From the NCBI GenBank assembly GCA_963724765.1, contig CAVRVY010000003.1, positions 1,088,001 to 1,152,000 of the forward strand: 64,000 bases of DNA. Reading direction: 5' to 3'. The first letter of the stretch is position 1; each line of letters starts with the position of its first letter. The notes beneath the pieces were generated by a model, which had not been told where the DNA came from, ran no database searches, and saw only the letters and a list, made by a program, of their open reading frames with translations. A program made the translations under genes and the position numbers. This DNA comes from an uncultured delta proteobacterium. GTDB taxonomy: Bacteria; Desulfobacterota; Binatia; Binatales; Binataceae. Below are positions 1-64,000 of the stretch, piece after piece.

Positions 1-116
1 CGCGTGAATTAACAGAACGAATCCATCGCGGCTCGCGCGCTGACCGACCGGCTCTTACGCGCCTGAATTTTTTTCGTGGCGGTCGAGCCTGAAGGGGGTT
101 CGAGAAGCGCTCGGGG

Positions 117-1415
117 TCATGGCTCCAGCCGTTCCATCATCCGCGGAAACGGAATCGTCTCGCGGATATGATGCAGCCCGCAGAGCCACGCCACCACCCG
201 CTCGATTCCCATTCCGAACCCGGCGTGGGGCACCGAGCCGTAGCGCCTCAGATCGAGGTACCAGTTGAGCGGCTCGATGGGCAGGCCGTGCTCGACGATG
301 CGGGCGCGGAGCGTTCCGTAGTCGTCCTCGCGCTGGCCGCCGCCGATAATCTCGCCGTAGCCCTCGGGCGCCAGCATGTCGACGCAGAGCGCCACCTCGG
401 GACGCTCGGGGTCGCGCTTCATGTAGAACGCCTTACACTCGGCCGGGTAGCGATGAACCATCACGGGGCGGTCGAACTCGGCGGAGAGCGCCGTTTCCTC
501 GTCGCCGCCAAGGTCGTCGCCCCATTTGACGGCCAACCCCTTGGCCTTGAGCCGCTCGATTGCCTCGTCGTACGAAATTCGCGGGTAGGGCGTCGCCGCC
601 GCGCGCCTGAGCGGCTCGAGGTCGCGCTCGAGCGTGGCCAGGTCCGCCGCACGCCGCTCGAGCACGCGACCCACGATGTAGCTGACGAAGTCCTCGGCAA
701 GCTGCATGTCCTCGACCAGGGTGTAGAAAGCGACCTCCGGCTCGACCATCCAGAACTCGGTCAGATGGCGCCGCGTCTTGGACTTCTCGGCGCGGAAGGT
801 GGGGCCGAAGCAGTAGACCTTGCCCAATGCGAGCGCTCCGGCCTCGGCGTAGAGCTGGCCGCTTTGCGTGAGATAGGCCTTGCGCTCGCCGAAGTAATCG
901 ATTTCGAAAAGATTGGTGGTGCCCTCGCACGAGGTCGGGGTCAGGATCGGCGCGTCGAACAATACAAAGCCGCGCTCATGAAAGAACTGGCGCGCGGCGG
1001 AGGCGACCTCGTCGCGTACCCGCAGGATCGCGTGCTGGCGCGCCGAGCGCACCCACAGATGGCGCAGGTCGAGCAGGAAGGCGACTCCGTGCTCCTTGGG
1101 TGTGATCGGATAGTCGGTTGCGGATGCGTAAACTTTGAAACGCTTGACCGTCAGCTCGAAGCCGCCCGGCGCGCGCTTGTCTTCGCGCACCACGCCGGTC
1201 ACCTCGAGCGAGGTCTCCTGCCCGAGATGGTCGGCAGCGGCGAACGAGTCGGCGCCGACTTCATTGAGCAAGGCGACGCATTGGCAAACTCCGGTGCCGT
1301 CGCGCAGCAGCAGGAAGTGGATCTTGCCGCTCGAGCGGCGGTTGTAAAGCCATCCCTTGAGCGTCACTTCGTCGCCCACGTGATGGCCCAGTTCGTCGAT
1401 ATAGACCCACGCCAT
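117..1415 (-). CDS. asnS: Asparagine--tRNA ligase
   Basis: OB-fold N-terminus, class II aaRS motifs [49 protein letters not shown]. Confidence 0.95.
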
Positions 1416-1582
1416 GGAGCTATTTAAGCAGATTGACGCACATTGGCGAGCGCCGGCGATCGGGGCCTGCAGCTCGTTTGCGCAACGCGGTCCTCACGGC
1501 AGTTTTATGCGCGCGCGGCCTTGATGCCGTCGCTCGGGGAACGTTGTTGGGGTGCCTTGTCGCTGATAGGGTTTGACGCGGT

Positions 1583-2152
1583 ATGAACGGGCTCGACTAT
1601 CTGATTCTGGCGGCGATTGGACTAGGCGCGATCTTTGGGGCAGCGCGCGGAATTCTCCGAATCGCTTCGTCGCTGATCGCGCTGGTCGCGGCGGTGTACC
1701 TGGCCGCGCTCTACTACCAGGCGGCCGGCGCGTACCTTGCGCGCGCGTTCTCGATGCGGCCTGCGACCGGCGCGACGCTAGGCTACATCATCGTCTTCAT
1801 TGCCGTGATGGTCATCGTGGCGTGGGGCGGCGCGAAACTCGCCGAGCTTGTTCGCGCCTTGCACATGAGTTGGGTTGACCGGCTCGGGGGCGCGGTGGTT
1901 GGCGCGGCGCTCGGCGCGTTGTTGGCGGGTTTAATCGTGGTGGTCGCGACCGTTACGATGCCGGCCGACACGCCTTTGGTCCGGCAATCGCAGCTTGCGC
2001 CGCGGGTGCTGGACTACAGCCATAACCTGGCGGCCTTCGTCCCCGCGCAGGTGCGCGACGCGTATTACTATCGCGAGGCCCAGCTCATCACGTACTGGAA
2101 TCAGCATAAAGCGCCGCCCGAGCCCGCATCGGGGCCCGCGGCGACGCCATAG
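1583..2152 (+). CDS. cvpA: CvpA (colicin V production) family membrane protein
   Basis: MNGLDYLIL start, ~4 TM helices, LHMSWVDRLGGAVVG motif, SQLAP C-terminal motif. Confidence 0.85.
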   Translation: MNGLDYLILAAIGLGAIFGAARGILRIASSLIALVAAVYLAALYYQAAGAYLARAFSMRPATGATLGYIIVFIAVMVIVAWGGAKLAELVRALHMSWVDRLGGAVVGAALGALLAGLIVVVATVTMPADTPLVRQSQLAPRVLDYSHNLAAFVPAQVRDAYYYREAQLITYWNQHKAPPEPASGPAATP

Positions 2153-2194
2153 CAAATCGGATTGCGGTAAATCGGATCTGGATGGTTGGCGCGG

Positions 2195-2527
2195 TTACGC
2201 GAGCGCGCTGTCGACCGCTTTCACCAGATGGCTCTTCGGCACTGCGCCGACGATCTGTTCCTTGACCTGACCGCTCCTGATGATCAGAAGATTGGGAATT
2301 CCGCGGACCCCGTAACGCGCCGGCGTTTCCGGATTGTCGTCGACGTTTATCTTCACCACCTTGAGCCGGCCGGCATACTCGCCCGCCAACTCCTCGATGA
2401 GTGGAGCGATGGCGCGGCAGGGCGCGCACCACGGTGCCCAAAAATCGATCAGCACCGCCTTGTCGGACTTCAGGACTTCCTGGTCGAAGTTCGCGTCGGT
2501 GACATGGTTCACTAACTCACTGGCCAT
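2195..2527 (-). CDS. trxA: Thioredoxin
   Basis: 110 aa, DFWAPWCAPC active site, GVRGIPNL. Confidence 0.95.
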   Translation of the reverse strand: MASELVNHVTDANFDQEVLKSDKAVLIDFWAPWCAPCRAIAPLIEELAGEYAGRLKVVKINVDDNPETPARYGVRGIPNLLIIRSGQVKEQIVGAVPKSHLVKAVDSALA

Positions 2528-2736
2528 CGCAACTTTGCTCCTTACCGTTACGTTACACCTTAAAGCTCGCTACAGTTTAAGGCTAAGGACCCCCAGCCGG
2601 GCAGTCAAGGCGCAATCTCTGTTGCGGTCGTGGCGCTTTACGGGCGCGCGCAAGCTCGCAGTTGACACCTTGCAATCGCGCGGCGTTGAATCGTGCCATA
2701 ATGGCACGCTCGAGAGGAACGGCTGAGAGTTGCCGC

Positions 2737-3834
2737 ATGCGCGCGATGGCTGCCGTGGTTGCCATCGTGGTCCTGATAGCCGCAGGCGCGGTGATCGTGC
2801 GTGCCGCGATCGAGCGGGTCGGCGCGCCGGCGCCCGACTTCACCTGCGAGCCATGTCTTAACCACGCGCCGTTCAAGCTGAGCGACCTTCGCGGCAAGGT
2901 CGTGCTGGTCGACTTCTGGGAGTATACCTGCATCAATTGCATTCGTACGTTTCCCTTCCTGCGGCGCTGGGACACGCTCTACCGTCCGCTGGGACTGGTG
3001 ATCGTCGGTGTGCACACGCCCGAGTTCGAGTTCGCCAAGAATCCCGAGCGGGTCGCCGACGCCACCAGGCGCTTCGGCTTCGATTTTCCGGTAGCGATCG
3101 ATAGCGATTACAAAATCTGGTACGCCTTTCACAACGAAGGTTGGCCGGCCGATTACCTTATCGACAAGGACGGCAACGTCGCTTATACGCACATGGGCGA
3201 GGGCGAGTACGGCGACTTCGAGCAGAAGATTCAGGGGCTGCTCAAGCAGGCCAATCCGACGCTCAACTTCAACCAGCCCAGGTATAAGATTCCGGACGAC
3301 GAGAACGTCGAGCTCGGCGGCGGTGTCTGTATGCGCGCCACGCCGGAGACTTACCTGGGCTTCGCCCGCAGCATCAACATCGCGAACCCCGGCGGAGAGA
3401 ACCGCACCCGTCAGAGCGTCTATGCGGCGCCGGCCGAAATCCCGCTTGACGATTTTGCGCTCAATGGAAGGTGGCTCGCGGCGGCCGAGTACGTTCGTCA
3501 CGCCGAGGGCGCCAGGCCGCCTGGGGATTCGGTCGCGCTGCACTATCGCGCCAAGTCGGTCTACCTGGTGGCTGGGTCGGATGACTCGAAACTCCGGCGG
3601 CTCTACTTAACGCAGGACGGCAGGCCGTTAGCCAAGGCAGCGTGGGGAGTCGACGTGCGCGCCGGCAGCGACGGCCGGACCTACGTCGGGCTTGCCGGCA
3701 AACGGATGTATTATCTCGTGAACAACAGCGAGTTCGGCGGCCATCTGCTGCAGCTCTACGCGGCGGAGCCGAGCCTCTCACTCTATTCGTTCACTTTCGG
3801 CAATAACTGCGAGAACAAGTTCGCCCATCGTTGA
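2737..3834 (+). CDS. Exported redoxin (TlpA-like) with DipZ-type C-terminal domain
   Basis: Signal/anchor helix, DFWEYTCINCIRT, GVHTPEFEF, TPETYLG; no CcdA membrane domain. Start uncertain (2737 or 2746). Confidence 0.8.
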   Translation: MRAMAAVVAIVVLIAAGAVIVRAAIERVGAPAPDFTCEPCLNHAPFKLSDLRGKVVLVDFWEYTCINCIRTFPFLRRWDTLYRPLGLVIVGVHTPEFEFAKNPERVADATRRFGFDFPVAIDSDYKIWYAFHNEGWPADYLIDKDGNVAYTHMGEGEYGDFEQKIQGLLKQANPTLNFNQPRYKIPDDENVELGGGVCMRATPETYLGFARSINIANPGGENRTRQSVYAAPAEIPLDDFALNGRWLAAAEYVRHAEGARPPGDSVALHYRAKSVYLVAGSDDSKLRRLYLTQDGRPLAKAAWGVDVRAGSDGRTYVGLAGKRMYYLVNNSEFGGHLLQLYAAEPSLSLYSFTFGNNCENKFAHR

Positions 3835-4017
3835 AGGCGGCGGACGTTCCGCCTCGATTGCGACAGCCCCGCGATTCCAGTCGGCGCAGGTTCTGAGTTT
3901 TCCTGTCCCAATTTTGAGTTCGGAACGGCTCTTTGGTGGATTATGACGTATTTTCATACATTTAGGAGTCTATAGACACTAATTTGCCGCTGGTGCAGTA
4001 TACTCATCACAAAGGCG

Positions 4018-4452
4018 ATGGCATCCCGAGCAGTTGGAGAAGAACTGGTCTATCCCTCGCTGGCTGCGGCCCTTCTGACCGCGGCATTCGTGCTGTTGCT
4101 CAGCGGCACCGTTGGAAATTTCCTGATGGAGCGAGATGCGGTGGAGCGCTTCGTCCGCGACTGGCTGCCGATCCTGCCGCCGTTCCTGCAGGCGCTTCCT
4201 CCCTGGGCGCGCGAGGCGCCATTTATCTTTGGCGGTATCGCACTGCTTGCGATCGTGACGGTGCGGCTGCTCGCGGGCGTCCTGCCGGCGGTGGCGCTCT
4301 ATCTGCTGTCTGTGGCCGTTGCCTGTGCAGTGATGCTTCTGGTGCCGCCGACGCGTCTGCCGGCGGACGCCGAGGACTGGGTATTTTTCAGCTATGTGGT
4401 CCTGGCGGCCTTTGTAGGTGGAGCACCGAAACCTTACGAAGATCAAATTTAG
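4018..4452 (+). CDS. Hypothetical membrane protein (~4 TM)
   Basis: 144-aa ORF with four hydrophobic segments; no recognised family. Confidence 0.6.
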   Translation: MASRAVGEELVYPSLAAALLTAAFVLLLSGTVGNFLMERDAVERFVRDWLPILPPFLQALPPWAREAPFIFGGIALLAIVTVRLLAGVLPAVALYLLSVAVACAVMLLVPPTRLPADAEDWVFFSYVVLAAFVGGAPKPYEDQI

Positions 4453-4660
4453 GCAAGAGCGGATTCAATTGAGATCCCGATCTGTTCGCGCCGCCGCGTC
4501 GTGCGTCAGCTTGACAGCGATGGCGGCCTCGTGGTCTACCAGCGGAATCGAGCCCGGCAGCCTCCAGTAGCAACATTGACCGGCGCCAGCGTATTCCCGG
4601 AGAAGCCAACCGGCTTAGGGAATCGACGCCTGCGGCAGACCGGATAAGAGGAGAGATGAG

Positions 4661-5746
4661 ATGAAAGCCGCCATATTTCATGGACCCCATCAGCCACTCA
4701 GCATCGAGGAAATCCAGATCGATGAGCCACGCGAACGCGAGGTGCTGGTGCGCACGGTTGCAACCGGCGTGTGCCATAGCGACCTCCACTTCGTCGAGGG
4801 CCTGTGGCCTCATCCCGCGCCCGCCGTGCTTGGCCACGAGGCCGCCGGTATCGTCGAGCGGGTCGGCTCGGAAGTCACATATCTGAAGGCGGGCGATCAC
4901 GTGATCTCGTGTCCGTCGGTCTTCTGCGGCTACTGCAAGCAGTGCATCTCGGGTCATCCGTACAGCTGCACCAACCGTCCCGCGGTCAGGCGCGCCAAGG
5001 GCGACAAGCCGCGGTTGTCCAAGGGCGGCGCGATGATTCGCCAGTTCAGCGACCTCTCGACCTACGCCGAGAAAATGCTGCTGCACGAGAACGCGCTGGT
5101 GAAGATTCGCGACGACATGCCGCTCGATCGCGCCGCGCTCATCGGATGCGGCGTGACCACCGGCGTCGGCGCCGCACTCAACACGGCCAAGGTCGAGCCG
5201 GGCTCGACGGTGGCGGTCTTTGGCGCGGGCGGGATCGGACTTTCCGCGATCCAGGGTGCGCGGATCGCCGGCGCGGCGATGATCATCGCGGTGGACATGT
5301 TCGAGCACAAGCTCGCGACCGCCAAGCGGTTCGGCGCGACTCATACGGTTGACGCGTCATCGACCGATCCGGTCGAGGCGATCCAAAAACTGACCGACGG
5401 CGGAGTCGATTACTCGTTCGAGGCGATCGGGCTGAAAAAAGCCGCCGAGCAGTGTTTCGAGGCCTTGGCGCCCCGCGGCACCGCGACCGTAATTGGCATG
5501 ATCCCGGTGGGGCAGAAGGTCGAAATCGACGGTCCCAAGCTGCTCACCGAACGCCGGATCCAGGGCTCGCTGATGGGCTCGAACCGCTTTCGCATCGACA
5601 TGCCGCGATACATCGATTTCTACCTGCAGGGCCGGCTCAACCTCGACGACATGATCTCGCGCCGCGGCAAGCTCGAGGACGTGAACGAGGCGTTCCGAGC
5701 AATGAAGGCCGGCGAGGTATCGCGCACGGTTTTGATGTTCGAGTGA
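4661..5746 (+). CDS. Zn-dependent alcohol dehydrogenase (class III/FDH-like MDR)
   Basis: GVCHSD, GHEAAG, structural Zn CGYCKQC...C, GAGGIG; RBS GAGGAG. Confidence 0.92.
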   Translation: MKAAIFHGPHQPLSIEEIQIDEPREREVLVRTVATGVCHSDLHFVEGLWPHPAPAVLGHEAAGIVERVGSEVTYLKAGDHVISCPSVFCGYCKQCISGHPYSCTNRPAVRRAKGDKPRLSKGGAMIRQFSDLSTYAEKMLLHENALVKIRDDMPLDRAALIGCGVTTGVGAALNTAKVEPGSTVAVFGAGGIGLSAIQGARIAGAAMIIAVDMFEHKLATAKRFGATHTVDASSTDPVEAIQKLTDGGVDYSFEAIGLKKAAEQCFEALAPRGTATVIGMIPVGQKVEIDGPKLLTERRIQGSLMGSNRFRIDMPRYIDFYLQGRLNLDDMISRRGKLEDVNEAFRAMKAGEVSRTVLMFE

Positions 5747-5796
5747 TTCTCCGCAGACTCCGCTCGGAAGAAGAAGGGTCGTTCGCGAATGGCCCC

Positions 5797-6012
5797 TTGC
5801 TGATCGAGCGCTTCGAGGCTGAACGCTACTCGCTGAGCGACGCCTCGCCGGTCGAGGTTTTGCGGGAATTGATCGAAGCGCGTGGGATGAAACTTGCCGG
5901 CCTCGCCGCGTTAATCGGCTCCAAGGGCGTGGCGTTGGAGATTCTGAGCGGCAAGCGTGGCCTCAGTAAGTCCAATATCAAACGCCTCGCCGAATACTTC
6001 CGCGTTTCGCCC
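5797..6012 (+). pseudogene. HigA-type antitoxin HTH fragment
   Basis: LLIERFEAERY...PVEVLRELIEARGMK...IGSKGVALEILSGKRGLSKSNIKRLAEYFRVSP resembles the HigA C-terminal half; N-terminus and native stop appear lost, no toxin adjacent. Confidence 0.65.
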
Positions 6013-6101
6013 GTTTCTGTAAGACCCAACGCATTTTTGCTCGCGTCCTCAACACCGTGTACCTTTCGTCCTGGGCAAACCAATCCAGTAGGGGGACGCA
6101 G

Positions 6102-6953
6102 ATGGAATACTTGCTGTACATGTCGACTACCGAACAGATCATCACCGTTACGGTGGTTTTTTCCGGACTAAGTGTTCTGGGGCTCTACATCGTGCGGATC
6201 CTGGTGCCGCTCGAGACGTTGAAGAAGAATCATGAGGTGGCGGGTTTCACGTTTGGAGTGTTGGGCGCCTTCTATGGTTTGCTGCTGGCGTTCGTGATCG
6301 TGGCGGCCTGGGAACGCTTCGATCGGGCCAGCGCGAACGTTCAGGAGGAAGGGGTCGCACTGATCTCTTTGTACCGGCTATCCAAGGGCTTCTCCGCGCC
6401 TGCCGCCAGCGACATGCAGCATACGATCCGTGCGTATACCCATCGGTTGATCGACGTCGAGTGGCCGGCGATGGCGAACTCGAATTTCGCCGGCATCGAT
6501 GACTCACTTGGTACGTTGCCTCTGTGGCAAATTGTCGCGACTTACAAGTCCGACGATCCGCGCCAAACGCTGCTGGTCGATAAGAGTTTTGACCAGCTTT
6601 CAAAGCTCACCGAAGAGACCAGCCTGCGGTATCTATATTCGAGAGAGAACCTGCCGTCGGTGGTGTGGCTGGTGATTTACGCCGGACTGCTGATCACGAT
6701 CGGGTTCAGCTACTTCTTCGGGCTGGAGACCTTCTTTTCGCAGGCGCTTATGTGCGGGGTTTTCTCCACCCTTCTGGGCTTGACCATTCTTGCGATACTC
6801 GAGCTCGCGCATCCCTACCAGGGAACTGTCGTAGTGTCTTCGCAACCGCTCGAATATGCGCTCTCGCGCATGGACGACATGGACAAGGTTGCGGGTGCCG
6901 GCCTCCATCAGGATCCGCCCAGCCCGCAGTTAAGTCCTCTAACAGCCCGCTGA
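6102..6953 (+). CDS. DUF4239-type membrane protein
   Basis: NHEVAGFTFGVLGAFYGLLLAFVIVAAWERF, EWPAM, ELAHPYQG motifs; RBS GGGGG before ATG 6102. Confidence 0.75.
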   Translation: MEYLLYMSTTEQIITVTVVFSGLSVLGLYIVRILVPLETLKKNHEVAGFTFGVLGAFYGLLLAFVIVAAWERFDRASANVQEEGVALISLYRLSKGFSAPAASDMQHTIRAYTHRLIDVEWPAMANSNFAGIDDSLGTLPLWQIVATYKSDDPRQTLLVDKSFDQLSKLTEETSLRYLYSRENLPSVVWLVIYAGLLITIGFSYFFGLETFFSQALMCGVFSTLLGLTILAILELAHPYQGTVVVSSQPLEYALSRMDDMDKVAGAGLHQDPPSPQLSPLTAR

Positions 6954-6975
6954 ATGACCCGTAACGCGCGCCACG

Positions 6976-7848
6976 TCAGACCAGGCGCATCTCTTTCATC
7001 AGCGCGTGCAGCTTCTCGGCCGGGCCGGGCGACATCGGCGTAAGCGGCATCCGCATCTCGGCCGTACACTTGCCCATGAAGGCGAGCGCTTGTTTGACCG
7101 GGATCGGATTGGTCTCGACAAAGATCGCGCGCACCAGCGGCAGCAGCTTGTAATGCAACTCGCGCGCGCGTGCGTAATCGCCCGCCAGTGCCGCCGCCGC
7201 CAACTCATGCGTCTCGCGCGGCATGATGTTGCTGACGGTTGCGATCACGCCCTTGCCTCCGAGCGCCATCAGCGGCAGCGTGAGTGAGTCGTCGCCCGAC
7301 AGGATGGTCAGCCGGTCGCCGCACAGCCGGCGGATGTCGGAGATCTGATCCATCGAGCCCGAGGCTTCTTTGATGCCGACGATATTGCGGATCTCGCACA
7401 GGCGGGCGAAAGTTTCGGGCGCGATGTTGGAGGCGGTGCGTCCGGGGATGTTGTAGACGATGAGCGGCAGATCGACCGCGCCCGCAACCATCTTGTAGTG
7501 CCTGAAGATGCCGTCCTGGGTGGGCTTGTTGTAATACGGCGAGATCATCAATGCGCCATCGGCGCCGGCCTCGCGCGCGGAGGCGGTCAGACGGATTGCC
7601 TCCGCGGTCGAGTTGGAGCCGGTGCCGGCCACCACCGGCACGCGCTTGCGCGTCTGATGGATGACGATCCTGATCACCTGCTCGTGCTCGGAGTGCGTGA
7701 GCGTAGCCGACTCGCCGGTTGAGCCGCACGGCACCAGGCCGTCGACGCCGCCCTGGATCTGAAACTCGACCATCTCGCGCAGCGCCTGCTCGTCGACCTC
7801 GCCGTCGCGAAAAGGGGTTACTAAAGCCGTCAGTGCTCCATTGAACAT
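6976..7848 (-). CDS. dapA: 4-hydroxy-tetrahydrodipicolinate synthase
   Basis: TALVTPF, GSTGESATL, YNIPGRT, GIKEASG, ETNPIPVK. Confidence 0.96.
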   Translation of the reverse strand: MFNGALTALVTPFRDGEVDEQALREMVEFQIQGGVDGLVPCGSTGESATLTHSEHEQVIRIVIHQTRKRVPVVAGTGSNSTAEAIRLTASAREAGADGALMISPYYNKPTQDGIFRHYKMVAGAVDLPLIVYNIPGRTASNIAPETFARLCEIRNIVGIKEASGSMDQISDIRRLCGDRLTILSGDDSLTLPLMALGGKGVIATVSNIMPRETHELAAAALAGDYARARELHYKLLPLVRAIFVETNPIPVKQALAFMGKCTAEMRMPLTPMSPGPAEKLHALMKEMRLV

Positions 7849-7864
7849 TGGTTCGCCTCCAGGC

Positions 7865-8776
7865 TCACCCGCCAACCGGCACGAGTTCGCCGTCGCCTAC
7901 TTCGACCTCGCCGCTGAACACTTCGACCGCTTCGCCGGTCATCATCACGTGGTTGGCGCTTTCGCCGCGCTCGCGCCATTCGATATCCAGCTTGCCGCCG
8001 CGCAACTCCAGCGTCGCGCGCCGCTCGGCCCGCCCGGTCAGCACGGCCGCGACCAGCGAGGCGCAGGCGCCCGTGCCGCAGGCGAGCGTCTCACCCGAGC
8101 CGCGCTCCCACACCCGCATCCGCAGCCGATCGCGCGAAAGCGGCAGGATGAACTCGGTGTTGACGCGGCGAGGGAAGAACGGATGATGCTCGAACTGGCG
8201 TCCGACGCGGGCGAACTCGGGGTCTTCCAGCGCGAAGACCGCCTCGTCGTCGACGAACACCACGCAATGCGGATTGCCCATCGAGACCGCGGTAATCCGC
8301 CAGGTGCGGCCGCCGGCTTCCAGCAGATGGTCGACGACGCGGCCGTCCGCGGCGACCGGGATTTCGCGCCCTTCGAGGATCGGCTCGCCCATGTCGACGG
8401 TCGCCTCGATGACGCGTCCGCCGTCGAGCTTCAATTCCACGGTCTTGAGCCCGCAGTCGGTCTCGACGACTATCGTATTTTGCGGATCGCGCTGGTTGCG
8501 CGGCCGCGCGGCGCGCTCGTAGTGCAGCCGCGCGACGCAGCGGATTCCGTTGCCGCACATCTCGCCGCGGCTGCCGTCGGCGTTGTACATCTCCATCCGC
8601 ACGTCGGCGCTTTTGGACGGCGCGAGCATGATCAGCCCGTCGCCGCCGATACCGAAGCGGCGGTCGGAGAGCCGCCGCGACATCGCGGCGGGATCGGCGG
8701 GACGCAGGCGGTCGGCGATGACGTAGATATAGTCGTTGCCGCAGCCGTGCATCTTGATGAAGCCGAGCTTCGCCAT
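7865..8776 (-). CDS. dapF: Diaminopimelate epimerase
   Basis: KMHGCGNDY, EMCGNGIRC, SMGNPH, ERGSGETLACGTG; ATG overlaps the lysA stop. Confidence 0.96.
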   Translation of the reverse strand: MAKLGFIKMHGCGNDYIYVIADRLRPADPAAMSRRLSDRRFGIGGDGLIMLAPSKSADVRMEMYNADGSRGEMCGNGIRCVARLHYERAARPRNQRDPQNTIVVETDCGLKTVELKLDGGRVIEATVDMGEPILEGREIPVAADGRVVDHLLEAGGRTWRITAVSMGNPHCVVFVDDEAVFALEDPEFARVGRQFEHHPFFPRRVNTEFILPLSRDRLRMRVWERGSGETLACGTGACASLVAAVLTGRAERRATLELRGGKLDIEWRERGESANHVMMTGEAVEVFSGEVEVGDGELVPVGG

Positions 8777-10044
8777 CAGGCGGGCCCTCCGGGCGGCAGG
8801 TTGACGATCTTTTCGCCGCGCACGAGGTCCTCGAAGCTCTCGCGCTCGCGCACCACGTGGGCCTCTGCGCCGTCGACCAGTATCTCCGGCGCGCGGGGGC
8901 GGCTGTTGTAGTTCGACGCCATCACGAAGCCGTAGGCGCCCGCGCTCATCACGGCCAGCAGGTCGCCGTCGCGCGGCTTGGGCATCTCGCGCTCGCGCGC
9001 GAAGAAATCCCCGCTCTCGCATACCGGTCCGACCACGTCGGCGGTTACGACCGAGCCGCCGGTGCGCCGATCGACCGGCAGTATCTGGTGGTAGGCCTCG
9101 TAAAGTATTGGCCGGATGAGATCGTTCATCGCGCCGTCGACCACGATGAAGCGCTTAACGTCGGTCTCTTTCACATAAAGCACGCGCGTCACCAGCGCGC
9201 CGGCATTGCCGACCAGCACGCGGCCCGGCTCGATAATCAGTTTCAGTCCGAGTCCGCGCAGCGGGCCGAGCAGCGCGGCCGCGTACTCCGAGGGCGGTGG
9301 CGGCTCTTCCTGGTACGGGATGCCCAGGCCGCCGCCGAGATCGAGGTAGCGCAGCGCCACGCCGCTCTCGCGGAGCGCCTTGACGATTATCGCGACCTTG
9401 TTGGCCGCCTCGGTGAACGGCGAAGTGTCGGTTATCTGAGATCCGATATGGGTGCTGAGCCCGACCAGCTCGAGGTCCGGGAGCGAGCGCGCCTCGGCAT
9501 AGTACTCGTGCACCTGGGCGAGCGGTATCCCGAACTTGCTGTCGCGATGGCCGGTCGAGATATGCGGATGGGTGCCAGGGTCGAGGTCGGGGTTGACCCG
9601 CAGGCTGACCGGGGCGCGCCGATGCATCCGGGCGGCGACGCTCGCCACGCGATGCAATTCGGGGCCGGACTCGACGTTGATCATCAGGATGCCCGCTTCG
9701 ATCGCGGCCTTCAACTCTTCGTCGGTCTTGCCCACGCCGGAAAAAACGATCTTGCCAGGCTCGGCGCCAGCCTTAAGGCACCGCATCAGCTCGCCTACCG
9801 ACACGATGTCGAAGCCCGAGCCCATCGCGGCGAACAGCTTGAGCACGCTGAGATTCGACAGCGCCTTCATCGCGTAGCAGATCAGATGGTCGGTGCCGGC
9901 GAAGGCCTCGTCCATGACGCGGTAGTGGCGGCGCAGCGTGCGCGTGCTGTAGACGTAAAATGGGGTGCCGAAACGCGCAGCGAGGTCCGAAACCGCAACC
10001 TCCTCAGCGAACAGCCGATTGTCCTTGTAAGCGAAGTAGTTCAT
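8776..10044 (-). CDS. lysA: Diaminopimelate decarboxylase
   Basis: YAMKA PLP lysine, HIGSQI, DLGGG, EPGR, GPVCESGD, SNYNSRPR. Confidence 0.96.
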   Translation of the reverse strand: MNYFAYKDNRLFAEEVAVSDLAARFGTPFYVYSTRTLRRHYRVMDEAFAGTDHLICYAMKALSNLSVLKLFAAMGSGFDIVSVGELMRCLKAGAEPGKIVFSGVGKTDEELKAAIEAGILMINVESGPELHRVASVAARMHRRAPVSLRVNPDLDPGTHPHISTGHRDSKFGIPLAQVHEYYAEARSLPDLELVGLSTHIGSQITDTSPFTEAANKVAIIVKALRESGVALRYLDLGGGLGIPYQEEPPPPSEYAAALLGPLRGLGLKLIIEPGRVLVGNAGALVTRVLYVKETDVKRFIVVDGAMNDLIRPILYEAYHQILPVDRRTGGSVVTADVVGPVCESGDFFAREREMPKPRDGDLLAVMSAGAYGFVMASNYNSRPRAPEILVDGAEAHVVRERESFEDLVRGEKIVNLPPGGPA

Positions 10045-10206
10045 GTGTGAGGCTCGCCCGCGGGGCGCATTGCGCGCGCGGCCGAGTAGCCATCGTTTTT
10101 ATCACAGGCGCGCCGAATCGATAAACCGGTGCGCGCCCATCTCATTTACCGATTGGTCCCATGATTGGTCCTGACGAGGCCCCGATGCCTCCTTTCGCGG
10201 CGCGGC

Positions 10207-10716
10207 TTAGGGCGTCGGCGCCGGCGTCGGCATGTCCGAAAGCGGGGCGGCCATCGGCAACTTGAAGTTCTCAGGCGTGAGCGGCGGCGGGGGCGGCGTG
10301 CGAGTCTGCTGGACGACGTTGGAGGGGTCGCTCTGGTAGCCGTCGGAGGTTTCAGCGATCATCGAATAGCGATAGTTATGGCCCATCTGGGCGGTGGTGT
10401 CGATGTAGGCGAAGCGGCGCACCTTCTGAAAGCGCTCCTGGTCGGTTACCGGCAGCTCGGCGATATCGGTAGGAGACGCGTCGCCCTCCGAGCGCAGCAG
10501 GCGGAAGCCCGCCAGGTCTTTCAACGACGCGCCGCCGCTGTATTTCAGCGGCCGACTCCAGGTCAGCCGGATACCTTTGGGGTCCGACACGGCCGTGAGA
10601 TCATTGACCCGATCCGGATGAGTCAGCTCGGGCGCAACCGGACGGCTCTTCGCGCCGCATCCGGGCGCCATCGCAATCGCCATTACCGCCGCCGCCAAAA
10701 TCCACCACCGCTTCAT
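10207..10716 (-). CDS. Lipoprotein with fibronectin-III-like domain
   Basis: Lipobox-like MAPG-C, CGAKSRP.AP start, LTWSRP...Y.D...Y.Y beta pattern; ATGA overlap with argH. Confidence 0.75.
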   Translation of the reverse strand: MKRWWILAAAVMAIAMAPGCGAKSRPVAPELTHPDRVNDLTAVSDPKGIRLTWSRPLKYSGGASLKDLAGFRLLRSEGDASPTDIAELPVTDQERFQKVRRFAYIDTTAQMGHNYRYSMIAETSDGYQSDPSNVVQQTRTPPPPPLTPENFKLPMAAPLSDMPTPAPTP

Positions 10717-12170
10717 CGACTTTCGAGCCTCCTCAAGTAACGCCGCATCGTCTCCGCCGCAGGTCCGCCAGGCAGATTTCGCGCGCGCACCGAGCCTTCG
10801 GCGCTCAAGCCGCGCAGGGCGTCGCGGCCGAAGGCGCCGCTATGGCGCCGCAGGTCGGCGAGCGTGAAGTCTTCGAGCGAGCGCCCGGCGGCGGACGCCT
10901 CGCGCACCAGCGCGCCGACGATCTCGTGTGCGCGCCGAAAGGCGACGCCGTGGCGCACCAAGTACTCGGCAAGGTCGGTCGCCAGCGCGAAGCCGCCGGC
11001 CGCCGCCCGCATCGCCGCCGCGTCGAACCGAAGCCGCGGCCACAGCATCGCGAGCAGCCGCAGCGCCGGCTTCAATGTATCGAGCGCGTCGAAGGTGCGC
11101 TCCTTGTCTTCCTGGAGGTCGGAATTATACGCGAGCGGCAGCCCCTTGAGCACCGTGAGCATCGCCACCAGATCGCCGATCATCCGCCCGCTTTTGGCGC
11201 GAATCAGCTCGAGCAGGTCGGGATTCTTCTTGTGCGGCATCATCGAGCTGCCGGTGGAAAATTCGTCGGGCAGTGCGACGAAGCCGAACTCGGCGCTGCT
11301 CCACAGGATGATCTCCTCGGCCATCCGCGACAGATGCACGGCCGAGAGCGCGGCGGCGGCGAGAAAGTCGACTACGAAGTCGCGGTCCGAAACCGCGTCG
11401 AGGCTGTTCTCGCTGATCCGCTTGAAGCCCAGCTCGCGCGCGACCGCATAGCGATCGATCGGCAGCGTCGTGCCCGCCAACGCCCCCGCTCCCAGCGGCA
11501 TCACTGCCGTGCGCTCCAGCGCCTGGGCGAAGCGCTCGCGGTCGCGCGAGAGCATCTCGATATAGGCGGCCAGGTGATGGGCCAGCGTGATCGGTTGTGC
11601 GCGCTGGAGATGCGTGTAGCCGGGCATCACGGTGTCGAGATGGCGATGGGCGAGCGCGACCAGGGTGCGGCGCAGTTCGCCGACGAGCGCGCTCACCTCG
11701 GCCAGCTCGTCGCGCAGGTAGAGCCGCAGGTCGAGCGCGACCTGGTCGTTGCGCGAGCGCGCGGTGTGCAGTTTGCGCCCGGGCGCGCCGATGCGCTCGG
11801 TCAGGCGGCGCTCGATCGCCAGATGGATGTCCTCGTCGGCAAGCTCGAATCGGAAACGGCCGGCTGCGATCTCGCGCTCGACCGCGCGCAGGCCGGCGAC
11901 GATTTTCGCGCCCTCGGCACGCCGCAGCAGGCCCGTCCGCGCAAGCATCCGCGCATGCGCGATCGAGCCGCGGATATCATGGCGATAGAGTCGGCGGTCG
12001 AACGGCAGCGAGGCGGTGAAGGCTTCCACCTCGGGCAGACGCGCGCGCGCAAAGCGGCCGCGAATCAGGCCGCCGGAGCTGGAAGCGTCGGGGCGTGCGC
12101 GCGCCGCCTTCGTGGCGGCGACGGAGGATGCCTTAACGGCGGCGGTGCTTCGGCGGCGGGTTTTTCTCAC
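10713..12170 (-). CDS. argH: Argininosuccinate lyase
   Basis: HTARSRNDQV, PGYTHLQ, GSSMMPHKKNPD, YNSDLQEDK. Confidence 0.96.
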   Translation of the reverse strand: MRKTRRRSTAAVKASSVAATKAARARPDASSSGGLIRGRFARARLPEVEAFTASLPFDRRLYRHDIRGSIAHARMLARTGLLRRAEGAKIVAGLRAVEREIAAGRFRFELADEDIHLAIERRLTERIGAPGRKLHTARSRNDQVALDLRLYLRDELAEVSALVGELRRTLVALAHRHLDTVMPGYTHLQRAQPITLAHHLAAYIEMLSRDRERFAQALERTAVMPLGAGALAGTTLPIDRYAVARELGFKRISENSLDAVSDRDFVVDFLAAAALSAVHLSRMAEEIILWSSAEFGFVALPDEFSTGSSMMPHKKNPDLLELIRAKSGRMIGDLVAMLTVLKGLPLAYNSDLQEDKERTFDALDTLKPALRLLAMLWPRLRFDAAAMRAAAGGFALATDLAEYLVRHGVAFRRAHEIVGALVREASAAGRSLEDFTLADLRRHSGAFGRDALRGLSAEGSVRARNLPGGPAAETMRRYLRRLESR

Positions 12171-12249
12171 TGGGGGGGACTCGAAGGATTCTCGAAGGAG
12201 ACTCGAAATTGCCGAAAAGATCGGAGCTGCACAAGAGCGGCGCCGCGCG

Positions 12250-12423
12250 TCAGCGCGGGGCGGCGATGCGGCAGAAGCATCCGCGCGCCGCGCAACTGGT
12301 CACGCCGTTGGGATGCGTGATGTGAACGTCCATCTTGTGATTGCACTTGGGGCATTTCTGCCCTGGACGCGGCACCAGCCGCGGCGTCGGACGCGAGGGC
12401 CTGAACTGGATCACTTTGCCCAT
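12250..12423 (-). CDS. 57-aa Cys/His-rich microprotein
   Basis: MGKVIQF...CPKCNHKMDVH..H....C....CFC; starts 14 nt after the argG stop on the same strand. Confidence 0.6.
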   Translation of the reverse strand: MGKVIQFRPSRPTPRLVPRPGQKCPKCNHKMDVHITHPNGVTSCAARGCFCRIAAPR

Positions 12424-12437
12424 GGCGGCGCGCTCGG

Positions 12438-13673
<1,236 letters not shown>

Positions 13674-13704
13674 GCCGCCATCTTAAGGCATTCGCGCTCG
13701 CGCC

Positions 13705-14720
<1,016 letters not shown>

Positions 14721-14724
<4 letters not shown>

Positions 14725-15947
14725 CGCGTAGCGGCTGGTTTGGCGGCTGATGCGGCCGCCGGCGCGGCGGAGAGCGCGCGCTCGATTATCTTGAGCCCGG
14801 CGTCGGCTTCGTCGCGCGTCAGCGTGAGCGGCGGCAGCAGCCGCAGCACGTTCTCAGCCGTGGCGTTGACCAGCAGGCGTTCGCGCAGGCAGGCGTCGGC
14901 GGCGCTCTTGGCCTCGCCGTGCAGCACGATACCGATCATCATGCCCAGTCCGCGCACCTCGGCCACCCGCGCGCAGCCCTTGGCGAACGTGCGCAGCCGC
15001 TCGATCAGGTAGCCGCCGACGCTGGTCGCGTTCTCCATCGCGCCGTCCTGCTCGAGCGCGTCGAGCACGCCCAGCGCCGCGGCGCAGGAAACCGGGTTGC
15101 CGCCGAAGGTCGAGCCGTGACTGCCCGGCGTGAGGCTCTGGGCAATTTCGCTTTTGGCGATCATCGCGCCGATCGGCAGTCCGCCCCCGAGCGCCTTGGC
15201 AAGCGTCATGATGTCCGGCTTGACCCCGGCGTGCTGCCAGGCGAAGAGCTTGCCCGTGCGCCCCATCCCGGTCTGCACCTCGTCGAAGATGAGCAGGATT
15301 TTGCGCCGGTCACAGAGATCGCGCACGCGCTTGAGATAGTCGACGCGCGGCGTGACCACGCCGCCTTCGCCCTGGATCGGCTCGAGCATAATCGCGATCG
15401 TTTCGTCGTGGACCGCCTTGTCCAACGCTTCGACGTCGTCGTAGGGGACCATGCGGAAGCCCGGCACCAGCGGCTGGAAGCCGATGTGATATTTCTCCTG
15501 GCCGGTCGCGCTCAGCGTGCCGAAGGTGCGGCCATGGAACGAGCCGAGCGTGGAAACGACCTCGAAGCGGCCGGCGCCGCGGTCGTGGCCCCAGCGCCGC
15601 GCCAGCTTGAGCGCGGCCTCGTTGGCTTCGGCGCCCGAGTTGCAGAAGAACACTCGTCCGTCGCCGAAATGGCCGCACAGCCGAGCGGCCAGCCGCGCCA
15701 TCGGCTCGGTATGAAAGACATTGGAGACGTGCGTCAGCTTCTCAGCCTGTTCCTTGATCGCGCGTACGACGCGAGGATTGCCGTGCCCCAGCGAAGTCAC
15801 GGCGAGGCCGCAAAAGAAATCCAGGTAGCGGTTGCCGTCGGCGTCATAGAGATAGGCGCCGGTGCCGCGCACGAACGCCAGTGGCACGCAGCCGTAAGTG
15901 TTGATGAGATTTTGATGGGCGAGGTCGACGATTTCAGCGTTGTTCAT
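14721..15947 (-). CDS. argD: Acetylornithine aminotransferase
   Basis: NSGAEANE, FHGRT, DEVQTGMGRTG, AKALGGG, HGSTFGGNP; arg operon context. Confidence 0.93.
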
Positions 15948-16071
15948 CCTGGATTCCCCTGAATTCCCGGCAACCTGGCCGCGCCGCGCCTGGAGCGGCC
16001 GCGACTTCGATAGCCGGGTCATCTAAGCTGTATGCCACAGGACGGCGCGGAATGCTCGCCGCTGGGGCGTC

Positions 16072-16953
16072 CTAGCTGCTTGCCACGACCTCGGTGCCCA
16101 CGCCCGCTTCGGTGAAAATCTCGAGCAGGATTGCGTGGCGCGTACGTCCGTCGACCACGTGAGTCTTGCCGACGCCGCCCTTGAGCGCCGCGATACAGCA
16201 CTCCACCTTCGGAATCATCCCGTTGCTGATCGCGCCCGCCGCGATCAGTTTCTGTGCCTCGGCCACGGTCAGCGTCGGGATGAGCTTGCCGTCCTTGCCC
16301 TTCACGCCCTCAACGTCGGTCAGCAAAATGAGCTTTTCGGCGCCCAGCGCGGCGGCGAGGTCGCCTGCGGCGACGTCGGCGTTGACGTTGTAGGTCAGGC
16401 CGTCGCGGCCGTGGCCGACCGGCGCGATGACCGGGATGAAGCCGGCGGTCTCGAGCGTGCGCAGCACCTGCGGATTTACCTCGGCGACTTCGCCCACCAG
16501 TCCGATATCGACCTTGGAAGGCACGCCGGCTTCGTCGTTGAGCGTCATTTCGAGCTTGCGCGCGATGATCAGGTCCGCGTCCTTGCCCGAGAGCCCCACC
16601 GCGCGGCAGCCGTGGCGCGAAAGGAGCGCGACGATGTCCTTGTTGAGCCGCTGCAGCACCATCTCGACCGCTTCCATCGTCGGCGCGTCGGTCACCCGCA
16701 TCCCGCGCACGAAACTTGACTTCAGCCCCAGCCGCTCGATGAGCTGGTTGATTTGCGGACCGCCGCCGTGCACCACCACCGGATTCATCCCGACCGCCTT
16801 CAGCAACACCACGTCTTCGGCGAAGCTCTCTCGCAGATCGGCCGCTTCCATCGCGTGGCCGCCGTATTTTATTACGAAGGTCTTGCCGCGAAAGCGCTGG
16901 ATGTAGGGCAGCGCCTCGACCAATACTGACGCGATGGTGTTCGGATCCTGCAC
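16072..16953 (-). CDS. argB: Acetylglutamate kinase
   Basis: [34 protein letters not shown]; GTG start at 16953 inferred. Confidence 0.94.
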
Positions 16954-17068
16954 CGTCTCTCTCTCCGCCGCCGGGACAGCCGGCGCACGCGGCCGCCCTC
17001 CTGGGCGCCGCATCGTCACGCGGCCTGCGCCTTCGCCGGGCCGTATCCTAACAGGGCTAACAGGGTCG

Positions 17069-18433
<1,365 letters not shown>

Positions 18434-18507
18434 TGCTCCTTCAACAAGGACGCCGCCTTCTCCACGCGCCCCTGTCGCGACGGGCGTGCGCCGGCGGCGC
18501 CGGCTCT

Positions 18508-19056
18508 CTACAATTCTTCAATTATAAACCGATCGTTGGTGTATACGCAGATCTCCGCGGCCACCTGCATCGCGCTCTCCGCGATCTGGCGCGCGCTCAT
18601 CGCCGGGGCATGACGCACCAGCGCCCGCGCCGCCGCCAGCGCGTAGTTGCCGCCCGACCCGATCGCCAGGATTCCGTCGTCCGGCTCGATCACGTCGCCC
18701 AGCCCCGAAATCAAAAGCGAACTTTCGCGGTCGGCCACGATCAGCATCGCTTCCAGCCGCCGCAGCACACGGTCGGTGCGCCAATCCTTGGCCATTTCGA
18801 CGGCAGCCCGGCGCAGGTTGCCGTTGAACTCCTGCAGCTTGTGCTCGAATTTCTCGAACAGCGTCAGCGCGTCGGCGGTCGAGCCGGCGAAGCCCGACAG
18901 CACTTTGTCGTCGTGCAGCCGGCGCACCTTGCGCGCTCCGTGCTTCATGATCGTCTGGCCGACGCTGACCTGGCCGTCGCCCGCGACCACCACGTGGCCG
19001 GCGTTGCGCACGCACAGGATCGTCGTCCCGCGGATGACGGTGTCGGACTCAGGCAC
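18508..19056 (-). CDS. hslV: ATP-dependent protease peptidase subunit HslV
   Basis: Mature [30 protein letters not shown]; GTG start overlaps the xerC end. Confidence 0.96.
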
Positions 19057-19951
19057 GCGGATGGGCACGGCGATAGACCTCTTTGAGACGGTTGACGCTA
19101 ACGTGAGTGTAGCGCTGCGTGGTGGCGAGGCTCGCATGGCCGAGCATCTCCTGAATCGAGCGCAGGTCGGCGCCGGCGTTGAGCATGTGCGTCGCGAAGC
19201 AGTGGCGCAGCCCATGCGGCGTGATCGACGTTGCCAGTCCCGCCTGCACGATACGCCGGGCCAGGATGTTTTCGACCGCGCGCGTCGTCAGCCGTCCGCC
19301 GCGCAGGTTGGTGATCACCGGGCCGTCGAGTTCCCAGGCTTTCGGCATCGCGCGCCGCCACGTTTTAAGCGCGTCGAGCGCCGGTTCGCCAATCGGCACC
19401 ATGCGATCCTTGTTGCCCTTGCCCGAGCGCACCAGCACCATCCCGACCTCGTCGTCGACGTCGCGCCAGTCAAGGCCGACCAGCTCGCTCACGCGCAGGC
19501 CCGAGGAGTAGAGCGTTTCGAGAATCGCGCGGTCGCGCAAAGCGGCCGGGGAGGGGTCTTCGCTCTCGGCCTCAATCAGCCGGCGCACGTCGTCCTCGGG
19601 CAGGATCGCGGGCAGGCGGCGCTGGATGCGCGGCGAGCGCAACGCGCGCGCCGGGCTCGCCGAATTCGCCATCGTTTCGCGCCAGCGGAAAAAAGCCTTG
19701 ATCGCGAACAGGCGGCGCTGGACGGTGGCGCGGCTGAGCATTTTCATCGCTTCGGAAAGATAGCCGCGGATATGATCGGTGGTAATCGCCTCGGGGTCGA
19801 CTTCCTCGCCTGCTGAGGCGAGCGCGGCCCCGCGTTCGAGCAGGAAACGGCGAAAATCGCACAAGTCCCGGCGATAGTTCGATACCGTATTGTCGGCCGC
19901 GCGCGAGGCTTTGCCCAACGCCGCCGCGAATGCCTCTATTTCCGCCTGCAT
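19049..19951 (-). CDS. xerC: Tyrosine recombinase XerC
   Basis: GLRVSEL, GKGNK, HGLRH, LGH, TQRY catalytic set; xerC-hslVU synteny. Confidence 0.9.
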
Positions 19952-20084
19952 CGACTCGGGTCTAATCCAAACGCTATGCTATCAAGCAGGCGCAACGCGC
20001 AAAAGGTATACGCAAAAGCATACGTGAGCATGCGGGCGCCGCGCGCCAACGGGAGCGCAGGTCCTTACTAATGAACTGCTGGCG

Positions 20085-20396
20085 ATGAACTGCTGGAAGT
20101 GCGGCCATCGGGTCGAGATGATCGAGCGCGTCGGGTTCCACGCGCATTGTCCGCAATGCTATCGGCCGCTGCACGTATGCCGCAATTGCTCGCTTTACGA
20201 TCCGGCCTGTAACAATCAGTGCCGCGAGACGATGGCGGAGCGAGTGGTGGACAAGGATCGTTCGAATTTCTGCGAGTACTTCGCGCCCAACACTGACACT
20301 GCCGTGACGCCGTCTCAGCCCGAGCAGCCTCGGCCGTCTTCGGAACGCGACGCGCGGGCGCGACTCGACGCGCTGTTCAAGAAGAAAAAACCATGA
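20085..20396 (+). CDS. Cys-rich hypothetical protein
   Basis: CWKC, CPQC, CRNC, CNNQC, NFCEYF; ATGA coupling to glmU. Confidence 0.75.
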   Translation: MNCWKCGHRVEMIERVGFHAHCPQCYRPLHVCRNCSLYDPACNNQCRETMAERVVDKDRSNFCEYFAPNTDTAVTPSQPEQPRPSSERDARARLDALFKKKKP

Positions 20397-21820
20397 CGAC
20401 GGCGCCGGGAGCGATCGTCCTGGCCGCCGGACTTGGCACCCGGATGCGTTCGGCGCGCGCCAAGGTGCTGCGCGAGCTTGGCGGTGAGCCGATGATCGCG
20501 CGCGTGATGCGCTCGCTCATCCCGCTTGCGCCCGCGCCGCTGGTCGTGGTCGTTGGCCATCAGGGCGACGAGGTTGCGGCGGCCGCGCGCGCCGCCGTGC
20601 CGAACGTGAGCGTCGAGGCCGCGCGTCAGCCCGCGCAGCACGGCACGGGCGACGCGGCGCGATGCGGCCTGGAGGCTTTCACGCCGGGCTTTGATGGCGA
20701 CGTGCTGATCCTTTATGGCGACATGCCGATGGTCCGGCCGGCGACGCTGCTGGCGTTCATCGCCGAGCATCGCCGCGTGGGCGCAGATGTATCGTTCATC
20801 AGCGCGATGCTGGACGACGCTGGCGCATATGGCCGCGTAGTTCGCGACCGCCCCGGCGCGGTGACGGCGATCGTGGAGGCGCGCGACGCGTCGCCCGCCG
20901 AGCTTGCGATCCGCGAGATTAACACCGGCGTCTATCTCGCTCGCGCGGCCGTGTTGCGCGCAGCGCTCGCAGAGTTGCGCCCTAACAATGCGCAGGGCGA
21001 GTACTACCTTACCGACCTGGTGGCGATCGCGCGGCGCGGCGGCCTTACCGTGCAGGCCTGGTGCGCGCCCGAGGCGGCCGAGTTCGCCGGAATAAATTCA
21101 CTCAAGGAGCTGGCAGATATGGAAGCCGAGATCAGGGCGGTGGTTAACCGCAAGTTGCTGGAGGCGGGGGTGACGATCGTCGATCCGGCGACCGCGTATA
21201 TCGGCGAGCAGGTCGAAATCGGGCGCGACTCGGTAATCGGCCCCAACGTGCAGATTCTCGGCCGCAGCAAAGTCGGCGAGGGCGTGCGAATCGAGGGCAC
21301 GGCGTATCTGCGCGAGGTCGAAATCGGCGACGGATGCCATCTGAAGCTTGGCGTGCGCGCCGAGGAATGCCGCATCGGGCCGCATTGCGAAATCGGCCCT
21401 TTCGCCAATTTGCGCACTGGCACCGAGCTCGAAGGCCATAACCGCATCGGCAATTTCGTCGAGACCAAGAAGGCGCGGCTCGGAGAGGGCACCAAGGCGA
21501 GCCATCTGAGCTACCTGGGCGACACCGTGATCGGCCGCGAGACCAACATCGGATGCGGCGTGATCACGGTCAACTACGACGGCTACGACAAGCATCTCAC
21601 GCGGATCGGCAGCCGCTGCATGATCGGATGCGACACGCAGTTGGTTGCGCCGGTCAAGGTCGGCGACGACGTCTACGTCGCCTCGGGCACCACGATTTTG
21701 CGCGAGGTCCCCGACGGCGCGCTTTGCGTTTCGCATCATCCGCAGAAGATCAAGCACGGATGGACGGCCGAGTGGCGCCGCCGCCACGGCGATCGCGCCG
21801 AGGCGAAGGGCTCGGATTAG
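20393..21820 (+). CDS. glmU: Bifunctional UDP-GlcNAc pyrophosphorylase / GlcN-1-P N-acetyltransferase
   Basis: LAAGLGTRM, EINTG, EYYLTD, hexapeptide repeats, GNFVETK, HLSYLGD, NYDG. Confidence 0.96.
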   Translation: MTTAPGAIVLAAGLGTRMRSARAKVLRELGGEPMIARVMRSLIPLAPAPLVVVVGHQGDEVAAAARAAVPNVSVEAARQPAQHGTGDAARCGLEAFTPGFDGDVLILYGDMPMVRPATLLAFIAEHRRVGADVSFISAMLDDAGAYGRVVRDRPGAVTAIVEARDASPAELAIREINTGVYLARAAVLRAALAELRPNNAQGEYYLTDLVAIARRGGLTVQAWCAPEAAEFAGINSLKELADMEAEIRAVVNRKLLEAGVTIVDPATAYIGEQVEIGRDSVIGPNVQILGRSKVGEGVRIEGTAYLREVEIGDGCHLKLGVRAEECRIGPHCEIGPFANLRTGTELEGHNRIGNFVETKKARLGEGTKASHLSYLGDTVIGRETNIGCGVITVNYDGYDKHLTRIGSRCMIGCDTQLVAPVKVGDDVYVASGTTILREVPDGALCVSHHPQKIKHGWTAEWRRRHGDRAEAKGSD

Positions 21821-21878
21821 CGCTGGCGTCGCGCTGCCCGGACCGGCAAACTTAAAGGCTGGGAAAGGTTGAACCTGC

Positions 21879-23711
21879 ATGTGCGGAATAATCGGATACG
21901 TGGGCCCCTCCGAGGCGGTGCCCATACTGCTCGGCGCGCTTGCGCGGCTGGAGTATCGCGGCTACGACTCGGCTGGTGTGGCGACGATCAACGGCGCCGG
22001 GATGGAAATCCGCCGCGCGGTCGGCAAGCTGGAGAACCTGCGCCGCGCGCTCGAGGGCGCGCCGCTTAAGGGATCGATCGGAATCGGGCATACGCGATGG
22101 GCGACGCATGGCCGCCCCTCGGAGGGCAACGCCCATCCGCACAAGGCCGGTCCGGTCGCGGTAATTCACAATGGCATCGTCGAGAACTACGTCGAACTGC
22201 GCGCCGCGCTGACCGGGCGCGGTCATAAGCTGAGCTCCGAGACCGACACCGAACTCATCTCGCATCTCATCGAGGAGCGGGTGCGCGCCGGCCTGGGGCT
22301 GACCGAGGCGGTGCGCCAAACGGTGCTCGAATTGCGCGGATCGTTCTCGATCGTCGTGCTCTCCGAAACCGAGCCCGACAAGTTGGTCGCCGCCAAGACC
22401 GCGACGCCGCTGGTGCTCGGGCTGGGCGAGAACGAGAACTTCGTCGCCTCTGACATCCCGGCGATCCTCGGCCATACCCGCCGCACCATCGTGCTCGAGG
22501 ACGGCGAGCTGGCCGAGCTCACCGCGCATGGCGTGCGCCTGATGACTTTCGACGGCGCGCCGATCGAACGCGCTCCGCGGCTCATCGAATGGGACTCGGT
22601 GGCCGCGACCAAGGGCGGCTTCCAGCATTACCTGCGCAAGGAGATCGCCGAGCAGCCGCAGGCCTGGATCGACACGTTGAGCGGGCGCGCGGCGGCCGGC
22701 TCCAACGCGGTACGCTTCGAGGGTGAGCTGTTGCCGGCGGCCGGGCCGCAGGCGATCGGGCGAATCGTGATGGTCAGCGCGGGCGCCTCATGGATCGCCT
22801 CGCTCATCGGTAAATTCATGATCGAAGAGCTGTGCGGCGTGCCGGCCGAAGTCGATTACTCGGCCGAGTTCCGCTATCGCCAGCCGCCGATCGACGCGCG
22901 CACCATGATGATCGCGGTGTCGCAGTCGGGCGAGACCGCCGACACCCTGGCCGCGTTGGAAGAAGGGCGCCGGCGCGGATGCCATCTGCTCGCCATCACC
23001 AACACCGTCGATTCCTCGATCGCGCGCAAGGCCGACGCGCAGCTCTACACTCGCTGCGGCCCCGAAATAAGCGTCACCACAACCAAGTGCTTCCTGACCC
23101 AGATCGAGGCGTTCTACCTGTTCGCGATCCATCTCGCCGCGCGCCTGGGCAGGCTCAGCGAGCGCGAAGTCAACGCGATGCTTGCGCCGGCCCTCGCGAT
23201 CCCGGCGCAAATCAAGGAAGTGCTGGAGAAGCGCGAGCGCCAGATCGAGCGCGTGGCGCGCAAGTACGGCAAGGCCCGCGATTTCTTATATCTCGGCCGC
23301 GGCATCAACTACCCGGTCGCGCTGGAGGGCGCGCTCAAGCTCAAGGAGATTTCCTACATCCATGCGGAGGGCTACTCGGCGGGCGAGATGAAGCATGGGC
23401 CGATCGCGCTCATCGACGACGAGATGCCGGTGGTGGTGATCATCCCGTTCGACAACGTGTATGAAAAGACGCTGTCGAACCTGCGCGAGGTCGAATCGCG
23501 CAACGGCCGCATCATCGCCGTGACCGACCATCCCACGCCCGAGCTTGAAGAGGTCGCGTGGGAGATAATCGAGGTTCCGACGACGCATCGGATGCTGATG
23601 CCGGTGCTGACGACGGTGCCGTTGCAGTTGCTCGCCTACCATATTGCGGTCTATCGCGGCACCGACGTCGACCAGCCGCGCAATCTGGCCAAGTCGGTGA
23701 CGGTCGAATAG
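21879..23711 (+). CDS. glmS: Glutamine--fructose-6-phosphate aminotransferase
   Basis: MCGI N-terminal nucleophile, GHTRWATHG, SQSGETADT, EGALKLKE, PRNLAKSVTVE. Confidence 0.95.
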   Translation: MCGIIGYVGPSEAVPILLGALARLEYRGYDSAGVATINGAGMEIRRAVGKLENLRRALEGAPLKGSIGIGHTRWATHGRPSEGNAHPHKAGPVAVIHNGIVENYVELRAALTGRGHKLSSETDTELISHLIEERVRAGLGLTEAVRQTVLELRGSFSIVVLSETEPDKLVAAKTATPLVLGLGENENFVASDIPAILGHTRRTIVLEDGELAELTAHGVRLMTFDGAPIERAPRLIEWDSVAATKGGFQHYLRKEIAEQPQAWIDTLSGRAAAGSNAVRFEGELLPAAGPQAIGRIVMVSAGASWIASLIGKFMIEELCGVPAEVDYSAEFRYRQPPIDARTMMIAVSQSGETADTLAALEEGRRRGCHLLAITNTVDSSIARKADAQLYTRCGPEISVTTTKCFLTQIEAFYLFAIHLAARLGRLSEREVNAMLAPALAIPAQIKEVLEKRERQIERVARKYGKARDFLYLGRGINYPVALEGALKLKEISYIHAEGYSAGEMKHGPIALIDDEMPVVVIIPFDNVYEKTLSNLREVESRNGRIIAVTDHPTPELEEVAWEIIEVPTTHRMLMPVLTTVPLQLLAYHIAVYRGTDVDQPRNLAKSVTVE

Positions 23712-23801
23712 CCGCGCGCGGCGCGGGCTTGGTTCTCAGAGGGCAAAGATCGATCGCCGACGAAAGAAGTTTTACTCGTCGAAACTCGAAATTTACCAAA
23801 G

Positions 23802-24635
23802 CTAGTGCTTGGAGATCGGATACTGCGCGGCGGCACCGTCGATCGCGAGCGAATTTTCGTCCTGAATAAATGCCGCTACGCCGAGATGGTCAAGCTTCCA
23901 TGACGGATCGAGCTCGACGCTGAGTTCGTTCTCCAGCGCGGAACCGGCCGTCGGATTCAGTTCGAACGCGGGCACTATCTTTCTCACCGTGTAGTCGTAC
24001 CTGACCCGGTGGCCGCTGTTTTCGCCGCCGTCGATCTTGGCCATCAGTCCGTTCTCGTAGATTGCAACCACCACGATCAGCGACTTGTCTCCCGCCGTGC
24101 GCAAGATGTGCGCGCTGACGCTGAGGTTGAGCTTGTGCGAGCCCGCGGCCGGCGGCGTCGCGCGCACTGTGACCACGCCCGGCGGCGGCGTCGCACGGGC
24201 GGCCGCGATCGCGCGCGTGATACCGTTGGGGTCAGAGCCGACGCATTGCCATCTGCCGTTGATCACGATTTGCGGCGTATACGAACCGCTCAGTTGCATC
24301 GCGCGAATGTACTCGACCTGGCGCATGGTCCATTGGCTCGACGAAAACGGGTCCGACCATCCCAGGCTATCCCAATAATCGACGTGGTAGGCGAGCGGTA
24401 TCACGCCGGTGGTTAACGCGCCGATTCTGCTCAGCAGTTCGTCGGCGGGCGGGCAGCTTGAACATCCTTCGGACGTGAACAGCTCCAGCACCACCGGACG
24501 GTCCTCGGATGCCGCACTGCTTTGCGCGAATGCCACGCGCTGCCCCAGGAAAGGGGTTCCGGCCGCCGCCGCGAGCGTGATGGCGCCAATCACGGCGATC
24601 AAGCTCAACTGCGCGGATGCGGATTCACTCCTCAT
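23802..24635 (-). CDS. DUF1223-type exported thioredoxin-fold protein
   Basis: Signal peptide; VLELFTSEGCSSCPPAD, HVDYWD.LGW.DPF, YTPQ. Confidence 0.85.
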   Translation of the reverse strand: MRSESASAQLSLIAVIGAITLAAAAGTPFLGQRVAFAQSSAASEDRPVVLELFTSEGCSSCPPADELLSRIGALTTGVIPLAYHVDYWDSLGWSDPFSSSQWTMRQVEYIRAMQLSGSYTPQIVINGRWQCVGSDPNGITRAIAAARATPPPGVVTVRATPPAAGSHKLNLSVSAHILRTAGDKSLIVVVAIYENGLMAKIDGGENSGHRVRYDYTVRKIVPAFELNPTAGSALENELSVELDPSWKLDHLGVAAFIQDENSLAIDGAAAQYPISKH

Positions 24636-24733
24636 ACGGCCTCGCCAATAACAAACCTCCGAACCGCTCCGCAGGTTCCGGGCTACCGGTCCGGAGTTGA
24701 ACTGAAGTCGGCGCGAAGCTTAGCGAAACCGCC

Positions 24734-25687
24734 TCAGGTCGCGTCTGTGTAGACGTTGGTGAAGTCGGGATTTATCTCGCGTCCGTGATAGAAAATCGCC
24801 GCCCCGAGGTGCTCTTCGGTCCAGGTGATGGTCGGCATGTCGCGCGACACGAAGTAGCCCAGTCCGGCGAAAGTCTCGTTGCGATTGCCAGAGGGATCGA
24901 AGAAGTAGATCGTCGCGCCGCGCGTGATGCCGTGGCGGGTCGGCCCGATGTCGATCTTGACCCGATGCTTGGACATCACGTCGGCCGCGCGCAGGACATC
25001 GTTCCAGTTATCCACGTAGAAGGCGAAGTGATGAAAGCCCGGACGCGGGCCGCCAACGAACGCAATGTCGTGCGGCTTGCTGGTGCAGGAGAGGAACGCG
25101 GCGGCCTGGATGCTGTTGCCCGGACCAACCATCACCTGCTCGGTCAGTTGGAAGTTGAGCACTTCGGTGAAGAAGCGGCAGGTCTCGGCGACCTTGTTGA
25201 CGCCCTTGGATGGTTCGATCTCGGCGACCAGCAGGCAATGGTCCAGATGCATCGCGCCCGCGCCCTTTATATCATCCGGCCACGGGTCCGGATTAGTCAC
25301 ACCGACGCTCTTGCCCACCGCCTCTTTCTCCGCGAACAGGACCATTCGATGGCTGCTCGGGAGCGTGAAGCGGATCGCGCGGCCCACGAATGGGATCGCG
25401 CCGCGCTTGAGTTGCTCGACCTCGATACCTCGTTTGGTGATCGCGTCGCCGAGCGTGTCCAGTTCGGAGTCGCGCTCGACCTTGTACGCGATATAGTTGG
25501 CGCCGGGATGGTCGGAGGGCGTGAGGATTACACTGTAGCGATCCCATTCGTCCCAGGCTTTGTAGTAAGTCGTCCCGCCGCTCTCGCGATGGGTTTCGAT
25601 GAGCCCGATCACGTTGGAGTAATGATCGCGGGCCTTTTCGATGTCCGTTACTCGAACCGAGACGTGTCCGATACGCATCACCGCCAC
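24734..25687 (-). CDS. xylE: Catechol 2,3-dioxygenase (type I extradiol dioxygenase)
   Basis: MRIGHV, YKAWDEWD, LDHC, HDIAF, FHHFAF, GPTRHGITRG.TIYFFDPSGNRNE; RBS GGAGG before GTG. Confidence 0.9.
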   Translation of the reverse strand: MAVMRIGHVSVRVTDIEKARDHYSNVIGLIETHRESGGTTYYKAWDEWDRYSVILTPSDHPGANYIAYKVERDSELDTLGDAITKRGIEVEQLKRGAIPFVGRAIRFTLPSSHRMVLFAEKEAVGKSVGVTNPDPWPDDIKGAGAMHLDHCLLVAEIEPSKGVNKVAETCRFFTEVLNFQLTEQVMVGPGNSIQAAAFLSCTSKPHDIAFVGGPRPGFHHFAFYVDNWNDVLRAADVMSKHRVKIDIGPTRHGITRGATIYFFDPSGNRNETFAGLGYFVSRDMPTITWTEEHLGAAIFYHGREINPDFTNVYTDAT

Positions 25688-25883
25688 GATAGCGTCCTCC
25701 AGGGACCGAGATGCCACGATGCTAACACCGTCGCCGCCCCGCTGTCACCCGTCGCGCCGCGCCTCGTTCGCCCCTTTTCGCCGCGCGGTGGCATCCGATA
25801 TATGGTCGTCTACGGAATCATAGTGGCGCGCGGCGGCCCGCCGAGCCGATCGGCGTGATGGTTGTGAGGAGGTGCCTAGGGCG

Positions 25884-27068
25884 ATGTCGGATATTCCTCC
25901 GCTTGCCGGAATCACGGTCGTCGATCTAACCCGCTACCTGGCCGGGCCGTTTTGCACGCAGATTCTCGGTGACTATGGAGCCGAGGTCATCAAAGTCGAG
26001 CCGGTCAAGGGCGCGCGCGCCGAGATGGGCGGTTATACCGGCAAGGACAGCTATTTCTTCATGAGTACCAACCGCTCCAAGAAAAGCGTGCAAATCGACC
26101 TCAGGCAGGCGGCCGGGCGAGACGTGATGCTGCGTCTGGCCGACCAAGCCGACGTGATGATCGACAATTTTCGTCCCGGCGTGATGGAGGCGATGGGCCT
26201 TGGCTACGAAACGCTCGCCGCGCGCAACCCACGTATCGTCGGATGCTCGATCTCCGGCTTCGGCGCGAGCGGCCCGCTGCGCGATACGCCCGGATTCGAC
26301 CAAATCGCGCAGGGCTTCTCCGGGTTGATGAGCGTGACGGGGACCGAGGAGAGCGGCCCGATGCGGGTCGGGATTGCGATCTGCGATCTGCTGGGCGGGA
26401 TTTTCGCCGCGCAGGGAATCCTGCTCGCGCTCCAGGCGCGCCATCGCAGCGGCCGCGGCCAGCGCGTCGAGACCTCGCTGCTGGAGGCGATCGTCAGCGT
26501 GCTCAGCTGGTCGGCGGGAATCTACTTCGACACCGGACGCCCGCCCGGACCCGCCGGCAACCATCATCCGCTCGCGGCGCCGCACGGTGTTCACGCGGCT
26601 TCCGACCGGCCCTTCAATATCGCCTGCGGCAACGAGACGATGTGGCACGCGCTGGCCGAAGCGATCGGACGGCCCGAACTCAAGGACGACTCGCGCTTTT
26701 CCTCGCTGGGCCATCGGATAAAGCATCGCGCGGCGCTGACCGAGGAGATCAATCTCGCGCTCGCCTCCAATACTGCGGAATACTGGATCGACCTGCTCAA
26801 CCGCGCGGGCATCCCCTCCGGTCCGATCATGACTATCGAGGAGATGTTCAATCATCCGCAGATAGCGGCGCGCGAGATGCTGCTGCGCCTGCCCCATCCG
26901 GTGCGTGGCGAGATCATGACGACCGGGCTTGGGGTGAAACTCTCCGAAACGCCGGGTCATATCACGCGGCCGCCGCTGGTCGGTGAGCATACCGACGAGG
27001 TCCTGACGGCACGCGGCTTCACCCTCGAAGAATTGACCCGTCTGCGTGAGGCTCGGGCAATTGGCTAG
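25884..27068 (+). CDS. CaiB/BaiF family (class III) CoA transferase
   Basis: DLTRYLAGP, GAEVIKVE, NRSKKS, DNFRPG, catalytic Asp in ICDLLGG, PPLVGEHT. Confidence 0.92.
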   Translation: MSDIPPLAGITVVDLTRYLAGPFCTQILGDYGAEVIKVEPVKGARAEMGGYTGKDSYFFMSTNRSKKSVQIDLRQAAGRDVMLRLADQADVMIDNFRPGVMEAMGLGYETLAARNPRIVGCSISGFGASGPLRDTPGFDQIAQGFSGLMSVTGTEESGPMRVGIAICDLLGGIFAAQGILLALQARHRSGRGQRVETSLLEAIVSVLSWSAGIYFDTGRPPGPAGNHHPLAAPHGVHAASDRPFNIACGNETMWHALAEAIGRPELKDDSRFSSLGHRIKHRAALTEEINLALASNTAEYWIDLLNRAGIPSGPIMTIEEMFNHPQIAAREMLLRLPHPVRGEIMTTGLGVKLSETPGHITRPPLVGEHTDEVLTARGFTLEELTRLREARAIG

Positions 27069-27075
27069 GGCGCCG

Positions 27076-28641
27076 GTGCCGGAATCATCGCCGGCGCGTG
27101 CGGGGTCGCTGTTCGGCGAGGCACTATGGGCCCCGCTGAGAGGCCGCAGCGCGCTGTGGCTCTGCTGCCTGTTCGGCGCAGAGACGTTGGCGTATGCGCT
27201 GATCCGGCTGCCGACCGATCTAGGCTTCGACGCCAATGCGTTCGGCGATCGGGGCGACTTCCTTTCGATCTCGTACCTGGTCGCACACGGCAGCCGCCCG
27301 GCGATCGATTTCGGCTACCATTGGGGCCTCGTGCCGATCATGCTGGCGCAGGCGTGGTTTGCGCTTTTCGGCGCAACTCCGCAGGCGAACGAGGCGATCA
27401 TGGTCGTCTGTGCGCTGCTGGTTGCTGTCGGTATCGCGCGGATGGCCGCCGCGATGCGCCTGGGCACGCTCGGTATAGTCCTGCTCGTAGTCGCGCTGCC
27501 GTTTGCGTTTCCGACTTTCACACTCACCTACGCTTTGGAAGCCGCGCTACTATCCAATGCGCTGGCGGAGCAGGCTGCACAAAGGCGTTCGACCGCGCTC
27601 GCGCTGACCACGGCGTCGTGCTTCGTGAACCCCAGCATGGCGTACTTCTATGGCTTCGTGCTGTTGCTCGGGCTGCTGTGGGAGAGCCGGCGGCCCGATA
27701 GTGCCGGCGGCTCGTCGACTGACTGGCCAAACATACTGCGCACGGTCACACCGGCCGCGATTACCGGCGCCGTGCTGACACTCATCCTGTCCGCAGCCTA
27801 TGGGCCGCTCGCGCTGGTAAAGACCATCCTGCCGCTGGCCGGGATGGCGGCGCATCGTAACCAGGCGTCGGGTTTCTTTCACGGCGTCGGGCGCGATTTC
27901 TGGTATCAGCCCCGGATGGGGCTGCCCTATTATCTCTTCACCGTAGTCGGCTTCTGGATTGCCGCGACTTTATGGCTGATCGTTGCGGGACTGCGCGCGG
28001 GACGGAGATTGCTATCGGCGCCTGGCACGCGCGACATCTTCGGCGCTGCCGATAGGTTCGTCCTGACCTGCGCCGTACTCCATGTCACGTTCGTCACCGT
28101 TTTTTTCGGATCGGCAGTGAGCTGGCGTTACTACTGCTACATCCTGGTGATGGGTGTCGCGGCGACCAGTATCCGGGACTTACTCTCGGCGCGAATCGCA
28201 GGGCTGCTTACGGCCATGGCTTTACTGGGCAATGTTTCCCATTTCGCACAAATCGCAGTTCGGTGGCGCACGACGGCGCCGAGTCCGGTGACGGCGGGGA
28301 TGTGGGCGTCATCCGAAGAAGTGCATGAATGGGAGCAGGTGCAGCGCGCGACGGGCGGCCATCGCGCGCTGCTGCTGACCGCGATGGGATGCGGTCCCGT
28401 GTTGTCGACCCGTTTCGAGCAGCCGTTCGCCAATCATTTCACTCCTGGAGAGCTGATGCCGGATCAGCTTGCGCGGCTGATGCGGCAGATAGATGGCGCG
28501 CAGCGGATCGTCGTGGTGATTAGCTCCGGCTTCGGCAACATGCTGGTATGGTGGCCCGATATCCAGGGCGCGCTCGACGGCCACGAGCTGCTGTGGAAGG
28601 GCAAGTCGTTCGCGGTATACGGGGCGCGCAGCCCGCGCTAA
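27076..28641 (+). CDS. Polytopic membrane protein, possibly GT-C glycosyltransferase-like
   Basis: ~11 hydrophobic segments, N-terminal loop GDRG...G.RP..DFGYHWG, soluble C-terminal domain; start uncertain. Confidence 0.6.
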   Translation: MPESSPARAGSLFGEALWAPLRGRSALWLCCLFGAETLAYALIRLPTDLGFDANAFGDRGDFLSISYLVAHGSRPAIDFGYHWGLVPIMLAQAWFALFGATPQANEAIMVVCALLVAVGIARMAAAMRLGTLGIVLLVVALPFAFPTFTLTYALEAALLSNALAEQAAQRRSTALALTTASCFVNPSMAYFYGFVLLLGLLWESRRPDSAGGSSTDWPNILRTVTPAAITGAVLTLILSAAYGPLALVKTILPLAGMAAHRNQASGFFHGVGRDFWYQPRMGLPYYLFTVVGFWIAATLWLIVAGLRAGRRLLSAPGTRDIFGAADRFVLTCAVLHVTFVTVFFGSAVSWRYYCYILVMGVAATSIRDLLSARIAGLLTAMALLGNVSHFAQIAVRWRTTAPSPVTAGMWASSEEVHEWEQVQRATGGHRALLLTAMGCGPVLSTRFEQPFANHFTPGELMPDQLARLMRQIDGAQRIVVVISSGFGNMLVWWPDIQGALDGHELLWKGKSFAVYGARSPR

Positions 28642-28904
28642 AAGCCGAGGCGCTCAAAATCAAGGCACCTGCTCAGAACTCGGGACATGATCGCTCGCGG
28701 TAGCATCAAAAAATCCCGACGATCTTAGAACGCGCGCTCGCCTCAGAGCTTGCGCCTCGGGTCTCGCGCGTTTTGCGAATAGCGACTGAAATCAGTTGCT
28801 TAGAAGGTGTTTTCGGCAGTCTTTGAATGCCACTGTCGCATTTCACGAAGAAATCGGCGGCTCCGAAAGCGGGTATCGCCAGCAATTCGCGTATGTATTT
28901 TCAG

Positions 28905-28920
28905 AGGCACAAGAATTGCT
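28905..28920 (+). promoter_or_regulatory. Putative sigma54 (-24/-12) promoter
   Basis: AGGCACAAGAATTGCT: GG at 28906-7, GC at 28918-9, exact GG-N10-GC spacing, near consensus TGGCAC-N5-TTGC. Confidence 0.65.
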
Positions 28921-28930
28921 CCAGCTTAGA

Positions 28931-29040
28931 AGCGGCGCTGAGGTCTCCCCCGAGAACACCGGCGCTTGTCCCCCAAAGGCCGGGCTATCGCCGTAGGTCC
29001 CCCAACGTGCGGTCATTAACGGTAGCCCGGCCTCTTCCTC
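28931..29040 (+). ncRNA. Candidate small RNA with C-rich loops
   Basis: Starts at the predicted sigma54 +1; 13-bp stem 28978-28990/29020-29032, three TCCCCC motifs, G-U pairs favour the + strand. Confidence 0.5.
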
Positions 29041-29109
29041 CTTCTCCATCGACTGGCACTTTTCAACTTGCGGCGCTGTTCAAATTCGCCCGTAGTGGCT
29101 CGCGTTCAT

Positions 29110-29829
29110 TCAGTAAAGCCGCGGCGTCACGAAAATCCCATCGATGAAATGTTTGGTGGCGGTCGCCGCCTTGAAAGGCTTCTTCATCAGCGTGTCCGCG
29201 AGCTCGCGCGCCGCCTTTGCCAGATGCCGCGTCTTGACCACCCGGGTGACCATCCCCATCTCGAACAATTCGCGCGCGGTGTAATGACGGCAGAGGATGG
29301 CGGCTTGCTTGGCGCGCCAGGGGCCCATCCGCATCGCCATCACGATCGCCGGGCCGCCCGTAAATGGCGCACTCAGATCGACCTCCGGCACCCAGAACTC
29401 GGCATCCTCCGCCGCGACCGTGAAATCGAAGGCGAGCGCGAGCGCCCATCCTCCGCCGACCGCGTAGCCGTTGACGGCCGCGATCGTCATGCAGTCCAGG
29501 CGGGTTATCTGATCGAAGGCGCGGCCGATCATCCGCGCCAGTCCGGCGTTGCGCTCGGTGAAGATGCGCCGGCGCTCGTTGGGGTCCTTCACGTCGCTGG
29601 CGCCGGAGACGTCGGCGCCGGCCGAAAACGCGGCGCCGGTGCCGGTAACGATCAGCACGCGGGTTTCGCGGTCGTCGCGGACGTCACGGATCAAGCGCTC
29701 GAATTCGGCCATCACCTCTCGGTTCATGCAGTTGCGCCGCTCGGGCCGGTTGAAGGTTATGGTGGTTAGCGGTCCGTCCTTCGCGAACAGGAAATTCGCG
29801 GGCGTGTTTGCGTTAATCGAATCGCTCAT
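29110..29829 (-). CDS. Enoyl-CoA hydratase/isomerase (crotonase) family protein
   Basis: FNRPERRN, FSAGAD, AAVNGYAVGGG, FWVPE. Confidence 0.9.
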   Translation of the reverse strand: MSDSINANTPANFLFAKDGPLTTITFNRPERRNCMNREVMAEFERLIRDVRDDRETRVLIVTGTGAAFSAGADVSGASDVKDPNERRRIFTERNAGLARMIGRAFDQITRLDCMTIAAVNGYAVGGGWALALAFDFTVAAEDAEFWVPEVDLSAPFTGGPAIVMAMRMGPWRAKQAAILCRHYTARELFEMGMVTRVVKTRHLAKAARELADTLMKKPFKAATATKHFIDGIFVTPRLY

Positions 29830-29848
29830 CTGACTAGTATTTGGGAGT

Positions 29849-30919
29849 TTATTCGTACGACGATTTCTTCCAGATACCCCGCAGATGCATCAGGGCAATC
29901 TGCCTTTCGATTACCTCTTTGCGATATTCCTGATGCTTCATCGGCGCGCGATCGAGATAAAGATTTTTAGGATAGATCGGCTCCTTGTATAATATCTGGT
30001 AAAGCTCGGTGCGCAGGTCCTTCATCCAGTTGTCCCACTGTGCGTTGCCCCGATGGTAGCGCAGCGCCTCGATATCGATTACCCCGGCCATGTAGGTCGA
30101 CGTTCCGCCGTACTCCTGTTTGCCAACGATTTGCCCGCGATGATTGATGACGAAGGAACGCCCGCCGAAAGTGTCTATCGGCAGATCGCTATCTGGATAT
30201 AGGTAATACGAGCCGAGGTTCGGCGCGACTATATACATATTGTTGTCGAGTGCGCGCGCCCGGCTCTGAATTTCGAATAGCTCGTTGCCAGTGGCCGGAT
30301 GAGGATACGATCCGCGATACACGACCTCCGCGCCGTTCATCGCCAGCGCGCGGGCATTTTCGGGGTATGAGCCCTCGTTCGCCATCATGATGCCGAGCCG
30401 GCCGATGTCCGTCTCCACCACCGGCCAGAATGCCTCCAGCGTCAGCCCGTACTTCTCCACCCACCAGTCGAAAATGTCGTGCGGACAGACCGAATGCTCG
30501 ACCGGAAACAGGGGCGAGACCTTGTAATGGCGCAGGATGATCTCGCCCTGGGGATCGAGGATGAAGCCGACGTTAAAAAAGCGATCCTTCCAGTCGGGAT
30601 GGTGCGCCTTGGCCTGGGCCATGATGAAAGCGTTGTACTGGCGGGCGAGCGCGCCGAGCGCTTCGGTCTCGCGGCCCGGGAGATCGATCGCGCACTCGCG
30701 CGCGTACTGCGAGTGGTCGAGGTCGAGCACCTCGTCGTTGAAGGCCTGCAACGCGCCCTCGGGCAACGCGATCAGGCGCACGGGCAGGTCGAGGCTGGAG
30801 AGCCAGGCCGCGGCCTTGCACATGTGGGCCAGGTGCTCGAGGTTTAACTGGATATCTTCGCGCTTGCGTATTCCGCGCACCGTCGGGATCAACCCGACGG
30901 CGGTGTAAGGCTTAATCAT
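29849..30919 (-). CDS. Nitrilase-superfamily (carbon-nitrogen hydrolase) protein, atypical
   Basis: LPEG, FNVGFILDPQG, HYK, VVETDIGRLG...YPENARALAMNGAEV, RARALDN. Confidence 0.85.
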   Translation of the reverse strand: MIKPYTAVGLIPTVRGIRKREDIQLNLEHLAHMCKAAAWLSSLDLPVRLIALPEGALQAFNDEVLDLDHSQYARECAIDLPGRETEALGALARQYNAFIMAQAKAHHPDWKDRFFNVGFILDPQGEIILRHYKVSPLFPVEHSVCPHDIFDWWVEKYGLTLEAFWPVVETDIGRLGIMMANEGSYPENARALAMNGAEVVYRGSYPHPATGNELFEIQSRARALDNNMYIVAPNLGSYYLYPDSDLPIDTFGGRSFVINHRGQIVGKQEYGGTSTYMAGVIDIEALRYHRGNAQWDNWMKDLRTELYQILYKEPIYPKNLYLDRAPMKHQEYRKEVIERQIALMHLRGIWKKSSYE

Positions 30920-30996
30920 GTCGCGCTCCTTTGTTCAGGCCTGGCATCGGCGATGCGGGCCGCCGAAGCCGCCGACAGCATTCGCGCGCGCCGATC

Positions 30997-32361
30997 TCAC
31001 GAAGGCTGATGAGCGACCTTGGGAAGTTCCGCCAGCGCCATCTTTATCGCTTCGTCGGGATACGGGCTGTCTTCGAGTTGGCCGCTCAGATAGCGGTCGT
31101 AGGCCGCCATGTCAAAGTGGCCGTGCCCGGAAAGGGTGAAGAAGATGGTCTTGCGTTCGCCGGTCCGCTTGCAGGCCAGGGCCTCGTCGATCGCCACGCG
31201 GATCGCGTGGTTGGTTTCCGGGGCCGGGATGATTCCCTCGGCGCGCGCGAAGATGAGCCCGGCCTCGAACGTCGCACGCTGCGGCACCGCGATCGCCTCG
31301 ACCAGCCCCTCGTGGTGAAGCTGCGAAACCAGCGGCGAGTCGCCGTGGTAGCGCAGTCCGCCGGCGTGGATTCGCGGTGGCACGAAACTGCGCCCCAGCG
31401 TGTACATCAGCATCAGTGGCGTGAGGCCCGCGGAGTCGCCGGAGTCGTAGGCGTAATGACCGCGGGTCAGCGTGGGGCATGACTCGGGCTCGACCGCGAC
31501 CAAACGTACCTGGCGTCCGGCGGCCTTGTCGGCGAAGAACGGGAACGCGGTGCCGCCGAAATTGGATCCTCCGCCGCAGCAGGCGATTACCACGTCCGGA
31601 TATTCCCCGGCCTTGGCGAACTGTTTTTGCGCCTCCAGCCCGATCACCGTCTGATGCAGCAGCACATGATTGAGTACCGACCCCAGTGCGTAGTTGGTAT
31701 CCTGACGCCCGGCCGCCTCTTCGACCGCTTCGGAGATTGCGATACCGAGTGAGCCGGGAGAGTCGGCGTCGCGCGCCAGCACGGTGCGGCCCGAGTTAGT
31801 GTTCATGCTCGGACTCGCAATCACCTCTGCGCCCCAGGTTTCCATCATCGAGCGACGAAAGGGTTTCTGCTCGTAGCTCACCCGCACCATGTAGACGCGG
31901 ACCTCGATACCGAACATCTGCCCGGCCATCGCCAGCGCGGAACCCCACTGACCGGCGCCGGTCTCGGTGGCGAGGCGATGAACGCCGGCCACGTGATTGT
32001 AGTAGGCTTGCGCGACGGAAGTGTTGGGTTTGTGCGAGCCGGCAGGGCTGACGCCCTCGTACTTGTAGTAGATGTGCGCGGGGGTGCCGAGCGCCTGCTC
32101 CAGGCGCAGCGCCCGGTACATCGGCGACGGACGCCATTGGCGGTAGATCTCCCGCACCGGCTCGGGCACGGGAATCCAGCGCTCGCGCGAGACTTCCTGC
32201 TCGATGATCGCGTCCGGAAAAATCGCCGCCAGCGCCTCGGGGCCGATCGGCTTTCCGTCCGGACCAAGCGGCGGCGCTGGTGGGTTCGGCATGTCTGCCG
32301 CCACGTTGTACCAGTTCTCCGCAATGTCAGACTCGTCGAGAAGAATTTTCACCTGCTGCAT
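30997..32361 (-). CDS. trpB2: Tryptophan synthase beta chain, TrpB2 type
   Basis: [49 protein letters not shown]; stand-alone, no trpA adjacent. Confidence 0.92.
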
Positions 32362-32573
32362 GGAGCACCCGCGAATACTGAATACCTATATGCGAATACC
32401 TGTATGAATGATCGCAAATACGTATAACGATAAAGATCCTGCGATAAAGATTGTGAAAGCTTCCGATCGTTCGCGCCTGACCGCCAAAGCGCGCCTACGT
32501 TAGAGCCGGGGTATGTTATAGACCTCCGCCGCGTTGGAAGCCATCGCGGCCTGCTAGGCGTACGCTCGCGCGC

Positions 32574-33116
32574 CTACTTGTGTTCCGCAGGCGCCAGCGC
32601 AAAGCGATGCCATTCCGCCAGATGCGACAGCGAGCGCATGTTCGGCATCCGGTCGAGGTAGACTTCGCCATTTAAGTGATCGGTCTCGTGCTGGATGACG
32701 CGGGCGTGAAAGTCGCTCGCGATGAAATCCAGCGCTTCGCCGCGCCGTCCCAGTCCCGTCACGCGCAACTGCTTGAAACGCGGCACCAGCCCGCGCATTT
32801 CCGGGATGCTCAGGCATCCCTCCCAGTCCTCGATCGGCGCGCGTTCGATAATCGTCACTTCGGGATTGACCAGGAACGTCAGCGGCACCGACGGCATTTC
32901 CGGGTAGCGCGGATGATGCTCGACCTCGAGCACGGCGACGCGCAGCGGCAGATGCACCTGCGGCGCGGCGAGTCCCACCCCGACGTACTCGCGCATCGTG
33001 TCGACCATGTCGTCGAGCAGGCGCTGGAACTCGGGCGTGTTGATGCGTTCCGGTACGATCGGCTGGGCCATCGTCCGCAGCACCGGGTAACCAAGTCGGG
33101 CGACCTTTAGAATCAT
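32574..33116 (-). CDS. def: Peptide deformylase
   Basis: GVGLAAPQ, EGCLS, QHETDH. Confidence 0.96.
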   Translation of the reverse strand: MILKVARLGYPVLRTMAQPIVPERINTPEFQRLLDDMVDTMREYVGVGLAAPQVHLPLRVAVLEVEHHPRYPEMPSVPLTFLVNPEVTIIERAPIEDWEGCLSIPEMRGLVPRFKQLRVTGLGRRGEALDFIASDFHARVIQHETDHLNGEVYLDRMPNMRSLSHLAEWHRFALAPAEHK

Positions 33117-33566
33117 CGCTGCTACCCCCTTCGCGTCACTTCAAAGAGGCGCGATTATCGCCCAAAGCCGCCCGCCGAGCCACCCAAAGGCGGAAATAGA
33201 GATCGCGGTGCTGGCCAGGGCGTTGAGCGCGAGCGATTCCTCGACCGTGCGCACGATGGTCAGACTCGCGGGGTCGAGCAGGAGTGCGTTCAGCGGAAAT
33301 TGGCTCGCGCCACAATTTTGCCGTTCTGACCGTTTTCCGGCCTTCGTTCAGCAGCCATCAGGCGTCAAGTCCACAGCGACCGATACACAAGACGGCCGTG
33401 CGCGACGGTGTTCCTCCAACGGGACGCCCGTCTCTGCGAAGACACACGGGCCGTACAAGGCCGGAACAGAGCGCTCCCATTCGTCGCTTCCATGGGCAGG
33501 CATCGTCGCCGCGTCGCGGATTGTGGCGCGCCGCCAAGGGCATCGCTCTTGCTTTTGTCGTGTCAG

Positions 33567-33807
33567 TGGGAGCGCGAGCAGTGGCTCGCTCCGACGCCGA
33601 TCGTCGCGCTCACAGCCTCAGCGCTGGAAGAAGACGTAAGGGCTAGCTTCGCCGCCGGTTGCGACGCGCATGTCAGCAAGCCGGTCAAAGAGTCTCCTGC
33701 TCGAGGCCATCCGCAAGGCCGTCGGAACCGTTCCGGACGGCGTAAGCGAGGCAGCCCTACCGGCGTCTCCGTGGATACTCGAAGCCGCTCCGATGCCGTC
33801 CCACTGA
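33567..33807 (+). pseudogene. Remnant of a C-terminal receiver (REC) domain of a hybrid kinase/response regulator
   Basis: PIVALTASALEEDVRASFAAGCDAHVSKPVK, then a frameshift near 33687 into KSLLLEAIRKA; upstream part with the phospho-Asp is absent. Confidence 0.7.
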
Positions 33808-33916
33808 AGATAAGTTCTCGCGCTCGTGGACGCAGGATTTTGGCCAAAATGCGCAGAATCAAGACTTTCGGCCAATATTCGCGAATTTCACCATAGGCCA
33901 CCTTCATTTAGTTTAG

Positions 33917-33945
33917 TTGACCTTTAATAGGCTATAACGTATGCT
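33917..33945 (+). promoter_or_regulatory. Putative sigma70 promoter
   Basis: TTGACC-N17-TATGCT in an AT-rich patch. Confidence 0.5.
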
Positions 33946-33959
33946 GTCGAGGGGTTGCA

Positions 33960-34184
33960 ATGTCGACCGATGACAAACGCGCTGCGGATTGGGTCCGAAG
34001 GTCCGCCCGATGGGAAATCGGTCGAGAGCGGGAGATCGCCGGTCTCGGATCATGGGGGCCGCAAATTCATAAAGGCCGTGCCGCACCCTTTTTGAATGGC
34101 ACGAATCTGGCCCCGATACTGCCCCGAATAGGTTCTCACGTCTCAAGCGTTGCATCGGCGGCAGCTACGAGGTTGGTCCCGTGA
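33960..34184 (+). CDS. Possible 74-aa hypothetical protein
   Basis: RBS GAGGGG, upstream promoter, GTGA overlap with the next ORF; no recognisable motif. Confidence 0.35.
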   Translation: MSTDDKRAADWVRRSARWEIGREREIAGLGSWGPQIHKGRAAPFLNGTNLAPILPRIGSHVSSVASAAATRLVP

Positions 34185-34600
34185 GGGCCGAAGACGCACT
34201 GCGAAAGATCGGGCTGCTCCGCAGAGTGAAAACCGAAAATGGCGCCTTGGCGGCCGAGGCGGAAAGCGCGGCTCGTCTGGTTAAAGCGCTCATGGAACGC
34301 TACGCGATCAAGGCCGAGGATATCCCTGCCGTTTCCCAGACGCCGGCATTCCGGATGACCTGGATATACTGGCAGGAATTGCTCCGCGAGTTCGGCTTGC
34401 AATTGCGCCGTTTCGGCCACCGGGGCAACGCCACGTTCGGTGAGGATAAGATCATCTACATCAATCTCAGGACCGCCCAGTGGTGGATCGAGCAGCGGTC
34501 CAGCGGTAGCTGGCAGATCAGAATCCGCGACTGGGGTGTCGAATCGCTCCGAAAATACTTTGACGAGCACGCAAGGGGATACTCGCTCTTCAAGCGCTGA
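34181..34600 (+). CDS. Hypothetical protein with DUF2786-like N-terminus
   Basis: DALRKIGLLRRV...EAESAARLVKALMERYAI resembles the DUF2786 helical hairpin. Confidence 0.6.
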   Translation: MRAEDALRKIGLLRRVKTENGALAAEAESAARLVKALMERYAIKAEDIPAVSQTPAFRMTWIYWQELLREFGLQLRRFGHRGNATFGEDKIIYINLRTAQWWIEQRSSGSWQIRIRDWGVESLRKYFDEHARGYSLFKR

Positions 34601-34839
34601 TAGCTGGAGATGCTGCGCAAGCGGATGTCCGCTTTCGCCGCAGTTTTCCCGCGACCAAGGCCTTCCCGCGAAGGCGCGCGCCCATCCTTTATAACTCTCC
34701 TGTAATCTCGTGTAACTTTCGCGATCCGGTAGGGTACTGACAGGAGCAGGGTCGCCTCCTGAGCTGTAGGGCCGAGGAGGAACGCATCGCCCCTTGTTAC
34801 GGTTGTCGGATCAAGCATGATTCAGAGGATGACCGCCCT

Positions 34840-35508
34840 ATGCCGCAGGACTACAAACAAGATCACAAACAGGATCACGAAACAGGCCATGCGAAAGTTC
34901 CCGGCCGGGGCATTTGTAGCCGGAGAAAGATACTCGCCGTGCTCGCCGCGGTTCCCTTTGCGATCGCGTGGGAGCTTGCGGGCAACGGCCGCTGGTCGGA
35001 GGCCGGCGATGACGCCACGGAATCTTCGCGCGCGGCCGACAAGGTTGCGATCATGGAGTTTTCCGATGACGGCCAGAGCAAAGGGCTGGTCATGGTCAGC
35101 AAAGTAGTGAAGCCGGACGATCAATGGCGGAAACTCCTGACGCCTGAGCAATACGACGTAACCCGCCAAAAGGGCACAGAGACTCCGTACACCAACAAGT
35201 ATGCGGAGAATCATGAGAAGGGACTGTACCGATGCATCTGCTGCGCCACGGCGCTGTTCAGTTCGGATACCAAGTTCGACTCGGGCACCGGATGGCCGAG
35301 CTTCTACCAGCCAATAGCAAAGCAGAACGTGCGCACGGAAGCCGACCGCTCGTTTTTCATGAATCGCACCGAGGTGCTGTGCGCGCGATGCGACGCGCAT
35401 CTGGGTCACGTCTTTGGCGACGGCCCAGCGCCGACCGGCCTGCGTTACTGCATGAATTCCGCGGCGCTCGATTTTGTCCCCGCCGCGCCGGCGAAGAAAC
35501 CGGACTAG
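34840..35508 (+). CDS. msrB: Peptide-methionine (R)-S-oxide reductase with putative Tat signal
   Basis: [26 protein letters not shown], two Zn CxxC; SRRKIL plus hydrophobic stretch. Confidence 0.93.
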
Positions 35509-35595
35509 CTTCTACATTACGAATTAGACATTCCGGCCATCGAGAACCGCGGCTCGGTTCTACGCCCATCGCATAAGTTGGATCCCTTCTTCCTC

Positions 35596-36270
35596 TCAGG
35601 CAAGCACGCGGCGGCATATCTCCGCGGAGATGGCTTCGCGGTAACCAACGGCGCCAAGGCATCGAACCGGCGTAAGACGTTCCAGTGAACGCGCATTGGT
35701 TAGCGAGGCTGGAGAGCGCGCGCCGTCTGCGTCGTTGAGAATGTAGCCCTTGATAGGCATACCGCGGCGCGCCGCATAATCCAGCGAGAGCAAGGTGCTG
35801 TTGATGCAGCCCAGGCGGTTCGCCACTACGAGAATCAATTCGAGCCCCAGGTCCAACGCGAGGTCGGCGTAATTTTCGCGCCAGGTCAGCGGCACTGCGA
35901 TCCCGCCGGCGCCCTCAACCAGCATGACGTCGCTGTCGGCCGCCAGCCGCTCGAATGCGCTGCGGATACGGCCAAGGTCGGGAGGTTCGAGACCGTCAGT
36001 CTCCGCCGCAGCGGCAGGCGCCAGCGGCGAGGGGTAACGATGCGGGCAGATGAACTCGAGCGGAGCGTTGGATGCCGCCGCCCTGCTGAGAGCGACCGCG
36101 TCGAGCGCCGTCATCTCTCCGTCGCGCAGTTCGCAACCCGTTTCCGCCGGTTTCATTACGCCGACGCGGATGCCCCTTTGCCTGAATGCCGCAGCCAATC
36201 CGCACGCGACCGTGGTCTTGCCCACCCCCGTATCCGTTCCGCTGACGAAAAACCGCAATTTCGGCGCCAT
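35596..36270 (-). CDS. bioD: Dethiobiotin synthase
   Basis: SGTDTGVGKT, MKPAETG, VEGAGG, LGCIN. Confidence 0.95.
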   Translation of the reverse strand: MAPKLRFFVSGTDTGVGKTTVACGLAAAFRQRGIRVGVMKPAETGCELRDGEMTALDAVALSRAAASNAPLEFICPHRYPSPLAPAAAAETDGLEPPDLGRIRSAFERLAADSDVMLVEGAGGIAVPLTWRENYADLALDLGLELILVVANRLGCINSTLLSLDYAARRGMPIKGYILNDADGARSPASLTNARSLERLTPVRCLGAVGYREAISAEICRRVLA

Positions 36271-36285
36271 CGAGGTCGCGTCCCA

Positions 36286-37650
36286 CTACCAGCCGCCGGT
36301 GACTTCGTTGATGCCGAGGAGCGCCGCGTCCAGAAGGAGGTCGATTTCCGCTTCAGTAATCGACAGCGGCGGCATGAAAACTATCACATCGCCCAGCGGC
36401 CTCATCAGCACGCCGGCCTTCCGCGCTGCGCGCGCGACATGGGCGCCGATCAAACGCTCGTATGGGTACGGCAATCCGCGCGAGCGATCATCGACCAGTT
36501 CGACCCCCGCCATCAGCCCCCACTGCCGGATGTCCGCAACATGCGGATGAGCCTTGAAACGCTCGGCCAAACCGGCACCGAGGCGGTTTATCAGCGGCTG
36601 AATTCGCTCCAGCACCCGTTCGTCACGAAATACCTGGAGGTTGGCGACCGCCACAGCCGCCGCGAGCGGGTTTCCCGTATAGGTGTGGCCATAATAGAAA
36701 GCGCGAAACTCCTGCGGCTCGCCGAGAAAGGCCTCGAAGATTTTCTCGCTGGAGAGCGTCGCGGCGAGCGGCAAATAGCCGCCGGTGATGCCCTTTCCTA
36801 GGCAAAGCAGGTCGGAGCTGAGTCCCACGTGTTCGGTGGCAAACAGTTTGCCGGTGCGGCCGAAGCCGGTCGCCACCTCGTCGAAGATCACCAATGCTCC
36901 GGCCGCTCGCGCCATCTCGGAAATCCCGCGAAGGAAGCGAACGGAATGCGCCCACATGCCGGCGGCGCCTTGCATCAGCGGTTCGATCACGAGTGCGGCC
37001 AGTTTCTCGCTATGTCGTTCGATTAGCTCTTGCGCGACCCGGAGCGCGGTGTTGTCGGCCTCGTCGGGAGACATGCGCTGGTAGAATCTGTGCACATGGG
37101 GTGGATCGACCTTTAGCGCTGGAAAGAGCAGCGAATGAATATGGCGATGAAAGTGCTCGCTGTAGCCGAGGCTGACCGAACCCAGGGTGTCGCCATGATA
37201 CGATTCCGTCAGAGTCAAAAATCGTTTGCGCTGGGGTTGCCCCGTCAGTTGCCAATATTGGACCGCCATCCGGGCCGCGACCTCGACCGCCTCGGCCCCG
37301 GAATCGGAATAGAACACCCGGCTGAGGCCCGGCGGCGCGATTGAGGCGAGGTCACGCGCGAGCTCTATCGCCGGACAGTTGGCAAGACCGAGCATCGTGG
37401 AATGCGCGATCCGATCGGCCTGATCGCGCAGCGCCCGATCGAGTTGCGGCTTGCGATGCCCGTGGACGTTGCACCAGAGCGACGCCACACCATCCAGGTA
37501 GCGCCTGCCTTCAACGTCAATGAGATAATTGCCGTCGCCCTGCTCGATGATGATCGGCTCATCGTTGAGCCACGTGCGCATCTGCGTGAATGGATGCCAC
37601 AAATGCTGATGGTCGGCGTGCCGGAGTTCCTCGTACCTGGCGTTCTTCAT
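36286..37650 (-). CDS. bioA: Adenosylmethionine-8-amino-7-oxononanoate aminotransferase
   Basis: LWHPFTQM, SLWCNVHGH, YHGDT, DEVATGFGRTG, GKGITGGYLP, HTYTGNP. Confidence 0.95.
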   Translation of the reverse strand: MKNARYEELRHADHQHLWHPFTQMRTWLNDEPIIIEQGDGNYLIDVEGRRYLDGVASLWCNVHGHRKPQLDRALRDQADRIAHSTMLGLANCPAIELARDLASIAPPGLSRVFYSDSGAEAVEVAARMAVQYWQLTGQPQRKRFLTLTESYHGDTLGSVSLGYSEHFHRHIHSLLFPALKVDPPHVHRFYQRMSPDEADNTALRVAQELIERHSEKLAALVIEPLMQGAAGMWAHSVRFLRGISEMARAAGALVIFDEVATGFGRTGKLFATEHVGLSSDLLCLGKGITGGYLPLAATLSSEKIFEAFLGEPQEFRAFYYGHTYTGNPLAAAVAVANLQVFRDERVLERIQPLINRLGAGLAERFKAHPHVADIRQWGLMAGVELVDDRSRGLPYPYERLIGAHVARAARKAGVLMRPLGDVIVFMPPLSITEAEIDLLLDAALLGINEVTGGW

Positions 37651-37662
37651 CGGGGCCTAAGT

Positions 37663-38842
37663 CTATATGAGCCGCAGTTCGCGGCCAGACTGGATTATCG
37701 CGCCGGCGGCCTGGTCCAAATCGCCCCGGGAGTGATCGGCGATTGGCGTGATTCGCAGGCGCGCCGTCCCCACTGGCACGGTGGGTGGCCGAATCGCTAC
37801 CACATACACGCCGCGCTCGAACAGCCGCCGGGCCATCTCCACCGCGGCCTGCGCCTCGCCGATTATGAGCGGAAGAATCGGCGATTCCGTGCGCCCGAAT
37901 CTGAAACCCGCCGCCGCGAGCCGCTCGCGTAGATACAACGCGTTTTCCCGCAACCGCTGAATTCTTTCGGGCTCGGCGCGCATCACCTCGATCGCGGCGT
38001 CGGCGGCGGCTGCGACCGCCGGCGGAAGTCCGGTCGTATAGATGAAGCTTCGCGAGCGATTGATAAGGAAGTCGATCAAGGCTGTTGAGCCCGCGATATA
38101 GGCGCCGTACGCTCCCAAGGCTTTGCTCAAAGTTCCGACGTGTACATCGATCGCTTTCTCCAAACCGAATTCAGCCGCCAGACCGGCGCCGCCGTGGCCG
38201 ACGAGACCTACCGCATGGGGCTTCGTCGATCATAAGTGCGGCCTCGAATTCGCGCGCCAACGCGACGATCTCCCGCAACGGCGCAAAATCGCCGTCCATG
38301 CTGAAAATCGAGTCGGTGACTATCAGGCGCCGATGGGCGGAGGGCGCCTGCGCGAGCAGAGATCGAAGGTGCTCAGTATCGCAATGGCGATACACCCGCA
38401 GGTCGGCCTTGCTCAGCCGGCAGCCATCGATGAGGCTCGCGTGGTTGAGCTCGTCACTGAATATAACGTCGCCCAGGCCTGCGAGAGCGGTCAACGCGCC
38501 CAGATTGGCAAGATAGCCGGAACCGAAAACCAGCGCCGCTTCGACGCCCTTGAGCCGGGCCAGATTCCTTTCAAGCCGGTGTATGGGCTCAAGACTTCCG
38601 GCGACCAGGCGCGAGGCGCCTGCCCCCACACCGTAACGCTCCGTGGCCGCGATCGCGGCCCGCTTCACTTTCGGATGCGACGCCAGGCCGAGATAGTTGT
38701 TGGACGACAGCATAATGACGCTGCGCCCGCCATGATCGACCCGCGGCCCGTGTTCACTACCGATTACGCGGAGACTTCTGAGCAGACCATCCCGCTCCAG
38801 GTTGGCAAGGGATGCGCGAAGTTCATTTTCGAGAATGCTCAT
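37663..38842 (-). pseudogene. bioF: 8-amino-7-oxononanoate synthase interrupted by a +1 frameshift (real or sequencing error)
   Basis: SNNYLGL, NHASLIDG, FSMDGD in ORF 38171-38842 and GTLSKA, RPPTVP in ORF 37663-38163; removing one base of the G4 run at 38217-38220 restores DEAHAVG. Confidence 0.9.
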
Positions 38843-38971
38843 CAGCGCTCGATATCATGCAGCATGGGAGCCGGTGAATTAGTCTCGGTGACGGTCTCGC
38901 CGATCCCGATGATTCCGTCCGAGCATCCCGAACGGCCCGCCGCGCGCACGGTTTCGATCGTACTTTATTTC

Positions 38972-39046
38972 TGGTGATCCCAGCGGGAGTCGAACCCGCG
39001 TTCCCGACGTGAGAGGCCGGTGTCCTAACCACTAGACGATGGGACC
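38972..39046 (-). tRNA. tRNA-Glu (CTC)
   Basis: GGTCCCATCGTCTAGTGGTTAGGACACCGGC-CTCTCAC-GTCGGGAACGCGGGTTCGACTCCCGCTGGGATCACCA; cloverleaf, encoded CCA. Confidence 0.96.
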
Positions 39047-39079
39047 AGCCGGTGAGCGTTTCCCTTTACAAGGAAGAGT

Positions 39080-39155
39080 TGGCTGAGGAGGGAGGACTCG
39101 AACCTCCAATCCCCTGATCCAGAGTCAGGTGCCTTGCCAATTCGGCTACTCCTCA
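39080..39155 (-). tRNA. tRNA-Gln (CTG)
   Basis: TGAGGAGTAGCCGAATTGGCAAGGCACCTGA-CTCTGGA-TCAGGGGATTGGAGGTTCGAGTCCTCCCTCCTCAGCCA. Confidence 0.96.
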
Positions 39156-39237
39156 GCGCGAGCCATCATTTATAACCGACCCAGGGACACGCGTCCATGC
39201 GCAACGCCAAGGGAATATCGGCGCACGGGCCGTCCGT

Positions 39238-39777
39238 TCAGTGCGCGGCGGAGAGCCGCAGTGTCTCGGCGTGATGGTTGACCAGCTCATCGCAGCGCTG
39301 GAGCATCGCCGGGTCCTGACAATATTGCTCGATCATGTAGCTCAGCTCGCCGAGATCGTGGACCAGCAGGCGCATGCAGCGCTCGTACTCGTCATGCTGC
39401 TGCAGCGCCTTGAGCAGATTGCCGACCTTATCCTCGAGTTCCGTCTCTTCGACCTCGAGCGCCAGCCCCAGCGCGCGCTCGATCCCGAGACCCGCATCGG
39501 CCTCGCGCGCGCCGCGCTCCAGCAGCGCGTTGAGCCGCGCCACGGTCGCGTCTTCGAGCGTCACTGGGCTAGGCCGGTCCAGCACCCCCTCGAAGTCGAG
39601 CACCGTGGCCACAAGGTCGAGCGCGCCGACGTGGCGCGCCTCGTCGCGCGCCATCCCGAACCAGAACTCATGCAGGCGCGGATTACCGGAGAAGGTTTTC
39701 GCGAAGCGCGCATAGAGCGCCATGCTCCGCCTTTCCAGCCCGATCGTGGCCTGGAGGACTTCGCGCGTCGTCGGCAT
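39238..39777 (-). CDS. Ferritin/rubrerythrin-like four-helix-bundle protein
   Basis: LERRSMALY, FWFGMARDEARH (ExxH), ALEVEETE. Confidence 0.7.
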   Translation of the reverse strand: MPTTREVLQATIGLERRSMALYARFAKTFSGNPRLHEFWFGMARDEARHVGALDLVATVLDFEGVLDRPSPVTLEDATVARLNALLERGAREADAGLGIERALGLALEVEETELEDKVGNLLKALQQHDEYERCMRLLVHDLGELSYMIEQYCQDPAMLQRCDELVNHHAETLRLSAAH

Positions 39778-39840
39778 CGTGAGGCCGATGATAGCCTGCG
39801 GGGCGGCACCGGGCCAAGGCCGGCGCCGCCCGCGGGAACT

Positions 39841-41409
39841 CTAGCGCGCGAGCTCAGTCGCGCGGGTTTCGCGGATGACCGTCACGCGGATTTGTCCGGG
39901 ATAGGTCATGTCAGTTTCGATCTTCTTGGCGACGTCGCGCGCCAGCATCGTCGCGTCATCGTCGGAGACCTGGCCTGGCTCGACAATGATCCGCATCTCG
40001 CGCCCGGCCTGCACCGCGAAGCATTTCTCGACGCCTTTGAACGATTTGGCGATGGTCTCGAGGTCTTCCAGCCGCTTGACGTAGCTCTCGAGCACCTCGC
40101 GCCGTGCGCCCGGCCGCGCTCCGCTAAGGGCGTCGGCCGCGTCGACCAGCGGCGCCAGGATGGTCTCGGCCTTGACCTCTTCGTGATGGGCCGCGATCGC
40201 GTTGACGATCTTCGCCGATTCGCCGTACTTGCGCGCGAGCTCAGCGCCGATCAGCGCATGCGAGCCCTCGACCTCATGCGTCAGGGCCTTGCCGATATCG
40301 TGCAGGAGCGCGGCCCGGCGCGCCTGCTTTTCGTTAAGCCCCAGCTCGGCCGCCATTGCGCCGCATAAAAACGCCGCCTCCAGCGAATGCATCAGGACGT
40401 TTTGCGCGTAGCTGTAGCGGTACTTCAGCATCCCCAGCAGCTTGACCAGCTCTGGATGGATCCCGTGGACGCCGACCTCGATGATGGCGCGCTGGCCGGC
40501 CTCGCGGATCGATTCCTCGACTTCCTGCTCGGCCTTGCGCACGACCTCTTCGATACGGCCCGGATGGATGCGGCCGTCGGAGATCAGCCGCTCGAGCGAG
40601 ACCCGCGCGATCTCTCGCCGGATCGGGTTGTGACACGAGATCACCACCGCCTCGGGCGTGTCGTCGATGATGATATCGACGCCGGTGGCGGCTTCGATGG
40701 CGCGGATGTTGCGCCCTTCACGCCCGATGATGCGGCCCTTCATCTCGTCGTTGGGCAGCGCCAGCACCGAGACGGTGCGCTCGGTAACGAATTCGCCGGC
40801 CAGCCGCTCGATTGCGATCGACACGATGCGCTTGGCGCGCCGGTCCGATTCCTCGCGCGCCTCCTCCTCGATCACGCGGATTTGGCGGGCGGCGTCATGG
40901 CGCGCCTGCCCGGTCATCTCTTCGACCACCTGGCGGCGCGCCTCCTCGCGGGTCAGATCGGCGACCGTCTCGAGCTTGGCGCGTGCCGCCTCGATCAGTT
41001 CCAGGCGCTCGGCCTCGCGGTCGGCCAGGCTTTTCTCTTTGGTGCGGAGGTTCTGGTCGCGCCGGTTAAGGTCGCCCTCGCGCCGCTCGAACGCCTCCAG
41101 GCGCTTGTCCATACTCTCTTCGCGCGCGGCCAGTTTGCTTTCCAGGGCGGTCAGCTCGCGATGCTGCTCGCGCACTTCGCGTTCGGCTTGCGCTCGCACC
41201 TCCACCAACAGGTCTTTGGCCTTTAGTTCCGCCTCCTTAATGATCAGTTCGCTTTTGGTTTTTGCATCTTCGACAATCGCCTGCGCTTCGCGTTGCGCGG
41301 CCTCGGCCTCGGCCTCGGCGCCGGGATGCCGCCGTCCGGCAAGGTAGACCGCGAAAATCATCATCGCGCCACCGATTATCAGGAACAGGACGCCCGTCAG
41401 CACGCCCAT
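39841..41409 (-). CDS. rny: Ribonuclease Y
   Basis: N-terminal TM, coiled coil, KH ([13 protein letters not shown]), HD (LLHDIGK), VQAGRE, YPGQI. Confidence 0.97.
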
Positions 41410-41414
41410 TTTGG

Positions 41415-42044
41415 TTAACCTCCTTGGTCCGCCGTTTGCGCGGCCGCGTGTCGCGCTCCGCTGGCCGAGTAAACGGCGGACTCGGTCACGATAAAATCCA
41501 GCCGCCGGTCATGAGCCTGCTCCGGCAGACGGTCAATCAACTGAAACGAATAGCCCAGCCCGACGGTCACCGCCTCGGCAGAAAGCGCGGCCAACAAGCG
41601 GTCGTAATAACCGCCACCGCGGCCCAAACGGGCGGCGGCGGGTGTAAATCCAATTCCGGGGACGCATACCAGCGCGGCGCCGAGCTCGGTCTCGAGAGCT
41701 TCGGTCTCGAGCGCCCCGGTGGCGGGCGGTTCCAGGATTCCAAAAGCGCCAGGCCGCAGGTCGCTGAGGTCGGACACGGCGCCGAGCCTGATTCGCCGGC
41801 GATCGCGATCGACAATCGGAAAATAGACCTGCCGCTGCGCACGTAGCGCGTCGGCCGCTATGAGGGCGGTTTCGACCTCGCGGCCGAGCGGTGCGTAAAG
41901 GACGATCCTGGTCGCTGCGAGATATGACGATGTGGCGAGCAGACGCTGCTGCACGCGAGCCGATAACGCGCCCGCGCGTGTGACCGATAGGCTGGAGCGC
42001 GCCTCATAGAGGACGGAGCGCAGGTATTGTTTTTCGTCCGCCAC
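41415..42044 (-). CDS. ygfA: 5-formyltetrahydrofolate cyclo-ligase
   Basis: [31 protein letters not shown]; GTG start inferred. Confidence 0.92.
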
Positions 42045-42060
42045 TGCCTTTAGCGGCGGC

Positions 42061-42205
42061 GGGACCGGGCTAAGTCGGCGGTTGCGCTGTGCGATCGATC
42101 GCCCTCGGCCATTGATGTTGTCGTGGCCGTGCGGGCGTTGCTGGCTCCATAAGGTTACGCGGTCCAAGGCCGCGCCATGTGTTACTGAGAACCGGCACCG
42201 GTCCT
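42061..42205 (-). ncRNA. ssrS: Putative 6S RNA
   Basis: Occupies the conserved zapA-[ssrS]-ygfA slot; ends pair (GGACCGG/CCGGTCC); internal stems. Sequence not recognisably canonical, so the call rests on synteny. Confidence 0.55.
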
Positions 42206-42335
42206 ATATCTTGCGAGCGCCGCATCGCGCTTAACAGAAATCCTCCAGAGATCCTGTGAGATCCTGCATCCCCCACCGTCATTACCCGAACCCGCCGACC
42301 CGAAGCCTCCAGGAAAAACCGTGCTGACGCGGCGC

Positions 42336-42608
42336 CTACGAATCCATCGCCACCGACAGCCGCCGATTCAATGCTTCAATCTGGTCGATCAACGCTTGAT
42401 GGTCTCGCTTCAGACGTTCGAGTTCGTCGGCAAAATTTAGCGCCGCCAAAATTGCCACGCTTACGGAATTTACCGCGCGGCTGTTGGCGCGAATGTAGTT
42501 TATCTTTTCATCCACCGTCGCCGCCAGAGCCTTTGCCCATTCGTCGCCACTGTCGCTCATGACGGTCAGGCTTTGGCCCATGATTTCGACGTTGACGCCT
42601 TTCATCAT
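42336..42608 (-). CDS. zapA: Cell division protein ZapA
   Basis: VNVEIMGQ, LAATVDEKI, AILAALNFADEL, coiled-coil tail. Confidence 0.88.
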   Translation of the reverse strand: MMKGVNVEIMGQSLTVMSDSGDEWAKALAATVDEKINYIRANSRAVNSVSVAILAALNFADELERLKRDHQALIDQIEALNRRLSVAMDS

Positions 42609-42650
42609 CCACTCAGTTTTCACTCAGCGGCGGCCGGGGTCAGCCAGGCT

Positions 42651-42914
42651 TCAGCCCAAATCCAGCCCGTCGAAGCGGGCGAGGATTTTTTCGATCCGCG
42701 TTTTTATCTCGTTGCGCTCGTTCTCGTGCTGCTGGCGCTCGGAGTTGGCCCGGGCCTGAATTTCATTAAAACGCTGTTCGCCTTCGGCCAGCCGTTTCAC
42801 CAGTTGCTCATTTTCGCGTTGCAATTGCTGAATTCGGGTGACCGATGCTTGGATTCTATCGTCAAGTTGCTTGAGAGCCTCAAGAGTCATGGCCGATTCG
42901 GTTTCCACCTTCAC
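42651..42914 (-). CDS. zapB: ZapB-like coiled-coil protein
   Basis: LKQLDDRIQ...LQRENEQL...ERNEIKTRIEKIL, directly upstream of zapA. Confidence 0.7.
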   Translation of the reverse strand: MKVETESAMTLEALKQLDDRIQASVTRIQQLQRENEQLVKRLAEGEQRFNEIQARANSERQQHENERNEIKTRIEKILARFDGLDLG

Positions 42915-42938
42915 TTTAATTTTGGATTAATTAACCTG

Positions 42939-44426
42939 TCAAGCTGCATAAGAACCGCTGGAGGCTTCAGGACGCGAGTCGTCCTCCGCAAATAGAGCCT
43001 CCACGAATTCGCGCGGGTCGAAGGCACGCAAATCCTCGACATCTTCACCCACGCCGACGAAGCGCACGGGCAGTTTTAGTTGCTCGGCTATGGCGATCAC
43101 CACACCGCCTTTGGCAGTGCCGTCGAGCTTCGCCAGAACCACGCCCGTGAGCGGCACCGCTTCCCCGAAGATTTTCGCCTGGCTTAGTGCGTTCTGCCCC
43201 GTCGTGGCGTCGAGCACCAGCCAGCATTCGTGCGGCGCGCCCGGAAGCTCGCGGCCGGCCACGCGGGCGATCTTTTTGAGCTCTTCCATCAGATTGACCT
43301 TGGTCTGCAGACGCCCCGCCGTATCGATCAACACCGTCGATACGTTACGCGCCACCGCCGCCTTGACCGCGTCGAACGCCACCGCCGCCGGATCAGAGCC
43401 CTGGTTCTGTTTGATGATGTCGGCGCCGACCCGCTGGCACCATACTTCAAGCTGTTCGATCGCGGCCGCACGAAAGGTGTCCGCTGCCGCGACGATCACC
43501 GTGCCACGCTCGGCCTTCATCCGCGCCGCCAGCTTGGCCACGGTCGTGGTTTTGCCCGCTCCGTTCACACCGGCCAGCATCACCACCAGCGGCCCCTCGG
43601 CCGGGATGTTCATCGGGCGCTCGCTCGCCACGAGCATCCGCGCGATCTCGTCCTTGAGCGCCTCGCGGATGGCGTCCGGGCGGGTGCCGTCCTTGACCCG
43701 GCCGCGCACGGCCTCGACCAGCTTGAGGCTGGCCTGGACGCCTACGTCGGCGGCAATCAGCGCCTCCTCGAGACCCTCGCAGATGTCGTCGAGCTTGGCG
43801 CTGCCGGTTATCGCGGCGCGAATGCGGGCGAGCAGATTCTCGCGCGTGCGGCGTAGCCCCAGGCCGATTCGTACGGGCGCTTTCGGCGGGGCCGCCGCGG
43901 ATGGCGGAGCCGCGACCGGTTCGGCAGGCGGGGCTTCGGCAGCCGGCTCTGCAGGTGCAGGTTCTTCCGCCGGTTCGGCGGGCGTAGGTTCGACGGCCTG
44001 CTCAGCGGGCCTCGCTTCAGGAGGTAGAGGCGGCGCGACCGAAGGCGCATGGGCCTCCGTCGGTTCAGCTGCGATCTCTTCGGGCGGGACCACTGCGGGC
44101 GGGGGCGCGTACAGCGCCTGCTCGACCGCGTGCTCAAGCTCGTGAACCCTGCGGCGTTTGCGCGCGCTGAATTCGATCAGAATCGCGAGGACGAACAGTA
44201 AGACCTGGCTAGCCGCCACCACCAGGACGAGACGATCGACGAACGACAGTCTGGCGAGCATTTCGGCCGGAGTTAGACGCTCGAGGGACGAAAGCCAGGT
44301 GAAAATCGCGGCCATGGCTGACGAAAGCCACGCGAGAATCGTCGCCATGACTAACGAAAGCCAGGCGAGAACCGCGGCTACGGCGGCCGACAGCCGGGCG
44401 CTAATTTCGCTTACGTAGTGGGGCAC
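42939..44426 (-). CDS. ftsY: Signal recognition particle receptor FtsY
   Basis: GVNGAGKTT, DTFRAAA, DTAGRLQ, KLDGTAKGG; hydrophobic N-terminus plus Pro/Ala/Glu linker. Confidence 0.95.
   Translation of the reverse strand: MPHYVSEISARLSAAVAAVLAWLSLVMATILAWLSSAMAAIFTWLSSLERLTPAEMLARLSFVDRLVLVVAASQVLLFVLAILIEFSARKRRRVHELEHAVEQALYAPPPAVVPPEEIAAEPTEAHAPSVAPPLPPEARPAEQAVEPTPAEPAEEPAPAEPAAEAPPAEPVAAPPSAAAPPKAPVRIGLGLRRTRENLLARIRAAITGSAKLDDICEGLEEALIAADVGVQASLKLVEAVRGRVKDGTRPDAIREALKDEIARMLVASERPMNIPAEGPLVVMLAGVNGAGKTTTVAKLAARMKAERGTVIVAAADTFRAAAIEQLEVWCQRVGADIIKQNQGSDPAAVAFDAVKAAVARNVSTVLIDTAGRLQTKVNLMEELKKIARVAGRELPGAPHECWLVLDATTGQNALSQAKIFGEAVPLTGVVLAKLDGTAKGGVVIAIAEQLKLPVRFVGVGEDVEDLRAFDPREFVEALFAEDDSRPEASSGSYAA
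44288..44400. repeat. 33-bp tandem repeat (~3.5 copies) in the ftsY 5' end
   Basis: ACGAAAGCCA at 44288, 44321, 44354 and a degenerate copy at 44387. Confidence 0.85.
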
Positions 44427-44601
44427 GCGGGCGCGATCCTTGGGAAAAAAATTTCGAAGCTATGTCCGGCCGAACCGCCACGCGTATCTGTCGCCGGCCC
44501 GGCGCCGAACGCCTCACACAATAACAATCCCCGCACGAGATCGGAACCAAAACGCGCGAGTCCTTGCCGCAAGCTTGCCGTCGACTCGCGCGGCTCTTTC
44601 T

Positions 44602-44646
44602 GAGCCCTCGCCCACACCTATGTGGGAGAGGGTGTGGGTGAGGGTC
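44602..44646. repeat. REP-like palindromic element
   Basis: Minus strand GACCCTCACCCACACCCTCTCCCACATAGGTGTGGGCGAGGG; related copy at 59331-59371. Confidence 0.7.
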
Positions 44647-44694
44647 CGATCCGCGGCGCGCTAAATTCCGCTGTGCCGCGCCGCGTTCTGAATG

Positions 44695-47600
44695 CTACGC
44701 GGCGCGCGGAATCGCCAGCGAGATCAGGCGCGAGACTCCCGGCCGCTCCATCGTGACGCCATGGATCTGGTCGGCGCGCTGCATCGTGCGCTGGTTGTGC
44801 GTGATCACGATGAACTGCGAGCGGCCCTTGAGTTCGCCGACCAGGCTGGTGAAGGCGGCGAGGCTGAACTCGTCGAGCGGCGCGTCGACCTCGTCCATCA
44901 CGCAGAACGGGCTCGGGTTGAGCAGGAAGAGCGAAAAGATCAGCGCCATTGCGCACAGCGCCTTCTCACCGCCCGAGAGCAGGCCTATTTCCTTGACCTT
45001 CTTGCCCGGCGGCTGGACCAGGATATTGACGCCAGCCTCCAGCACGTCGTCGGCGGGCAGCAATTCGAGCCGGCCCTTGCCGCCGCGCAGCAATTTGGGG
45101 AAAAGCTCGGCGAAGTTGCGCGCCGCGCCCTCGAAGGTCTCGCTGAAGCGCCGGCGCGCCTCGCGGTTGAGCTTCTGGATCGTATGCGTGAGGTCCTTGA
45201 CCGCCGCTTCGAGATCGGTCCGCTCGGCAGTGAGCACGCCGGAGCGTTCCTCCAGTTCCTTGACCTCGCTTTCGGCGGCGAGGTTGACCTCGCCCAGGCG
45301 CTCAGCCTTGGCGCGCAGCTCGGCCAGACGCGCCTCGTCGGCCACGGCGTCGCGCTCGACGAGCGCGATTTTCAGTTCGTCCTCGACCGCTGCGAACTCG
45401 GTCTGAAATTTTTCGGCAAAGTTGCGCCCGAGCTCGCCGGCGAGCGTGCGCGCGCGTTCGCATCCAAGCGCGCACTCCATCGCATCGCGCTCGAGCGCCT
45501 CGGCCGTGGTCCGCGTCTCGGCGAGCTCCGTCCGCAGCGCCTGCAGCGCCGCGGCCGCGGCCTCGCACGCCTGCCGCATCTGTTCGGTTGCGGCGTCCAG
45601 TTCCGCCTCGCGCGTCCGTGAGGTCTCCGCCTGCGCAGCCAACTGATCGAGTTCGCGCACCAGCTCGACACGTTCGTCGCCAAGCCGGGCGAGCGAGGCG
45701 CGGTCTTTGCCGATCTGCGCCTCGAGTTCATCGGCCAAGCGGCGCAGATGTCCGAGTTCCTGCTCGATCGCGCCCAGGCGTGCGCGTCGCGCCTCGACCC
45801 TGGAGGCTGCCTCGAGCATCGCGGCCGCGGATTCCTCGGCGCGCGCTTTGCGCTCGCTCATCTCGGTGCGGATCGCGGACAGGCGCTCACGGCTCGCCGC
45901 TTCGCCGTGGGCGAGTTCTTCGAGCCGAGCGTTGGACTCTGCAATCAGACGGGCGATTTCCTGCAGACGCACGCGGGCTTGGTCGTGCTGGCCGCGAGTG
46001 GCGGCCGCTTCGCTCTCGATACGTTCGAAGGCGCTATGCCGCTCGCTCATTGTGCGCTCGGCGCGTGAGACATTGTCCCGCGCCTCGTTGAGTTCGCGAT
46101 GCGCAGTCTCGAGCACAGCGCGCGCCGCCTCGAAAGCCGCGCGCAGCGATGCGGTTTCGGACTCGGCCTGCTCGACGCGCGCCGCCGCCTCTTCCAATGT
46201 CGGCGCATCGGGCGCCGCCGCCTCAGCCTCCTCGCCGTCGCCCGATGTGGCGCTGCTGCCGCCGGCGATCATTTTCCCCGGCGCCACCAGGTCGCCCTCG
46301 CGAGTGACGAAGAGCGTGCCGTGGCCGTTCAGGTTCGACGCCGCGAGCGCGGAGCGCAGATCGTCGGCGACGACCACGTGACCGAGCATCGCTTCGGCGA
46401 CCTGGCGAAAGCGTGGCTCGACTTCGATCATATCGAGCAGGCGTCCGGCGATTCCGGGTGCTTCGATAGCGGGATGGGAATCGGCCGGGCCGGGCTCGGG
46501 GATAAAGCTTAAACGGCCGGCGCGGGACTCTTTGAGAATTTCGATCGCGCGCAGCGCCAGATGGGGCGAATCGACAATCACCGCCTCGGCTTCCTCGCCG
46601 AGCGCTGCGCCCAGCGCCGTACGCATTGCCGCCGGCGCACGCAACACCTCGGCCAGCATCGCGGGCGCCTGGGCCGGTCGGTCGCCATTGAGCGAATCGA
46701 GAACGATGCGCAGACGCTCGGCAGCGCCGCCATCGGCGCGCAGCGCCGCGCGCTCTGCGCGCGCGCGGGCGGCGCTCAGCGATTCGCGCAGCAGCGCCAG
46801 ACGGGCTGCGCCCGCGTCGAGCGCGATGCGGGCCTCCCGCTCGCGCTCGGCCGCTTCTTTGCCGCGGCCGTCCAGGGCCGCGCGCTCGGTGCGGCGGGCG
46901 GCGAGTTCGCCGTCCGCCACGTCCAGCGCGGCGCGCGCAGCGCCAAGCGCCTCGTCGAGCACCGGGAGGCGCTCGGCGGCGGCGTGCAGGCGCTCTTCGA
47001 GTTCGGCGCGCTCGCCGCCGAGCGCGCCGAGGCGGCCGCGTATCGCGGCTCCCTCGCGCATCAGCTCGGCGACCTCGTCGCGCGTGTCTTCGCCGCGCCG
47101 CTCGGCCTCGCCGAGCGCCGCGGCGGCCTCGTCATGGCGCTCGCGCAATGCGCCGAGGGTGGCCTCGCCGCCGTCGTCCTCGCTGCGCGCGCGCGCAAGG
47201 CGCGCGCCGGCCTCGGCGCGCGCCGCGCGCGCGGCGGTGGCCTTGGCCTCGAGTTCTTCGAGCCGCGCCGCCAGCTCAGGCGCGGCCGCGTCGGCCGCGC
47301 TTAAGCGGCGCTCCAGGAACTCGCGCGTATGGCCGCGCTGGGCGGCGGCCGCGCGCAAGTTGTCGAGCTCGCGGCCGAGCGCGGTCAGGCTATCGCGCTC
47401 GGCTGCGAGCCGGGCGGCGGCCGCGTCGGTCCGCGATTGAAGTTCCGCCAGCGCTTCGCGAGTGGCCTCTCGCTGGGTATCGAGCTCCTCGGAGCGGGCG
47501 CGATGATCTTCGAGCCGCGCGCGCTCTTCGAGCAGCCGGTGCGCAGCGCTCAGCCGTTCCAGCTCGGCCAGTTCGACGCGGATCGCCTTATAGGCCTCGG

Positions 47601-48246
47601 CCTTTTTGGCCTGACGGCGGGCGAAAGCCAACTGGCGTTCGATTTCAGCCAGCACGTCGTCGACGCGGGCGAGGTTCTCGCGCACGCGGTCGAGTTTGCG
47701 CTCGCTCGTCTCGCGTCGTCCCTTGAAAAGCGAAAGCCCAGCTGCCTCTTCGATCATCCCACGCAGCTCGGTGGGCTTGGACTGGATGATCTCCTCGATA
47801 CGGCCCTGCTCGATCAGGGCGTAGCCGCGGCTATGGATTTGCGCGGCCATGAAGAACTCGGTGATGTCCTTCAGCCGGCAGGGAATCTTATTGATCAGAT
47901 ATTCGGATTCGCCGGAGCGGTAGACGCGGCGTGTGACGCATACTTCGCTCAATCCCGCGTACGGCTCCGGCAGCGCGCAGTTGTCGTCGGCCTCGAGCAG
48001 CAGCGAGACCTCGGCCATCCCGGCCGCCGGATTGGAATCGTTACCGGCGTATATGAAGTCTTCGGCGCTCTTGCCGCGCAGCCGCGTCGGCGCCTGCTCG
48101 CCAAGGACCCAGCGGATGGCGTCGACCACGTTGGATTTGCCGCATCCGTTAGGGCCGACGACCGCTGTGATCCCGGGCGCGAAGCCGACGCTCGTCGGCT
48201 CCAGGAATGATTTGAAGCCTACTAAATCAAGGCTTTTGAGCCGCAT
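44695..48246 (-). CDS. smc: Chromosome segregation protein SMC
   Basis: GFKSF, GPNGCGKSN, Q-loop IEQG, hinge, LSGGE, MDEVDAPLD, ITH. Confidence 0.96.
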   Translation of the reverse strand: MRLKSLDLVGFKSFLEPTSVGFAPGITAVVGPNGCGKSNVVDAIRWVLGEQAPTRLRGKSAEDFIYAGNDSNPAAGMAEVSLLLEADDNCALPEPYAGLSEVCVTRRVYRSGESEYLINKIPCRLKDITEFFMAAQIHSRGYALIEQGRIEEIIQSKPTELRGMIEEAAGLSLFKGRRETSERKLDRVRENLARVDDVLAEIERQLAFARRQAKKAEAYKAIRVELAELERLSAAHRLLEERARLEDHRARSEELDTQREATREALAELQSRTDAAAARLAAERDSLTALGRELDNLRAAAAQRGHTREFLERRLSAADAAAPELAARLEELEAKATAARAARAEAGARLARARSEDDGGEATLGALRERHDEAAAALGEAERRGEDTRDEVAELMREGAAIRGRLGALGGERAELEERLHAAAERLPVLDEALGAARAALDVADGELAARRTERAALDGRGKEAAEREREARIALDAGAARLALLRESLSAARARAERAALRADGGAAERLRIVLDSLNGDRPAQAPAMLAEVLRAPAAMRTALGAALGEEAEAVIVDSPHLALRAIEILKESRAGRLSFIPEPGPADSHPAIEAPGIAGRLLDMIEVEPRFRQVAEAMLGHVVVADDLRSALAASNLNGHGTLFVTREGDLVAPGKMIAGGSSATSGDGEEAEAAAPDAPTLEEAAARVEQAESETASLRAAFEAARAVLETAHRELNEARDNVSRAERTMSERHSAFERIESEAAATRGQHDQARVRLQEIARLIAESNARLEELAHGEAASRERLSAIRTEMSERKARAEESAAAMLEAASRVEARRARLGAIEQELGHLRRLADELEAQIGKDRASLARLGDERVELVRELDQLAAQAETSRTREAELDAATEQMRQACEAAAAALQALRTELAETRTTAEALERDAMECALGCERARTLAGELGRNFAEKFQTEFAAVEDELKIALVERDAVADEARLAELRAKAERLGEVNLAAESEVKELEERSGVLTAERTDLEAAVKDLTHTIQKLNREARRRFSETFEGAARNFAELFPKLLRGGKGRLELLPADDVLEAGVNILVQPPGKKVKEIGLLSGGEKALCAMALIFSLFLLNPSPFCVMDEVDAPLDEFSLAAFTSLVGELKGRSQFIVITHNQRTMQRADQIHGVTMERPGVSRLISLAIPRAA

Positions 48247-48418
48247 ACCATCATCGCCTCCACCTCACCACCACATCCGCACCAGAGCTTAGCCCAAAGC
48301 CAAGGACCATGAAACCGCCGACGGCGTACCGTATCCCCTACGCGCAGAGCGGGCTGTGGATATCGTGCGAGACTGGGCGCAGTGCGATTCAGAAGCTGCT
48401 AATGATGAAAATTACTTC

Positions 48419-49021
48419 TTACTCTTGCAGCTCAGTGTTCCAGTAGGCGCTGTCGACCGCGGTCAGGTACGGCATCCACTCGCGATAACGCTTAAGGCTG
48501 AACATCTCGGCGCTGAATGGCGTCCAGTGCGGGCGCATCGGCTTGCGCACGAGCGCCATCCGGGCCTCATCGGGCGTGCGGCCGCCCTTGCGCCGGTTGC
48601 AGTTATGGCAGGAGCAGACGATGTTCTCCCAGGTCGAGAGGCCTCCGCGCGAGCGCGGCATGATGTGGTCGAGGTTGAGCTCGGTGCGCGCGAAGCGCCG
48701 TCCGCAGTATTGGCAGGTGTTGTTGTCGCGGGCGAAGATATTGAAACGCGAAAAGCGCACGTGGCGGCGCGGCACCCGCTCGTAGGCCGTCAGCAACAGC
48801 ACCCGCGGAACGCGGACTAAGCCGCCCACCACGCCCAGGCGCTCGTGATGGGTCTCGATCGCGAGGTCACGCCAGCTTGCGAAATCGAAGGTGTGGTATT
48901 GCTCGTCGACCGCTCGCGCCACCCCTTGGTAGAGGAGCGCAAAGGCGCGTTTCACCGAAGTTACGTGAACGGGCAGGTAGGAGCGGTTGAGGATGAGGAC
49001 CTTGCTGTTGAGCAGGGCCAT
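48419..49021 (-). CDS. HNH endonuclease (McrA/HNH_5-like)
   Basis: VLILNRSYLP, RDNNTCQYCG, DHIMPRSRGG, WENIVCSCHNCNRRKG. Confidence 0.9.
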   Translation of the reverse strand: MALLNSKVLILNRSYLPVHVTSVKRAFALLYQGVARAVDEQYHTFDFASWRDLAIETHHERLGVVGGLVRVPRVLLLTAYERVPRRHVRFSRFNIFARDNNTCQYCGRRFARTELNLDHIMPRSRGGLSTWENIVCSCHNCNRRKGGRTPDEARMALVRKPMRPHWTPFSAEMFSLKRYREWMPYLTAVDSAYWNTELQE

Positions 49022-49352
49022 CCCCGACGGACGCAGCATCAGACTGTCGACCGCGGCAGACACTACAAAACGAGTATCGGCACCTGTGAACCAAGTCAAG
49101 GCGAGGGGGATCGGTGCAAAACACGTTTATGCCCCGTGCCAGTGCGCCTTGCGTGCTTCGCGGCCTCTCCGTATGATTCGTTTGAAGTTCTATGGCGTAC
49201 TCAATGGGTGGAGGGGTCAGCGACGAAATCGCAGCCGCGCCTGCATTTAGACTGCCGGAAAGCGCAGCCGCCGTTCGCCGGCGCCGCGCGCTGCGCGCCC
49301 CGCAACGCCGCTCCGTGTGACCAGCCCTCCCGTCCGTCGCCACGGGTCTCTC

Positions 49353-51266
49353 GTGAAACGTGAAATAGTCATTAATGCGAGCGCCCTCGAAGTGCGCGTC
49401 GCGCTGCTCGAAGACGGCGCCCTGACCGAGCTCTATCTCGAACGCCAGCAACATCGCGGTCTCGCCGGGAACATCTATAAGGGCAAGGTCACGCGCGTGC
49501 TGCCGGGGATGCAGGCGGCGTTTGTTGATATCGGCCTGGAGAAGGCGGGCTTCCTGCACGTCTCAGACTTTCACGACGACGTACAGGCGGTCGGTTCGAT
49601 CGCCGAGGTGATCGGCGAGGACGACGTCGAGACCTATCCGGTTGACAGCGACGGCGGCGATGAAGCGACGTCGCCGCAAGATCTGGAAAACCTGCAAGAC
49701 TTGCAGGACCTGCAGCAACTGGCGGAGCTGGAAGGATCGGAGGAGCCGCCCGAACAGCACGACGAGCGAGCGGACGAGCGACAAAGTGCGCGACAAAATC
49801 TGCGGCAAGGCGCGCGGCAAGTCTCGCAACAGGTCTCGTTACAAATCTCGCAACAAGACGTACAAATCGATTCGCACGATCTGGCCGACGAGTCGGCGGC
49901 GCCGCCCGAGGGCGAGGCCGCCGCGGCGACGCCCACCGCCGCGGGTGAAGCGCCAGCGCCGGGGGGCCCCAAACGCCGACGCAGCCGGCGCCGGCGCCGG
50001 CGCGGCGGCAAGGCGCACAAAAGGCCGCGCGTGCACGAGCAGCGCAGCCGTCTCCCGATCGAGCAGCAACTGCATCGCAACCAGGAGATCATCGTCCAGA
50101 TAGCCAAGGAGCCGATGGGCACCAAGGGCGCGCGGCTGACCTCGTCGATCTCACTGCCCGGACGCCATCTGGTCTACATGCCGACCAGCGGCCACGTCGG
50201 GGTCTCGCGGCGAATCGGCAGCGCGGAAGAACGCGCGCGCCTGCGCGCGGCGGTCAAGGAACTCGGCCGCGTGCAGGGCGGGTTCATCGTACGCACGGCG
50301 TGCGAGGGCGTGAGCAAGCGCGAAATCCAGCGTGACGCGAACTTCCTGACCCGGCTGTGGGCGTCGATCGTGGCCAAGAGCGAGACCAGCCCGCCGGCGT
50401 CGATCCTCTATAGCGACCTCGACGTGGCGCTGCGCACCGTGCGCGATCTGTTTTCCAGCGAGATCGACAAACTGTGGTGCGACGATCCCGAGACCTTCGA
50501 GCGCATCGTGCAATTCGTGCAGCACTACATGCCGCGGTTGCGCGCGCGGCTTACGATGTACCAGGGCGCCGAGCCGATCTTCGACCATTTCAAAATCGAG
50601 CCGCAGATCGAGCGCGCGCTCGACCGCAAGGTCTGGCTCAAGTCCGGCGGCTACCTGGTTTTCGACCAGGCCGAAGCGCTCACCGCGATCGACGTCAACA
50701 CCGGCCGCTTCGTCGGCAAGACCAACCAGGACGAGACCGTGCTGCGGACTAACCTCGAAGCGGTCGAAGAAGTGGTCAAGCAGCTGCGCCTGCGCAATAT
50801 CGGCGGGATTATCATCGTCGACTTCATCGATATGTCGCGCGAGGCCGATCGCAAGAAAGTCAGCGACGCGCTACGCGAGGCGCAGCGGCGCGACAAGGCG
50901 CGCACCTCGGCGCTCAAGATCTCCGAGCTCGGGCTGGTCCAGATGACCCGCAAGCGCACCCGCGAGAGCCTCGAGGAGCTGCTCACCGACCCCTGTCCGC
51001 ACTGCGAGGGCCGGCGCGTGGTCAAATCCGTACCGACGCTCGCCGCCGAGATCTTGCGCGGAGTCCATCGCGAGGCCCGCCGCCGTGGCGGCGACGACAT
51101 GCTGCTGGTCAAAATCCATCCCGCCGTCGCGCGCTATCTTTACGACCACGGCGCACGCGACCTCGAGGAGCTCGAGCGCCGGGTGGGGATAAAAATCGTG
51201 CTCCGCGCGATGGAAGGTCTCGAGCCGGGCAGCTTCGAGCTGAGCCTGGTGCCCGCCGCCGCCTGA
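49353..51266 (+). CDS. rng: Rne/Rng family ribonuclease (RNase G-like) with a low-complexity insert
   Basis: GNIYKGKV..VLPGMQAAFVDIG, KEPMGTKGARL, IDVNTG, GGIIIVDFIDM, CPHCEG. Confidence 0.9.
   Translation: MKREIVINASALEVRVALLEDGALTELYLERQQHRGLAGNIYKGKVTRVLPGMQAAFVDIGLEKAGFLHVSDFHDDVQAVGSIAEVIGEDDVETYPVDSDGGDEATSPQDLENLQDLQDLQQLAELEGSEEPPEQHDERADERQSARQNLRQGARQVSQQVSLQISQQDVQIDSHDLADESAAPPEGEAAAATPTAAGEAPAPGGPKRRRSRRRRRRGGKAHKRPRVHEQRSRLPIEQQLHRNQEIIVQIAKEPMGTKGARLTSSISLPGRHLVYMPTSGHVGVSRRIGSAEERARLRAAVKELGRVQGGFIVRTACEGVSKREIQRDANFLTRLWASIVAKSETSPPASILYSDLDVALRTVRDLFSSEIDKLWCDDPETFERIVQFVQHYMPRLRARLTMYQGAEPIFDHFKIEPQIERALDRKVWLKSGGYLVFDQAEALTAIDVNTGRFVGKTNQDETVLRTNLEAVEEVVKQLRLRNIGGIIIVDFIDMSREADRKKVSDALREAQRRDKARTSALKISELGLVQMTRKRTRESLEELLTDPCPHCEGRRVVKSVPTLAAEILRGVHREARRRGGDDMLLVKIHPAVARYLYDHGARDLEELERRVGIKIVLRAMEGLEPGSFELSLVPAAA
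49677..49862. repeat. 9-bp and 12-bp tandem repeats within rng
   Basis: Six 9-mers 49677-49730 (QDL/ENL/QQL); seven 12-mers 49779-49862 (RQSA/RQNL/QQVS...). Confidence 0.8.
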
Positions 51267-51355
51267 AGCGTAAGACGCCGCGCAAGCCGCGTCCGCAATC
51301 CGCGACTGATTTCAGTGAGTTCCGCAGGAAGTCCGCAAAAAGTTTGAGCGAGAAT

Positions 51356-52279
51356 CTACGGCGCGACCGTCGCGGCTGCCACCAACGCGGCGGCGCTTTG
51401 AATCTGTCCGAAATGAATCTTGCCGAGGTCGAATTCCTCCAGCGCCTTGATCATGCTGTTCAGCGCCGTGCGGCATGTCGGCAGGTTCTTGCGCGCGCGG
51501 CTTAACGGATTGCATCGCGCCGCGATGTAGTTCTTCAGGTAGGGATGCATCAGGCCGCGCTTTTTGCCGCGCGCGACCAGCGCGGTCAGGACTTCGTCGG
51601 CGCGCGCGACCAGCGCGGCGCGTTCCTCGCGCTCCTCAACAGCTTCGCGCAGCGACTTGGCCAAGAAACCGTCGACGCGGCTCAACAGCGGCGCATAGAC
51701 GGCGCCCGAAAAGCGCGGCGTCTTGTCGTACAGGATGCCGAGCGTGATGAAGTGGGCCCGCTCGAACTCGAAAGCGAAGTCCTTCTCGATTGCGCGCGGC
51801 GCCGTCTCCAGCCGCGAGCGGTACATCCGGATGACCTCCAGCGCCTTGTCCTTGAGGTTGTGGGCTTTCTCGGTGTTGAGCGCGAGAATCTGGTAGGCGA
51901 CCTCGGGCTCTGGAATTACGATCGCCGGGATCGTCTTCGCGCCGAGCTTGGTGGCGGCGGCCCGGCGATGGTTGCCGTTGGGGGTCCAGTAGCCTCCGTC
52001 GGCGCGCACTACGACCACCGGCTCGGTGAAACGGCGGAGCTTCTTCATCACTTCGCCCAGGCGCTTGAGATGGGCCGGGCTGAGATCGCGCTGGAACGGC
52101 GTCCCCTTGAGCATCGCGGCCGGCACCAGCGCGAAGATCTGCCAATGCGCGCCCAGCGGCTCCTGGTAGGCGGCCAGCGCCGCGCCGCCGTCGGACTCGA
52201 TCGCCGCGGCGAGTTCGTCGATCGCGGAGGGCCGCTTCGCGCCGCGCGGGAAAGTGGCTATCTCAGGATAGTCAATCAT
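51356..52279 (-). CDS. ParB/Srx N-terminal domain protein, atypical
   Basis: TPFQRDLS, PVVVV, WTPNGNHR, LALNTEKAHNL. Confidence 0.75.
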   Translation of the reverse strand: MIDYPEIATFPRGAKRPSAIDELAAAIESDGGAALAAYQEPLGAHWQIFALVPAAMLKGTPFQRDLSPAHLKRLGEVMKKLRRFTEPVVVVRADGGYWTPNGNHRRAAATKLGAKTIPAIVIPEPEVAYQILALNTEKAHNLKDKALEVIRMYRSRLETAPRAIEKDFAFEFERAHFITLGILYDKTPRFSGAVYAPLLSRVDGFLAKSLREAVEEREERAALVARADEVLTALVARGKKRGLMHPYLKNYIAARCNPLSRARKNLPTCRTALNSMIKALEEFDLGKIHFGQIQSAAALVAAATVAP

Positions 52280-52344
52280 AGCTAGTGATTAGCTGCTGGT
52301 AAGTGACTAATCGTCCAATTCTCAGTTGCGGCGCGCGTGAAGCT

Positions 52345-53412
52345 TCATCGCACGCCCAAGCCGCGCACCGCCGGTATCACCTGCGACGCGAAGCGTTCCA
52401 TCGTCGCCATCACGTCGCGATGCGGTATCAGACCGCCCGCGTTGAACCAGCATACGAGCTGGTCAATCCCGCTGTGCTGGTAAACCTCGTTGATGCGCGC
52501 GATGCATTCGTCGGGCGGTCCGTAAACCGCCATCGTCCCGTCAACTGTCTCGTAGGTCATCGCCGCCGCCCGCTCGCGCACCTGTTCGAGATAGGCGTAG
52601 GAGCCCTCGTACTGGCCGCGGCCGCCAATCGCCGCCTGTTCGCCGATAGTGCGGAAGTAGTGCAGCAGGCTCTGCTCGGCCTCGGCCCGCGCGGCGGCAC
52701 GGCTGGTGTGAGGACATACGAAAAAAAGCGCGGCGACGTCGCCCGGATGCTCGGGGCGCGCGCCGGTCTTGAGCGCCGCGCGGTAGGCGCGGATATGTTC
52801 ATAGAAGCCGGGCACCGGGTTGATGGGCGAGGCGACCAGCACGTCGTAGCCCTTGCGGCCGGCGAACTCGGCGGTCTCAGGGCTGTTGGCGGCGATTCGT
52901 ATTGGCGGATGCGGCTTCTGGAGCGGCCGCGGCTCGACCGCGACATCGGTGACCTCGTAAAAGCGCCCCTGGTAGGTGACACGCTCCCCGGTCCATGCGC
53001 GTACGACTATCTCCAGCGCCTCCTCGAAGCGCTCGCGGCTCTCGTCGCGCGCCATTCCAAAGCCCTGGAAGTGCACCGCGATCGTGCCGCGGCCCACGCC
53101 ATACTCCAGGCGGCCGCCAGTCAACAGGTCGGCGGTGGCGGCTTCCTCGGCGGCGCGCAGCGGATGATGGAACGGCAGCAGCGTCACTGCGGTGCCGAGC
53201 CGGATACGCCGGGTGCGCTGCGCGACCGCTACCGCGACCATCAGCGGCGAGGGCATGATCGAAAAGTTTTTGAAGAAGTGCAGCTCGGCGAGCCACGCGA
53301 CGTCGAAGCCGAGCTGGTCGGCAAGCACGATCTGCTCGATGGTCTCCTGGTAGCGGGCAGGTTCGGATTGCTCTGCAGTACAGGGCAGTTGGTAGAAAAG
53401 GCCGAACTTCAC
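52345..53412 (-). CDS. LLM-class (luciferase-like) flavin-dependent oxidoreductase
   Basis: MKFGLF, WLAELHF, RIRLGTAV, GVGRG, PRPLQKPHPPI. Confidence 0.9.
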   Translation of the reverse strand: MKFGLFYQLPCTAEQSEPARYQETIEQIVLADQLGFDVAWLAELHFFKNFSIMPSPLMVAVAVAQRTRRIRLGTAVTLLPFHHPLRAAEEAATADLLTGGRLEYGVGRGTIAVHFQGFGMARDESRERFEEALEIVVRAWTGERVTYQGRFYEVTDVAVEPRPLQKPHPPIRIAANSPETAEFAGRKGYDVLVASPINPVPGFYEHIRAYRAALKTGARPEHPGDVAALFFVCPHTSRAAARAEAEQSLLHYFRTIGEQAAIGGRGQYEGSYAYLEQVRERAAAMTYETVDGTMAVYGPPDECIARINEVYQHSGIDQLVCWFNAGGLIPHRDVMATMERFASQVIPAVRGLGVR

Positions 53413-53589
53413 GATCGCACCCCCTCGCGGCGCCGGGTCGCGGTGCTCGCGACGCCATGCGCGGACCCGTCTGCGCGGCGCGCCGGCGCACCTGCGCGGC
53501 TCAGAGCTTCATTGCACACCACCTGGCCCCCGGCAACCCTCATCGCCGCGCGCTGTGCATTGGCGGGCCGGCTGCTATGCTGGCCAGGG

Positions 53590-53895
53590 ATGGAGAAAGT
53601 CAACCTCAACGATGTCTTGCGGCTGGCGCGGATGAGCGAGGATGAGCTGAGCGCGTTGGTTGCCCAACTGGAGTACTACCCCTCCGATGCGCTGGCGCGC
53701 TCGCCGTTACCGCGCGATCTGATGCTGCTCGACATCGCGATCAACCTGCGCGCTATCTCACTCAAGGGCGGTCCGATGAGCGCCGAGCCTCAATGGCTGG
53801 AACTGGCCAACCGGCCCGAGCTGAGCGAAACCGCCAACCTGGTCAATGAGATTTCAGACTCCAGTATTGCGCTCGGTCTGCGCGTGCGCCGTTGA
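53590..53895 (+). CDS. Hypothetical protein (101 aa)
   Basis: MEKVNLNDVLRLARMSEDEL...; protein-like composition; forms the real tail of long ORF 52303-53895. Confidence 0.65.
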   Translation: MEKVNLNDVLRLARMSEDELSALVAQLEYYPSDALARSPLPRDLMLLDIAINLRAISLKGGPMSAEPQWLELANRPELSETANLVNEISDSSIALGLRVRR

Positions 53896-53972
53896 CAATC
53901 GCGCGGGACGCGCGACCGCACGCGGTTGCTCGATGGTCAGTTAGTCAACTGATCAATTAATCAATCGGCGAA

Positions 53973-54365
53973 TTAAGCAACTTGCCGGTAGCTCACGATC
54001 TCGAGCAAATTGCCGTCGGGATCGAGGAAGTACAGGCAATCGTGGTCGCCCCAGTCGATCGGCTGCGCGCTTTCGACGCCGGCCTCGGTGAGGCGTTGCT
54101 TGGCGGCGGCGAAATCGGTGCGGCTCACGCGAAAGGCATGATGGCCTTTGCCGAGCGGATGTGAAATCCGCGCCTGGCGCTCCGCCGGCGACATCGGCGG
54201 ACGCGCGACACCGAACAGTGCGAGGTTCTGCGCTCCGCACTCCAGCAGCACCTGGTCGCCGAGATGCGCGACGACGCTGAGCCCGAGGACTTCGGTGTAG
54301 AAGCGCTCGGCGCGCGCGAGGTCGCTGACCTCGATTCCGAAATGGTCAAGCCGCTCGAGTTTCAT
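53973..54365 (-). CDS. VOC (glyoxalase-like) family protein
   Basis: LDHFGIEVSDL..AERFY, GHHAF, YFLDPDGNLLE. Confidence 0.9.
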   Translation of the reverse strand: MKLERLDHFGIEVSDLARAERFYTEVLGLSVVAHLGDQVLLECGAQNLALFGVARPPMSPAERQARISHPLGKGHHAFRVSRTDFAAAKQRLTEAGVESAQPIDWGDHDCLYFLDPDGNLLEIVSYRQVA

Positions 54366-54476
54366 CGTTTTCACCAATACTCAATGCTGATGACTGCCGC
54401 TCCGATGTCACGGCACCACTTTATTATATTCCCATCTTAACCCCTCGCTTAGGACAAGGAGAGGTAATCCGTCGCG

Positions 54477-55703
54477 CTAACCGAGGTCGCGCAATAACAC
54501 GCCGGTCAGGTATTCGCCCTCGGGATGGCCGAGCAGCACCGGATGGTCGGGACCGGGGCCGAGGCGCGCGAGCAGGCGCATCCGGCGCCCCGAGCGGCCC
54601 TCGGCGATGCGCACTGCGCGGACGAAATCCTCGCCGCGAAAGTGTGCTGAGCAACTGAAGGTCATCAGGAAGCCGCCCGGGCTGAGCGCGCCGAGCGCGA
54701 GCGCGTTGAGTTCGACATAGAGATGCTCGGCGCGCCGCGCGTCGGCGCGGCTGCGTGCAAATGGCGGTGGGTCGAGCACGATCAAATCGAAAAGCTCGTC
54801 GCGCTTACCGAGCAATTCGCCGGCCTCGCCATGCACGAAACGGACGGCGCCGGGCGGATAGCCGTTGAGCTCCAGGTTGTGCCGCGCCCATTGGAGCGCC
54901 TGCGCGGAAGTGTCGACAGCGACGACTCTTTTCGCGCCGCCCCTGAGCGCGTTCAGCGTGAAGCCGCCGGTGTAGCAACACAGATCGAGGACGCGCGCGC
55001 AGGCCGCCAGCCGACCGAAACGCGCCCGATTCTCGCGCTGATCGAGGAACGCTCCGGTCTTCTGGCCGTGCTCGAGGTCGACGGTCATTTTTATGCCGTT
55101 CTCGCTCACCACGTTTTCACTCACGATGATTTCGCCGGCGGCTTCGCCTGCCATCACGCCCACGCGATCTTCGAGCCCCTCCTGCCGGCGCACGGCGCCC
55201 TGGCTGCGCTCGAAAATCGCACGCGGCGATATCATCAGGTTCAGATGTTCAACGATTTCCGCGCGCATCCGCTCGGCGCCCGCGGTCAGCAATTGCATCA
55301 CCACGACTTCGCCGTAGCGGTCCACGACCACGCCCGAGAGGCCGTCGCCGTCGCCATTGAGTATCCGGTAGCAATCCGTGTCGGCACCGACGACGCACTC
55401 GCGCAGCTTGAGCGCGTGCTCGATGCGCCAGCGGACGATTTCGGCGGGGCCAGGCTCGCCGCCCAGCGCGAGCATCCGCACCGCGATCGTGGTCGCGGGA
55501 TTGTAGTAGCCGTGTCCAATCGTCGCGCCGGCCGCGTCGAGGATCCACACGCGCGCGCCGGGCTCGATTGCACCGGGCTCGACGCGATCGATCGCCTGCG
55601 AGAAGACCCAGGGATTGCCGCCGCGCACCGGTCCCTCGCGGCCCTTTTTGAGGAAGACTCGCGCCGGCGCCGCCGCCGCGCCGTTCGGTCGAGAGGTTTT
55701 CAA
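54477..55703 (-). CDS. rlmI: RlmI-like SAM-dependent rRNA methyltransferase
   Basis: PUA N-terminus (GNPWVF), GDGDGLSG.VVDRY, GQKTG.FLDQR, LDPP, FSCS. Confidence 0.85.
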   Translation of the reverse strand: MKTSRPNGAAAAPARVFLKKGREGPVRGGNPWVFSQAIDRVEPGAIEPGARVWILDAAGATIGHGYYNPATTIAVRMLALGGEPGPAEIVRWRIEHALKLRECVVGADTDCYRILNGDGDGLSGVVVDRYGEVVVMQLLTAGAERMRAEIVEHLNLMISPRAIFERSQGAVRRQEGLEDRVGVMAGEAAGEIIVSENVVSENGIKMTVDLEHGQKTGAFLDQRENRARFGRLAACARVLDLCCYTGGFTLNALRGGAKRVVAVDTSAQALQWARHNLELNGYPPGAVRFVHGEAGELLGKRDELFDLIVLDPPPFARSRADARRAEHLYVELNALALGALSPGGFLMTFSCSAHFRGEDFVRAVRIAEGRSGRRMRLLARLGPGPDHPVLLGHPEGEYLTGVLLRDLG

Positions 55704-55731
55704 CGTTTCAACTTTCTGATTGTTCGGCTGC

Positions 55732-56295
55732 TCAATTGTCCGCGGACGGCCATCGCGGTTCGCCGGTGCGCTTGAAGGTGCCGCTGCGGCCGCCGGATTT
55801 ACCGACCAGCCGGATCGCTTCGATCGTCATCGCGCGATCGATCGCCTTGGCCATGTCATAGATAGTGAGCGCCGCGGCGCTCAGCGCGACCAGCGCTTCC
55901 ATCTCGACACCAGTGCGCGCGGCGGTCGCCGCACGGGCCTGAATATGGAGTGTGGCGCGGGCCGGGTCGGGACGGAATTCGATCTCGACAACCTCCAGCG
56001 GAATCTGATGGCAGAGCGGAATCAACTCGTGAGTGCGCTTGGCCGCCATGATTCCGGCCAGTCGCGCGGTTGCCAGCGCCTCGCCCTTCTTGAGCCGTCC
56101 GCCGACGATCGCGTCCAGCGTCGCCCGGTCCATTTTTACTGCGCCACGGGCCACCGCCTCTCGCCGCGTCACCGGTTTTTCGCCGACATCGACCATTCGC
56201 ACGCGGCCGCGGCGGTCGAGATGAGTGAGTGCGCCACGTGTGGCGGGGCCGGGAAGTTTGCTGGAGAGTCCGGAGGTCGGCTTCTTGCGTGTCAT
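55732..56295 (-). CDS. moaC: Cyclic pyranopterin monophosphate synthase
   Basis: [38 protein letters not shown]. Confidence 0.95.
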
Positions 56296-56432
56296 CGTAG
56301 GCGGCAGCTAAGAGCTTATGTTGACGCGATGCGCCGATACAACAAAGCGCTAGAATAGACGGTAGAATATGATGACGGACCGCGCGTCTTGTGTCGCGCG
56401 ATTCCAGGCAAAGGCAATCGATAACAAAACAG

Positions 56433-57374
56433 ATGGCAGACGAAACCTATCGCCTCGTGATTCTCGGCTCCGGTCCCGCGGGCCTGACGGCCGCGCTCTA
56501 CGCGGCGCGCGCCAATCTGGCCCCGCTGCTGATCGAGGGCGCCCAGCCCGGCGGCCAGCTCACCATCACTACCGAGGTCGAGAACTACCCCGGCTTCGTG
56601 CACGGAATACAGGGCCCCGAGATGATGGACGTGTTCCGGCGCCAGGCCGAGCGCTTCGGCACGAAATTCGTGTTTGGCGAAGTGTCCGCGGTCGATCTAC
56701 GCAAACGGCCGTTTGAGTTGCGCTCGGGCGTCAGCACGATCGGCGCTGAAGCCCTCATCGTCGCGACTGGTGCGTCGGCCAAGCTGCTCGGGATTGATTC
56801 GGAAAAGCGCTTGATGGGCTATGGGGTTAGCGCGTGCGCGACCTGCGACGGCGCGTTCTTCAAGAACAAGGAGGCGGTGGTGGTGGGTGGCGGCGACACC
56901 GCGATGGAAGAGGCGACGTTTCTCACGCGGTTTTGCTCCAAGGTGACGATCGTGCATCGGCGCAGCGCCCTTCGCGCCTCCAAGATCATGCAGGACCGCG
57001 CGGCCGCCAATCCGAAGATCGCTTTCATCTGGAACAGCGTGATCGACGAAATCTTCGGCGAGCAAAAAACCGGAGTCAGCGGCGTGCGGCTCAAGGACCT
57101 CAAGACGGGCGGAAGCAGGGATTTTCAAACCGACGCCGTGTTCGTCGCGATCGGCCATCAGCCCAACACCCGTTTGTTCGAAGGCCAACTCGAGATGGAT
57201 GAGGTCGGCTACCTCAAGGTCCGCAATGGATCGACCTACACCAATATTGACGGCGTGTTCGCGGCCGGCGACGTCGCCGACAAGGTCTATCGCCAGGCGG
57301 TGACCGCGGCGGGCACCGGATGCATGGCGGCGATTGACGCGGAGCGCTGGCTCGAAGCGCACGAGACGATCTGA
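56433..57374 (+). CDS. trxB: Thioredoxin reductase
   Basis: GSGPAG, GGQL...VENYPG, SACATCDG, GGGDTA.EEA, YRQAVTAAG. Confidence 0.96.
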   Translation: MADETYRLVILGSGPAGLTAALYAARANLAPLLIEGAQPGGQLTITTEVENYPGFVHGIQGPEMMDVFRRQAERFGTKFVFGEVSAVDLRKRPFELRSGVSTIGAEALIVATGASAKLLGIDSEKRLMGYGVSACATCDGAFFKNKEAVVVGGGDTAMEEATFLTRFCSKVTIVHRRSALRASKIMQDRAAANPKIAFIWNSVIDEIFGEQKTGVSGVRLKDLKTGGSRDFQTDAVFVAIGHQPNTRLFEGQLEMDEVGYLKVRNGSTYTNIDGVFAAGDVADKVYRQAVTAAGTGCMAAIDAERWLEAHETI

Positions 57375-57412
57375 ATTCTGCGTAACAAGGACACGGCCGG
57401 TGGGTCGGCGGC

Positions 57413-58408
57413 GTGGAACCGCCTCGGATGAGCCCGGGACGCAGGTTCCTGGTCGCAATCGCCGGCATCGTGGTGCTCACCGCCGGCGGCACCGCCGGCT
57501 ATATGGCGATCGAGCACATGAAGATGCTCGACGCGCTCTACATGACCGTCATCACCATCTCCACCGTCGGCTACGAAGAGGTGAAGCCGCTCGACGAGAG
57601 CGGACGAGTCTTCACGATGGGGCTGATCGTAATCGGCGTCGGCACCGCGTTCTACTTATTCGCCGCCGTCACCCAGTTCGTGGTCGAGGGCCAGTTGCGC
57701 GAGATGGTCGGGAGGGTTGCGATGAAGCGCAAGATCGAACAAATCGAGGGACACATCGTGATTTGCGGCTTCGGCAGGATGGGCCGGGTGGTGGCCGACG
57801 AGGTAGTGCGCAGTGGCGGCGAGGTGGTGGTGATCGAGCGCGACCCGGCGCGCGAAGCCGAGTTAGCCGCTCGGAACTTGCTCTACGTGATCGGATCGGC
57901 GCTCGAGGATCGCATGCTGGAGGAAGCGGGCCTGCCCCGGGCGCGCGCGATCGTGGTGGCCACTGCCTCCGACGCCGACAACGTCTATATCACGCTCTCG
58001 GCGCGCGCGATGAACCCGAATATCCCCATTCACGCGCGCGGCGAATCGGAGGCTGGCTTGCAGCACCTGCGGATGGCGGGGGCGAACCAGACGATCTCGG
58101 CCTACCAGTGGGGCGGGATACGGCTGGCGGCCAGCATCATGCGCCCGTCGGTGGTCGACTTCCTGGAGTTGTCGTTTCCGGGGCGCGGCGCCGAGATCGA
58201 TCTCGAGGAGATTCGCGTGGCCGAGGGCAGTGCGCTCGTCGGCCAGCCGATCGCCGCCGTCGAGCAGAGTTCGACGCGGCTGCGAATAGTCGCGCTCAAG
58301 CGCGGCAGCGCTCCGAGCTCGCTGATTCCCGATCCTGCAACCCGTATCGAGGCAGGTGATTTCCTGGTCGCGATCGGCGACCGCGACACCTTGCGCGGCC
58401 TGGGCTAG
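57413..58408 (+). CDS. 2-TM potassium-channel-type protein with RCK (TrkA-N/C) domains
   Basis: TM-pore (TISTVGYEE)-TM, CGFGRMG Rossmann motif, TrkA-C. Confidence 0.88.
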   Translation: MEPPRMSPGRRFLVAIAGIVVLTAGGTAGYMAIEHMKMLDALYMTVITISTVGYEEVKPLDESGRVFTMGLIVIGVGTAFYLFAAVTQFVVEGQLREMVGRVAMKRKIEQIEGHIVICGFGRMGRVVADEVVRSGGEVVVIERDPAREAELAARNLLYVIGSALEDRMLEEAGLPRARAIVVATASDADNVYITLSARAMNPNIPIHARGESEAGLQHLRMAGANQTISAYQWGGIRLAASIMRPSVVDFLELSFPGRGAEIDLEEIRVAEGSALVGQPIAAVEQSSTRLRIVALKRGSAPSSLIPDPATRIEAGDFLVAIGDRDTLRGLG

Positions 58409-58494
58409 CGTCCAGCGCGTCAGCGCCGTCGCCCGGCCCCGCGCGCCGGCATTTCCTTTGAATCGCGGCCGCCATCCTGCCAAGATTTGCGCGC

Positions 58495-59256
58495 ATGGAA
58501 GGGGGAGAAGGAACGCAGCCTGAGCCGCGCAAGCCGACCGGCGAGCTGAAGGCGCCCACCGGCGATCTTGGCTCCGCCCCCGCGCGTGCAACGCCGCGGC
58601 GCTGGCGCCGAATCGATATCCGGGTCTCCGAGTTGATCGTCTTCCTGGTGGCGGTGGTCGGCGCGGTTGCGCTGGGACTGGGCATCACCGAATACTTCGG
58701 CGAGCATCCGTACACTTTTGCCTACCTGATCGCGTACGCCGGGTTTCGTTTCGCCGACGTCATGGTGCGTGAGGATTTCGAGCCGCCACCCGACGCCGCG
58801 TTGCTTTCGGGATCGATCCTGCGCCAGTTGCCGGTGCTGTTGCTGTTCGCGGCGGCGCCGTTCGAGCGGACCTACATTTACGGCGGTGAAGTGGCGCGAT
58901 GGGTGCAGGCGCTGGGTTTGCTGATGGAGCTGCTGGGCTTGTGGCTGGCGCTCGGCGCGCGCATCCAGCTGGGTTTTTTCAGCTCGACGCCGGAATCCGG
59001 CGGTCCGCGTGCGCTCGTGCGCAATGGGCTCTATGGCAGCATCCGCCATCCGATCTGGCTCGGCGAGTTCCTGGTGGTCTTTGCATGGGCGCTCGAGTTC
59101 GGCGCGCCGGTAAGCGCGGCGCTGACGGTGATCTTCGGGATCGTGATGGGCCGGATGCGCGCGGCGACGGAAGAGGCCGAGATGCTGGCGCAGTTCGGCG
59201 ACCCCTACGCGCGCTATCTGCAGGAGACCGAGTGCTTCATCCCCGGCATCTGGTAG
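58495..59256 (+). CDS. Isoprenylcysteine carboxyl methyltransferase (ICMT/Ste14) family protein
   Basis: LVRNGLYGSIRHPIWLG, EEAEML..FG..Y..Y, FIPGIW. Confidence 0.82.
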   Translation: MEGGEGTQPEPRKPTGELKAPTGDLGSAPARATPRRWRRIDIRVSELIVFLVAVVGAVALGLGITEYFGEHPYTFAYLIAYAGFRFADVMVREDFEPPPDAALLSGSILRQLPVLLLFAAAPFERTYIYGGEVARWVQALGLLMELLGLWLALGARIQLGFFSSTPESGGPRALVRNGLYGSIRHPIWLGEFLVVFAWALEFGAPVSAALTVIFGIVMGRMRAATEEAEMLAQFGDPYARYLQETECFIPGIW

Positions 59257-59330
59257 ACGAGTTGGAATTTCTGTCCTGATTCGCTTCCGCAATGCCGTTG
59301 GCGATCGCAACAGCAACAACTGACGCCATC

Positions 59331-59371
59331 TCTGAACCCTCGCCCACATATGATGTGGGCGAGGGTTCAGA
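59331..59371. repeat. Perfect 19-bp inverted repeat, REP-like
   Basis: TCTGAACCCTCGCCCACAT-ATG-ATGTGGGCGAGGGTTCAGA between convergent genes. Confidence 0.8.
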
Positions 59372-59457
59372 AAAAGGCCCGCGCGTAAAGAATTGTTGGT
59401 GGCTAGTGCGCCCCCCTCCGGCTCCCCGCGAGGTTGCACCGCGAGGCTGCCAAAACC

Positions 59458-62400
59458 CTAGCGCAGCATCACTGACGCGGCGGCGAGCGTGTGCTCGACC
59501 GCGGCGACGAAATCGTCGGTCGGCGCGACGCGATAGCTGTCGCCGAGCAGGAAGATCGCCTCGTGCGCGTCATCCAGCGCCAGGTGCAAATATGTGATCG
59601 CGCGCCCGGTATGGCGCCCGAGCACCGCCTTCAGTTCCTCCAGCGCGCCATTGGCCAGGCGCTCGCGCGGCGCCGAAATATGCACCTCGCGAACCGCGTC
59701 GACCAGCGCCGTGCCCAGCGGCCGCATCTCGTCAAGGATCACCTGCGCGCGCTCGTCGTCGACGTCCAGCTTGCCGCGCGCGACTACCGGCTCGTCGCCC
59801 ATGATCAGCGCTTCGTGTTTTTGATAGGTCTCCGGCCACGCGATCACTTCGACCGCGCCCTCGCGGTCCTCCAGCGAGAACGTCGCATAGCGCTTGCCGG
59901 CCTTGTTGTTCTTGAGCTTGGCCGCCTGCACCACTCCGGCGATACGCACCTGGCTGCCGTCGGGGAGCAAAGTAAGATCCGCGGTTGAGACGGCGCCGAG
60001 CCGGCGCAGCTCGCGATCGTATTTGTCGAGCGGATGGGCGGTGATGTAGAAGCCGAGCGCTTCCTTCTCGTTGCGCAGCATCTCTTTCTGATCCCACTCG
60101 GCGACTGGATCGCGCGGCGGCGGCAGCGCCTGCGGGCGCGCGGCGGCGCCGAACAGTCCGTGCTGGCCCTTGGCCGCATCGCTCTCGGCCTTCTGCGCGA
60201 CCCTGAGCGCGTCCTCGACGATCGCGACGAGCGGCGCGCGCGAGGGCGAGATCGAATCGAATGCACCGCACTTGATCAGCGCCTCGAGCACGCGCCGGTT
60301 GACCAGCTGGCTGCCGACGCGCAGGCAGAAATCGAGCAGGTCCTTGAACGGGCCGCCGCTTTGGCGGACCGCGATCATCGCCTCGGCGCTCTTGGCGCCC
60401 ACGCCACGGATCGCGCCCAGGCCGAAGCGGATCGCGTCGCCCGCGACCGTGAACTTCACGCCGGAGTGGTTGACGTCGGGCGGCAGCAGCGCGATGCGCA
60501 TCTCGCGCAGCGCCGCGATATTCTTGTAGGCTTTGTCGACGTCGTCCATGTCGAGCGACATCAGCGCCGCCATGAACTCGCGCGGGAAGTGCGCCTTCAG
60601 GTACGCGGTGGTGTACGTGGTCAGCGCGTAGGCGGCGGCGTGCGAGCGGTTGAAGCCGTAGGAGGCGAAGGTCTCGATCTTCTCGAAGATCGATTTGGCC
60701 AGCGCTTTATCGAGGCCGTTTTTCTTCGCGCCGTCGAGAAAGCGCGCGCGCTCGCGCTCCATCTGCGCCTTGTTTTTCTTGCCCATCGCGGCGCGCAGGA
60801 TGTCGGCTTCCTCGAGCGTATAGCCGGCCAGCGCCTGCGCCGCGCGCATCACCTGCTCTTGGTAGATGATCACGCCGTAGGTGTCGCGCAGTACCGGCTC
60901 CAGCAATTGATGGTCGTATTCGACCGGCTCCTTGCCGTGCTTGCGCTTGATGAACGGATCGACCATCCCCGAGTCCAGCGTGCCGGGGCGAAAGAGCGAG
61001 ATAGCCGCGATCACGTCCTCGAAATTCGAGGGCTTGAGCTCGGTCAAGAAGCGGCGCATCCCGGATCCTTCCATCTGAAACACGCCGACCGTGTCGCCGC
61101 GCGCTAGCAGGCGGTAGCTCTCGGGATCGTCGAGCGGGAGGCGGTTCAAGTCCGGCGGCTCCTTGCCGCCGGCGCGCACCAGGTTCAGCGTCTCGACGAT
61201 GAGGGTCAGGTTCTTGAGCGCGAGGAAGTCGAACTTGATGAGTCCGATCTCCTCCACTCCCTTCATCGAGTACTGCGTAATCGCCATCGCGCCGTCGGTG
61301 CGTTCCTTGTCGGCGTAGAGCGGAACGACCTCGGCCAGCGGAACGTCGGAGATGACCACGCCGGCCGCGTGGCGCGACGCGTGGCGCAGAAGTCCCTCGA
61401 GCTTGAAGGCGTACTCGAACAGATCAGGATGGCTCTCGCGCTCGGCCTTAAGCCGCGGCTCCATCTCGAGCGCGGCGCTTAGCGGAAAGTCGCGGCCCTG
61501 CTTGGGCGCGGGATAGAGCTTGACGATGCGATCGGTCTCAGCGAAAGAGAGCCCGAGCACGCGGCCAACGTCGCGGATCGCCTGTTTGCCCTTGATGGTG
61601 CCGAAGGTGATGATCTGCGCGACGCGGTCGGCGCCGTATTTCGCACGCACGTAGCTAAGCACCTCGTCGCGCCGCTCCCAGCAAAAGTCGACGTCGATAT
61701 CGGGCATCGACTTGCGTCCCGGATTGAGCCAGCGCTCGAACAGCAGCTTGTGCTCGATCGGATCGACTTCGGTTATCCTGAGCGCGTAGGAGACCAGGCT
61801 GCCGACCACCGAGCCCCGGCCCGGGCCGACCGGGATGCCCTGGCTGCGCGCGTAATCGATAAAATCGGCGACGATCAGCATGTAGCCCGAAAAGCCCATC
61901 TCGCGGATGACCGGCAACTCGCGGTCGAGCCGCTCGTAATAGGGCGCCTCGTCGAACTCACCGCGGCGCGCGTGCAGTTCCGCAAGCCGCGCGCCGAGCC
62001 CCGCCTTCACGCGCGTTTCCAGCACCTGGTCGAGGTCGTCGGGCGGAGCGTCCTGGTAAATCGGGAAATGGAACTTGCCGAACTCGAACTCGAAGTCGAC
62101 CCGCCGCGCGATCTCCATCGTGTTGCGGAACTCCTCGGACTCCGCGCCGAACGCCTTGGCCATCTCCTCGGGCGTCTTGACGTAAAGCTCGTCGGTATCG
62201 AAGCGCCATCGCGACTCGTCCGCGAGCGTCTTGCCGGTCTGGATGCAGAGCAGGACTTCATGGGCGCGCGCGTCGCCGCGATGCAGGTAGTGGCAATCGT
62301 TGGTGGCGACCAGCGGCAGGCCGGCAGTGCGGCCGATCTCGCGCAGCGCGTCGTTGAGCGGCGCGTGCAGGCGGTTGTCCTGCAGTTCAAGGTAGAAGCG

Positions 62401-62919
62401 GTCCTTGAAAATGCGCGCGTAACTCTCGGCCGCCTCGCGCGCTTTGTCGATACGCCCCGCGCGGAGCCATCGCGCGACCTCACCCGACAGACATCCCGAG
62501 AGCGCGATGATGCCCTCGTTGAGCTCGGTTAGAATTTCCTTGTCGATGCGCGGCTTGTAGTAGAGCCCCTCCTGGTAGGCGGCGCTCAGCAGGCGGCAGA
62601 GGTTGCGATAGCCGGTGCGCGAGGCGGCGAGCAGGATGAGATGGAAGTTGCCGCCGCCGTCGAAGTCGTCGCCCTTGGGCGCCTGCGAGCGATCGGTGCG
62701 CTTGCCGGGCGCGACGTAGGCCTCGCATCCGATGATCGGTTTGATCCCGTGCTGGGTGGCTTTGCTGAAGAACTCGACCGCGCCGAACATGTTGCCATGG
62801 TCGGTGATAGCCATCGCGGTCATGCCGCAGGCGTGTGCGTGCTCGAGCAGCGGTTCGATCTTGTTGGCGCCGTCGAGCAGGCTGTACTGAGTATGGACGT
62901 GAAGATGGGCGAAGCTCAT
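59458..62919 (-). CDS. dnaE: DNA polymerase III alpha subunit
   Basis: PHP HLHVHTQYSLLDG, TDHGN, GPGRGS, PDIDVDF, KFDFL, YGFNRSH, OB fold. Confidence 0.97.
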   Translation of the reverse strand: MSFAHLHVHTQYSLLDGANKIEPLLEHAHACGMTAMAITDHGNMFGAVEFFSKATQHGIKPIIGCEAYVAPGKRTDRSQAPKGDDFDGGGNFHLILLAASRTGYRNLCRLLSAAYQEGLYYKPRIDKEILTELNEGIIALSGCLSGEVARWLRAGRIDKAREAAESYARIFKDRFYLELQDNRLHAPLNDALREIGRTAGLPLVATNDCHYLHRGDARAHEVLLCIQTGKTLADESRWRFDTDELYVKTPEEMAKAFGAESEEFRNTMEIARRVDFEFEFGKFHFPIYQDAPPDDLDQVLETRVKAGLGARLAELHARRGEFDEAPYYERLDRELPVIREMGFSGYMLIVADFIDYARSQGIPVGPGRGSVVGSLVSYALRITEVDPIEHKLLFERWLNPGRKSMPDIDVDFCWERRDEVLSYVRAKYGADRVAQIITFGTIKGKQAIRDVGRVLGLSFAETDRIVKLYPAPKQGRDFPLSAALEMEPRLKAERESHPDLFEYAFKLEGLLRHASRHAAGVVISDVPLAEVVPLYADKERTDGAMAITQYSMKGVEEIGLIKFDFLALKNLTLIVETLNLVRAGGKEPPDLNRLPLDDPESYRLLARGDTVGVFQMEGSGMRRFLTELKPSNFEDVIAAISLFRPGTLDSGMVDPFIKRKHGKEPVEYDHQLLEPVLRDTYGVIIYQEQVMRAAQALAGYTLEEADILRAAMGKKNKAQMERERARFLDGAKKNGLDKALAKSIFEKIETFASYGFNRSHAAAYALTTYTTAYLKAHFPREFMAALMSLDMDDVDKAYKNIAALREMRIALLPPDVNHSGVKFTVAGDAIRFGLGAIRGVGAKSAEAMIAVRQSGGPFKDLLDFCLRVGSQLVNRRVLEALIKCGAFDSISPSRAPLVAIVEDALRVAQKAESDAAKGQHGLFGAAARPQALPPPRDPVAEWDQKEMLRNEKEALGFYITAHPLDKYDRELRRLGAVSTADLTLLPDGSQVRIAGVVQAAKLKNNKAGKRYATFSLEDREGAVEVIAWPETYQKHEALIMGDEPVVARGKLDVDDERAQVILDEMRPLGTALVDAVREVHISAPRERLANGALEELKAVLGRHTGRAITYLHLALDDAHEAIFLLGDSYRVAPTDDFVAAVEHTLAAASVMLR

Positions 62920-62956
62920 CAGGGACGTAACCTCTTGCTCGGCAGCAACCACCGCC

Positions 62957-63125
62957 GCCGCCGGGAGGCCGCCGCTTTAGCAGCGGCCTCCCGGCGGCTG
63001 GCCCGCGCGCGGCACGGGTTCCGGCCGTGCATCACGGCCGGAATCGTGCCGCGCTTCCCCCCGGAGTGCCGCTACGCGCAGCAAGCGCGTAGCGGCAAAG
63101 CCAGCGGCGCGATCGCGCCGCTGGC
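62957..63125 (-). other. Array of four strong hairpins between rplY and dnaE
   Basis: Stems 62957-62998, 63007-63054, 63067-63097, 63100-63125. Confidence 0.8.
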
Positions 63126-63135
63126 GCAGCGCGCG

Positions 63136-63876
63136 TCAGCCCTTCTTGCCACCGCCCTTGTCGGCGGCGGCGTCTTTGGCGCCACCCTTGGCGCTCTCCT
63201 TGGCAGCGCCCTTGGCGCCCGCCTCGGCGGCGGCCGCCGGCGCAGCCGCGCCTTCGCCACCTTCGGCGCCTTCGACCGGCACGGCCTCGGCCGCAGCGGC
63301 GACCGGCGCCTCGGCGACGGTCGGCGGCAGCACGGTCACTACGGGATAGTCGGTATCGAAGATGGGCTTGATGTTGCCGGGGAAGGTCATCGCCGAGACG
63401 TGGATCACGTCATGAATGTCGAGCGCGGTCACGTCGACCTCCACCACGTCAGGAATCTCCAGCGGAAGGCATTCGACCTCGACCTCGCGCACCAGCGGCC
63501 CCAGGATTCCGCCCTCGGCCACGCCGTGCGCCTTGCCGATGAAGCGCAGCGGCACGGAGACGCGCAGCGGCTGTGTGAGATCGACCTCGTAAAAGTCGGC
63601 GTGGACGAAGTTGCCGCTGACCGGCGCGCGCTGGATCTCCTTGACGATGACGTGGCGGTCGTTGAGCTCGGGCGAACTCGACTTAAGCCGCATCAGGCGC
63701 TGGCGGGCGCTGGCCGAGACGCGCGAGCGCAACTCGGCGCCGCTTATCGCGATCGCGGTTGGCTTGGTCTTGGGTCCATAGAGCACTGCCGGGATATGCC
63801 CTTCGCGGCGCAGTCCACGGCGGCGGCTCTTGGGCCGCGTCTCTCTGATTTCGGCGGCCAGTTCGACAGTCTCCAT
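63136..63876 (-). CDS. rplY: 50S ribosomal protein L25 (CTC type)
   Basis: LRREGHIPAVLYG, KEIQR.P, HADF, EGGIL, CLPLEIP; Ala/Glu/Lys tail. Confidence 0.95.
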   Translation of the reverse strand: METVELAAEIRETRPKSRRRGLRREGHIPAVLYGPKTKPTAIAISGAELRSRVSASARQRLMRLKSSSPELNDRHVIVKEIQRAPVSGNFVHADFYEVDLTQPLRVSVPLRFIGKAHGVAEGGILGPLVREVEVECLPLEIPDVVEVDVTALDIHDVIHVSAMTFPGNIKPIFDTDYPVVTVLPPTVAEAPVAAAAEAVPVEGAEGGEGAAAPAAAAEAGAKGAAKESAKGGAKDAAADKGGGKKG

Positions 63877-63896
63877 CACGTCCTCGCTTGAAAGTA

Positions 63897-63951
63897 TTCG
63901 GCGTAAAAATATTCGGCGTAAATCATTGCGGGCAAATTAGTTCGGCGTAAA
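63897..63951. repeat. ~15-bp-period repeat TTCGGCGTAAA upstream of rplY
   Basis: Exact copies at 63897, 63912, 63941; degenerate TTGCGGGCAAA at 63926. Confidence 0.85.
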
Positions 63952-63980
63952 TCGAATCGGAATCGGCTGCACCAGCCCTC

Positions 63981-64000
63981 TCAAGTGAAAAGCGAGCTCA
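63981..64000 (-). CDS. prs: 3' end of ribose-phosphate pyrophosphokinase (partial)
   Basis: Reads ..SSLFT-stop, like the Prs C-terminal VSSLF; prs-rplY synteny; only 20 nt visible. Confidence 0.6.

What the first reader, a model, noticed from the sequence alone, without database searches (positions are those of the whole stretch)
28790..29045. Candidate sigma54-dependent small RNA displaying three UCCCCC motifs (Pxr-like architecture)
Seen: in a ~470-bp gap between convergent genes lies a near-consensus -24/-12 promoter (AGGCACAAGAATTGCT, 28905-28920) with no credible ORF behind it. Its predicted +1 (28931) coincides with the start of a stem-loop topped by TCTC-CCCC-GAGA, followed by a linker TTGTCCCCCAAA, then a 13-bp stem GGCCGGGCTATCG/CGGTAGCCCGGCC enclosing CCGTA-GGTCCCCCAACG-TGCGG, then a pyrimidine tail. 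Two G-U pairs work only on the + strand. Upstream are an IHF-like site (AATCAGTTGCTTA, 28790-28802) and a possible activator half-site (TGTCGCA, ~28834). Known: sigma54-driven sRNAs exist (Qrr, GlmY, CrcZ, myxobacterial Pxr), and C-rich loops in other sRNAs pair with Shine-Dalgarno sequences. Inference: an undescribed ~105-nt trans-acting regulator. GUCCCCC is complementary to GGGGGAC, the RBS of the DUF4239 gene at 6091-6097, although 7 nt alone is weak evidence.
Basis: partly seen in the sequence, partly recalled or inferred. Interest (0 to 1): 0.8.

Follow-up and report, generated by a model that had tools for sequence, protein, structure and literature searches.

The report
Sigma-54 small RNA of Binataceae
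This is a previously undescribed small regulatory RNA gene, kept with its sigma-54 promoter and three exposed C-rich motifs across most of the uncultured soil family Binataceae, and it probably silences messenger RNAs by covering G-rich ribosome-binding sites.

Summary
Window 28931 to about 29033 (+) encodes a structured RNA of about 105 nt. A covariance model finds it in 111 of 151 Binataceae genomes (20 of 30 genera). It finds none in 133 genomes of other families of the class, nor in 150 others of the phylum. Its helices covary: 13 pairs change on both sides and 0 of 500 shuffles reach this. The fold is strand-specific.

A GG-N10-GC sigma-54 promoter sits 13-16 nt before the first stem in 79 of 80 anchored loci. 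rpoN and about 28 activator genes are present. Upstream lie two conserved 13-bp dyads about 70 bp apart, with an IHF-like site between them. They resemble LuxO sites at qrr genes.

No Rfam family matches. The gene stands alone and is usually divergent from a tRNA Pro-Arg-His-Lys operon.

Transcription, the activator and the targets remain untested. Target prediction gave leads only: the cold-shock protein and HU/IHF-family leaders. It is a new member of a known kind.

The parts
28766..28778 (+). Distal upstream dyad (GCGCG-TTT-TGCGA in this genome; TCGCA-N3-TGCAA/TGCGA in most other genera). Putative enhancer-binding-protein site centred about -159 from the predicted +1.
   Evidence: The conserved block TTTTGCGAAT is shared by 12 same-genus loci. 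In other genera a dyad lies at -125 to -130 from the GG of the -24 element (29 hits). The window copy fails the regular expression; I placed it by alignment and by its 70-bp spacing to the proximal dyad.
28790..28802 (+). IHF-like site AATCAGTTGCTTA (WATCAR-N4-TTR), lying between the two dyads.
   Evidence: 26 of 64 loci match the pattern, against 1.96 expected in shuffles (largest 7). 25 of the hits lie at -101 to -120 from the GG. A PF00216 HU/IHF-family gene exists in the genome.
28836..28848 (+). Proximal upstream dyad TCGCATTTCACGA, centred about -89 from the predicted +1. Putative enhancer-binding-protein site.
   Evidence: 57 of 64 loci carry at least one such dyad, against 0.66 in shuffles (largest 3 in 200). 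49 hits lie at -51 to -80 from the GG.
28896..28901 (+). T-tract (ATTTTC) just upstream of the -24 element.
   Evidence: It is visible in most of the 80 promoter regions printed. I did not quantify it.
28905..28920 (+). Sigma-54-type -24/-12 promoter AGGCACAAGAATTGCT (GG at 28906-28907, GC at 28918-28919).
   Evidence: GGYRY-N5-TKGC lies 13-16 nt before the GCGCUG stem in 79 of 80 anchored loci. rpoN is present. GGCACN5TTGCW occurs 25 times in the genome against 8 for the control pattern.
28931..29033 (+). The small RNA itself (predicted +1 at 28931; 3' end undetermined, at or shortly after the hairpin that ends at 29032).
   Evidence: The covariance model scores it 114.7 bits, E 5e-24, as a single copy in the genome. 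The + strand fold has z -4.4. 65 distinct homologues show covariation.
28934..28966 (+). Hairpin 1: stem GGCGCUG/CGGCGCU, with an inner CUC/GAG stem presenting the C-run 28947-28951 (motif 1, UCUCCCCCGAGA, 28944-28955).
   Evidence: Helices 1 and 2 are 100% and 99.5% paired. Four Cs of the run, 28948-28951, have P(unpaired) 1.00 in the partition function; the first C, 28947, is paired (0.01).
28966..28977 (+). Single-stranded linker, motif 2 (UUGUCCCCCAAA here; UGUCCCCAAGC in nearly all other members).
   Evidence: It is close to invariant in the 65 distinct sequences of A3. P(unpaired) is 0.97-1.00 over the C-run.
28978..29032 (+). Hairpin 2, terminator-like: a 13-bp outer stem and a 5-6-bp inner stem presenting motif 3 (GGUCCCCCAACG, 28996-29007).
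   Evidence: Helix 3 (12 pairs) has 5 pairs changed on both sides and helix 4 (7 pairs) has 6. U-G pairs make it specific to the + strand.
29033..29047 (+). Pyrimidine tail UCUUCCUCCUUCUCC. In other genera the same position is a U-run (for example GUUUUUUAU).
   Evidence: Alignments. In the genus of the window the tail is rich in C and U rather than U-rich, so termination efficiency and the 3' end are uncertain.

Best explanation
A free-standing gene for a small RNA of about 105 nt, specific to Candidatus Binataceae.

RNA polymerase carrying sigma-54 transcribes it from the -24/-12 promoter at 28905-28920, starting near 28931. An NtrC-family enhancer-binding protein, not yet identified, is proposed to activate this. 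It would bind the two 13-bp dyads centred about -89 and -159, helped by DNA bending at the IHF-like site between them.

The RNA folds into two hairpins. It displays three near-invariant C-rich motifs: UCUCCCCCGAGA in a loop, UGUCCCC(C)AAG in the linker and GGUCCCCCAAC in a loop. These motifs are proposed to pair with G-run ribosome-binding regions (GGGGGA type) of a small set of mRNAs. Pairing would block translation initiation, without Hfq.

Shown here:
- gene conservation
- structure
- strand
- promoter and upstream elements
- presence of rpoN, activator genes and an HU/IHF-family gene
- exposure of the motifs in the predicted fold

Inferred: transcription, the identity of the activator, pairing with mRNAs and the direction of regulation.

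My odds are about 0.9 for a genuine sigma-54-driven RNA gene and about 0.55 for the anti-ribosome-binding-site mechanism.
For: Conservation:
- BLAST finds the locus in 20 of 36 other same-family genomes (21 of 37 with the window's own) and in 0 of 24 from other families.
- The model R1 finds it in 111 of 151 family genomes (78 of 95 high-quality; 20 of 30 genera).
- It finds it in 0 of 133 genomes of other families of the class and 0 of 150 others of the phylum.
- 61 of 65 loci from the pattern scan give full-length matches of 72-128 bits.

Structure:
- 97.1% of cells are paired and 13 pairs change on both sides, against 5.4 in shuffles. 0 of 500 shuffles reach this.
- Slid controls give only 28-45% paired.
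- The reverse strand scores at most 29 bits.

Promoter:
- 79 of 80 anchored loci carry it at a fixed distance.
- rpoN is present, as are about 28 PF00158 activator genes.
- The genome-wide promoter motif occurs 25 times against 8 for the control.

Enhancer elements: dyads in 57 of 64 loci against 0.66 expected, and IHF-like sites in 26 of 64 against 1.96, both at fixed positions.

Independence from neighbours:
- Downstream genes differ between genera.
- In the window the next gene is convergent.
- The RNA contains no AUG, and 1-nt indels occur in its loops.

Motif exposure: P(unpaired) is about 1.0 for four or five Cs of each of the three C-runs.

Ribosome-binding logic:
- The 16S 3' end reads GGAUCACCUCCUUUC. 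A GGGGGA site therefore pairs with the ribosome through one G-U, but pairs perfectly with UCCCCC.
- GGGGGA occurs at -20 to -6 in 19 of 3568 putative starts, against 7-9 expected.

Target leads:
- A 12-nt perfect complement to motif 1 abuts the ATG of a cold-shock protein gene. GGGGGA lies within 12 nt of the start in 20 of 27 orthologues.
- A G5A motif is conserved in the leader of an HU/IHF-family gene.

Precedent: the 6C sRNA pairs through C-rich loops without chaperones (abstract of PMC6486639).

No Hfq was found.
Against: No expression data exist. No RNA run was listed, which is no evidence either way.

Target prediction gave no statistical signal:
- Duplex energies at starts averaged -18.4, against -17.4 kcal/mol inside genes.
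- Complementary 9-mers number 370, against 300 for reversed controls.

The cold-shock leader motif also occurs in genomes where the RNA was not found. Its genus-level association with the RNA is 17/2/2/5, one-sided p 0.0057. That test is confounded by relatedness. It weakens to 17/4/2/3 (about p 0.10, my hand calculation) once the divergent homologues of two more genera are counted.

The dyad and IHF patterns were written after I had looked at the data.

No activator gene is linked to the RNA in 81 of 82 loci.

In the genus of the window the terminator lacks a U-run.

The alignment used for the pair counts was fitted to the model.
Confidence: 0.75

Rival explanations
1. The RNA is real and sigma-54-driven but works as a protein decoy. 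Its three exposed C-rich motifs would bind and titrate an RNA-binding protein, in the manner of CsrB with CsrA, rather than pairing with mRNAs.
For: The three repeated, near-invariant motifs are presented in loops and a linker. Conservation extends beyond the C-runs to flanking bases, as a protein site would require. Genome-wide complementarity shows no enrichment.
Against: To my knowledge (recalled) no bacterial protein is known that recognises UCCCCC. Only three motifs are present, whereas known sponges carry many. C-rich loops in 6C act by base pairing (abstract of PMC6486639). Conserved complements exist in two leaders.
Confidence: 0.12
2. It is a cis-acting 5' leader or attenuator of a downstream gene, not a separate gene.
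For: In some loci the crude ORF call puts the next gene on the same strand within 60-280 nt.
Against: In the window the next gene is convergent. The downstream gene families differ between genera: E2 acyltransferase, glycogen phosphorylase, hybrid kinase, PolX, amidohydrolase, GlnE and an acyltransferase. The second hairpin is followed by a U-run in most genera.
Confidence: 0.04
3. It is a conserved DNA element that makes no functional RNA, for example a bidirectional terminator plus protein-binding sites between convergent genes.
For: It lies between convergent genes in the window, and the large hairpin could terminate both.
Against: G-U pairs work only on the + strand: U-G occurs in 38 of 65 sequences at one pair and G-U or U-G at several others. 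The - strand has z -1.3 and model scores of at most 29 bits. In other genera the flanking genes are not convergent and differ. The promoter sits at a fixed distance.
Confidence: 0.03
4. It encodes a small protein.
For: ORF 28827-29147 (+, 106 aa) overlaps it and gives weak tblastn matches within the genus.
Against: Those matches merely follow the nucleotide conservation. The alignment has 1-nt and 2-nt indels in loops and paired covariation. There is no AUG within 28931-29033.
Confidence: 0.01

Closest known systems
Qrr sRNAs of Vibrio (sigma-54 and LuxO dependent)
   Same: A small trans-acting RNA behind a sigma-54 promoter. It has palindromic 13-bp activator sites of the form TTGCA-W3-TGCAA, located -89 to -120 from the start site (passages of PMC11443567). 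The dyads here, TCGCA-N3-TGCAA/TGCGA, have the same length, spacer and half-site core, at about -76 to -89 and -147 to -159.
   Different: No Rfam Qrr match at E up to 10. It is a single copy in all but one of the 111 genomes with a match, and is not next to an activator gene in 81 of 82 loci. No Hfq was found, whereas Qrr action needs Hfq (recalled). The pairing motifs are C-runs, and the lineage is different.
Pxr of Myxococcus
   Same: [quoted passage not shown]
   Different: pxr always lies just downstream of the sigma-54 response regulator gene nla19 (same passages). This RNA lies divergent from a tRNA operon. There is no Rfam Pxr match. It has two hairpins plus a linker rather than three stem-loops. 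I know of no C-rich motif in Pxr (recalled).
6C sRNA of Actinobacteria
   Same: A GC-rich genome and exposed C-rich loops. In 6C these loops bind mRNAs directly and without chaperones (abstract of PMC6486639). This is the best mechanistic analogue.
   Different: No Rfam 6C match. The promoter type, lineage, motif flanks and architecture all differ.
RoxS/RsaE, IsrR and LhrC of Firmicutes
   Same: Several C-rich motifs that target G-rich ribosome-binding sites (titles and abstract starts in the listing; details recalled).
   Different: No homology. Those RNAs use other sigma factors and regulators.
Scr3202 (RF02833, Streptomyces)
   Same: The only Rfam family with any score: 25.4 bits, E 0.17. 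It has the same layout of a hairpin with a C-rich loop, a C-rich linker and a long GC hairpin.
   Different: The score is far below its gathering score of 52. It is not found at E up to 10 in 12 other family members. I read it as convergent architecture or chance.
GlmY/GlmZ of Enterobacteriaceae
   Same: sRNA genes with sigma-54 promoters that depend on an activator (GlrR) and on IHF. This is recalled; I saw only the listing and abstract start of PMC3045617.
   Different: No homology. Their mechanisms differ (decoy for RapZ and activation of glmS).

Membership tests
Any Rfam 15 family | Covariance-model score at or above the family's gathering score | tested here: not met
   In gathering mode over the window only two tRNAs match. 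In E-value mode on 28600-29150 only Scr3202 appears, at 25.4 bits against 52. In 12 other members nothing appears at the RNA except one 18.2-bit SorX match with E 6.
Pxr | Sequence and structure homology to the Pxr model | tested here: not met
   No match at E up to 10.
Pxr | Location directly downstream of the sigma-54 response regulator gene nla19 | tested here: not met
   An activator gene lies within the held locus in 1 of 82 loci. None lies in the window.
Pxr | Sigma-54 promoter | tested here: met
   The promoter is predicted from sequence only.
Qrr | Homology to the Qrr model, including its conserved seed | tested here: not met
   No match at E up to 10.
Qrr | LuxO-type palindromic sites upstream of a sigma-54 promoter | tested here: inconclusive
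   Similar 13-bp dyads are conserved at fixed positions. The binding protein is unknown.
Qrr | Dependence on Hfq | tested here: not met
   PF17209 was not found in the genome, which is 97% complete. This is absence of a match, not proof of absence.
6C RNA | Homology to the 6C model | tested here: not met
   No match at E up to 10.
6C RNA | Exposed C-rich loops used for pairing | tested here: inconclusive
   The loops are exposed in the predicted fold and conserved. Pairing was not tested.
Sigma-54-dependent promoter | GG and GC dinucleotides 10 nt apart within a TGGCAC-N5-TTGC-like sequence | tested here: met
   AGGCACAAGAATTGCT at 28905-28920. The motif is kept in 79 of 80 anchored loci.
Sigma-54-dependent promoter | rpoN and AAA+ activator genes in the genome | tested here: met
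   PF04552 scores 203.8 bits. There are 31 PF00158 matches, about 28 of them strong.
Sigma-54-dependent promoter | Transcription start 12 nt after the GC, dependent on an activator | not testable with these tools
   No RNA run was listed.
Intrinsic terminator | A GC-rich hairpin followed by a U-run | tested here: inconclusive
   The hairpin is present and covaries. A U-run follows it in most other genera but not in the window's genus. The terminator scan did not call it.

The most novel reading that the evidence does not exclude
The RNA is an anti-Shine-Dalgarno mimic. It differs from the 16S 3' end at one base (UCCCCC against UCCUCC). This would let it outcompete ribosomes selectively at GGGGGA-type ribosome-binding sites.

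On this reading it sits at the output of a LuxO-like signalling pathway (sigma-54, two dyads, IHF). It silences a small regulon that includes the main cold-shock RNA chaperone and an HU/IHF-family protein. The second target would close a feedback loop on its own IHF-assisted promoter.

That would be a Qrr-style circuit invented independently in an uncultured phylum that has no Hfq.
Probability: 0.15. Interest if true: 0.75.

Novelty: new member of a known kind. Interest (0 to 1): 0.55.

Why it matters
I found no paper describing a regulatory RNA in Binatia/Binatota, a widespread lineage known to me only from metagenome-assembled genomes. The full-text search 'Binatota' plus 'small RNA' returned 0 papers. 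In the broader searches, none of the 15 papers listed contains the terms Binatia, Binataceae or Binatus, and no title among the 10 listed concerns an sRNA. Supplementary motif lists of comparative-genomics papers could not be read and might hold it.

The finding gives a complete regulatory module that can be tested: enhancer sites, an IHF site, a sigma-54 promoter, the RNA and its seed motifs. This can be moved into a surrogate host. It adds a case of C-rich-loop regulation, probably independent of Hfq, outside the Gram-positive bacteria. It also supplies a covariance model for annotating Binataceae genomes.

Tried and rejected
Expression. The look-up of sequencing runs (kind rna, window 28800-29120) listed no RNA holder.

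Target prediction by duplex energy. Three seeds against 4485 candidate start windows showed no useful separation from intragenic controls (mean -18.4 against -17.4 kcal/mol). The top hits were dominated by GC-rich stem bases.

Exact complementary 9-mers genome-wide. There were 370 against 300 for reversed controls. 49 of 285 sites lie before a coding-like ORF, and most of those are internal starts. One such site, before kdpA, is an internal start: the Pfam match begins at profile position 119.

PspF-like activator leader. The TTGGGGGACC site is kept only within the genus. The protein is present in 29 of 30 genera whether or not the RNA was found. I rejected it both as evidence of feedback and as the cognate activator.

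Other promoters sharing the dyads. 13 of 1595 loose promoter-like sites have a dyad upstream. The best other one showed no credible downstream gene. Rejected.

A linked regulator.
- Downstream neighbours of ten loci are unrelated enzymes plus one hybrid kinase.
- An activator gene adjoins the RNA in 1 of 82 loci. Its best match in the own genome is only 51% identical.
- This remains a lead only.

Weak model hit. The 19.1-bit hit in G034 looks like an ordinary terminator, without promoter or C-motifs. Rejected as a homologue.

Scr3202 homology. Rejected.

Full-length duplexfold energies are inflated, because the method ignores intramolecular structure. I do not use them.

Tools not used: structure prediction, complex prediction and the protein database searches. 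No protein question was decisive.
Full report
OBSERVATION

The gap between the convergent ORFs 27046-28641 (+) and 29110-29829 (-) is 468 bp. The downstream ORF is an enoyl-CoA hydratase. The upstream 531-aa ORF has no Pfam or NCBIfam match.

The + strand of 28929-29050 folds at -53.8 kcal/mol (z -4.4; 0 of 200 shuffles as good). The - strand gives z -1.3.

The three-fold TCCCCC cluster is unexpected: 1 match against 0.01 expected. The promoter motif on its own is not unexpected in 64 kb: 1 against 0.70. The case therefore rests on comparison with relatives.

ORGANISM AND DISTRIBUTION

Named records that carry the same RNA are almost all labelled Candidatus Binataceae, Binatus, Binatia or 'delta proteobacterium' MAGs.

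BLAST with window 28780-29060 found the locus in 20 of 36 other same-family genomes (21 of 37 counting the window's own) and in 0 of 24 genomes of other families of the class.

I aligned 21 loci, obtained an RNAalifold consensus and built covariance model R1. R1 gave these results:
- A single copy in the own genome (114.7 bits; BLAST agrees).
- 111 of 151 family genomes, 78 of 95 high-quality ones and 20 of 30 genera.
- 0 of 133 genomes in 18 other families of the class.
- 0 of 150 other genomes of the phylum.
- In all but one of those genomes a single copy; G067 has two copies about 440 nt apart.

Some 'misses' are assembly gaps or divergence:
- Four same-genus genomes without the RNA also lack the tRNA Pro-Arg-His-Lys cluster at E 1e-20 or better. 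I take these tRNAs to be essential.
- In a fifth, the contig ends inside the neighbouring hydratase gene.
- G020 (another genus) carries a divergent copy of 27.8 bits at the syntenic place. It has the promoter, both dyads and the IHF-like site.
- G021 carries a 34.2-bit copy with three UCCCCC motifs and a GG-N10-GC promoter.

The tallies include genomes flagged unpublished (G081, G083, G165, G122, G109).

IT IS A STRUCTURED RNA ON THE + STRAND

A degenerate pattern scan of 185,579 species' genomes returned 65 loci. Of these, 61 give a full-length R1 match of 72-128 bits. The four that do not are labelled Actinomycetota (two), Solirubrobacteraceae and Paracoccus, and I take them as chance hits.

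On the 82 matches (65 distinct sequences, A3):
- 97.1% of cells pair, against 94.0% in shuffles.
- 13 of 28 pairs show changes on both sides, against 5.4.
- 0 of 500 shuffles reach any of the five measures.
- Sliding the partners by 1-3 columns drops pairing to 28-45%.

Two caveats apply. The alignment was fitted to the model, and kin are not independent.

U-G and G-U pairs are frequent; for example U-G occurs in 38 of 65 sequences at one pair. These would be A-C or C-A mismatches on the other strand. The reverse strand never scores above 29 bits.

Indels of 1-2 nt in loops and the absence of an AUG exclude a coding reading.

ANATOMY

- Hairpin 1 (28934-28966) presents UCUCCCCCGAGA.
- A single-stranded linker carries UGUCCCCAAGC. 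This is invariant in nearly all members. The window has the variant UUGUCCCCCAAA.
- Hairpin 2 (28978-29032) has an outer stem and an inner stem that presents GGUCCCCCAAC.
- P(unpaired) is 0.97-1.00 over all five Cs of the linker and hairpin-2 C-runs and over four of the five in hairpin 1, whose first C (28947) is paired (0.01).
- In most genera a U-run follows hairpin 2. In the window's genus the tail is rich in C and U, so the 3' end is uncertain.

PROMOTER AND ENHANCER

GGYRY-N5-TKGC lies 13-16 nt before the GCGCUG stem in 79 of 80 loci that could be anchored. The remaining one has GGAAC. The two loci without an anchor also show GGCAC-N5-TTGC in the printed sequence. The set of 82 loci contains duplicates of the same genomes.

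The genome has rpoN and 31 PF00158 matches, about 28 of them strong. None lies in the window. GGCACN5TTGCW occurs 25 times in the genome, against 8 for the backwards control.

Upstream I found two 13-bp dyads, TCGCA-N3-YRMRA:
- One lies at -57/-58 from the GG (-70 in the window's genus).
- The other lies at -125 to -130.
- At least one is present in 57 of 64 loci, against 0.66 in shuffles (largest 3 of 200).

A WATCAR-N4-TTR site lies between them in 26 of 64 loci, against 1.96 expected.

In the window these elements are 28836-28848, 28766-28778 (a degenerate left half, placed by alignment) and 28790-28802. The dyads are 70 bp apart here and 68-71 bp apart elsewhere.

I wrote the patterns after seeing the data. 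The positional clustering is therefore the real evidence.

The dyad has the same form as the LuxO consensus TTGCAW3TGCAA, found -89 to -120 from qrr start sites (passages of PMC11443567). A PF00216 HU/IHF-family gene exists.

GENOMIC CONTEXT

In 59 of 73 loci a tRNA operon Pro(tgg)-Arg(tct)-His(gtg)-Lys(ctt) lies within 1000 nt upstream on the opposite strand.

The window is an exception. There the 531-aa ORF of unknown family lies upstream, and only the downstream genes (hydratase, CN-hydrolase, PLP enzyme) are syntenic within the genus.

Downstream genes differ between genera. The RNA is therefore an independent gene, not a leader.

MECHANISM

The best-supported reading is a trans-acting RNA whose C-runs pair with G-run ribosome-binding sites.
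- The 16S 3' end is GGAUCACCUCCUUUC. A GGGGGA site therefore pairs with the ribosome through one wobble but pairs perfectly with UCCCCC.
- GGGGGA occurs at -20 to -6 in 19 of 3568 crude starts, against 7-9 expected. That suggests a small regulon.
- No Hfq was found. The 6C sRNA is a precedent for chaperone-independent pairing by C-rich loops in a GC-rich organism (abstract of PMC6486639).

TARGETS: LEADS ONLY

Global scans gave no enrichment.

The longest complement at a start site is TCTCGGGGGAGA (12 nt, to motif 1), abutting the ATG of a 66-aa cold-shock protein gene.
- In 20 of 27 orthologues GGGGGA lies within 12 nt of the start (one of the 27 is an unpublished genome).
- In one other genus with the RNA (G025) the leader reads GTTCTCGGGGGA, a 12-nt complement to UCCCCCGAGAAC.
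- The motif is also present in genomes where the RNA was not found.
- The genus-level association (17/2/2/5, p 0.0057) ignores relatedness. It falls to about p 0.10 (17/4/2/3, hand calculation) when the two divergent homologues are counted.

An HU/IHF-family leader carries TTTGGGGGAC, conserved across the genus, with G5A variants in four other genera.

A metallo-beta-lactamase-fold gene has ACGTTGGGGGA at its ribosome-binding site.

I did not test its conservation.

COMPARISON WITH KNOWN FAMILIES

No Rfam family matches.
- Promoter logic: it works like Qrr or GlmY/Z (an sRNA driven by sigma-54, an activator and IHF).
- Effector logic: it works like 6C or RoxS (C-rich loops).
- Size and promoter type: it resembles Pxr.
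- It is a member of none of these families; see the membership table.

NOVELTY AND VERDICT

This is a new RNA family of a known kind. Conservation, covariation and promoter architecture support it strongly. Transcription, the activator and the targets remain open.

Literature searches found nothing on RNAs of this lineage. Supplementary lists could not be read.

Noticed in passing
L-loci; not in the window: In 59 of 73 loci the RNA gene is divergent from a tRNA operon Pro(tgg)-Arg(tct)-His(gtg)-Lys(ctt), 290-1000 nt away. This is the only conserved neighbour.
   Followed up: yes
window 27046-28641 (+): A 531-aa ORF with no Pfam or NCBIfam match occupies the place where most relatives have the tRNA operon. 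tblastn found it in none of the other loci. It may be an insertion or rearrangement next to a former tRNA site.
   Followed up: partly
window 28657-28685: A further block, GGCGCTCAAAATCAAGGCACCTGCTCAGAA, lies about 250 nt upstream of the RNA. It is conserved within the genus. Its function is unknown.
   Followed up: no
G067:C24:130129-130247 and 130568-130686: One genome has two tandem copies of the RNA about 440 nt apart, at 60 and 63.8 bits.
   Followed up: no
L214 965-1066 (-), G020: A divergent homologue lacks the C-run in the linker. It carries CUCCCCAAGC after the terminal hairpin instead, as if the motif had moved.
   Followed up: partly
L069 386-1456 (+): In one genome a 356-aa activator lies between the tRNA-Pro gene and the RNA. 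It has an AAA+ domain and a Fis-type HTH but no sensory domain. About 300 nt of AT-rich DNA precedes it. Its best match in the own genome is 51% identical. It could be a cognate activator or an island inserted at the tRNA.
   Followed up: partly
G000:C3:1453276-1453476 (-) and orthologues (L119-L145): The cold-shock protein leader of Binataceae has a conserved AGGAGG-U-N(1-4)-CGGGGGA-N(0-2)-AUG arrangement. This puts the canonical Shine-Dalgarno unusually far (11-13 nt) from the start.
   Followed up: partly
G000 whole genome: All 25 exact GGCACN5TTGCW matches have T at the last position. No Hfq domain was found in a 97% complete genome.
   Followed up: no
window 38975-39155 (-): Two tRNA genes (66.4 and 61.7 bits) are the only Rfam matches in the window at gathering score.
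   Followed up: no
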